From Catajapyx aquilonaris (lineage: Eukaryota), in the NCBI GenBank assembly GCA_000934665.2, contig JYFJ02000876.1:62001-115008 (forward strand): a stretch of DNA of 53,008 nt, given 5' to 3'. The stretch's first letter is position 1. Every line of letters begins with the position of its first letter. Of the stretch, positions 1-53,008 are shown one piece after another. A program made the position numbers and the translations under genes. A model generated the notes under the pieces. That model worked only from the letters and a program-made list of their open reading frames with translations, did no database searches and was not told where the DNA came from.

Positions 1-1392
1 ATGGTGCTGTAAACGCATTAGTCAACAGAGTTGCCGATTGTCGAGCTGTAACTGAAGTTGGAAAACTGTGAATTTCACCTGGTGAAAATTTGCTGGAAGT
101 CATGGATGTAGTTGAGGCTTCAGCATCTAATGTTGGGAACGAAGCTGAACGTGATGCGTCAACAAAATTAGGAGGGGAATCCTCAAATGTTGCTAGGGAT
201 GAACTTCTGGCCAATGCCAAAGTTGGGAATGACGTTGTATCTCCCAGCCCCAAGGCGTCCTCAAGTTCGGAGATGGGAATCACCATACTTTTTCTGGAAC
301 TCCGAGTGACAGGAGATACTTCGTCAGAGGAACTTGATTCCTTCTTGCGACTCTTCTTCCCTCCCTCCCTTCTAAACCTGCTTCCGCCCCTCCGCTTATC
401 ATCCTTTTTGAACCTGCTCTTACTATCGGAGCTACTCTCACTGCTAGAACTGGAACTAGACACTCTCTTCCGTCTTTTGCGCCCCTTGTCCCTACCTCTC
501 TTCTTCTCATCGTTATCTTCACCGCGTTTCTTCTTTTTTACAGGCTCGTCATCACTCGACTCACTCCCTCGCTTTTTGTGCTTCCGCTTATGGTGCCGTT
601 TCTTCTTCTTCTTGTGACGGGACTTGTCCTTTTCAAAGGGAGGATCAGCATTGAAAGCACTGAACAGTTCAGAAAGGATCTCATTTGATGACTTCTGTAG
701 CGCTTCATCTACAGCCTCTTCTACTTTGACAAGCTTATCCTTTGGCTTTTCCTTCACATTGCTTTCACTTTCAGACATCACTACACTGGAACCCGACGCT
801 TCATCATTGCGGCCATTAGCATCTGAAGAGAAAGGCAAAATTTTAGAACTTTCATCGCAAATATATTACAATAATATACTACCGCCCAATTAATAGCTCC
901 TGGTAATACACATAAAATGTTAGAATAACTCCATGTTAGTGTACTGACTTCCCGACAGGAATCCGTAAGTTGAGATGCACGCACTAAAAGCAGCTCTCAA
1001 GGACACTTATTACCCAGTTGTTTGCCACTCTGTACGTTCCATTATTTGCATGGCAATCAGCATGGCCTTATCTCCCAACCTAGTTTATGGCCATATTGCC
1101 CTGAATTCTTCCCTATACATACAATGCACCCCATTTACTCCAAATACTGGCCGGATCGTAACGATTAACGCAAAAATGTGTACGTTCAGTTTCCTATTCC
1201 AGGTCGCTGCATATTTGTTAATTTTTTTTTTACTTGTACTGTACTCTATTGGGGTCAACTGCAGCTTCATACGCTGATTAACTGTTCTTAATTGCTCTGA
1301 ATTTCTCTTAAAGCCTTGTCATTCTGCCACCAACCATTGGTGTTACCCTCCGCTTGTGCCGCCGCCTCACTGGTCTGCTCCTCCTGGCTCAT
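1..1392 (-). CDS. Son: SON-like nuclear speckle/splicing protein, 5' part only (runs off window start)
   Basis: Exon 1 1392-1347 (MSQEEQTSEAAAQAE+G, GT donor). Exon 2 runs from 822 to the window edge after a ctcttcag acceptor, phase-1 compatible and open throughout. It encodes KSSNEILSELFSAFNADPP followed by a Lys/Arg/Ser-rich tract (KKKKKRHHKRKHKK...SSSSSSSESSSDS), which resembles the insect SON N-terminus as I recall it. The G-patch/DSRM domains would lie outside the window. Confidence 0.6.
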
Positions 1393-1662
1393 TGTCCAGT
1401 CGTCCTGCTCCGGGTGCGGACCATCTCCGGGGACGCCACAGGAAGACGGGGGGCAACAACAAGGCCCGATCGATTTATTCCAGACCACTCGAACGTCTGA
1501 CCGACATTTTCCTTCTCTTCAATCAGAACATGGAGGGTCGTTTGTAGCCTAGCAGTTGCCCTGCTGTTTATAAGCGGCTACGTTGTGACGTCACGATTCA
1601 AGATGGCAGCCTTCTGAGGATTTTATTTTTTGAAAGGATTTGAAGGATTTTGAAGTGAAAAA
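1393..1662. promoter_or_regulatory. Bidirectional promoter Son / mRpS9
   Basis: Divergent start codons 270 bp apart. Palindromic CRE GTGACGTCAC at 1585-1594 and YY1-type AAGATGGC at 1600-1607. Confidence 0.6.
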
Positions 1663-4600
1663 ATGAGTGTTTTGGTGGGTCGGATTGGCGTTTTGAGGAT
1701 GAATTTGCGGATGGGGATGGATGGGGTGCGGAGGGCGGGTGTCAGCACGTGTGGTGTGTCGTGCCAGCAGCAGAATAAGGATGCGGGTCAGGAGAAGGAA
1801 AGGAAGATCAACAAGGCCATGAGGTCGTACCTGGAGAGAGCCACAGACCATGGTATACCTGATTTCTTTTTTTTTAAACAAACAAACAAACAAACAAACA
1901 ACAACAACAACAAAAATCATTAAAAAATGTGTGCTTTGCAAAATGTACATGTGATGAGAAAATGCTGAATATTTTTTTGGCACATTCTTCGTATGTGGGC
2001 TGCTGATTCTAAATGGCAGCAATTTCATTTCCCCAGATAATTTTATGAAGAAGCAAGTCGCAGAGTTCCAGATTGGGAAGCGGCATTTGGCCAACATGAT
2101 GGGTGAAAATCCGGAGACTTTTACTCAGGAGGACATTGATGTAAGATGTTCTTCGTAAAAAAAAAAAAACAGTTATTGACAGTTCAAATGTCATAGTACA
2201 TTGTAGACAGAAATATTCTTCTGATTTTCTTTTTCTTTCTACAACTTCTTACAGTGTGCCATTTATCATAACTTCCAAAAATAAATCAATTCGAAGACAA
2301 TTTTGAAAACGTATGGTTTCTCTGGACTTTGATAATATTATTTTTGGCTTTTTTTTAGATGGCAATTAGATACTTATTCCCATCTGGAGTGTATGATAAA
2401 GCAGCCAGACCCATGATGAGGCCACCAGAAGAGATTTTTCCTCAACGGAAAGCAGCTGAGTTTGATGAACAAGGCCGACCTCGCCACTACCTATTTTACA
2501 CCGGACGACCTGGATATTATGAAGTGCTACATGTGAGAAACAATAAGTAATTATGAGGAGGTCATATAAATACGTGTTTTATTTCTATGCAGAATGCTGT
2601 GGTATACATGAAAGAACTTGATACTTACGAGGATGAAATGATCAGAAAAGGTCAGCAGCCGGAAGGAAGACTGTAAGTAAAACCTCTGTTGAATATTGTC
2701 AATGAATACCGCACTTAAAGCTTTATAATAGTGGCATATACACGTTTTCGAAATATGGCGAGTAATTGGCAGGATGACAATGCTTGTTTAAAATTAATCC
2801 CAAATATGAATTTTAATTTGCAGTGATCTCACTGGAAGTGACTGGTTGAAGCAAGATCAGTTTGAAAAAACCATCTTAGAGACCTTGAAAGAACAACACG
2901 TAAGCATAATTCAATCAGGTTCACTTACCTCACTCTCTAAGAGCAGCACAGTGACTAATAATTTGTTATAGTACAAGCAATTCGTGATGACAATGGAACG
3001 ACTGAGCGAACATCCGTATGCCTATCGAGTGAAAGACTTCATTTTTAAGTACAGGAAGCCTTTTTTGATTCATAACAAATCTATATCAATTCCAGAGGTG
3101 AGCAGCATTTATGTGATTAATAGCTGTGATTATTATTATTATTATCCAGTGTATCATCTGTTATAATTATATTAACCTTTTCAGCCAGTGAAAGATGAGA
3201 CAGGCAGGCTTACGGTTAAGTCAAAAGGTAAATATAATCAGTATGCAAATGGTGATAATGCAAATTGATACGGACACGTTTTGTTTTGGTTGATTTTCAG
3301 GTAATCGAAAAAAGGCAATGTCAGAGACCACCGTTTGGAGTCCGGGCACTGGGAAAATAAAAATAAATGGACAAGACCTGAGTTACTTTGAGGACGTACA
3401 ATCTCGTGAGCAGGTAGGAATTCATAGCAATGTTTTTCATCTGCATGGAGCAAGAGCAACAAAGTCAAGTTTCATTCGGATTTTATAATCCACTTTCAAA
3501 AAAGAAGTCAATTTAAGGTGCTACTTTTATGTCGGGGTTTCAAAAAAAAAATGTAAGAATGTTGGACTTGGATGGAAATGGTAAATGCAAAAGTGGCATT
3601 CCAAGAAGATATTGGGTGTGAATCCATCAAAAAAAAAGGCCTGATTTTTTATTGTAACTAAAAATCCGCTCCGTGATTACAGAAAAAAACAACTATTACG
3701 CCAGTTGAAATTTTACGGCCTATATATCAATACGTTAAGAAACCTTGACGGTTCTATTCGATTTTACGAACAAGGCTGGTGCCATTCTCTGCTTCCTCAC
3801 CTTGCTTCTCTTCCTTTCTCTCATTGGGAGAAGCTATCGCTAACTTGTAAGAAAAGATGGAGCGAAAGGGTCTTCTTCTTGAGGTGTTACGCAAGCCACT
3901 GGCGGGTCACACTTCTACATAAACATTGGTGAAAGTTATTCGGTTGATTCACCTCATTTCACTGTTCATTGAGTCGTATTCTGTTTGACAATTGTGATGA
4001 TCAAGAAACTATAGTCGAGAGGGATCTATATAACAAAGAGATCTATAACAAAACAAGTCTCGCATGAGGAAGAATAACACTTTGACCAAATTAAATAGGA
4101 CAGCACTGGAATGTTCGGAACGACTTTTTACATCCTGATATTACAACCCATGTAATTGACCCACTTTGGACATGAAGAATGTGACATGTAGTTGTTTTAT
4201 TGCAGCAAGTACAGTAGGTTTAATTCACACAATAGTGCCAATGCATTCAATTGATGACAATGGAATGTAATGACAGTAAGGCATGACCCAATTAATAATT
4301 TCAGCAAAATGGAGGCTAATTATAAATTGGCCTCAACTTCCTCCTCCTGTCACTTCGTAGCAATGTGCTAACTCACCCATATGTCCCTCAAATGTTTGAC
4401 GTCAGCAACTGCTTCATAACAGCCGACACTGTTGAAGGAGTTTGAATTGAATATATCACTTATTTGATTAACCTAATGTCAACATTTGCACTTACATAAA
4501 TGCATATTATTGGCAGTACGCAGGACAATGTATTGCGAACTACTATTCACTGACGCAGAGAGCTTCAGACAATAGCATCTCAATTGTCACATTCTGATTG

Positions 4601-7600
4601 AATCTAGTTGTTACTGGAAATTGACAGTTCGACTCAATGCAACTATGAATTTTAATAACCTGCATAATTTTGTGAAGGCTCATTAGTTGCTCCTAACGCA
4701 CGCAATAAACTTAAACGCTGCAAGGCCATCCGATACTCAAAACGTGTCAAGGCAAATGACCACATAACATCAATATCTATCCGATAGGTGCATGTCTTTT
4801 TTGGTACTTTCGTACTTGTACCCAGATCGGCCTTAAAACAAACAACGTATTAAATCTACAAAAAAAGACACCAATTGTCCTTGGTCACCAGACCAAAACA
4901 TGTCTCTCTAACCTGTCAGGGGTCATCTACATAATTATGTACCATCATCGTCGCCCTCATTCGCAACTTTTTTTGCATGTGAGTTGGGTGTACCGTACTT
5001 TCCCTTGCTTAAAGGTAAAAAAAAAAAATAAGGAGAAGGAAGCAAAAAAACAAGGTCGTGCAGAGGGAAGGTAGGTTTGTTTGCAGATTTTTGTGCAGTT
5101 GCTCGACCGGTTGTTTCGCGAATGGACGGTTCCCTTTGGTGGCTCTGAGAAGATGAGAATTGCTGACGTGACATTGAAGACTAACGTTGTGTGAAGCAGC
5201 TTTACAAGATGCCTGCGGATATTAGAAGGTGAGGTTGCTATCTAGAGATTTTAATGCTAGAACGTGGCGGATTTACGTAGTGGGGAATTTTCGCAATAAT
5301 TTACCTAAGTGCCTGAGGCTATGGGGGGGAAAATGCGTAAGTTGATTTTTGCACACTTTGTTAGCCAGGGAGTTTCCCCTTCTGATGGGCTATGACGCAT
5401 TGCAAAAATGGACCTGCGTGTTTCAGCGAAAATTTACGAGCCATTTTTGCATTCGCGATTGTACTTTGCGCACAGACGGGCTTATCAGGATGCTGGTTTT
5501 TATCAAGTAGGTTCTGTAATAAGCATAAAAATAGACTTTGCAATTGATGGCAATATGGTCATCTGCTAATTTGGTCTCATTTCTTGCAAAAAAAATGGTG
5601 GAAAATTACAGTTTGCGGAATTGTGGGGATCAAAAATATTCTGGTCTTTGTACAGCTACTTGTATGGAAGCAAATTAGCGCAAAATTTCCGATTACGTTA
5701 TACATAATCTGCAATTTCTTCCTGAAATTGTGTTACTACATGTTATAAAATACAAGCCATTTAATTACGTAATTGCAAATTTCAGAATTGTGAAGAGTTG
5801 AAATCAGCGTTTAATTTATGATTATTTTTTCAACCGTTTCAATTATTTTATGACACAATTATTACATTGTTTAGTGTCATAATTGAAAGTTGCAGAATTG
5901 CACTTTAAAGTCATTATTTGTTTACACAGTGTTTATCTATGAACTATAATTGGGTTTTTGCAAGAAATGATAGCAATCAAAGCTGTTTTCTTGTAAAAAA
6001 ATTTTTTAGAAAATTAATAAGCCAAAATAGCAATGCATTATACTAATTTAAATTTAGCAGAATATGATGCTCTCAGCTGTAGAATGTCACATTTTTTTTG
6101 AGTGACGTTTCAAACGTTTTGCAACCGCAAAATAACACTTTTTGTGTTCACCGCCTTCAATTAAATACTGATAAAAAAAATTGTGTTATGCTTCGATGAT
6201 CTGATTTGTTTGTGCAACCAGGAACTAGTGGTTAAAAATGTCGCTGTAGCCTTCCTCAGTCAGGAAGTTTAGTCATGGCCATATGTTGACACACTCATTA
6301 ATGACACCGTAATAATTTCAGAGACAGCACATCAAGCGAGATGGATAAGCGGGTCCGATCACAGCGACGCAGCAGCACCGTCAGGCGGGGTTTGTCCAGG
6401 TTTGGTTCTTCGATCCGCAATGTGGCACCTAACAGTCTTCGGAGGAAGTGGCGCCAGCTTTGGAAGGATGAAGTGGACGAGGAGGATGTGGAAAAAGCAC
6501 CTGAAACTAACACCCATACGCTTCCAATTTGGAACTCGGTTGATGGCTTGTCTTCTGAGACTGCGTCGTATGGACCTGCAACTTTTCACTCACAACTGAT
6601 GAGCTTGGACGAGTCTCTTCGAGCACCATTACGTGTTGTGAATGTGACGGAAGCGCAGTCAACACTTACCGAAATGCTGACATCACGGGGAGGTAACACC
6701 GAAGCGTTACGTTTGATCCAACAAGGTGGCGATGTCGTAGATGGACACACTGACTATGAACGCAATGTGTTGATGCTGCAGGCTGCTTTAAGCGGCAGAC
6801 CAGACTTGTTACATGCATTGTTAAACCATGGAGCTGACTTGGAGTTTGCGGATAGTAATGGAATGTGTGCTGTCCACATGGCAGCATTGTCCGGCTCATT
6901 TGAGTGCACTCGTATTGTTACAACTCTACAGCCACAACCTGTCGATACTTGCCAAACTACTCCGCTACATTGTGCAGTGTGGGCTAGATCCGAGCCGGTG
7001 TTAACTCATCTGTGCCACATATACACTATACCCGGTGATTTAGTGCACACGGCAGTACGTGCCAATGCCCTCAAGTGCCTACATTTCCTACTGAAGCAAG
7101 AGGGAGTGGACGTGGATGTATGTGACTCAACAGGAGAGATCCCGCTCAACATTGCGGCCGACACAGGCCACTTGGACGCACTCCAGATCCTACTAGACGC
7201 AGGTGCTCAGTTGCATCTGAGGACATGTGCAGATGAGGCTACTGCTTTGCACTTGGCAGCTGAAGGCGGACATGTGGAATGTGTCCGGAAGCTTTTGGCT
7301 GGTGGAGCTCACCCGCAGGTACTTGTGTAAAATTACTTGGCGTACAGTACTGAACTGACGAACTGTGTTAATTTCGCAGGTTCCAAATTACCGTGGGCAG
7401 ACCCCGCTACATCTGGCCGCCCGTATGGAAGCTGTCGATTGCGTGGAGGTCCTCCTTGACGCAGGTGTTGACCCAAACGTGGTGGACCAGGATGGACGCA
7501 CGCCTCTGCACAATGCCTTGGCTCGCGAGTGCCATTCATATGATGTGGTCAATTTGCTTATGAATCGTGGTGCAAATGTCAATCAGCAGGACCAGTATGG

Positions 7601-10017
7601 GTACACAGCATTGCATTTAGCCGCTCTCAATGAACTCAACCCTGTTGTTGACCTGTTGTTGCGGTCAGGAGCCGACATATCACTGCGCAACAGTGCTGGG
7701 ACCAGCGGACTGACCATGATTGTTAACAAGACACCGGCTTCTTTGGCGACAATACGCGAACGGCTAAATGGATCCATTTCTATATATGATCCGGAGACAC
7801 GCAATCAGGAGGTTGAATTGAAGTTTGATTTCCACGCGTTAGTGCCACATGGACGTCGGGGTGAGATTTGCTTGTTTAAAACCATGGTTGCAGACGGACA
7901 GAAGGATTTCTTGAAGCATCCACTCTGCCGTGCTTTCCTGTTTCTCAAATGGCGCAAAGTGCAGAAGTACTTCTATGCACGGATCCTTTTCTGTAGTGTG
8001 TTCATTGCTTTTCTAACGCTCTTCGTACTCTCCGCTCATGCTCGTTGCGAGGCAGTTGATGACATAGGTGGCGAAAAGGGTTGTGATGATTTTGTTCCAA
8101 TGGTTGCCGAACCTCTACATTATGTGTATTCGTACATTTTAATGTTCCTAGCCTTTTTGCACATTGCGAAGGAGGTGTATTTGATATTAGTTGCGCCAAG
8201 TTGGAAAAGCTACGTGTGCGATATTGAGCATGTACTGTTTTGGACTATGATTTTGTCCGTGTTTCTGATGACGCCAGTTTACACGCAAAGGGTCGAGCCG
8301 TGGCAACGGTATGTTGGAGCTGTGTCTGTGCTGTTAGCATGGGCATATTTTATGTTGTTGGTAGGACAGCTGCCGATATTTGGCATGTATGTGCAGATGT
8401 TCAGCACAGTGCTCAAAGATCTTTTCCGCATACTTGTAGTGTATGTACTTCTGTTGCTGGGGTTTACATTCAGCCTGAGCGTGCTGTACGCCCAGTACAC
8501 TGCATTTCGTGACGTTTGGGGCTCCTTTGTGAAAGTCGTTGGCATGATGATTGGTGAGATTGAATTCAGCAATCTCGTAGATAGCGACAGTAACAGTGTG
8601 TACTTCCGATTTGTAGCTCACAGCATCATACTTGTTCTGATGGTGCTAGTTACGATTGTGCTCATGAACCTCATGATCGGCATGGCTGTTCGTGACATCC
8701 AAGAGCTTGAAGCCACCGCTGGTTTGCTTCGACTGGTGCAAGTCACCGATCTTGTTGGATACATGGAATCTATGTTTTTGTCCCCTTACTGGAAGTACCT
8801 GCCAACCTGGTTCCAATCCATGTTGGAACGTAACTTGCTCCTTTCACCCGCCAGCTACAGATGGGTCTTCATAGTTCGGCCGTTAGACATGAGGGACACA
8901 CGGCTTCCAAGAGACATTGTGACTGAAGCATACCAACTGGCATTAAGCGAGAAGCATGCCCTGCAGATGCATCGCAAAGTGTCGCGATTCCTCTCAAACA
9001 CTTCGTTTCTGACCGGAGAAGGCGACATGAACTACAGTCAGACTGCTATCGTAATTGATGGCATCGTCACCTCTGCAATGGACAAGAGATTTGGACCCTT
9101 GGAGGACAACATTCGGACACAGATACAAGAACTGACTACTGCCATTCAAAGTTGCCAGAATGCTCTCGTGGACATTAGCGCAAAAATGAACACGGAGAGC
9201 GTCCCACTGGCTGTGGAAAGCGAGTGCTAAACGTGTAATGAACAGGTGCAATTAATAAAAAAGAGTTCGTAACAACAAGGAATATATATTTGTAATAATG
9301 GAGCTGATATCCATTGTTTGTAGCATAAAGTAATTCAAATATGAAAACGACTGTATCGTACGCTGCCATTCATCCATATTCAAATGTGCTAAATATGTAC
9401 CCTTTTGCAATAAATGTTTTTGTAATATTAAACCCTTTCTCATTAACCGTGCAATTAAAGTGAATATTACAGATTTCGGTGTAGTTATGTACCTGAACAT
9501 GTCAGTGTGCAGGGAAGTATGTGATCTACTTTTGATCAGGTGTAAATATTAGCAAAGCAACTAATTACGAAGAAGCACTGCTTGTGCCACATTTTACGTT
9601 GTTATGAGCAGAAGAATGTGACATCTGGACATTAATTTTGTGCCTATTTACAGCTTTCATGTCGTTATTTTTTAAATTGTGAATCATTGTTTTCTTGCAG
9701 GTCATGTTCCCACTGCAGTTCACCGACCTGCTTGGCAAGGTTGATTTTGAATCTACAGTGACAGGTGGAGGTCATTCAGGTCAAGCTGGAGCAATCAGAT
9801 TCTCCTTGTCGCTATGCTTGCAAAGCTTTGTAGAACCCGACGTGGTCGAAAAGATGAGACTTGGTGGGTCAGTTTGGTAAAGTGGTTTTCAGATCTTACA
9901 TTTACGCCTTTTTTATATATTCCAGCTGGCCTCTTGCAGCGTGACTTCCGGATTAGAGAGAGAATGAAGCCGGGGCAGGCAGGAGCTCGAAAGAAATACA
10001 CTTGGAAGAAGCGTTAA
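1663..10017 (+). CDS. mRpS9: Mitochondrial 28S ribosomal protein S9 (uS9m), 10 exons
   Basis: Exons 1663-1852, 2037-2140, 2359-2532, 2593-2672, 2824-2899, 2972-3097, 3185-3227, 3301-3413, 9701-9863, 9926-10017; all GT-AG and phase-consistent. Arg-rich presequence, [31 protein letters not shown] and C-terminal [20 protein letters not shown] are typical of uS9m. AATAAA at 10052-10057. Confidence 0.95.
5209..9230 (+). CDS. wtrw: TRPA-family cation channel, water witch/pyrexia class (~955 aa), nested in mRpS9 intron 8
   Basis: Exons 5209-5228 (MPADIR.., donor AG|GTGAG), 6322-7318, 7380-9230 join in frame. N-terminal ankyrin repeats ([29 protein letters not shown]), pre-S1 EVELKFDF...[17 protein letters not shown], six hydrophobic segments, pore GMMIGE, S6 [15 protein letters not shown]. 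The linker looks closest to Wtrw; the exact subfamily is unverified. AATAAA at 9254 and 9409. Confidence 0.9.
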
Positions 10018-10104
10018 CTCTCTTTCATTTGTAGCAAACTTTGTACAGAAAAATAAAAACAGTTCACCTGACTACCAATGTACAAAATAAGACCACATCC
10101 AGCA

Positions 10105-12762
10105 TCACATCTCCTCAAGAGGACGGAGGCCCAGGATGTTCATCCCGGCCCTCAAGGTCAGATGGGCTGCATGGAACAGCAGCCTCCGTGGCTCTGCTAC
10201 CTCCGCAGGCTGGCCTTTGACGGGAAGCACCTTCAAAGCAGTGTTGACGCTGTGACTGTAAAGTAAATGGTACGATGTGGAAAACACGTGGTTACACATA
10301 TGACAAGTCCTGCACCTGATGCCACATTATCGAGGGTTGATTGCCCTTCCTAAATTGACAATCACACTATTTCAAACACGCACCTGAGCTGGAAGAGGTA
10401 CTGCACCATAAGGCACGGCTCGAGCTCGATCCTACAAGCGGCAACCACCTCCTCAAAGCGTGCAATTTCTCCAATCAGGTACATGGCCTCCCTTTCCTTC
10501 AAGGGAAGGATGGAGCAATCAGGAACCAAGTCCACTCCGCAGTTGTGCGCCAGGCTGCCCAATCGGCACTGAGTGTACTGCAGGCGGACGCCAGAGTAGG
10601 CCGAGTTCTCCATAACCTTCTCCCAGTCGAATGTGTAATCACGCTGGCGACGCTGTTTCATGTCGTTCACCAGGATCGAAGTGACGGCCAGAATTTCAGC
10701 AGTCTCGTCTGCGTAAGACCGTGTGGCTGAAAAGTAGCACAAAGATATAAGTAACGTTCATGAGCAGCTTTTCACGACAGACTCACTGGGACTGGCTTTC
10801 TGCTTAGCCATTACAATCTCCTTGGCCTCGTCAATCACATCTTTGAGCAGAACTGCACTCCCCTTTCTTGTGCTCATCCCCAAGATGCGGCCGAACTTCA
10901 CGTGATGCATCCCTGCCGCACACTCCTCTCCCATCTTCTCTACCAGGCGGAAAAGGGCTCGCAGGTGGTCCGACTGGGCATTGTCCACTACGTAGTACAA
11001 CTTGTCGAACTGGTACCGCTTGTACCGGTCAATAGCTGCGGCCAGGTCACGGGTTAGGTACAGGGTGGATCCGTCACTCTTCACTAGAGTTACCTGTTGA
11101 AGACAATGAGTTAAAATTTTTATCTGGAATACCTGAGTGATACAGACCTGTCTTCCTGGCTCCGTGTTGACAACCTCTCGGCCATCAGGAAGCTTGTGTA
11201 AGATGTACATCTGTCTCAAACTCTCCAGCAGAGGTGTCACTTCGCTCGCTGGATACATGGACTCTCCGTGGTACTCATCAAAGTTGACGCCCAGACGTTG
11301 GTACGTTGCATCGAGCTCCTTAATGGTGAAGTCTCTGAACTGTTTCCACTGCTCCATCTCGCTACTCCCGCCTGTTTCCAAGCGATGGAAAGCCTCACGT
11401 GCTTCACCTGCCACGCGAGGGTCAGCCTCGGCGTCCTTGTTGGCCTGGACGTATATCTCAGACAAGCGTGACATCGGATCTGCAGCAATGGCATCCTGAC
11501 TGACCCCCGACCTTTTGACCCCAACATTGAGCAACCCAAACTGCGTGCCCCAGTCGCCCAGGAAGTTCAGACGTGTCACTCTATTTCCAACTGCCTCATT
11601 CAAGTTCGCCACAAAATTCCCGATGATTGTCGATCGCAAGTGACCAACATGGAATGGCTTAGCGATGTTCGGTGAGCTAAACTCGACCACAACCCGCTCT
11701 TCCTTGAAGTCGTCAAACAGCACGCTCCTCTTCCAAAACTCCGGTTCAGCCATAACCTCATCCAAGACTAGCCTGGTGAACTGATGCTTATCAACTCCAA
11801 AGTGTAGCCGCTGCATCTTCTTCTCACCTTCGCCCACGGTCGACACGCTGGGTATGACCGGATCCGTTCCAAACCTCAAGATGATATCTGACGTCGCATG
11901 GACCCCACCAGTCGGCAGCCGGCTCACAGGCAAGTGAAGATCAAACTTCGACTCAGACTGTGGCTTCGGGTCAACCGATATAAACGGCAGGAGCGACTGC
12001 GGAGTCAGCTTCCCCGCAGTCAATCCCAACTCATTAATCGCATTCACAACCTGTAATCATTAATGTTATTAATTACGTCGGCCAAGACGTCAGCTGTCTG
12101 TACTCTTAACTCTATTAAGTACTTATACTATGTATTAGTAATGTTCATAAGTGTCTTATTTACTCTATTAAGTACTCCATTTCATCGATTAGGTACGCTA
12201 TTAAATTTATTTACATGATTAAGTACTCTTATTTACATGATTAAGTACTCTTATTTACATGATTAAGTGCTCTAATTTATTTACATGATTAAGTACTCTA
12301 ATTTATTTACATGATGAAGTACTCTAATTTATTTACATGATTAAGTACTCTAATTTATTTAATTTATTTACTCTATTAAGTACTCCATTTCCTCGATTAG
12401 GTACTCTATTAAATTTATTTACATGATTAAGTATTCTAATTTATTTTTCTTGATTAAGTACTCTATTTACTTTCTTTACTTGATTAAGTACTCTATTTAC
12501 TTTCTTTACTATATTAAGTACTCCATTTAATTTATTTACTCTATTAAGTACTGTACTAAGCATTAGTAATGTCCATAAGTTTCTTAACCTGCAAATAATC
12601 TATTTTAAAAATCTATTATCCCGGCAGTATTAAATGTTCTGTACTGTTAACTCAAGTACTGCTAACCCCAATTAAAGTACTGTGCTGTTCTAAGTATGAG
12701 TAACGTTCTGAAGTTTCTTAACCAACCTTTGAAGCCACCAAAGTCCTAATTTTGGACGCCAT
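10105..12762 (-). CDS. RARS2: Mitochondrial arginine--tRNA ligase, 5 exons
   Basis: Exons 12762-12727 (MASKIRTLVASK), 12050-11148, 11093-10787, 10726-10384, 10255-10105. Contains VEFSSPNIAKPFHVGHLRSTIIGN (HIGH motif), GDWGTQFG, KSDGSTLYLTRD, GMSTRKG and the C-terminal MNILGLRPLEEM of ArgRS. Confidence 0.93.
12110..12570. repeat. AT-rich minisatellite (~22-27 bp unit, ATTTACATGATTAAGTACTCT) in RARS2 intron 1
   Basis: Many degenerate copies of (T/G)ATTAAGTACTC, most preceded by TTTATTTACATG or TTTACTC. Confidence 0.85.
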
Positions 12763-13447
12763 GACCCCCTTTTTTCTTCCTCTTGAATTCCAAAGAGAAA
12801 AATCGTCCACATTCAATCGAACGCCGCCATTTTTAAGAACAACCGCACGTCAATAATCGAATTGTCGCACCGCAATTGTTTTAACCCCCTGCTCAATCTA
12901 AAAACGCTCAATTAATTTAATTAACCCGATTCGCGATTAAACCCGGTTTTAACCAGCTTAAAACCCAGGATTAAATGTGCACTAGCAGCTACATTCGACA
13001 GTAGCGGTTATTCCTTCCAATAGCTCATTGTGTTGTTATTAGCTTTATTAGTGTTAGCTGCTATGCTACGGATTCCCACGTGAACGTCACTGTGACGTCA
13101 CCACCCGTCTTCCCTCCCCCGCCTCCCCCCCTCCCTTCACAAGTCGCCATCTTCAGGTCGAATTATTCACCAGTGCAGGTTGGAACTTCGTCAGTGTGAC
13201 CTCGGGCCGGGTTCCCCCTCTTTACAAGCCTGGATGTGACCTGTGAAGTGTACCCCACCCGGTAATGGACGAGTGAGAAGAAGAAGAAGAAGAAGAAGGA
13301 AAGGAAATAAGTTGGGCAGGATCACACACACACTTTCCCCCCACCCCTCACCCCCCGCCAACGACGAACAGTTCTTGACCTGTTCGGTTCGATTCGTTCG
13401 AACTACAATTCGAATTCACTCGGCCCTCACCCCATAAAGAAGCAACC
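12763..13447. promoter_or_regulatory. Bidirectional promoter RARS2 / lap
   Basis: Divergent starts ~685 bp apart. YY1-type CGCCATTTT at 12825-12833 and GCCATCTT at 13146-13153, CRE GTGACGTCAC at 13092-13101, C-rich Sp/KLF-like tract at 13111-13135. Confidence 0.55.
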
Positions 13448-16400
13448 ATGGCGGACAAAGGCAGGATGTCGGGGCAGACGATGACGGACAGGCTGCTTGC
13501 GGCCAGGCACAGCATAGCGGGGCAGGGCCTGGCCAAGTCCGTCTGCAAGGCCACCACAGAGGAGATGATCGGACCCAAGAAAAAACACTTGGATTGTGAG
13601 TAATAAAAATATTGGGGGAGAAGAACTAGACGAGTGGGCGGTGACACTCGAACACCGTGACAGGTTCACTGTCAGGACCCCCCAACAAGGGTCGATAAAT
13701 GGGGACAGGTTGACATTTTCGAATTGTCCAGTGCATACAAATGGAATGTGACAAGATGCCAACTGTGACATTGGTTGGCACCCTTTCATTACTAAGTCCT
13801 GTTGGCATCTTGAGAATAAATCATACATGTTGGCACCTTGAGACATGTACTATATCGCTTTAAAGAAAATGGAGACGATTGTGCATTTTGGTTTCAATGC
13901 AAAAATCGTATCCCGTCTTTTTTGAGCCATGTAGTGCCTGTTGGCACCTTGGGACATGTACCTGTTGGCACCTTGTGACATGTACTATATATCGCTCCAA
14001 AAAAAAATGGAGACGATTGTGGACCGTCGGTTTCAATGCAAAAATCGTAACCCATTTTTTTTTTAGTGATATAGTACCTGTTGGCACCTTGAGACATGTA
14101 CCTGTTGGCACCTTGATTCAGTACACTGCAATAATTATAACATTGTTTCCAGTAGTGTTAGAAAAAGTGAAAAATCTGTTCCGTTTTTTTTGTTTTTTTG
14201 GTGGAAATCCGGCGTGTAAGAGCAATTTTTGCAATATTTATGGGCGGCCTTTAATTTTTTAAATTGTTTAAATAAGGACTTTCATAGTTGAATAATAATT
14301 TGTTCATTAAAAGCGATTAGTTTTTGCACAGGTACATTAAAATAGGGCAATACAATGGGACCTGTTCAGGTTTGAGAATTTGCATGTCATTTCCATAATG
14401 AAATTAAGGGAAAATAATTACAGACAAAAAAATATGCGTAATAGTGTTTGACAGACTGTACAGGTATGACATTTTTTTTAAAATTAGAGAGTATGTAAAA
14501 TTATGTGTTGATATTATTGCGGTTGACAGGTACTGTTGTGACACCTCTGCAGTATGACACTTGCATTGACCAGCCCAATAATTGATTAAAATAGGAGCAA
14601 CCCCATCAAGTGACGGTTTCTGATTGATTTTTTTTTTATGTAAGAGAGAAGGGGCTGGTATTGGTATTGATTTGGTGAGCATTGTTCACATGTCAAGTGA
14701 CTCCACCCACGCTCCAGCAGACATCACTCATTAGCAGCAAAGATTAGACGGTTCACAGAAGCCGACACTGTACAATGTTACAGCCCAGAAAAAAATTGAA
14801 TTTCATTTCCTAGCTCGTCATGGGCAGATCCAATTATTCATAATGAGGTATTGATAATATGCGTTAAATATGCATCGGGTGTCATTTGCAGTTGCATAAG
14901 TGTATCATTTTAGTCGCTGCGACGCGACGGAACAAGATGTGTGGCATCCTGAGCCCGAATCTTGGTCCTGTACTTCCTGTGACACATATCCGGAGGAGGA
15001 ACACATTGTTGCCGATCTGTCTCAGCATTTTTTTTTATCAACTTATAGCCAGTTTACATAACAGTGGAGGTCAGATAGGGTCACCTGAGGTCGATATAAG
15101 GAAACGACGTGATAAGATTCGGGCGATAAAATGAGGCAGAAATTGTGGCCAATATGGATGCTGTAACAAAATCTGATTGTTCCTCCAGTCCTGACCCGTT
15201 AGTGGCCGACATTGTTGACCTCCAGGAAGCCGGCTTGTACTGTTAAACACAAACCGGATTTTAAAAAAAATTCCTCATGAAACTTTTTGGAGGGGGTGTT
15301 CCATTTTTGCAGTCTGTTGACTTGCTTTTTTTGACCAAGGTCGTTGAAGGGTGGTCCCCTATTTGCATATTGAGTGACCGGATGGGACGTGGTCTTCGTG
15401 CGCATGGGTGCGTTTAATATGCGTTATGACAGACTGATGGCACAATTGCGCTGCTTCGACCACAGCAAAACATTTCATGGATCCAAAATGGCTGCACTCA
15501 TTAAACTAAAAATTGGGACTAAACACCGCGAAATAATCAATGTGCTATTTAATAATAATTTTAATTCTTCGCAATAATCGTATTGGTTCCAGCTTAAATG
15601 AAATGTGTGGGTTTATCCGGCATGGGAGCCGCCATTTTTGGTCTAGCCTTTTTGGCTACCAGTGTACCTGCTGACCCGGTACTTTCACTTTCAACATTTC
15701 GTGTCCGCTGCCATATAAACAGCAGGACAAGCTTTCCCCTCACGACAAAAATCCAGTCAAGAAGTCAACCTTATCGCGAATTTACACTCTGACCCTTCTC
15801 AACCACATTACACCGCCACATGTGCAGAAAACCTTGCCGTTTTGCCAAGGCAAAAAGCCCGGCAAATGCGTTGAGTAATTATTCGCACTCTGCTTGCGTG
15901 GGTCATTGCCAGTTCTCGCCATTTTTTTTTTGCAACTGCTTATACTCGGCTTCCTTCTTAATTCGCGATTGTGTCCCTCTAGGGCGTTTCTAGGCTTAAT
16001 TATTGCACAGGGGGCAATTAGGTCGGAGCCCAAGTTTTTTTGCATGAGACTCTGGTGAAGCGTATTTTGCATATTTACCCAGAATATCACTATGCAGGGA
16101 ATATCCGCATGATCCAGATCTTCATTTTTAAACAGTTCATACACATTAATTGTCATAACCGAAATTAAGGGTGTAAAGGACGACATTGCTCAATAAACTG
16201 ATTGCTATGGACTACAATAAAAAGTTGAGTACTGTAATAATAAATTGAATGATAAATAATACAAGATCCTCCACCCATCCACCAGAGGCGCTGCCTCTCC
16301 CCATTACGCAGGCGCAGAACGGGGGCCAATCGGAAGAGTCGCGCAAACAATATGCATCGGGCCAATCAGAAGCCTCGGTTATACAACGGATTAATTCAAT

Positions 16401-19400
16401 TATAATAAAATTGGCTCTATACCAGTCTTGATTACTTCAGTTAAATCCGATTCTGAATTAATTGGCCGGTCTTGAATGTACTGCGCAATTAAACCTCCTG
16501 ATCTAACTGGATGGCCTGATGCGTTTATGGCTGGAAACCCGAGTTAAAATGAATGGAAAATTTGCAGCCCTGAAGTCGACTCTATACGGTCGAGTATGGC
16601 AAAATCGATGGTATTAAAGTGCATGCACCCTGACCTTGCGATTTTGCGTCTCCAACACGGCTAGTTAATTCAGCTGATAAAATACCATCGGTCTATTTGC
16701 AGGGGTATAGAGGCCACTGGATATCGTAGGATCTGGGGGGTGGGTTTTTAGGATGACCGGTTTCGGGTGTTTTTTTGGGAGGCTAACCCGAGTGTGTGTG
16801 TGAGGGGCGTGATGTAGATCCTGTTACCTGCTTAACTTTTTTTTTTTTTAAATGTGTGTGCGCAAACTAGTCATATGGGCGACTATAGGGTGTTGGTTTG
16901 GAAAATAAAAGTTGGGGCATGGAGAGAGTGTGAGGCCTACATAAAACCAGGTGTCATTATCCTACGGACCTGCTTTTATTTCCAGGACTTTTCGATTTTT
17001 CGGGATGTAATCGATGTATGCGATGACCTTGACACTGCAAATAGAATTAATAGCGAATGTAGAGAGAAAGGCAGGGTGTGGTTGAATTTTGCATCTTTCA
17101 AAAAAAGTGGGTGGCGGGTAAGTGAACCTGGTGTACATACTCGTGAAAAAAAAAAATTTGACTACTGATTATTACTGTGGCGAAATGTGACATGCAATTT
17201 TTCTGGGGGGTGTGTGCTTGACGTGACGAAGGTAGGCTACACGGCGCGTGACCAATAAACATCGGACCTCCCGGAGCATGCTGTGACGTCACAGGTCATG
17301 CGAGTCGAATTTGACAAGTAAACCTGGCCCATTCACAACCGGGCAGTACAGGTGAACTACGTAAGGTTTCACTTTCTATATTCCCCCCCCAAGGTTGTAC
17401 TGTACACCATGCAAAAACGCATTGGTGCTATTTTTAAGGTCCGTTATTAAACCGAGAGAAAGACATGTCATCCCCAATTAACCTCTTGTGTGTCTGAAGC
17501 CTAAATTACAGTCTGGACTGGTCCCCTAGCTAATCGTCAATTAGTGTGAGTCCAGTGAACTTCAGACAACCCGTGACAGTTCATCGAGCAAGAAGCAAAA
17601 TGGTATTTGAGTCAAGATATGTATTACGCAGTGTGTCGGGTTGCACATGGGGAATAGGTTTAATTGAATCTGGTTTGCTACGCGGCTGAATTGATTGAAG
17701 AGGGGTACATTAGGATCGATCTAGGACAATTGTGGTCCATCGGTGAGGCTGGCTTGGAAAGATCCCACGATGACAAACGATGTCTTCGAATCACACTTTG
17801 AATGATGATGACCCAGCAAGGGGCAGCAACCTCTGATCGGTTGACAGTACGTTTCCTCTTTGGGTTGCCTGGTCGAAAAAAAAAGAATGGGTGCCACGCC
17901 TATATGGTCCAGTCACCTATTGTGTACATTGGCAGGAAGTGACGTATACAAGCCTGTAGGTGTCGACTGATCAATTGGAAATATTTTCTGACCTACATTT
18001 GTCCAGTGCACCCGAAGCGACAGTTTTTGCAACAATGTGCAGTCAGGGATTGTCGTGCCTAATATGTAATTTGAAAGAATAAGCAGCCTGCGTTTAACCT
18101 TGACGTTTGGAAGTGTGTAATCTTCAAGGATTTAATAATGAGCCGGTCTGTCAGTCCGGGGTTTGGAGGAAGTTTCCTGACGACTTCTTGTGATATGATT
18201 CATCTTGGGGCTTTTCAGTCGGATGTTCCCGGGGCCCAGCATCTTTTAAGCCTGCTAAAATTAACTATGGAAAAAAAATATGGTAAAAAAAAATATAGTG
18301 AATCATCCCATTCACTGTCTGGGCTTACAAGTGAGAGTGGAATTTTCGACCCACTGCTAACTGATACTACTAAGTTAGCAGGTAACTAGCAGAAGGACTA
18401 TGCAATATAAAATGGGGGTGTCTGTTAACAGCAATTTTGCACAGTGATAGTGTAACTATTGACTAGTTGTGCGGTCATAAAATGTATGAATTTTCATTCA
18501 AGCGAGAGCGTGAAATTGGCGATTTTTTTTGCTGGCACTTTACGACGTGTGACGGCCTTACTATTCACTATTGTGCTGTTCTTATGACGGCATATGGCAG
18601 CCCAAAAATATTTTAAAAGTATTCAGCAACACACACTATTTTCTTGCTTTTTTTGGCCCGGATATTGACAACAATTTTTAGTCGCCACCTATAGTCCGAT
18701 CTGAACCGCCTGAAGCATATTACTTTAAAAAATAGTTTTTAATGTAATAGTAGCCGACTGTTACATCATACGCTGGTGTCCCAAAAATGTGTGTCCTAAA
18801 CTGGTCCTAAACCCTTCCACTTAAATCAGATAGGTCAAAGATGGAGGGGGCAAGGACGTTGCGGATTTTTTGGCGAGGTCATTGTTCCCACTTGAATGCC
18901 AATATGCTAGTTTCAAGTGTAACTTCATCTCAAGGACGTTTCAAAGTGTGTTCGGATTTATTTTTGCGAAATTATTATGACAAGGTGTCGAGCAATTTTT
19001 TTTATACATATTTTTTGTTGGGCAGGTCAGGACGTTGACCTCTCTGTTGCGAGATATCGTGCTTAAAAAACACTCTGCCCACTTTGAGAGTTTTGCAGAT
19101 TCGCTGACCTGCCAGACCGGGACATGGTAGAGGAAGTGCAAATACTTCCGTCAAACGTGCGTGTCCATGTTGGCTACATTGTACGGGCGCCACAATTTGT
19201 TTAAAAAAAAATTGCGTATGTGCGTCATTGTCTGATAAAAAAAATTTGAATGATTGACGCTGCCACAGGTATACGTCATTGACATTCCTCTTTTTTTTGT
19301 CATATTACGTGTGAGTGATATTGCTGATATTTGTGCCCCCCCCCATCCGCCCCAATCTTTTTTGAAGCTTCGGGACAGCCTTGGCCCCGGCCAAAGACCT

Positions 19401-22400
19401 TGGCTGAGGGAGGTCCACAAGGGGGGAGAAGAAAAAATGGGGGGTGGAGTACTTGAGAAGAGTGGAATGTCTGAAGGATTTTTCGGAGAAGAATCCAGTT
19501 TAGAAGCTGAAAATTGTGCAGGTTGAAAGAGCGGGAAAGATGAGCCAATCAGGTGCAATTGGGGTGGGGGGGGATTGCGCATGCGCATAATGGCGTTTGG
19601 GATGTGCAGTATGTACTGCGCAGGCTGTTTACTAAAAGGATGGCTAAGCGACGTGCTTGGAAAGAAATGGGGGGTCGAATTTTCGTCCCACTGCTGTAGT
19701 AGGGGTAAGATAACTTATGGATTTTAGGGAGGTGGCTTGTGTCCTTGTCAACCATAGCCCCGCCTCCAGCTGAGTTTTGTTGTATGGAATTTAAAATGAT
19801 TGGTGGGGAAATATATAGATGGTGTAAACAAACTCATCTCATTCTTGACAGGGAGCATATACTACATGAGAGGCACAAACTTCTGTCGGCGCCTTTGATG
19901 TCCGCGTCTTTCTGTTTGGGGCCGTTGCCAAGGCTGGCGGCCATTTTGAAGTGTGGGCAACGCCAACGAGGTATAAATATGGTACAGGCAAAAATAGGGT
20001 CCGCCATCTTTGATGGTTTTGGCGGCCATGGCAACTACATGGCAAGAACACGCGCGAATCAAAGATGGGGACCCTATTTTTGCCTGTACCCTATTCATAC
20101 CTCGTTGGCGTTCCCCACACTTCAAGATGGCCGCCAGCCTTGGCAACGCCCCCAAACAGAGAGACGCGGAAATCGAATGTTTGCGCCTCTTATGTAGTAT
20201 ATGCTCCCTGTTCTTGATGTTTCAGAACATAACGCCCATCTCCTTTGAAATCGAATCTTGATTGGTCGACCGGTAGGGGGCGGGGCTAATTATGGTTGCC
20301 AAGGACACAAGCCACCTCCCCAAAACCCATCAGTTAGCTTAACTCTACTATAGTTATTGCTAACTTAGCAATGCCATGGCCAACACTGGGACGAAAATTC
20401 CATTCGTGGACAATAAAGAGGGATCCCCGCTGGGATTTTAATGGAAGGCTTTTGGAAGAGGGTTGGTCCTTGAAAAAAACTATTTCTTTGGCCAAGCAAA
20501 ACTTGGTTTCGACCCCTTTTTGTGTGGGTTGTCTGGAAAGCACTTCCGGAGTTTTGATATTAAGTGGGGGTAAAAGTTGATATAGTGTAAAAAAAAAAAA
20601 AAAGAAGGGAAAAAGTTGGGTGACGTGCTGCTTTGGAGTTTGCAGGGTCTGGCAGTTTATTGTGTGAACATGTGCCATATATTGCCAGTTGGTGTGTGAA
20701 TCATTCGGTACCACATTTGCGACTCATCCCAACCACAACTTCCATATTAGCATTTGATTTAATGTCTGTTGTAAGTGTATGAGGGCATGAAATTTAAAAA
20801 TGAAAAGTGATTTGAAACAATAGACGCCTTTTTTAAAATAAAAAATGCTGTGGAATTTGATTGATGTTGAGCTACAGAAATGGAGTAAGCTGTCTAGAGG
20901 CCAGTTGCATAATCAGGTCCGCAGCATCCCATCATGCAAGGGGACAGCTCTGAATGGTTCTTCCTGTGCATAGAAATCTAGTTTCCGACCCAGCATCGCA
21001 TAGGAAAACTGGCTAGACGATTTGTCAGGATGAAAATGTGCTTCATGCCTTGAATTTGTTTGAAAACACAACTATCTCAGTTTTAACACTATCAGTCAGT
21101 AATCTTTGCAAACTGATATTTTTTTTTTTGGCGGGTGATATCATCCGCATGTACACAAACACTTGGAGGGCACACCTTGGCAGTTGTCAATAATTGGATT
21201 GCGATATGCACCAGAGGTTTTTTGAGATTGCCGGTTTGCATATCAAAAATTATTTATGGTCTGTACACCCCCCCAAGATTACAGAAGGCTTTCGGGCCGT
21301 TACCATAGTGACTCGCTGCAATCATCTTCGTAATTGGCAAGTTACTATGGTAGCAGCCACCTTCCACTGCAATCAGGGATTATGCTTGGACTTTGATAAG
21401 GTCCAAATGAGATCATCTTCGTTATCGTTGCAATTGTCGCTAAGCAGTGACAACAATGATGTCATTAGCGCCTTATAAAATTTACCGCAATCATAGGGCA
21501 TATCTCAATGTCTTGTGCTCAGTTGTCGAGTTCCTGTCCGCATTCTTCAGGAAACGTTTGGTGTGAGGGAAAGAAAAACATTGCGACTGCCAAACCACAC
21601 AAGTGCCGTCCTGTGTAATGAACCTTGCTCGTCACTTGTTGACATCCTCGCTCTCTTCTTTTCAGACTTAGTACACTGCACGAATGAGCCCAACGTGTCA
21701 ATTCCTCAGATGGCCAACTTACTTATCGAGCGGTCTCAGCACGCCAATTGGGTGGTGGTTTTCAAAGCTCTCATCACTGTTCATCACATGATGTGCTACG
21801 GCAATGAGGTAGGTGGAGATGGGGGCATGAGAGAACGGGGAGGGAGGGAGGATTCATAGAACTGATTTCAATCTAACTCTCCGCCGGACACTTTGATGGA
21901 GATGTGCACTTGTTGATTTGAACCTCATTGAAAGCCTTCATGCAAAATTCATATGGAGTGGTCATTGCAGTTACTCGAGAGTCAATGGGATTGCATTTTT
22001 GCAGTGCACCTTTTTATTTCCCTTCCAGCGGTTTACCCAGTACTTAGCATCTAGCAACTGCAATTTCCAACTGGGAAATTTTCTGGACAAGAGTGGTGTT
22101 CAAGGTAAGGGGCCCAAATTTTTATATAAAAACAGTCAAATCAAAACCTTGACTCAGTTACTGGCAGTGACAACTAGCCTATGTAATTTCAAAACTGTAT
22201 GAAAAGTAAAAGGATTTTCGTAATTCATTTTCCATGCACATGAAAATGTAGGTTCTCGTGTTGGTAAGTAACATTCATGTTGGCATGGTCTTGCAAAATA
22301 CTTATGCTTGCTGATAGATTCGTAGCAGTAGACGTAGAGTGTTGTTGAAACTAGCAAGTGTTCAGGTGAATACCCTAATAACCGCTAGTTACATCACCAT

Positions 22401-25400
22401 TTGTCTGTAGTCAGCTTTTAACGTCAAGTTAGCTCCCTGGAGTGAACTTTCACCATGGTACGCTGTAATCTAACATTACAATGCATTGATGTTGTTTGCA
22501 TGGCACTTGCCTTGATTCCTCCTGCTTTGAACCCTTTGCTAATTTGCCTTTGTTTCAGGGTATGACATGTCACCATTTATAAGGCGCTATGCGAAATACC
22601 TTAATGAGAAGGCCCTGTCATACAGAACTGTGGCCTTTGATTTCTGCAAAGTCAAGAGGGGGTAAGTAACTCTTTTCTATTTCCATTACCTCCAACAGAG
22701 ATAACAAACTCTTATTTGGCTTTTCTTGTAATCTTCGCAGCAAGGAGGCCGGAACTTTGAGGACAATGGGAGCAGAAAAGCTCTTGAAAACAGTACCAGT
22801 ATTACAGAATCAATTAGATGCTCTCCTTGAGTTTGACTGCACAGCAAACGATCTGACAAATGGGGTGATAAACATGACTTTCATGCTTCTGTTCAGAGAC
22901 CTTATACGCTTGTTTGCCTGCTATAATGATGGCATCATTAACCTACTAGGTGGGTCGCACTTCATTTGGTTTCGTAACCCCTGCCAATTAAAAGCTCTGA
23001 AAATAACCTATTGTTCTTTGCAGAAAAATATTTTGATATGAACAAGAAGCAGTGTCGAGACGCTCTGGACCTTTATAAAAAGTTCCTGATCCGAATGGAT
23101 CGAGTTGCAGAGTTTCTCAAAGTTGCAGAAGTGAGTGCTGACACATTTGGTTTGACTTTTCTACAGCCATCTGCACATCTGTTAATGCTTTTCTTATTTG
23201 TTCTCAGGCTGTTGGGATTGATAAGGGAGATATCCCTGATTTAACAAAGGTATGTGTCTCACGCTTTTAAACAGACTGTAGCTTCCATTAAATTTACCTA
23301 CGGTTGAATATTGCCAATTGAAAGCATTTCAAGAAACTATTTCCATTACAAATTATGCTGACAATTGACATTAACAACTAACAGCTTTCCAACTAGTTCC
23401 TAACGTTGCAGAACATGTTTTAATGCGCAACACGCCCATTCTTAACGGGATACGTGTTGCCTCATTCTGATCCAAAATTTCTGGGTGCCATACGCTTACC
23501 TGGGACGCATGTTTTCCGCACATCAAAATGAGCTAATTGAAATTTAAGATTTTCCTGTTAACTAATGCACATCTTTCTTTAGGCTCCCAGCAGCCTCCTG
23601 GATGCCCTTGAGCAGCATCTGGCGACACTAGAGGGCAAGAAGGGACCACCCACAACAGCAGCGTCCCAAAACAGCAAGTACGTCACTGTTCTCTTTCTCA
23701 CTTCTGCACCTTTTATGCCATTTAACACGTGCTTTGTAGGATTTGTACTTTATTATTTGGAACTGTGTAGTAATTTTGTGCTTTTTTTTTCTTTCCTTTT
23801 TTTACTCTCACCTTATTTTGTCACTTGCGACCTGGCTGCTTCCTTGTTGTCCACTGACACTTTTCCCATCACACACTTGTGTATTTCCGTCCCCCTTTTG
23901 CCCCCCGCCCATTGCCCCTCGTTCCTTGTCATTGGACCTAAATTCCTGACATGAGCAGAGCCAACATCACTTCAGCAGTGTCCGCCCTGTCTTCCACCAG
24001 TGCGGCCTTTGGATCGGCAGCCACCAGTAGTCGGGTGGATGGCCAGCAGAACGGGGTGGCCAACATAGATGAGAACCTCAAGCGTCAAGCGTTGGCCGAG
24101 GAAGAGGCCATGATGAATCAATATAAGGTGCGGGGTGAATGTTCAGGCTTGTGTGATACAAATCTCTCGAACTCCATGACATTTTTTTTGGACGTATTAG
24201 TCATTTCGTGGTTATGTACCGGTACACAAGGGCTCATGGAAGCGTTTGATTCCATTTACTATAATAACTGAAATGGCTGTTAGCATGTTTAGTTGAATTT
24301 TCTTACTGTATGTTTCATTTTACATATCGCAGATTTGTTTCCTTGCATTAACACAAAGTTGAAATTATTGATCACAAGTGCAGATATGTTCAGACGCTAT
24401 TTAGAGGGGTGTCTGCATTTTGGTTTTTACTTTGCGGAACCTCAGATGTTGGCATACGAGTTAACCAGATGCTGGAATTAATAATTTCAAGGCCACTTGT
24501 TCATAGGTGTCTGCCATTTAACTGCTCAGCAGAGAAATTCATCATCTTTGAAGTGGAAAGATTAGGCAAATTGCTGACAGTATTTCACGTCAGAGGCATG
24601 GGAATGTCTCAAGAGGCTGAATGAAGATGTCAGTGGACTGTTAAGTTCATCGAGTGTTTTAGAGCGGGAAGTGTTTTTTTACTCAGGAAGGAGTTTATGT
24701 ACACTGCAATGCAAATTTGTGCGAAAATTGTAATTACCCGGTTTTTACCCCTGTAACGGGAGATTCAAACTCGGTTTGACTAATCAATTTACCATATGTT
24801 CCAGTTGACTGGGTTGTAAGGCTTTTAAAGAAACTTTAACAGACGGATAGGCGAAAAAGAGCAGGTGTTCAAGTTGTTGTCATGAAGTTATTATTACCAG
24901 GCTGATTGTCACTTATGGAGGAAAATGTTCATGGACGTCACCAGTGAATATCAGTTTTTGTAAAGATAGCGGATAGGGATGTTTTTTTCGCAAGCAGCCA
25001 TGGTTAAAGTGTCTGATAAACATTGTAATGAAATATGGGCCAGTGGTGAGCATGCTTATTTACATAAGGTTTGGCCGCAGGAGCAGCACGCCAAAGGCCA
25101 GACTCCAACAGGCGGACCCAGTACCAACCCTTTCCTCAGCTCGCCTCCAAGCAGTGCAGGTGGAAATGTTCTGGACATCTTTGGAGCATCCACAGGTCAA
25201 GCACCTGCACAGGTCAGTTGATTCAATATTATTATCGCAAGTAATTGCAATGTTTTGCAGAATGACAAGGTATGTACGCAACACATTCTGGTGCAAGTAG
25301 GTTTTACTATGTAGTTTCAGAACAGCCTTTGGACTTGCCATGTGTAAACGGTGTCTGGAAGTTAGCCAAGATGCTAAAATGTGTTGCTGCAAAGCAAATT

Positions 25401-28400
25401 GACCAAATGGTGCTGCTTTATAACCACATGTTGCAGTTTAGCATTAGAGGGAGGTATTTTTAGGTTGGTAATTGAGGTTTATTCAGAGCGGCATATCTGG
25501 CCTAAAAATACTTGGTAATAATTCTTTTTTTTTTTGAGAAGCGTTGGCTGCATAAATAGCCTAAGCCTAATTAGTTTTTTATGGACTCGAAAGGTTGAAA
25601 GCCTCGTCACCTTGGTCTTTCTCAGTTAGTTTTTTAAAATGGTGAGCATTGGGCTTTTGTACGTTTGTGTCCGGTTGTGATCACAACACGGCTTATTTTA
25701 ATAATGGGCAGTTGCGGCTAATAATCTTGAATATCGTGAGTGACAAAACCGGTCACATTGGATTGGGTATTTGGGCTTAGTTTATTATCCATTGTACTAA
25801 TTACTCCTTTACTATTACAGGGTGGAAAAGCCTCAGACGATCTGCTCCAACTGAGTGGGAATCCATTTGCAGACATATTCTCTTCTGGTGCTCCAGCTGC
25901 CACGTCAGTAACTGTCACTACTGCCAATTCTGGTCTTTGGACGGGGATGACGAATGGTAAGGAGAATGGTAAGCTCGTGCATTTGCATATTAGTGTGTAC
26001 GTGATTTAATACCATTTCATTTCTGCAGGATTCAGCGCAACACACACTTCAACAACAAACACTTTTGTTCAGGACAGTAATTTCTCCGCAGTGTTTGGAG
26101 GTGGCGGGACAGGTAAATGGCAAAACTATATTTTCACCCATCACATAGTAGTGTAGTGAGGAATGTTAATGGTTCCGTTTTCCATTTGGAAGCTTAATGG
26201 CAGGTCAAGTCTTGAATCATATAAAGCTGTAAAGTTTCCGCATGGAATTGTTAGCCTGTATAGTGCTGTGTGTGCTTGGAGTTTCCTAATCTCAGTGGCC
26301 TAGTCGTCTCGATGTGACTGGCAATCTCGTAATTTTCAACAGGGCCTGTGTCATTTCATGGCCATCTCTTGACCCTTGCCATGTAAGTTCAGTGACTAAT
26401 TACGTGCTAAAGACTGATGTAACCAATAATTGCGGCTTGAAAAGTGAGCAAGAGTCATTTTCCTGTACATGGCACGCTTTTTAACTCGGATGTTCCATTC
26501 TTAATTAGCTTTTGCCGTTACGGCCAGTTTGAGTTTAGGAAACCCACACAGTGCACAAAAGAGCCACATTATATCGGTCTTCCCCCCTCGCAAGCCGCCT
26601 CAAGTGGAGCCGCTGCCACCTTCAACCCGTTCATGTCCGACTTCGGCCCTTCCTCAGTCCCTGCTGCTCCAACCGACCCATCCGCTCCATCCGCAGAAGC
26701 CTCAGACCAGAACCTGTTTGGGGACCTGGGTGAATTTGGTGGGGGTAAAGGTGGTGGTGACCACGCTTCCCCGTCGCACTCAGGTATGCCCCAGATGGTC
26801 CCCCCATCCCCTTCCCCGTCTCCAACTCCCGCTGCCCCTCCGCCAACCCCCAGGACAGGGCTGGACGACCTGGACGCCAGTATGAGGGCTGCCCTTGGGG
26901 GATCCCCCATCCGACCCCAACCGCTCCAGCAGCAGGCACCTCCTCCTGCCTCTCCCCAAGCCCAACCTTTCCCCCAACAACCCAACCCGGCAGCACAAAT
27001 GGCTGCCGGTCAGCAGGGAGTAGCGGGTGGATTTGCCAGCCCGGCTAAGCATGGCATGGGGGCCACAGGTGACGTCCACAAACATATTTAAAAACCCGTG
27101 TAGTAGTGGTGACACTTAAGCTTTGGCAGTTGGCTTACCATTTTTTCAGTTTCACCTGGTTAGGTGTAGTGCAGGCAGTTTGTTGCCATGCTCACAGCGA
27201 AGTACTAAGCAATTTTCGAATAGAAAGTAGCAAGTCAGTGTTTTTAGCCGTGAAATCATAGAAGGGAGAAATGCAGTAACCATCGTAGAAGGTAACTTGC
27301 GTACATGCTTCTTGTGCATACGAGTATTTTTGTGCTTCCTACTCTTAAATTGCTAGTGCTGTTGCTGTCACCTGTATTGTAGCATGTGTGGTATTACTTG
27401 AACCTTGACCCCACACTGGGCAAGGTGACATAAAACACTTGTGAAATATCATCACCTGGATGCTGGTGAGATGTGATTAATTTGTATGTTGTAGAGGGTT
27501 TAGGCTAATTGCAGTTCATGTGATGGAGATTGAGATCATTGGTAAACAACAAAGTCGCAAATCAATTGCACATTATTGAATGCCGCAATATTTTATCCAT
27601 ACAAAATCAACTTTTATGTGACCCTTTGAATAGGCTTAATCCGCAGCTGTTGTCCAGGCGATGATTTGTTTAGTGTGTGTAACTCTAGCTGTTAAGAATA
27701 AAGTTGAGCTGACTTATTAGTTACAGTTCAGAGTGTGTATGAGATGGGCTTGCTTGAAGTGCAAGACTAGAGTTCAAGTGGCATGCTGGACTGTTAATTG
27801 CGTCATGATTTTACGAAGCACATAATTTTGATTTTTAAGCGATTTGCGGGTTAGTAGTAGATCTACATTATTCATCAGCATTACGAGCTCATACTTGTGT
27901 CATATCTTGCTGTTGCCAGTTAAATACAACTCCAGTGTTTGAAACTAGCCTAGTTGTCACTAATATGTTAATTAATGCTAGTCATTGCACAGTAAAGTAG
28001 CATCATGCACAATGTAAAATCTTGTGCCTTCAAAACTTGGATGAAGTTAATTCAATGTGTGAAATATGAGTTTCTTGAAGTGAAATTTATAGTGTATACA
28101 ACACTTGTTTTTGTTTTTTTTGTGATTGTGATGTCTAAACAGATCTTAATTGACATTTTCTTTTGCGGCCTTTTCTGGGAGTAACATTTGTTGCTGTGAG
28201 CATTATTGCACTTGTGATGCCATGAATATCAATATCTTGTGTTAAGTTGGCAATATTATTTGAGTGGTCATCTAACGTCATTGTGCCCCGTAATGTTAAT
28301 AATTCAAGGTATTGTAATCAGACTGTGGCAGAAATAAACCGCTATGATTATGTGAACACAAATTCAAAAGAAACAAAAAAATAATTGGTGTCTGTCAAAT

Positions 28401-29754
28401 GAGGTTGTACAAGTTTGAGACTTTTCTGATGCAAAGTGCTATAATTTTGCTTACGGCTGAATCTGGAGTTGCAAGGTATTGCATTGTGCATGATATTATA
28501 TCAATAGAATACTAGTGGTCAAGTCCTTCATGTGAGTCGGCTCTAGCATTGTTTTACTGTGGGAACCATTAGGATTCCAGTAATATGGAAACAGCAAAAA
28601 CCTGCTTTCATTGCATGCCTCTGTGTGTGTTCGCATGTGTGACGGAAACCAACAATACAGATCAGTAAGATTCAGCTGATTGTGTCGTGTTTTCAAAAGG
28701 CTTCGATGCATTTGGGGACATCCTGCAGCCAACGCAGAGCTCCGGAGGGAGCACGGGCACCAACAATGTGGCCACCACGGCCCCAAGTCAACCGCAGCCA
28801 CCTGCCAGCAAAGTTCTCACAGGAGATCTGGATTCCAGTCTGGCCAGTTTGGCGCAGAATCTTAGCATGAACAAGGGGGGTCAGCAGACTGGAAAGTGAG
28901 TTACCTGATCGCAGTTTGTAATTGTAGACGATGCTTAACGCCGAATGTGTTTGCAGGGGAATCCAGTGGAACTCGCCAAAGAACACGGGCAAGACGGGAG
29001 GCGCCAATTTTAATCCACAAGCTGCTCCTGCAGCGGGAGGAATGCCATTCAGGCCAATGGTCAGTTTTAAATAAAAGAAATCGTTGCGTTTTTTTGGAAA
29101 TTGTGCGGATAAATTGGTTGAATTTAGGCCATTGTGTGTCACATGTTTTTACGATTAATTACTTTCCAGGGCCCAGGAATGAACATGGGAATAGGAGGTC
29201 AATTCCCTCCGATGCAGCAGATGGTGAGTGTCAATTACTATCAGCAGTCGCAGTAGGAACGCTATTACACAGTTTTGCGACAGTACATTATACATCCTGG
29301 GGAAACAGAGTTTTTTTTTTTTAGCTAGTTAGGAGAAGAGAAAAAATCTTGAGGACCACCTTTACTGTACACTGCACTGGTGCTTGGGATTTTTTTTTTC
29401 AAAAATGTATTTTCTTTGCCTCTCTTGGTAGCGCTTAAGAAATTTTTCAAGGCTCTCCACTTGGGTTTACCTGCCCCTCTAACATTTATTGTGAGCTCCC
29501 CCCCTCCTCTTGCGCCGAGTTCTGTTAGTTTTGTCGTTACTTGCCCACCTCAGGGCGGCATGCAGGGCTTTCAAGGCATGCAGGGCGTTGGGATGAGGCC
29601 CGCTGGTGGATCCCCCGCCCCCCCAATGATGGGAATGATGCGCATGGGCACCTCCCCGCAACAATCCCAACAAATTCCCAACGCCAGTGTAGCCTCCTCC
29701 TCTCCTGCCATGGGCGACGCTGGACAGAAGTTGGACCCTTTTGGAGCTTTGTGA
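13448..29754 (+). CDS. lap: Phosphatidylinositol-binding clathrin assembly protein (AP180/PICALM, ANTH domain)
   Basis: Exons 13448-13595, 21666-21808, 22029-22104, [microexon 22252-22263], 22559-22661, 22741-22949, 23024-23130, 23208-23249, 23583-23677, 23956/23959-24127, 25081-25212, 25821-25956/25968, 26029-26112, 26595-27068, 28700-28895, 28957-29059, 29170-29223, 29574-29754. ANTH signature [54 protein letters not shown] motifs, [15 protein letters not shown] and C-terminal DPFGAL. Confidence 0.95.
13755..14116. repeat. Degenerate tandem repeat (~138 bp period with ~23-bp TACCTGTTGGCACCTTGAGACATG subunits) in lap intron 1
   Basis: GTTGGCACCTTG recurs several times. The block GGAGACGATTGTG...GGTTTCAATGCAAAAATCGTA occurs at 13871 and 14009. 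Confidence 0.8.
16273..16343 (+). repeat. Dispersed ~70-bp cassette, copy 1
   Basis: ACCCATCCACCAGAGGCGCTG (21 nt) and GCGCAGAACGGGGGCCAATCGG (22 nt) are identical to the copy at 51014-51085. Confidence 0.8.
19677..20400. mobile_element. Foldback/MITE-like long inverted repeat in lap intron 1
   Basis: Terminal 14-bp inverted match GAATTTTCGTCCCA (19677-19690) / TGGGACGAAAATTC (20387-20400). Further paired arms ~19697-19766 with ~20278-20350, 19848-19880 with 20179-20211, and 19901-20014 with 20058-20170. Central loop 20015-20057. No transposase ORF and no clear target-site duplication. Confidence 0.75.
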
Positions 29755-32030
29755 AAGGGTGGACAGGTGGGGAAAAAATGGCCTGTAGCTCACGAGGCAT
29801 TTCAGGGAACAATACTGCAAGCAAGTCGTGGACAAGCCGGCCATTAAATGAATGGTGCAATTATTGTAATCCATAATAGCATGTGCCATATTTGAAGTTA
29901 GTAAATGCTGTCGAGCCATTATAGCAAGTTTCCGCTTTACAAATTTTAATACGTATGGAAAGTTAAGTCACAAGAGTGTTCATCCGAGTCCGTTGTAGTA
30001 ACGACCAAAATGTTTGACTGATTAAATCCTGTTGGACGGTGAGAATGTAATGCCGACTATTAATTTGAAATTGGGTGTTGCCGCAAAGCTGCTACTGTGT
30101 AAATTACTTTCGGCAGCGTTCATTTGAAAGAAGTAACGGATTGCTAAATGCATTACGTAAATGCGGCGTTCTCCACCCAGCGTTGCCCAATTTATGGTCG
30201 GCTTCTCGGCAATTGTTCCTGTGGAATTGCCTCGTTTTGACTTCATTTGTTCCTGTCCATCTCTTTTATTTATTTTTTTATTCATGCTTGGCAACCATTA
30301 ATGCCACTCAATTTTCCCTTGTAGGGCTACCAAGACAATTGAATTTTGGAGCTTGGACATAATTAAAAAGTGGCAAATCTCTGAGTCCACCACATAGAAG
30401 AGACGTAGAAACCTGAGCGTTGTTTGTAAACATATTTAAAAAAAGAGAAATATCAACTGTCATGGCTCCGGTGTTAATTATGCAAACACATAAGCAAAAC
30501 GGATTCTGTTTTTTGAATGATGTATACAAAAAGTCTATTAATGTTGAATTATGTTGCGTGTTTGGGTAGCTCAGCCACAAAATCTCATGAGCATAGGTTG
30601 CGTCTTGTTGACTCCTAGCCCTCTCCGTCAGCGAAGGAAGAGAGGGGCCGATAACGTACTTTGTAGTAGTTGATGGCCAGCATTTAACGTTTTGTGGCTT
30701 CTTTTTTTTTTCCTTCCCCTCGCCCCCCCTCAATTTTCTGGAAAATCCCAGAGTCAGCCACCCCCTCCCCAGACTCTCCATGCCATTTATTTTTTTAAAA
30801 ATTTCAGTCACAGCGAATCGAGAGTGGAGAATTAACACACTTTTAATCTGCATGTGCCTTTGCATCGCATGACTTTCATTCGGAACCTTTTTAAAAGAAA
30901 GAAAAAAGCTGGGCTTCTAACATGTATGGCAAACTTAACGTGTTAACCGCAGATTAAAGGGAACCTGCGAATATAACCCTCCTTCGAAAGAAAAAAAAAA
31001 TGACAAAATAACATGTAACAATTTCCGTGTGACTACTTGAGATGTATCATAGACTCCATTGAATGTCGGCAGCATATTACAAGCATTTCTGTTGTTTTTT
31101 GGTGGAGAGGAAATCGCAAGGTTTAGGTAGGGCGTTACACATTCCATGAAAAGGTAATACTGTCGGCAACACTGTTCCTCTCTTTTTAAAAATGCCCATT
31201 CACAGAGCTGTGGTTACATATCACATTTGGTGGTACCGCCGTGATTTGGGGGGAGGCTCTATTTTTTTGAAGAGTGTCATTTCAGTGTGTAGTTACGAGA
31301 GGCAACAGAGTCGGATGAATGGGTTTTTTTTTCTTTCTTCGCCTACGCCTTTGTGGATGGGCAGAGAATAGCCTGTTAAATATTGTTGTTTCTTGCTTTT
31401 TCGTGCTTAAAACAAAGCTGCACCTATCCAGTGAGAAAGTTGATATGTGATCCCTATATCCCTCCCCGTGTATCCTTCCAAAATAAAATCCTTTCATTGT
31501 CTATATCAACCCGTGTCCCTTCCCCGTGGCAATTTGTGAAGGGTGGAAACTATTTCCCTTGGTATGAGTGTTACTCTTAGGTTAACATAGTTGTACAGAC
31601 AATAAGACCTCCTACGATTCATTGTAGAGTGTGTGGGACAATTTACACTCTCCCCCCCCCTTCCTCCCTGCCCTGCCACAATTGCATGAAGTGAAAGTCA
31701 TAAAAAAAAGTTGGATGCAATAATAACAGTTGTGGAGGGATGTGTGCAGAAACTCTTAAACATTTTTTGGGGAGAGAAAGTGTGTATAAAACAAAAAATT
31801 TTTTTGGCACGTTTGTTGGGGATGAGAAGGGTTAGAGTTTAAGAAGAGAGAATAAGGGGAAAAAAATGATTAATAAGAGAGAGAGAGAGAGAGAGAATTT
31901 AGCTATCTTTAGCTTATGTAAAATGTTAGAGATGATATTAAGGTGCACATATTTATTGCCATGTTTTCTCTCTTCTCCACTGCTGAGAAAAATGGTGTTG
32001 TTTGTTGAATTCAGTGATAATGGTAATAAA
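29755..32030 (+). other. Probable long lap 3' UTR
   Basis: Non-coding U/A-rich stretch after the stop codon, with a (GA)n microsatellite at ~31875-31896. AATAAA at 32025-32030 is followed by a U-rich tract. Confidence 0.45.
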
Positions 32031-34500
32031 TGATATCTGTAAGGCGCATATTGCTTTTTTTTCCCTTCCTGTCAATTTTCAGATTTATGCGGGTACGTAT
32101 GGAGAAAGTAAAAAAGAAGGAGCATCCTGCCACGAGCCATTGAGTCTATAGTACACCCCTTTTTTTTTCATTGTGATCCAACCTGCACGTGTCTCCACGT
32201 AGTCTCCATTCCAGATAATTACACTTCGAAATCGCAATCTCATATCTAGAAAGTGTAACGTGGTCCGGTAACTCATTACACGATACCGTCTACAGTTACG
32301 ATCAGGAAATTGTCCTTTTTACGGATGGGGCAAAGGACTAGTCATCACCCCCTCCCCGAGTCACAAGACTAGAAAGTGTCCTCTGCATGTGAATCCAATG
32401 GCTAAGGTTAAGGTCGGCCATCCTGTAGTATCCATCCTTGTAAGAATTGAAAGTGGAGGAAGAAGAAAGGGGGAAGGAGAGGCAAAAACATTGTTGAAGT
32501 TCAACCGGATGAGATTGGATCAGAATTATTTTTTTCACACCATACAGGCTTCTGGTTTCTCATGCGATACGTACAGGGTGAACCCGCACTTACTAGTCAC
32601 AAGTTGTTTGAATTGTGAACAATTTTTTGATTTAATTATCTGACAATTGATATCAATTTTTTGGTGACTAATGTATTGTTGTGTGTTTTTAATTAAGGCT
32701 GCTTACAGGCTGGGTGCTTGTGACTTCGGTGCTGGTGAGTTGGTCGGTGTACCAACCTGTAGAGTAAAGAGGAGAAAGTACTTTTATTATTGGCACGGTG
32801 TGGAATCGTGTGAAGAGACGATACTCATCGCTGTAAACGAGTGAAAAGCACGCTATTAATTTATAGCTTGTTTTGTTGTGCTGAATAATATATGAATGGC
32901 TGTCAAAGTAAAGAAAAGTGTTGATTTACAATTGTTGTTGCACGCTCTGGTGTAACAACTTCCTATGTCCGAATGTTGTCCAGTTTCCGGGGATGTCCTG
33001 CTGGACATTTAGTTACATCATCGATACTGATTGGCAATATCCGGATATTGCAACAACATTTTTAAAAACTTTCATTGATGGCCCAATAATCTTAAGAAGA
33101 CATCACGCATCCTTGTTACTACAACAAGCGCATCATCTCCCCGGGGGTGAAAAAGGCCTGAATAATCTTTTTTTGAAGAGGAGAGAAGGAAAGATGTGGT
33201 TGGCGTGATGCAGAAGATGAAGGTGGGAAACTAGGCCACAGAGAGAGAAAGATGGACCCCCATCCACCTCCCCCAGAATGGGGTTACACTTCTTCTTCTT
33301 CTTGGGAGGCTTTTAACTGAAGAGGCGGCGGAAGTCGGCTGGTCACTCACCAAGAGGATCCTCTCCAGGCATGATCCCAGGAGGTTCTCTGGAAGGTAAG
33401 TTTTTAAACATAACCAAGGATGGGATGGGGGGGGAAAAAATATATGCACACTTATAGAGTGGCATTGAATCCATGTGAATATTTTTATAGCCTTCTATAG
33501 GTCATTTTGTGTGGGGAAAAAATTATCTGTTTACTAATAAATTATTGTGTCCGTGTCGACTCCAGCAGCCAACAATACTGCTGTGTACTGTTGGGTCAAA
33601 AAATATCGGCCAGTTTGTACCAGTACGTAATTCATTGTTAGTCAATTACGACACCAATTGTGATGTAAGTCTAGAATTTTAATTACTTGTGCGACGTCAT
33701 ACCAGAGGATCTATTAGTGATATTGTAATAGCACCCAAGGTGGCAGCTAGTTACCTTCCCATGTCATTTATTGTGGTGTAAAATTAAGCCAAATTATATG
33801 ACTAATTATAGCATTTGCACACGATCATGCAATTTTGCAATTACACATTTACAGTTGGAGTTTTTCTTAAGTGCTGCTTACATGTCCATCAGTAGTAATG
33901 TATCAAGTACCACGGTACTGTGCGACTGGTAATTATTTTGTGATTTGTTTACGATTAACGAATAGGGTAATATTTAATTTTTTATTTAATTTTAATATTT
34001 AATAGCGTAATATTTTGTATTAATTAGTGTAGTGTAGCCATCAATTGCATGGTAGAGTGCGTGGATGGGAGAAAATTTTTGTGTAGATTTTTCGTCCTTC
34101 TGCTAAAATTATCAGCAAGTAACCTGTAACCCTCGGTGTTACTTATAGCAATTTTATCAGTTAGAACTTTACAGTCATTAATATATTATATCCGGTGTGC
34201 AAAAATGGTATTACGGCCGGAGATCAACCTGAATATGACAAACATTACGGGATGAACCTAGTTTACAGATTATAAATAACAAAAGCTTTCACATCGTAAC
34301 ATCTGTTGATCCGACCTATTTAAGAATGTTTTTTTGTAATGTACACTTCAATAGAATTTTTTCGTTACACTTGGTGAACTATGTGTCAACAATTTTTTTT
34401 TTGTAAATCCTTCTCTCCCAGCATCTTCCACCTCCAGAAAACGTGTGTCCCTAACACTGGTTTCACTTCCTTTCAGCTTGTTAAAGACCCATCCCCCATC

Positions 34501-37500
34501 ATGCCTGCTCTGCTTTCTCTTCTAGTCCTAGGTAAGTTTGCCTTCTATTTTATAATGTGTACAATATGCCCATTTTTGAGGTACCCACCAAACATGACTT
34601 GTCGAGGACATCTCCAGGAAGCCGGCTTAGGACACGATCTTTTCAGAATAATGCTGGGAGGTTGTCTCAAGCACGTCTTCTCGTGTGATAAAGAAACTTC
34701 TTTTCATGCACGTAGCACGTGCCTGTAGATAACTGGATTTAAAATTCGGCTGATTTTTTAACTTTAAAAATGCTGATGACAAACTGTATGTAAATTGACC
34801 AGAGAAATCTTTAGTGTAAAAGGTTAAGGCGAAGGTCAATTTCTCCGGATGTTTCTTCTTCTTGGCATGGGAAGGACTTGTTGGTATGGGAGTGGAGCAG
34901 ACCACTTTCTTCGGTGGGTTCGTTTGAAACACCGGTCATGTAATGTACCGTATGTGTACTACCGGAAGGAAAAAGGTCAAAAAAAGGTCAGAGTCGCGCG
35001 GAAAAGAACTCTCACTCGACACGGTTTTTTGGACATCTGGAGATGACCGTGATGGGTAGTGTTGTGGTGCGGAGGAAAACCTGCTTGAAAGTCGTGGGTC
35101 AAAGGTCATTCCTGGTGGTCAAATTGGAGGAGGGTCAGGAGTGACCTTTAGGTGATTTCGAAGGGTGTAATGTGAAGGAGGTTAAACCCATGGGGGCAAG
35201 CAAAAAAGTGAGAGGAAATCACTTTGCAGATTTAATGAGTCGTCATTTACATAATTAATAAAATTACTATTGTTTTATTAATTTAATGTTGTAGTTAAAA
35301 GGGAACTAGTCCGGGGGGGGGGAGGGAATTAGTTCGAGCAAATATTAATTTAACTCTCTAACGTGATGAGCGAGATTTATAGACTTTTGGGCGTACTTCT
35401 CTTCAAACCACATCCTATCATCCATCCAAAAACGGCTTAGTTGAAAGGTTCAACAAAACATTCGTCATGGATGTACACAGCACATTGTTATCGTTGTTAT
35501 TTATTTTCTAGATAAACTGGAACTAGTTACAGTTGTCCGAAGAGAAATTAATCATAGCAAATATTAAGTTAACGGTCACATTCATAATTAAGCACATTAT
35601 CGTTATGTATATTTAATTTTCTAGTTAAAACGGGGAACTAGTTACAGTTGGCCCCGGGGAAATTAATTAATAGCAAATATTAATTTAACGGTCACCAAAT
35701 TCGTGAATAATATGTACTCAGCACATTATCGTTGTTATCACGTTAATTCCAATCTAAACGACTAGTTACAAGCATGCAATCGCAATTAGAAAGCATAACG
35801 TGACAAAAGTATGTTTTACGCTAATTTGTTCATCGCCACGCCAATTTTATTACATCATATTTTTTGACAATATTAACACCTTTTTTCTGCAATTTTTTTT
35901 GCGCATGAACACGACAGATGAGCCAACATTTCGCAACAATTACCGAACATTAATTAAGCCATTTTCACTGCTCCATTTGGCTCTCATCATCAGGTTATTC
36001 TGCCAAGTGATGGTTTTACAAAAAAATGAAAACAGGGGCAACGACTTACGCTCAATCAAGATGAGGTAGGGAAAGTGAAAATTGTTATAATACACATACC
36101 ATCAGTATGTGCTCTGGGTTTAAAGTAGGACATGCCTTGTAAAACTAGTTCTTTGCTTGATGAGGGATGCTGCTGAGATAACTTCCCTTTTTCAAAACGG
36201 GGGGGGGGGGGGNGGGGCCTCCCTCCGAGTGCGCGTTATTAACAATCAACAATGAAGCTTTCTACTTGCTGTGTTATTAATGTGTAACTATTTGAGAGCA
36301 GTAATTACTGTGCTTTCATTTCAGGTGTGTTTGTGGCTCCGACGGTCATATCAACTGCCACGGTACGTTGATTTTTTTATTTTTCAATTGTCCGAACTGA
36401 TTCCCAACAATTTGAATGGTCACCTAATTCGTTGCGAAATTATGCCCGAAATTATGCGAGACAATCGAATAAACTGTGTGGCGCGCATCACAATGAAGAG
36501 AAATCCGTTAATTATAATATTTTACGTCAAAAAATTCACATTTCAAAAAAAAACGTAAGGTTATGTCAGCTGAATCGTAATGTGCGGTCGTACTTTCACT
36601 GCAAATCAGAAGAATGAACGACACTAAAATGAAAGTGACGCATTCCGTACTGAAAACAATCGTGGCATAAAAAATTTCACATGGTAGTGTATATATACGG
36701 AAGTCACACCATGTGTTTTATAATAATCCTTTTTAGTGAATGACCCCCCCTCTTCTTTCATCATCACTCAAAAAGCTGCTCTCAAGAAAGTGAAACTGGT
36801 CAGAATAAGGACCTGCCATAACTTTCGCTGTGCATGATTCTCTGTTTTCTGGGGTGCTCCTTGCGTGGTTTGTTACGTGAAGGAAGCCAATGTGATGTGC
36901 TGTAATTGCATCCTACTTTTTTTTTCTCTCCAGACATCACGAGCTGTGTCTGAAGGTTATCCTTTCCGGTACCCTTCCGGTGGACCTAGACCACTTCGGT
37001 TTGGAGATAGGATACCAACCAGTACTGAATCTCCAGAGTACACTGAGACATACCAGACCAGCACAAGTTTTCCGGAGCAGACTGGTACATATGGTACCAC
37101 GCAGTACCAGCAGCCAACAAGTGGAGGTGGAGGGTACCAGGAGGAGCTCAGGAATTACCAGCGACATGACAGAGGTAATGCTGTGGTCTGACCAAATATT
37201 TTGTGGTTTTAATTGTTGGCAATTTCCAGATTACCCTCATGAAGCGGCTAACAATTGCAGCGAACCGTATGGACGATGCGGGGTGAGACTTTCACTTAAT
37301 ATGACTGCATCAATTATTATTAACAATGTTGGTTTCAGGAGCAGCAGCAAAGTGAGGACTATCAACTTCCAGCAGAGTCAACTCCTAGAGACTTGGACCA
37401 TGAGATAAACGATGTGACCGGACATGACCATCAGCTGACCCGAAACCCATTCCATCAGGCTTCGTATCCACCGGTGACGACCCTAGTGCCTTCGACACCT

Positions 37501-40098
37501 CTGCCGAACTACACACCTCCTGATGACTCTTTAATAAGGTACACAGCGCCTGTGACCAAACCCAGCAAGGAGTTTCTGCCTCCTCACTTAGACACCACTC
37601 TGAACCAAGACTTCAACACTCAATCTCCTGTTGAGAAAGTGGTGTCTCAAGACATCCATCTTGCGGCTCAGCAATCCAGTAGGCCATCTTTCTCACGGCC
37701 TAGTCCCAACTACCTGCCAGCCACCTTTTCAGGGCCGTCTTTTCCCAGCAACCCTTTCCCTGTCCAACAACAAAAGCATGAAGGTACAACCCCAGCGGCG
37801 CAAGAAGAGTACAATCAGGTGCAATCTCAGCAGAAGCCAACAGCACCTGCTTCAGAGTACCTCCCACCGTTTGAGCAACCGGAGCAGTACACCACACAGC
37901 AGCCTAGTGTTGCACCAGAGTACCTGCCACCGTTTACTACATACAGGCCAACAACCTCACAACAGGAGAGCCATAAGCCTATTAATGCCATTCCATCACC
38001 CACGGTCAAACCGGAGTACTTACCACCGTTTAGGAAGCTGAGGCCATCCACTTCCGGATACAACAACTCGGATGCACCCGGACACTTTGTAACTCAGTTG
38101 CCGCAGTCCACTCCACAACCGAACTACCTTCCGCCTTACCAGAACCAGCAGCCGTTTGTGAACCCGAATCCGAAAGTGGACAGCCATTCTTCCAGACAGC
38201 CACCTCCAGAGGCACATCCGGAGCCGTTTGATGGCAGACCGCATTATGACCAGACAGGGGCAAGTCCGCAGCATTTTGGAGGTACTGGCAGCACATTTCC
38301 GCCTCAGACGCAGTCTTCAGGGAGACCCACAAACACATCTCCATCCACGATCGGGAAGGAGTATCTACCACCTGTCAGCGACTACCAGAAGCCCAACAAG
38401 GCGCCTCAGAGCATCACAATTCCGATATCGTCACCAGGACCGCAGTACTTGCCGCCTGTTGACGACTTTGCAGGTAACAGGCAACAGCAACCGCAATACC
38501 ACCAGCAACAACAGCCACAACAGCAACAGCCACAACCACAGAGCCCCAATTACTTGCCGCCATATGAAGAACCGACCAGGCCTCACACTTCAAGCACAGC
38601 CTCACCCGTACCATCCCAAAGCAACCGGTACTTGCCTCCACACAATCTACAGCAATTCAACCAGAACCTCCCTGCAGCTGAGCACACCCCTGGTCCTAAG
38701 TACCTGCCTCCACACACCAGTCAACAACAGACATTCAACCAGAATCTACCATCAGAACCAGAAAAGCACACACCTGGACCTAAATACTTGCCACCAATGA
38801 AGTCGACACCAGTGGTTCCAACTGGTCAGCAGCAAAGTGTGGGTTCAACTCAGCAACAGCAGAATGTGGCATCTCACCAGCAACATTACCAGCAGCCTGT
38901 GGGTCCAGTTCAGCAACAGAGTGTGGGTCCATCTTACCAACAACAAAATGTGGGTCCATCTCACCATGAGCAGAGTGTGGGTCCATCTCAACAGCAACCA
39001 TCTTCGGAGTACGTGCCACCTAACGCCAACCCAACACCTGATAGTGTCCATGTCCATCCGTCTGTCCCATGCTGGCCTCCTACGCCCAAACCGTCGTACC
39101 TGCCGCCTGTGGACACCGTGTTTGACTCCTTGTCTGCTCAGAGCCTTAGACCAGCCAGAGTATCAACACCAGCACCTGACCAGGAGTACTTGTCTCCAAA
39201 CGCTCTACTGTCAAGGACCGGTCTGCTGAGCGACGATAAACCTGAACTGGTGACTGAAGGACCAGCTCGTGAGTTGGTACCCCCGTACACATCCAACCTG
39301 GAGGAATCACCAGTCGAAATACCAGTGGAGGACCTGGATTTGACAGAAGAGGACCTCTCCCCACTGCTAGAGCGATTGGAAAAGACACTTGAGGTCAACC
39401 CCAAGGAGATCACAGAAGACGACGGGTATCCAAGGTACCAGCCGCCGATCAGTATTGAAGGACCGCAGAACAAGCCACTGGAGTACAAGCAGCCGATCAA
39501 AGTGGAAGGTACAACCCAACCACCCAAAGAGGAAAAGCCTGAGGAAAGATCGACTCAACCACCAATAGTGATGGACGAAGGAGTTGCCCGGAAGATCAAC
39601 AGCTTCCTGCGCAGTCCTGCAATCAGCAACCACATTGCATCCAAACCATACTCTTCAGCAACACCTCCACCAGCACCAACAAGGCCGTACTACCAGCCAC
39701 CTCCACCACCACCGAACCCGTACTACCAACAAGGAGGCAACTCATTAGCACCATGGAGCTACACGCCTCAACCATACACCACCCAACCGTACTGGCAACC
39801 AGTACAGCAGCCTCAGTACAGACAGTACGACTCGTTCCCATCAGCCACGTTCAACTACAATCCATGTCCGTACGGGCAATGCGGGTACCCAGCGCCATAC
39901 CACCAGTACCATCCTCCTCCGCATGCAGCACCGCCTCCGTACCAATACAATGCGTACCAGAACGGAGGACCAAATCAAAACCGTTTCAATAACGTCCAGC
40001 AGGGCCATACTAGTCAGCAGGATTATTCCAAAAGGGCGGTTGATTCGGCCACATACGCTCTTTCGCATCTGGCTCAAATTGGACCCAATCGCTCCTGA
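34501..40098 (+). CDS. Secreted Pro/Gln-rich YLPP-repeat (cuticle/apical ECM-type) protein, ~1040 aa
   Basis: Exons 34501-34531, 36325-36362, 36934-37174, 37230-37282, 37339-40098 are phase-consistent. Signal peptide MPALLSLLVLGVFVAPTVISTA, 11 exact YLPP motifs plus variants, QQSVGPS repeats, Tyr/Pro-rich C-terminus. AATAAA at ~40547. Probable 5' UTR exon ending at the GTAAG donor near 33395. Confidence 0.8.
35300..35772. repeat. Degenerate ~115-125 bp tandem repeat in an intron of the YLPP gene
   Basis: AACTAGTTACAGTTG...AGCAAATATTAA(G/T)TTAACGGTCAC...AGCACATTATCGTT recurs at ~35521 and ~35636, with partial copies at ~35304 and ~35761. Confidence 0.65.
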
Positions 40099-43000
40099 GG
40101 ACTCTTCTCATTTTTGTGGTGTGGTCGACGTCAGCAAATGCTCACATGAAGATCTTCCAATCACATTATTTGGGGGGCCCAAATTAAGGCCCGTTAACAC
40201 TAGGCCGTTTCTGAGTATTGTTGGCCTGCTCTTTGCTGACGTCGCGTCGGTGATGTACAGTTGATGCAAATTGATGTTATGTATGGTTAGCTATACCATG
40301 CAATTGTAATTTCAGCGTTAAGACTGTGATTTTTTTGAAAATTCCATGTACAGTTTTGTTACAGGAATGCTACATGACAATGTATTATTATTACTCAGCT
40401 GTTGATAAGTTAATGACCAGGGATTTTTTTTTTACAGACTAACTACTAAATATTTGGAGAATTTTGCATGGAGTGGCAGCAGATTTTCTTGCAGGAAAAT
40501 GAATGCCAGATGTGAAAATAATGTGTGATGTAGTGAATCGCTTGAAATAAAACCTTATTGTAATACATGTGATATCAGTTACACTTATTCTACCAGTTCA
40601 TATTTTTACAGCCAGAAAAGTAGTATATCTGATGCACAATTTCTGTGATACCCTTTGTAAATATTACAGTTTCTATAATGAAGCAAAAGGATGTTGTGCA
40701 AAATAAATAAGGTCCTAGTTATTTTAGTGGAGATGATTGCTAATAAAATTTTTAATCAAGTGTGGTTTTGGCATTAAATTTGAAACCTGGCTGTGAAAGG
40801 TGAGATGTTGCAAATATTTGTTATCGCAACAATCACTCTAAAAATAGCTACAAAATTATATCCCGTACAGTATTTTAATTTATTATAGGTTCACATTCCC
40901 CCTGAGATGGGTTGAGTTAATTACATTTGCTGAAATAATAATTATTGTTGGATATGGACACTGAGGGAAAGTAAATATTTCTGAGAATGTATCCTGAATG
41001 GCAGGCAACCAACATTGCTTATTTCGCAAAAACTCTTTGAGGCGGACGACTCCATATTTTACTATGAAAGTCATACAGATTTCCCCCATTTTAATTAGGA
41101 AAACAATCCATTGTTCCTGCTTATAGTGTAAAAAAATCATTATTTTGGCCCATGCAAACCATCATTACAATAACAACTAATGTAGTGTAACATGAAAGGT
41201 GTAGATTTAGAGTGTGCAAACCCGCACGCACAGAGCCCCTCTTTTTTTATTCACTTTCTTATCAGATTGTTGATAACAGGTTTCAGCTCTACTATTAATT
41301 CCGTTGTTTCCGTGACAATATGCAGTGTTACACGTCTCGTGTGTGTGTCCATCTCGATCAGAAAAATAAAGAGGACACGTTCAAGGATTTTTGGATATAA
41401 ACCACGATAATTTATACTGTATAGTGAAGGTATAAAATAATTGATCCAAGGGTATTAGTTTTTTTCGTAAATTTCTGGTTCAAAATTGCACAATACTATT
41501 TACAGTATGTTACATGCTAACGTTACTGGAACATTTTGCATGAGCTATAGCTTACATATACTTAGAGCATGTAACAACCATTGTAATATTTAACATAATG
41601 AGTTGTATTTACAAACTCTTTCTGGGATTCCTAGCGCTTTATGGTGCACACACACACACGCGTTATTAAAAAATTACACCAAAATTTCCTTATGAATATT
41701 TTTGGGCGTAATGCGCACGTTACATTAAGTTGTGCAGTATAGGGCATCAGGAGACGGTACATCCCACTCGCTTAATTTGTGTGCACATAATTACATGCGC
41801 TTTGCAATAACACCTGGCCATGAATTTCGAAGGGTGCAGAATACGTCACCTCATAAAACGTCCCTGAAAAAACTGCTAAAAGTACGGTTTTATCTGCGTC
41901 CCAGATACAGTTATAGGTTAGAAGGTATAGCCTATAATATGATAATGCATGTTACAGTATGTGTTTTTGCACCTATGTGTACGAGCGTGGTGAGAAATAA
42001 TCAGGCTTCAATTACTGGGCGTCTACCCACAAAAAAAAAAACCCGACTTCACATGTGCCCTTAAAGGTACTACGGTAAAGAAAAAACCCCAATCGATGGA
42101 TGATTATGATGATGATGCATGCGGCCTATCAGGTTTTTATGAAGGATGGCAGGAAACGAGTTTGCTCATGTTATACCCAGCCCGGCCTACACACATAGAT
42201 GGTCATAAAGATGACAGGACGTCAAACTTTTGACAAGGATGACAAGATATATTCAAGGTAGAATCAACACGAGGAAGCTCCTCTTGCCATGGGGTTTTAT
42301 TAGGTAAAGAGCATAGTGCAAAATGATTGGCAGACTAGGTGAAGCTTAAGGGTGATGAAAATCATCATTCCTTGGATAGCATGAAGAATATTTTTTTAAA
42401 GTTTTGTGCAAAAGCAAATCCATCGTTTTTACCAATGATTTTTAACATATTATTGCATGTATTAATATTTTTGTAATTTTTATTACATTTCATTCTCTTT
42501 GATCTTATGCTACATTAGCCTACATTATGTATTTTGCTCAATTTCATTTCGTGTGAAGGAGTTATGATTTTAATATTTTTTAAATGCACCGTAAAAGTTC
42601 AGTTCATTTAATTACTTTTGCCCACATATTTCCAGTTATTTCAATAATTTTAATGATCTCTCTCAGTGTTCATATATTTGGTTAATATGTTTTAAACGCA
42701 TTTTAAAATAATTTTTATTAACTATACTTTCTCCCTCCCAATCTCTATGTCAATTGATTTTGCAACTTACATCATTTTCATAGGGCGCTTTCATTTTTTT
42801 TTTCGCAGGCTTTAATAATGGGGGCCCCGTGTTGCTTGAATCCTATACGAATGTTCTAGAAATAATGACAGATGATATATCACGCCTGTGTTGCTCTTCC
42901 TCATCACACGCACCTAGAAAATGTGTTTACAATAACACGAAAGCGGAAGAGAAAATAGAGCTGATAGGAATGAACTTACAGAGAGAGAGAGAGATTGGCA

Positions 43001-45067
43001 TTATTATGTGTGTACATGCTGTGGGTTTAATAACACAATGCTCCGGTTTCTATCTGCTCTGACACTTCTATTAATTATAATTCCCGAAACCCTTAATGAG
43101 CAAGGAACTCAAATTATATTTTATGAAGTGCTGTTGTCCAATTTCTGGTTTGACATTTGATGACTTGGGCATATTTGAAGATGTAGGGCATCACATTGTA
43201 TGTACTGGTCACGTACCTGTACTTCTTTCATGCCTCATTACCAGACTGGAGTGACGATTAGACTATTGCAACGTAAAGTAAAGCGCAACACTTTGGTGTA
43301 AATTGCATGTTGTCTTGATGGGTCTTACATAGTTTCGATAACGCAACATGAGCTTCTTTCTATATCATATTGGCTAGTTTTGGCACGCCATATTATGTCA
43401 AAATACTGGTGCAACATTCAGTGATTGTGCAGCATCTTGGGGCTGTACCAATATATTCATCATCATCATAATTATTAAAAGAAGCAAGTACATCATGAAA
43501 GCATTTCCTTATTCAAAGGATGACTGGGCGAACTGAGTCATTATTAAATGACGTCTAAATTTATTACTGGTCCATTAATATTAAAATCCAACCAAATGAG
43601 CATGCTTCCAAAAAAAATCTTGCACTTTCAGCAAAACAGCAACAATGCTGGGAGGATCTGACAACAAAGTAATTTCACTATACACTACCACTTATCTCAC
43701 TTCCACATGTATCTGAATCCTCCCACAACTTAATCGTACTTATCTCATCAGCAGGAAACGCCAATTTATCCGCCACAACGATTTGCAAATTCTATCCGCA
43801 CATTTATACTCTCACCTGATGGCTGCATAGAGATGCTTAATTAACGCCCAGTAAATTACATCCTCATTGCAAATGCATCAGACTGAGTTATAAATTATTT
43901 TTTACTTTCGTTGTAATGCATGCTGATTCAATTGCACCTATTTCCTGTTGTCGGCATGGAGTAAAAGTCTTTTATGGTTTTACATGCGTTTGTGTAGCAA
44001 GATCATGATAATTAAAGTCCAAACTTTCACTGGAGATTCACCTAGAGCAACATGCATGCTTTTAATTGCGCGGGAGTCATACTCTTATGCAACATGAGAA
44101 AGCATTATGCTTTTGATGCACTTTTTTTGCAATGTACACACATGTGATATTTGGCAAGCATGCAGAGTAATATAGGTCAGACTTGGAAGAGATCGTCGAT
44201 CACAAAATGGGATGCGTGTGCGCACAATTCAGGCCCCTGTCACGCAATCGGCCAATTCGTGACGTTTCCTGGGTCAAAGGTCAGGATTGGCAGGTTCCCA
44301 AACGCACGACCCGGGAAAGCTGCGTAAACATGTAAAAAATTCTCATTCCTTGTCTTCATAAGTTACGGAGCTTCCTCTGTATAGTTTATAATCAGGTTGC
44401 TGGAGTCGACAATTAATAATTATTGCAGAATTATTACTTGACATGTAAAATTGATTTACGGACATGCATTATATGTATATTTTAAAAAATTGAGGTGTGA
44501 ATTATTGCTGGGGGAAATAAATCTGCCTGTAAATTAATGAGGGTTTACATAAACAATTTTTTATATATAAAAATACTGCACATTTTTTATTCGACATTTT
44601 TTCTTCATAGCAGAGGAATCCATGTTCCGCTCTTTTTTATACAAAAAAAACAATTATACATAATTAGATGTTGCTGGTAAACACTTGTTTTAAAAAAAAA
44701 TCACACTGCATACAAAAATTTTATGTCGAAAAAATAAGCTGGAAGCATACAAATTTTTAGTTACCTATAGATGACTACCCATATTTATTTTTATATATAA
44801 AAAATTTTGGGCAGGTAGCAATCACAAGGTGCAACAACAAATTAATAGTCGCTTATTCTCATCACAGCTACTCGTCATCAGGTACTCCAGACGAAATTAT
44901 AGTACAAGTAATTACAGAAAAAAGGGAACTATTAAACAATAGGAAATGTGACCCTTTCAAAAAATACTGACACTTTTTTTTTAAAGATAAGTATAGTGAT
45001 AGCACAGGCGACGTTTGCAGAAGATATTAAAAATGAAAAGACAGGTCCGGGTGTCGAAGCCGAAGTT

Positions 45068-48000
45068 TTACTGCGGAGGGAGGTACCCGCGAGGAGGACT
45101 GGTTTGACGACCTGGTGTGGTACCGGTGCCACCGAAACCAGGAGTGCCGCCAGGACTAGGGCCAGGGTAGGACGGACCGGACGGACGAGACGGGGTGGTG
45201 CCAGGGAAGCCGCCGGATGGGCCCGTGGGCCGCCCCGGGGTGGAACCTGGGGTGCCATAGGACGAGCTGGGGGTGCCACCGGGTCTGGAACCTGGGAAGC
45301 CGGAAGGAGCAGGACGACCACCTCCGGTACCACCCGGATATCCTGGCTCTGATGGATATCCAGTACTTGGACGTCCTGAAGGAAATCCGGTAGATCCGGG
45401 ACGGGATCCGGGATATCCAGGAGTGCTTCCGGTGCCTGGGAATCCACCTGGAGCACTACCAGGTCGACCACTGGGATATCCTGTTGGACCTGTTGCGGGA
45501 CCTGCTCCGGGACGGCCTGATGGATATCCGGTCGATCCGGGTGCGGATCCAGGACGGCCGCCAGCTCCAGGATATCCGGTTGATCCGGGGGCTCCACCGG
45601 CTCCAGGGAAACCGCCAGGACCCGTAGTTCCAGGACGCCCAGCGCCGGGATATCCAGTAGTTCCAGATCCAGGATAACCTGTTCCGGGTGCACCGCCTGT
45701 ACCGGGACGTCCGCCTGCTCCGGGATATCCGGTGGGCCCAGTTGGCGCGCCTGATCCGGGATATCCAGTTTGTCCAGGTGCACTTCCAGGACGGCCTCCA
45801 GCTCCGGGATATCCGGTTGATCCAGGTGCACCGCCAGATCCAGGATGGCCTCCAGCTCCGGGATATCCGGTTGATCCAGGTGCACCACCAGCTCCAGGAT
45901 ATCCTGTTTGTCCGGGTGCGGATCCAGGACGGCCTCCAGCTCCGGGATATCCGGTTGATCCAGGTGCACCGCCAGATCCAGGATAGCCTGTGGATCCAGG
46001 ACGTCCAGATGCTCCAGGATATCCGGTTTGTCCGGGTGTTCCGCCAGCTCCGGGATATCCTGTTTGTCCGGGTGCGGATCCAGGACGGCCTCCAGCTCCA
46101 GGATATCCGGTTGATCCAGGTGCACCATCAGCGCCAGGATATCCTGTCGAACCAGGACGTCCAGAAGCACCAGGATATCCAGTTTGTCCTGGTGCAGATC
46201 CAGGACGTCCACCAGCTCCAGGGTACCCAGTAGATCCGGGTGCACCACCTGATCCAGGATAGCCAGTTTGTCCTGGCCGACCTCCCGCTCCAGGATATCC
46301 AGTAGATCCAGGTGCACCACCAGCTCCAGGATATCCAGTTGTTCCAGGAGCACTTCCGGGACGTCCACCAGCTCCAGGATATCCTGTTTGTCCTGGTGCA
46401 GATCCAGGACGTCCACCAGCTCCAGGGTACCCAGTAGATCCAGGTGCACCGCCAGCTCCAGGATATCCTGTTTGTCCAGGACGTCCACCAGCTCCAGGGT
46501 ACCCAGTAGATCCAGGTGCACCGCCATCTCCAGGATATCCTGTTTGTCCAGGACGGCCTCCAGCTCCAGGATATCCAGTTGATCCAGGTGCACCGCCAGC
46601 TCCAGGGAAACCAGTAGATCCGGGTGCTCCACCAGCTCCAGGTCTTCCTGCAGGGGTGACTCCAGGACCTCCAGTGTATGCCCCACTAGGACCTCCAGCT
46701 CCAGGGTACCCACTGTCGTACCCACCCGGACCACCAGGACCACCAGGACCACCAGGACCCTCAGCATACAAGAACTCGTTCAGATTGTACAGGTCCGGTG
46801 CGGTATTGCAATCGAAATCGGGCCACCACACGCAGACAAAGTAACCCTGATGGAACACAGTCCCGTTCGGACAAAGGAACGAGAACATCCGTCCTCCATG
46901 GCAGATATGGAAGACCTGGCACTGCGCCTCAACATCCGCGAAGTAACCCTGGTACTGCTGTTGGTTGCAATCAAACGAAGTCTGTGGCACCTCCGCATAT
47001 ATTGGGTAATCACGTCCAGGTTCACCCGGAATCGCAGAGTAATCTCCTTCGTCAAAGTCCTGCTGGAATCCTCCAGAACCTGGGAATCCTTGTTGTCCAG
47101 GTTGGAATCCGCCTTGTTGCCCAGGCTGAAATCCTCCTTGTTGTCCAGGCTGGAATCCGCCTTGTTGTCCAGGCTGGAATCCGCCTTGGTGTCCAGGCTG
47201 CGTTCCAGGAAATGCTCCAGGGCGAGCACCGGGGCCAGATCCAGGACGAGCACCGTGGCCAGCACCAGGGCGGCCCCCGGGTCCGACCGGACCAGGCTGT
47301 TGGGTGTACCCACTTCCACCTCCAGGTCCTGTTGGACGTCCACCAGGGATAAGTTGGCTTCCAGGTGGTGGTGCTGGATAGTCGTATGGACCACTCTCCT
47401 GGCCCTGGAATTTTTCCCCAAGGTAATTAGCCTTTCTCATGCATATGCTCATTTGAATAAAACACGATAGCCAGGTGCGATTAGACTAGAGGTCTAGTCA
47501 GACTTAATGAGACTTGGGCTATTAGCATTCTCACACCTAGGCGAGTATGAATATTAATTGGAACCAGCTGGATGGGAACATCTAGCAAACTTGTTAATTA
47601 TCCTAATAGGCTTATTCTCTCTGTCGGGTGTTTGTCCGACCTGATAGTATCACTACCTCTCGCACGATATGAAAGTGGCAGGAGTGTGCAGAGGAAGGGT
47701 GTGACATCTATGTGTGACGAATAGTACTAGGTGGTAAATCGGCGATCACTGCTTGCCAAATTTTGCCAAATTTTGCAAATAAATTACCAAAAATGACCAA
47801 TTCGTCCCCCCCCCTACTATAGCACCTTTGCTAGAGTCAGTATGCATGAAAAATTATTAAATAATATGACGTACCAGTGTGTTCCCAGATATGGCCAGAA
47901 GAACTGGAAGAAGAAGAAGAAAAAAGGAAGTTATTGTTTCATGTTCCCTCCGCCCTTCAACATATAACATAATCTGTGTGAGAATCTTTTTGCCAACTCA

Positions 48001-48302
48001 AGTGTTTTTATTCCAGAGAGGGTTACAACCCAGAAGGCGGAACAATGGCACCGCTTTCGAGAAAGTGATGACCGCTGTGCGGAAGGATGTTGCAGACAGT
48101 GGTTTTCAATATTTTGGGGAAGGATTTCACATTCCGCGAAAAATATTATAAGCAAAGTAACAAATCCGGCCCCAAAAAAATTAACACTTGAATTGGCAAA
48201 AAAAAATCTGCTCAAAATATATATAGTAACAATAAATTCGGCAAAAAAAGCACAAAGTCAGGTCAAAAACTTACCAATAAATAATGTGGATGTGACCCTC
48301 AT
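45068..48302 (-). CDS. Resilin-like Gly/Pro-rich cuticular protein with one chitin-binding type-2 (peritrophin-A/CPAP1-type) domain, ~797 aa
   Basis: Exons 48302-48275, 47903-47875, 47404-45068 give signal peptide MRVTSTLFIVLLAISGNTLG. Six-Cys domain GDYSAIPGEPGRDYPI...SFDC...GYFADVEAQCQVFHIC...SFLCPNGTVFHQGYFVCVWWPDFDC, GGFQPGQQ repeats, long TGYPGAGG(R/A)PGS array, PSSSYGTP and terminal GYLPPQ. Confidence 0.9.
45400..46760 (-). repeat. Coding tandem array of 36/48-nt units (TGYPGAGGAPGS / TGYPGAGGRPGSAPGQ)
   Basis: Near-identical CCAGCTCCAGGATATCC units repeated along the exon. Confidence 0.9.
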
Positions 48303-48748
48303 GGTGTCCAGTTCCTGCAAAAAAAAATTGTTGCGGATATGTAAGAGAAAGCTAATTGCACAGGCAATTGGGCTTGAATAAACGCTATATAATAATAAAA
48401 TCGACGGTATTGCATGTATGAATAAAAAATTTACCGCTTGACAAAACTACAACAATTTTCGGATGTTGCACATATTTTAACTCAAAAATTTCGGCAGCGT
48501 AACTAACTACACTGTGAGAAACCAGCTTATTGTTATCCCTTATTAGGAATCTACACACAAAAAAAACTAGTCGTGCCCTGTAAATTTGTCATTACATCTT
48601 ACTAATCCGTGTAATCCTCTTGTACTTGCTGAGTACAATTTTTTTAAAAATCAAACGGCATTGTTGCCTAAACTAATTGAAGTACACCAAACACAACACC
48701 AAACACAACACTTTCCAATCGCCTACCTTTCACTTCACTTGTACTTAC

Positions 48749-48861
48749 TTAATGAACTGACTTAAATTTTTTTAAACAATATTTTTTTTTAAATATGATG
48801 TGCTCGGACGATTCTGAGCACAAGACTGACCACTCTAAGGCAAGACCAGGTCCTATTTATA
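48749..48861 (-). promoter_or_regulatory. TATA + initiator core promoter and non-coding first exon of the resilin-like gene
   Basis: Minus-strand TATAAATA at 48861-48854, arthropod Inr TCAGTC at 48829-48824, GTAAGT donor beginning at 48748, ttttttgcag acceptor just upstream of the ATG exon. Confidence 0.7.
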
Positions 48862-51013
48862 CCAGGCCGTCCCTTTTTTTTCCTTCACGTGTTTCCGACC
48901 GAGGTCCACACATAATCTTGGATGAGAGGAGTTATACAAAAGGATGGGAGGGGGGAGAAGATGGGGGGGGGAGAACGAATTAGAATCTTCTTCAAACAAA
49001 CTATGGACCAATCCGAGACCAGATTTCACCGGCCGGTTCAAAAACTGTTATGTAATATTTTTATATACAGTTTTTTTGAATTAATTTTTTAAATATATTT
49101 TTTTGGTGGGCGGACTTTTGGTCGTGACCCAGCCACTTTCACTGGTTATAAAGTAGGGTATTGTAGCGGTTTGGATGATGAGCATCACTTTATTTGAGAA
49201 GGGGGGGGGGGGGGTTTGTTCCGTGGCCTCGAGGAGCACTCGGGGACACTTCTCATTCTGGGTTGTGCATGGGAGGGACGAGACATGTCGAGAAAGAGAC
49301 ATCAGATCGTGTTTCATATTGGTTCGTGGACAGATTCAGATTGAGCAACTTGAAGAAACTCATAGCACAGCGAGGAGCTGTTAAAAATAAAATTGCAAAG
49401 ATTTTTGGGATACATTATATGAATAATTTGTCATGAAAATTTTTGCAGACATTACATGACTGTATGTAGCACATTTCTCATTTCTATGCCAACGCCTCAA
49501 TTACATTACAAAATTTGCTTGTTTGTTTATCCAGTTACAACAGACAAAAAAAAAATTTAAAATGAAAAAAATTTATGCTGCTCAAAATAGCAGCATTGCT
49601 TCATACTTATCTGGCTTTTTAATAGTGTACAGCATTATGTAATTTAATCATTATCAGTAGTCTACATGTAGGTTAGTGCTCATAATGTGTGATTTTAGCC
49701 ATTAGATACATTTAGGTTAGGCCACCTCGTGGCATATTAGAAGAGATCATAATTAATTAGGCATAGAAGATGCCAATTATTACATTTTTTGTGCTCCCAT
49801 TTGGGGCGCCTATAGTGTTGAAGCATGAAAAAGTGAAATTAGTCTAGCAGTGATAATGACTTTTTTGTAGGATAATACGTGGCGATATCGCGGATGATTT
49901 TTTTTTTTCTACGCCCCATTTTTTTTGCTCATCCCGTCTGCAGAGAAAGCGTCTCGTGTAAAGTTCATAAATAATAGTACACGCACTTAAAGCCCCACAA
50001 TCCGATCAACACTATGAGAAAAGGCTCTTAATTATTAGGCAATTACTTCAGCCTGTTTCAATAATTGCGAAGTGGACTTTTCGGATGTTCAATTGATGAA
50101 ACTAGTGCATCTGTTTTACCGAACTTTATGAGCATTTTTTAAATATGTAATAGCACGATTTCGCTAAAGGCTGGTTTTACTACTTACATGACTATTAGTG
50201 CTCTAATGCTTATAACATGTCACGAAAACGGTTAAGAAATTATTTATTGAGTGTCAGTAAACAGCACCGCTGGATTTTTTTTTCTTTCTTTCCAAAAACT
50301 GATAACCTTGTACAGTACCGGTCATAAAAATAAGTGCAATAACATTTAGCTTCCGCACGAGAGGAATTTCAACCAAGAAGATGCTTCTGTGCTGGCAAGA
50401 TTCCGTACACATCCAACAGGTTTCCAAATCCGCAACTATTATGTGCACACTATTTGACCCTTAATTTCATACTTCCCAAAAAATTCCGGCCTTGCCGTTC
50501 AGGTGCAATTATTTACACACACAAAAAAATAATAATAAAATTGATAAGAACCAACTGATGATTAAGTATGAAGGGAGATTATTTTTTTCAAGTAGCTGTA
50601 TGCAAACGACCTTCAGCTTTTTTTATTATTATTCCTGCAAGTTAGGCAACCAAACCGCCCATATCCGGCGGAGACATGCACTTTTTGTAATAAACAAAGA
50701 AAAACAAATTGTTTGCATCATAACAATGTGCATACTATGTCCGACTAATTCATTCTACACTTGATTGCTCGGCAGTAAACGGTTCAACTTTACTACTTTT
50801 CATCACCGGTTGTTAAAACGTCCCCGTAAATTACAAGGCACCCTATTGACACTTATTGTCAGCTCCACAAGAATTATGTGCAGAGTGGTGCAACAATGAA
50901 ACTGTCAACTTGTCACTCTGACTTCATATTTATTACATTAGAAAAACCCTCGCTTCGCTCACTGGGTGCGGGGGAGTGGGGAGCGAGCGATGTAGACCCT
51001 CAGCAGACAGCGA

Positions 51014-51085
51014 ACCCATCCACCAGAGGCGCTGTCTCCATCCCCATTGCGCCTGCGCAGAACGGGGGCCAATCGGGCGCGTCGC
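51014..51085 (+). repeat. Dispersed ~70-bp cassette, copy 2
   Basis: Matches 16273-16343. Preceded by a TCGCTTCGCTC...GAGCGAGCGA hairpin at ~50950-50990. Confidence 0.8.
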
Positions 51086-53008
51086 GGTAATACTAAACGG
51101 AGCACCATTCAAAAGTCATAACCATACAACATGAATATGATTTTAATATTATAGACGAGAGAAACAACAATAATTCCCGAGTAATAAATTATTTAACAAT
51201 TAATTAATTAACTTTAGAACAAATTATTTTGCGATTATTGTTGTAGCCAATAATTTCTTGAGAGTGTCCATTGCACCACATGGTATTCAGGCCATATTCG
51301 TGTGGGCCGATTTGCATATGTCGCTCTTACTTCACCCGAGTTACGAAGCAATGATTCACATTGTCGTGATTCGCGATTAATCGGCGACTCTCTCATCACC
51401 TGGCTATACAATTGATGAGCTAATCCGATCAACCCCATACAGTGCAAAAAAAATTGCATAACATTATAAGCCCTAGTTTTTCGTGACAAGACGACATCTT
51501 CTATTATGTAGACTTAAGTGCATTTTATTTTTCGCAACATGTGATCTGGAGAGGACAAAATTCGTTCCGGAGATACGAACAGCGTGTGTCGAAATCGCGA
51601 ACCTTGTCCATTCGCACGCATAGCTTCCCATACTCATTATTGTGTTGTGTGTGCAACCATGTCCAAACCAAAAACAAGATTTGCAGCTCAGATTTTTTTT
51701 TAGCACGGTGCAAAATATATATCCAGCAGTGTTTGTGATGCATGAAACAATTGCGATTATGATGGGTTGGGTTTTAAGGGATTGTGATGGGTAAAGGCCA
51801 TGTAGTGAAAGGAAGGCTGTATATTATTGCGAGTTATTGTTAGGCCCCCAAATATTCGTGATGGACACTTTGATAGGTTTTCGCAAATGGAGCATCGTTT
51901 TTTTTGCAGATCTATAATGTGATGTAACCAATTTTGCGCAATGTGCCAATTTTTCCAACAATTGCGTACTAGTTATTTTTGGCGAATACAATTTTTCCGG
52001 ATATTTGCCTATAGCAGTTTTAAAAATGTAGACGAATTTATTTATCAAGTTTGCTAATTCATAGCGTGACAAACAAAATTAGCACAAGGTGTGCATAAAA
52101 AAAGGTGTGGCATCACGAAAATGTCAAACCCAAAAATAGCAGTATACACTTTGTCACCAGTAAAACCACATGAAAAATTTTCGCAGTAAGAAAAAAAAAC
52201 AACCCCCCATTGGCCAAAAAACAGGTTTTTCTTTTTGGTATCCTGCACCTGGCAAGACCCATCATTAAATCCACTCCTTCGACAAGTGTGGGAAGATTGA
52301 GGCTCTTCTTCTTCTTTATACTATATGGGAGGTGGCTGCCCTTCACATCACTTTAATTTTAATTTTGGCAATAGGCCAGTGTCATCACTAGACATACTGG
52401 AGTCTACGTTCATGGCAAAAAAAATATTTTTTAAACCAGGTGCTGTATCCGGAAGCTCATATCCTTGAAATTATCTTTTATACCTGGAAAGACAACATGT
52501 AACGCACACACACCTAATAGATGCGTGAGAACATTTGAACTATTCAAAGACATGCCAGGATCAATGGCAAATGGGCGAGACTATTGGAACTAGTTTTCGC
52601 GATCCTAGTAACGCCCTTTTTAGTGCCAATTATTTTGGAAAGATTCACACTATTGTTTTGATCTTCACGCACATCGGGGAAGTTTCTTTTTTGGATGCAA
52701 GTTTGGGTGTGTGTGCTGCTGCAAATGTCTAGCCAATCTGCCGCTTGACCTTTGACCTCCTAGGTAAATCAAGTGGACTTCCCGCTTTTGCTTTCCTTTT
52801 CTTTTTTCTTTGCATGGCCGACAACATAGGAATGCATCAGTTGCCTGGATGTTGCAATGTGTGCTTCTTCCTCAAGAAAAATTTTGATGGGTCATTCCAC
52901 TTATCACCTTCGATTGTTACAGAAGGTGACAGACATTAGATGACGTCCATTAGAAAACTATACTTCCTGGGCTGATAATTTTCTATCCGGTCATTTGTCT
53001 GATTTTTA

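Follow-up and report, generated by a model that had tools for sequence, protein, structure and literature searches.

A TRPA channel gene within an intron of mRpS9 in Catajapyx aquilonaris: probably a Wtrw orthologue in an ancestral same-strand nest

Genes nested within other genes are common in insects, where they are more often found on the strand opposite to that of the host. The TRPA channels are a well-known family, of which Drosophila wtrw is the member named as a moist-air hygrosensor. Wtrw genes are reported to have 0–3 introns, and in most of them introns are absent altogether (Matsuura et al., PMC2753570). There is a further gene, HsTRPA, a sensor of heat and chemicals described from Hymenoptera only and regarded as a Hymenoptera-specific tandem duplicate of Wtrw (PMC5810042, PMC2753570): Wtrw and HsTRPA are reported to be adjacent in Apis and Nasonia (PMC2753570), and to stand in tandem in Solenopsis, with 3.7 kb between them (PMC5810042).

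The gene considered here is located in a stretch of 53,008 nucleotides of C. aquilonaris (contig JYFJ02000876.1, positions 62,001–115,008), hereafter the window, to which all positions refer. Like other intronic nested genes of insects, it lies complete inside the intron of a host, here mRpS9, apparently with a promoter and 3′ end of its own; in contrast to them, gene and host share one strand, and the host, the position of the intron and the neighbouring gene are conserved across distant insects. The reading preferred here, with a probability of roughly 0.8, is that the gene is a Wtrw orthologue in an ancestral same-strand nest, i.e., in a phase-0 intron of mRpS9 that splits the uS9 domain, with the gene for arginyl-tRNA synthetase (ArgRS) convergent downstream (Table 1).

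Table 1. Features of the locus, in window positions; X5 is the set of spliced contigs described in the text
Feature	Position	Strand	Details
mRpS9 (mitochondrial uS9), exons 1–8	1599..3413	+	ATG 1663; 1599 is the start of a spliced X5 contig of 1357 nt; exons 1–5: 1663–1852, 2037–2140, 2359–2532, 2593–2672, 2824–2899; exons 6 and 7: 2972–3097, 3185–3227
mRpS9 exon 8	3301–3413	+	Ends ...DVQSREQ, phase 0
mRpS9 intron 8	3414..9700	+	6287 bp, GT..AG, phase 0; X5 joint 3413 to 9701
mRpS9 exons 9 and 10	9701..10149	+	Exon 9, 9701–9863; exon 10, 9926–10017 including stop; X5 contig 11
Channel exon 1	5043..5228	+	5′ leader, ATG 5209, first 20 coding bases; X5 contig 12 joins 5228 to 6322
Channel intron 1	5229..6321	+	1093 bp, phase 2; X5 joint and frame check
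Channel exon 2	6322..7318	+	N-terminal region and ankyrin repeats; X5 contig 13 covers 6358–7318
Channel intron 2	7319..7379	+	61 bp, phase 0, after aa 339; X5 joint
Channel exon 3	7380..9347	+	Last ankyrin repeats, six transmembrane segments with pore loop, C-terminal tail, 3′ UTR
AATAAA signals	9254–9259, 9409–9414	+	X5 contig extends 93 nt beyond the first
Mitochondrial arginyl-tRNA synthetase	10105..12056 (low coordinate approximate)	-	Convergent with mRpS9; tRNA-synt_1d E 8e-73

The host gene translates to 386 amino acids, which are 48–61% identical to named insect mRpS9 proteins, and all of its exons are bounded by AG/GT. Its introns have sizes of 184, 218, 60, 151, 72, 87, 73, 6287 and 62 bp, so that eight of the nine are 60–218 bp long, as the initial annotation had stated. 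The exceptional intron 8 divides the Ribosomal_S9 domain: profile positions 1–39 are in exon 8 and 38–88 in exon 9, exons 9 and 10 together accounting for positions 38–88 and 91–121. The 3′ UTR of mRpS9 reaches at least 10149 in the X5 contig. Beyond it, the best named matches of the ArgRS gene are “probable arginine--tRNA ligase, mitochondrial”; a loose end of X5 at 10258 resumes with the letters at 10388, which indicates an ArgRS intron between these positions.

The transcript evidence is from X5, a coded run from a study other than that of the DNA runs, with 85,611 contigs (31.8 Mb), which is taken to be RNA because it contains spliced contigs. A single contig of 1357 nt carries all nine mRpS9 junctions, including the skip over the 6287-bp GT..AG intron, i.e., the 3413–9701 junction that had been proposed as a check. 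The contigs of the channel are separate from those of mRpS9 (5043–5228 joined to 6322; 6358–7318 joined to 7380–7798; 7848–9347) and trace its first exon back to 5043 and its 3′ UTR to 9347 or beyond, although the ends of contigs are not proven starts or cleavage sites. X5 cover is absent over 3558–5027, and none of the spliced X5 contigs has a joint between mRpS9 exon 8 and any channel exon. Both mRNAs occur in the single sample of X5, whose contigs do not distinguish cell types; mRpS9 and the channel are made as separate spliced mRNAs, and the host splices cleanly across 6.3 kb.

These data bear on two alternatives. A misassembly or wrong gene model, in which the channel would in truth lie outside mRpS9, is extremely unlikely. 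The contigs of the DNA runs X1 and X2 are colinear over 1928–10300, but these runs may be the assembly's own source and are then not independent of it; against this, the junction from 3413 to 9701 with GT..AG ends is found in a spliced contig from another study, a single DNA contig covers 1928–10300 unbroken, and the same arrangement occurs in unrelated contigs. The second alternative is that host and nested gene are one transcription unit or are regulatorily coupled, through chimeric mRNAs or mutually exclusive expression. The geometry does force the host to read through the signals of the channel, the midge Clunio is annotated with an in-frame mRpS9–channel isoform, and the tandem Wtrw and HsTRPA genes of Atta are described as “often resolved as a single gene” in RNA-seq assemblies (PMC11824891). 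However, X5 has no joint from 3413 to a channel exon and gives the channel contig a first exon of its own; a splice from 3413 to 6322 would read AGA CAG ... TAA, with the stop at the ninth codon; the authors of the Atta study report that they failed to amplify across both genes (PMC11824891); and the Clunio isoform could have arisen as an artefact of gene prediction. Coupling of this kind is quite unlikely.

The coding frame of the channel comprises 955 amino acids (5209–5228, 6322–7318 and 7380–9230 of the plus strand; stop at 9228–9230), and its 5′ leader contains two short upstream ORFs (5122–5148 and 5153–5194). Gene models and X5 junctions thus bear out the description of a complete three-exon TRPA gene on the same strand in intron 8, intron-poor with just two introns; the two AATAAA signals assigned to it are present in the sequence, and a third is found in intron 8 at 4704. 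In Pfam searches, Ank_2 was found in three stretches in exon 2 (E 1.4e-32) and in two stretches in exon 3 (E 1.2e-24), and Ion_trans (PF00520) was found in exon 3 (E 3.9e-10; 39.8 bits versus a cut-off of 25). There are six hydrophobic segments (aa 541–559, 592–610, 618–639, 650–668, 690–708 and 755–773). Exon 3 aligns with TRPA1 structures (human 6PQQ and 3J9P; Drosophila 7YKR) from the last ankyrin repeats through S1–S6 (E 2e-57, residues 3–478 of the query to 512–995 of the human chain), whereas TRPA1 is of another TRPA subfamily and a longer protein (about 1120–1200 aa). With the ankyrin array, six-transmembrane pore domain and TRPA1 homology all present, the protein is assigned from its sequence to the TRPA (ankyrin) subfamily, and homology predicts that it works as a tetramer, a cation channel of hygro-, thermo- or chemosensory function.

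Within the TRPA channels, the Wtrw-like identity that had been proposed stands in the maximum-likelihood trees, where the gene comes out with Wtrw and not with Pyx (98). In a FastTree analysis of 91 rows, it grouped with support 98 with Heliconius “water witch-2”, Hemiptera, the Hymenoptera pair, beetles, Blattodea, a mayfly and a damselfly. In an IQ-TREE analysis (LG+C20 PMSF, 44 rows, Hydra as the outgroup), it was within the Wtrw/HsTRPA clade (SH-aLRT 98) as sister to the remaining members (99). In both, it was apart from the Pyx clade of Drosophila (D. ficusphila), Ceratitis and Sergentomyia. The trees are without a named Drosophila Wtrw, the label resting on Heliconius “water witch-2”, Hemiptera and the Hymenoptera tandem pair. 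The window gene shares with the Wtrw channels its clade in both trees, its ankyrin repeats and its six transmembrane segments; it differs from the others in branching first within the clade and on the longest branch (length 1.27), in its two introns, and in being 35–42% identical to the listed matches over exon 3, with none above 42%.

A competing possibility is that the gene is an orthologue of Pyrexia, or a “pyrexia/waterwitch” gene from before the split; the nest would then predate the separation of Pyx and Wtrw. Pyx, the sister subfamily, has the same domain plan and length (the Drosophila Pyx matches are of 956 aa), nearly all best matches of the window gene are named “pyrexia” by NCBI, and within its clade the channel branches off first; decapods reportedly possess no more than an unresolved pyrexia/waterwitch homologue (PMC7067487). 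Moving the channel to the Pyx/crustacean side is not rejected by the AU test (lnL difference 11.2, p 0.084), which, together with the long branch, means that sequence alone does not settle Wtrw versus Pyx. On the other hand, there is the ML support of 98 for the Wtrw side, and the Hemiptera genes are also “pyrexia” at NCBI, although the Heteroptera surveyed are reported to be without Pyx (PMC10993193). The true Pyx-clade genes of the four species that could be compared (Periplaneta, Coccinella, Anthonomus and Brassicogethes) are unlinked to mRpS9 and ArgRS, being on contigs that differ in size from those of the latter two, and the channels in the nest of ant-like contigs and in the Clunio fusion belong to the Wtrw clade. 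A Pyx or pre-split identity is unlikely. What decides for Wtrw is position, i.e., the same mRpS9 intron and ArgRS neighbour in the ant-like contigs, the Clunio model and the linkage in beetles.

The ant-like contigs (L015, L007 and L008, from metagenomes) overlap at 99.9% nucleotide identity. They have, in order, mRpS9 residues 5–303 (exon end ...FQHRQQ), a channel ORF of 962 aa, 3.8 kb, a channel ORF of 903 aa, mRpS9 residues 302–386 (start QIIFPLLF) and ArgRS on the minus strand. Thus, two tandem Wtrw-clade genes are in the same phase-0 intron of mRpS9, after ...REQ/RQQ and on the same strand; in the trees, both are placed beside Hymenoptera Wtrw and the latter half of a fused model from Cephus. 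This layout fits the published tandem Wtrw–HsTRPA pair, the HsTRPA-like copy being in the same intron 3.8 kb after the Wtrw-like copy, whereas the window has a single channel gene. In Clunio marinus, isoform B of CLUMA_CG011885 (P0436, 1298 aa) consists of mRpS9 residues 45–302 and then of a channel, which matches residues 17–935 of the window channel and groups with dipteran Wtrw-clade genes (IQ-TREE). Isoform C is a normal mRpS9, and B and C part directly after ...AREQ; the protein gives order and strand, though not a channel position ahead of the last mRpS9 exons, and is consistent with the same intron.

Wtrw-clade channel, mRpS9 and ArgRS also have neighbouring locus tags or equal-size contigs in many beetles, a lacewing, a katydid and a sawfly. 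In Henosepilachna, mRpS9 (WA026_018940) and the channel (WA026_018941) have adjacent tags; in Pyrocoelia and Gonioctena, the tags of channel and ArgRS are two apart; and in Onthophagus, Cylas and Anabrus, all three genes are on contigs of equal size, a mere proxy for linkage that has little weight where contigs are of chromosome size. Among the 120 mRpS9 proteins listed, 17 (7 beetles, 5 ants, 4 flies and 1 other) are without PF00380 and lose homology at window residues 303–314, which is the effect expected on gene predictions of a long intron at that place. The nest of Wtrw in mRpS9 is not universal: a termite-like contig (L009) has an intron-less Wtrw-clade ORF of 998 aa 5 kb from ArgRS, but no mRpS9 exon in 16 kb. 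Similarly, no mRpS9 exon was found in 9 kb (L004) and 10 kb (L010) upstream of the channel in two other contigs, and the mRpS9 and ArgRS contigs of Periplaneta are unequal in size.

The initial annotation had taken the gene to be a divergent copy inserted into a housekeeping gene by lineage-specific duplication. Such a recent insertion would accord with the divergence of the channel (at most 42% identity over exon 3, and a long branch), with its few introns, and with reports that arthropod TRPA genes duplicate in single lineages (PMC2753570, PMC10993193). It is, however, already contradicted by the Wtrw-clade genes at the same intron and codon in the ant-like contigs, by the Clunio gene model and by the neighbouring ArgRS, which from the sequences available is conserved in insects as a convergent neighbour; and since the mRpS9 of this organism also has a long branch (1.27), the divergence is genome-wide rather than special to the channel copy. 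An insertion of this kind is very unlikely; the intron, codon boundary and neighbours shared with other insects argue that the nest was inherited. The annotation had added that documentation of the nesting across many arthropods would remove its novelty: this now comes largely from public sequence and annotation, but not from any paper, as a literature search found none that names a Wtrw nest within mRpS9. The arrangement is old and common to other insects; nor is the nest a new kind of system, as nested genes are frequent in insects and the channel family is familiar.

The preferred reading, an ancestral Wtrw nest, allows a history to be proposed. The nest would be ancestral to the Wtrw clade and would have originated, probably, by retroposition of a Pyx-like mRNA into this mRpS9 intron; a Pyx-like retroposition was proposed by Matsuura et al. 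(2009; PMC2753570) on the grounds that most Wtrw genes lack introns. Subsequent duplications would have occurred in place, e.g. to give Wtrw and HsTRPA in Hymenoptera, and the nest would persist because a gene in the intron of an essential host cannot easily leave. The host polymerase presumably passes through the poly(A) signals of the channel, as in transcripts from the host promoter these are intronic and are spliced out, while the promoter of the channel may be active only in cells that use the channel. A broader and tentative reading, somewhat short of even odds, is that the whole Wtrw/HsTRPA branch was born as a retrogene in this mRpS9 intron and has stayed and duplicated there since before the radiation of winged insects. 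Its basis is that the window organism is outside Pterygota (support 95 in the ArgRS tree), and that the pterygote Wtrw genes sampled together form the sister group of its channel; an AU test rejects a grouping of the channel with the beetle and lacewing Wtrw genes. Read-through would then occasionally give mRpS9–channel chimeras, such as the Clunio isoform, by which a housekeeping promoter could feed low-level expression of the channel.

For the organism, the analysis names the window gene as a Wtrw-type channel, as opposed to the automatic “pyrexia”, and fixes the gene models of both mRpS9 and channel. For the family, the mRpS9 nest provides a positional marker by which Wtrw and Pyx can be told apart where trees are weak. 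It also explains why the 17 shortened public mRpS9 models end at about residue 303, and why mRpS9–channel or double-channel fusions have been annotated in Clunio, Cephus, Camponotus and Ischnura. The hypothesis of Wtrw as a retrogene thereby gains a concrete and testable landing site.

The gene nested in intron 8 (3414–9700) of mRpS9 encodes a TRPA protein (here called the channel), and its introns, of 1093 bp (phase 2, after codon 7) and 61 bp (phase 0, after residue 339), are both GT..AG. Over the region from its final ankyrin repeats up to and including the pore, channel exon 3 aligns with structures of human TRPA1 (E 2e-57), and residues 541 to 773 of the protein include six hydrophobic segments; from homology, we infer that the product is a predicted tetrameric sensory cation channel. 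The host gene comprises ten exons flanking the channel and encodes the 386-aa mitochondrial ribosomal protein S9. Its introns are, in order, 184, 218, 60, 151, 72, 87, 73, 6287 and 62 bp, and the Ribosomal_S9 profile is divided between exon 8 (profile positions 1–39) and exon 9 (positions 38–88). From these gene models, the domain split and the intron sizes, it follows that the initial annotation, which had described a complete channel gene inside an mRpS9 intron, was right in its description and coordinates, including the AATAAA signals at 9254 and 9409. The transcribed 5′ leader of the channel has two short upstream ORFs before the ATG, at 5122–5148 (8 codons) and 5153–5194 (13 codons), which hint at translational damping of the channel.

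Five sequencing runs contain the stretch. Four, all DNA-like and taken from one sample, may be what the assembly itself was built from. X5, the remaining run, belongs to a different study, is small (85,611 contigs, 31.8 Mb in total) and was compared over 1500–10300; it is not recorded as RNA, and the splicing seen in its contigs is the reason for treating it as a transcript assembly. Every one of the nine mRpS9 junctions, the 3413–9701 jump over 6287 bases among them, is present in a single 1357-nt X5 contig, and the channel is covered by contigs separate from it (5043–5228 joined to 6322; 6358–7318 joined to 7380–7798; 7848–9347). The joints of X5 are all absent from the DNA runs, whose contig is colinear across 1928–10300. 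Over 1500–10300, no X5 contig joins exon 8 of mRpS9 with any exon of the channel, and a hypothetical splice from 3413 to 6322 would be out of frame, as the host phase from 6322 hits a stop at the ninth codon. One X5 channel contig extends 93 nt beyond the first AATAAA; the ends of contigs cannot mark true starts or ends. mRpS9 and the channel are made as distinct mRNAs: splicing of the host transcript skips the nest, and the channel has its own first exon. The poly(A) signals of the channel would be harmless to the host, since from the point of view of the host promoter they are intronic and would be removed; the channel promoter would lie upstream of 5043 and be active in a subset of cells.

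The TRPA subfamilies compared were Water witch (Wtrw), Pyrexia (Pyx) and the Hymenoptera-specific HsTRPA. The best matches of channel exon 3 are all insect proteins (34–42% identity), mostly named "pyrexia" by NCBI, with one named "water witch-2" by its authors; a search of representative proteins was dominated by giant ankyrin proteins, the channel domain being present in 33/150 among the matches listed. Two trees (FastTree of 91 rows; IQ-TREE of 44 rows, LG+C20, Hydra outgroup) both give two clades. The Pyx clade contains Pyx of Drosophila, Ceratitis and a sandfly and the shorter "pyrexia-like" genes of beetles, and is joined more weakly (SH-aLRT 86–89) by homologues from an ostracod, a crab, Artemia and a springtail; Pyx is reported absent from the surveyed Heteroptera in the accessible portion of PMC10993193. 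The second clade (support 98 in both trees) contains Heliconius water witch-2 and the Hymenoptera pair, with further members from Hemiptera, thrips, Blattodea (two paralogues), beetles, a lacewing, flies, moths, a mayfly and a damselfly. The window channel is the first branch of this Wtrw-type clade, on a long branch (1.27), and moving it to the Pyx side is not rejected by the AU test (p 0.084). On sequence alone it is Wtrw-like, not decisively so. Long-branch attraction of a beetle relative was tested as the cause of its basal place, and grouping the channel with the Wtrw genes of beetles and lacewing is strongly rejected by the AU test (p 4e-62).

It is genomic position, not sequence, that decides the Wtrw assignment of the window channel. 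The 78 metagenome loci fetched via channel alignment were all searched with the spliced mRpS9 and with an exon of ArgRS (mitochondrial arginyl-tRNA synthetase, the gene directly downstream of mRpS9 in the window); mRpS9 is present in three (L007, L008 and L015) and ArgRS in two (L008 and L009). The three loci with mRpS9 are ant-like and overlap at 99.9% nucleotide identity, and their nest (see table) has the identical mRpS9 intron, phase, strand and downstream neighbour to that of the window. In the trees, the first ant-like ORF (~62% identity to bee and wasp proteins) falls inside Hymenoptera Wtrw, and the group formed by the second and the C-terminal half of a Cephus fusion model is sister to Hymenoptera Wtrw. 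The pair agrees with the published tandem of Wtrw and HsTRPA, adjacent in Apis and Nasonia (accessible text of PMC2753570), and its spacing agrees with that in Solenopsis, where the two are 3.7 kb apart (accessible text of PMC5810042).

Features in the window, in metagenome loci and in annotated genomes
Source	Feature	Position or identifier	Strand	Remark
Window	Channel first coding exon	ATG 5209, 20 coding bases	+	Joined into 955-aa protein
Window	Channel open frames	6305–7330 and 7359–9230	+	Many ankyrin repeats; Ion_trans domain
Window	Ser/Lys/Arg-rich frame, at least 288 aa	2–865, past left end of window	-	Upstream of mRpS9; no Pfam match
Window	924-aa open frame	37324–40098	+	No Pfam match
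Window	805-aa frame	45068–47485	-	Peritrophin-A chitin-binding domain; collagen-like stretch
Ant-like L015/L007/L008, step 1	mRpS9 residues 5–303		Same as channels	Exon end ...YFEDFQHRQQ
Ant-like, step 2	962-aa channel ORF		Same as mRpS9	Intron-less
Ant-like, step 3	903-aa channel ORF	3.8 kb further on	Same as mRpS9	
Ant-like, step 4	mRpS9 residues 302–386		Same as channels	Begins QIIFPLLF
Ant-like, step 5	Mitochondrial ArgRS		Opposite	
Termite-like L009	Channel ORF and ArgRS, beside each other	3194–6190 and 11131–11973		ArgRS neighbour without mRpS9 exons
Henosepilachna	mRpS9; Wtrw-clade channel	WA026_018940; WA026_018941		Locus tags; clade checked
Pyrocoelia, Gonioctena	Channel and ArgRS	Two tags apart		Locus tags
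Aquatica, Zophobas	mRpS9 and ArgRS	Three tags apart		Locus tags
Onthophagus, Cylas, Anabrus	Channel, mRpS9 and ArgRS	Equal-sized contigs		Proxy for linkage only
Nicrophorus	Channel and ArgRS	102-kb scaffold		Equal-sized scaffold, proxy for linkage only
Cephus	Fused channel and ArgRS	741-kb scaffold		Equal-sized scaffold, proxy for linkage only

The nest is visible in publicly available annotation. The survey started from a search with mRpS9 exon 3, and 17 of the 120 mRpS9 proteins among the matches listed (from 7 beetles, 5 ants, 4 flies and 1 unnamed source) are without the S9 Pfam domain, their homology ending at window residues 303–314; such shortened models are the artefact to be expected if the intron there is exceptionally long. 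In Clunio marinus, isoform C of CLUMA_CG011885 is a normal 385-aa mRpS9, and isoform B (P0436, 1298 aa) is mRpS9 through ...YDQAREQ, followed by a channel matching residues 17–935 of the window channel; this channel part groups with dipteran Wtrw-clade genes. Fusions of two tandem TRPA channels, or of mRpS9 with a channel, occur in the public models P0241 (Cephus), P0243 (Ischnura), P0247 (Camponotus) and P0436, and together with the mRpS9 models cut at residue ~303 they look like systematic annotation errors from nested or tandem channel genes. With contig size as a proxy for linkage, the Pyx-clade genes of Periplaneta, Coccinella, Anthonomus and Brassicogethes are on contigs of other sizes.

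The evidence argues against the mRpS9 nest being universal among Wtrw genes. In termite-like L009, an intron-less Wtrw-clade ORF of 998 aa lies 5 kb from ArgRS, and no mRpS9 exon was found in the 16 kb of this locus by a six-frame uS9 motif scan and tblastn, which found the control in L008. The same scan, with the same control found, gave no uS9 motifs or mRpS9 in the loci L004, L001, L011 and L010; in L004 and L010, the 9–10 kb upstream of the channel is without mRpS9 exons. By the contig-size proxy, one of the Periplaneta Wtrw paralogues is on an mRpS9-sized contig and the other on an ArgRS-sized contig (P0001/P0514 against P0032/P0139), as if an ancestral mRpS9–channel–ArgRS block had been duplicated or split in Blattodea. 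By the same proxy, the contigs with mRpS9 and with ArgRS differ in size in Zootermopsis, Oratosquilla and Halocaridina.

In the window, mRpS9 and ArgRS are convergent (9926–10388), and their 3′ ends either overlap or are separated by ~100 nt: the contig with mRpS9 extends to 10149, and the coding side of the last ArgRS exon ends at or below 10258. This tail-to-tail pairing of two nuclear mitochondrial-translation genes is kept in the ant-like contigs and also, to judge from locus tags, in beetles. The single-gene trees disagree on placement, the window branch being long in all three: mRpS9 is beside lacewing and beetles (85/93), ArgRS is outside pterygotes (95) and malacostracans (99), and the channel is below all pterygote Wtrw genes. 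The source is an arthropod, placed here among Pancrustacea, and may be a non-pterygote hexapod or a fast-evolving insect. Among 14 other long window frames searched against Pfam, the chitin-binding/collagen-like frame was the single positive; several long overlapping frames accompany it and suggest low-complexity repeats.

The channel adds a divergent new member to a subfamily that is already known. Literature searches pairing mRpS9 with wtrw, pyrexia or nesting found no paper naming the nest, and none was found joining CG2957 (the mRpS9 number) with the channel numbers CG31284 or CG17142. mRpS9 is unmentioned in the accessible portions of PMC2753570, PMC5810042 and PMC11824891; the first of these, in its accessible text, names no host gene and contains neither "ribosomal" nor "nested", and its Figure 4 depicts Wtrw and HsTRPA with conserved neighbours, which this text leaves unnamed. 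In the same portion of that paper, Matsuura et al., on the ground that most Wtrw genes have no introns, proposed that Wtrw arose as a retrogene. The nest may have begun with the retroposition of a Pyx-like mRNA into this mRpS9 intron, and would persist because departure would break an essential host gene.
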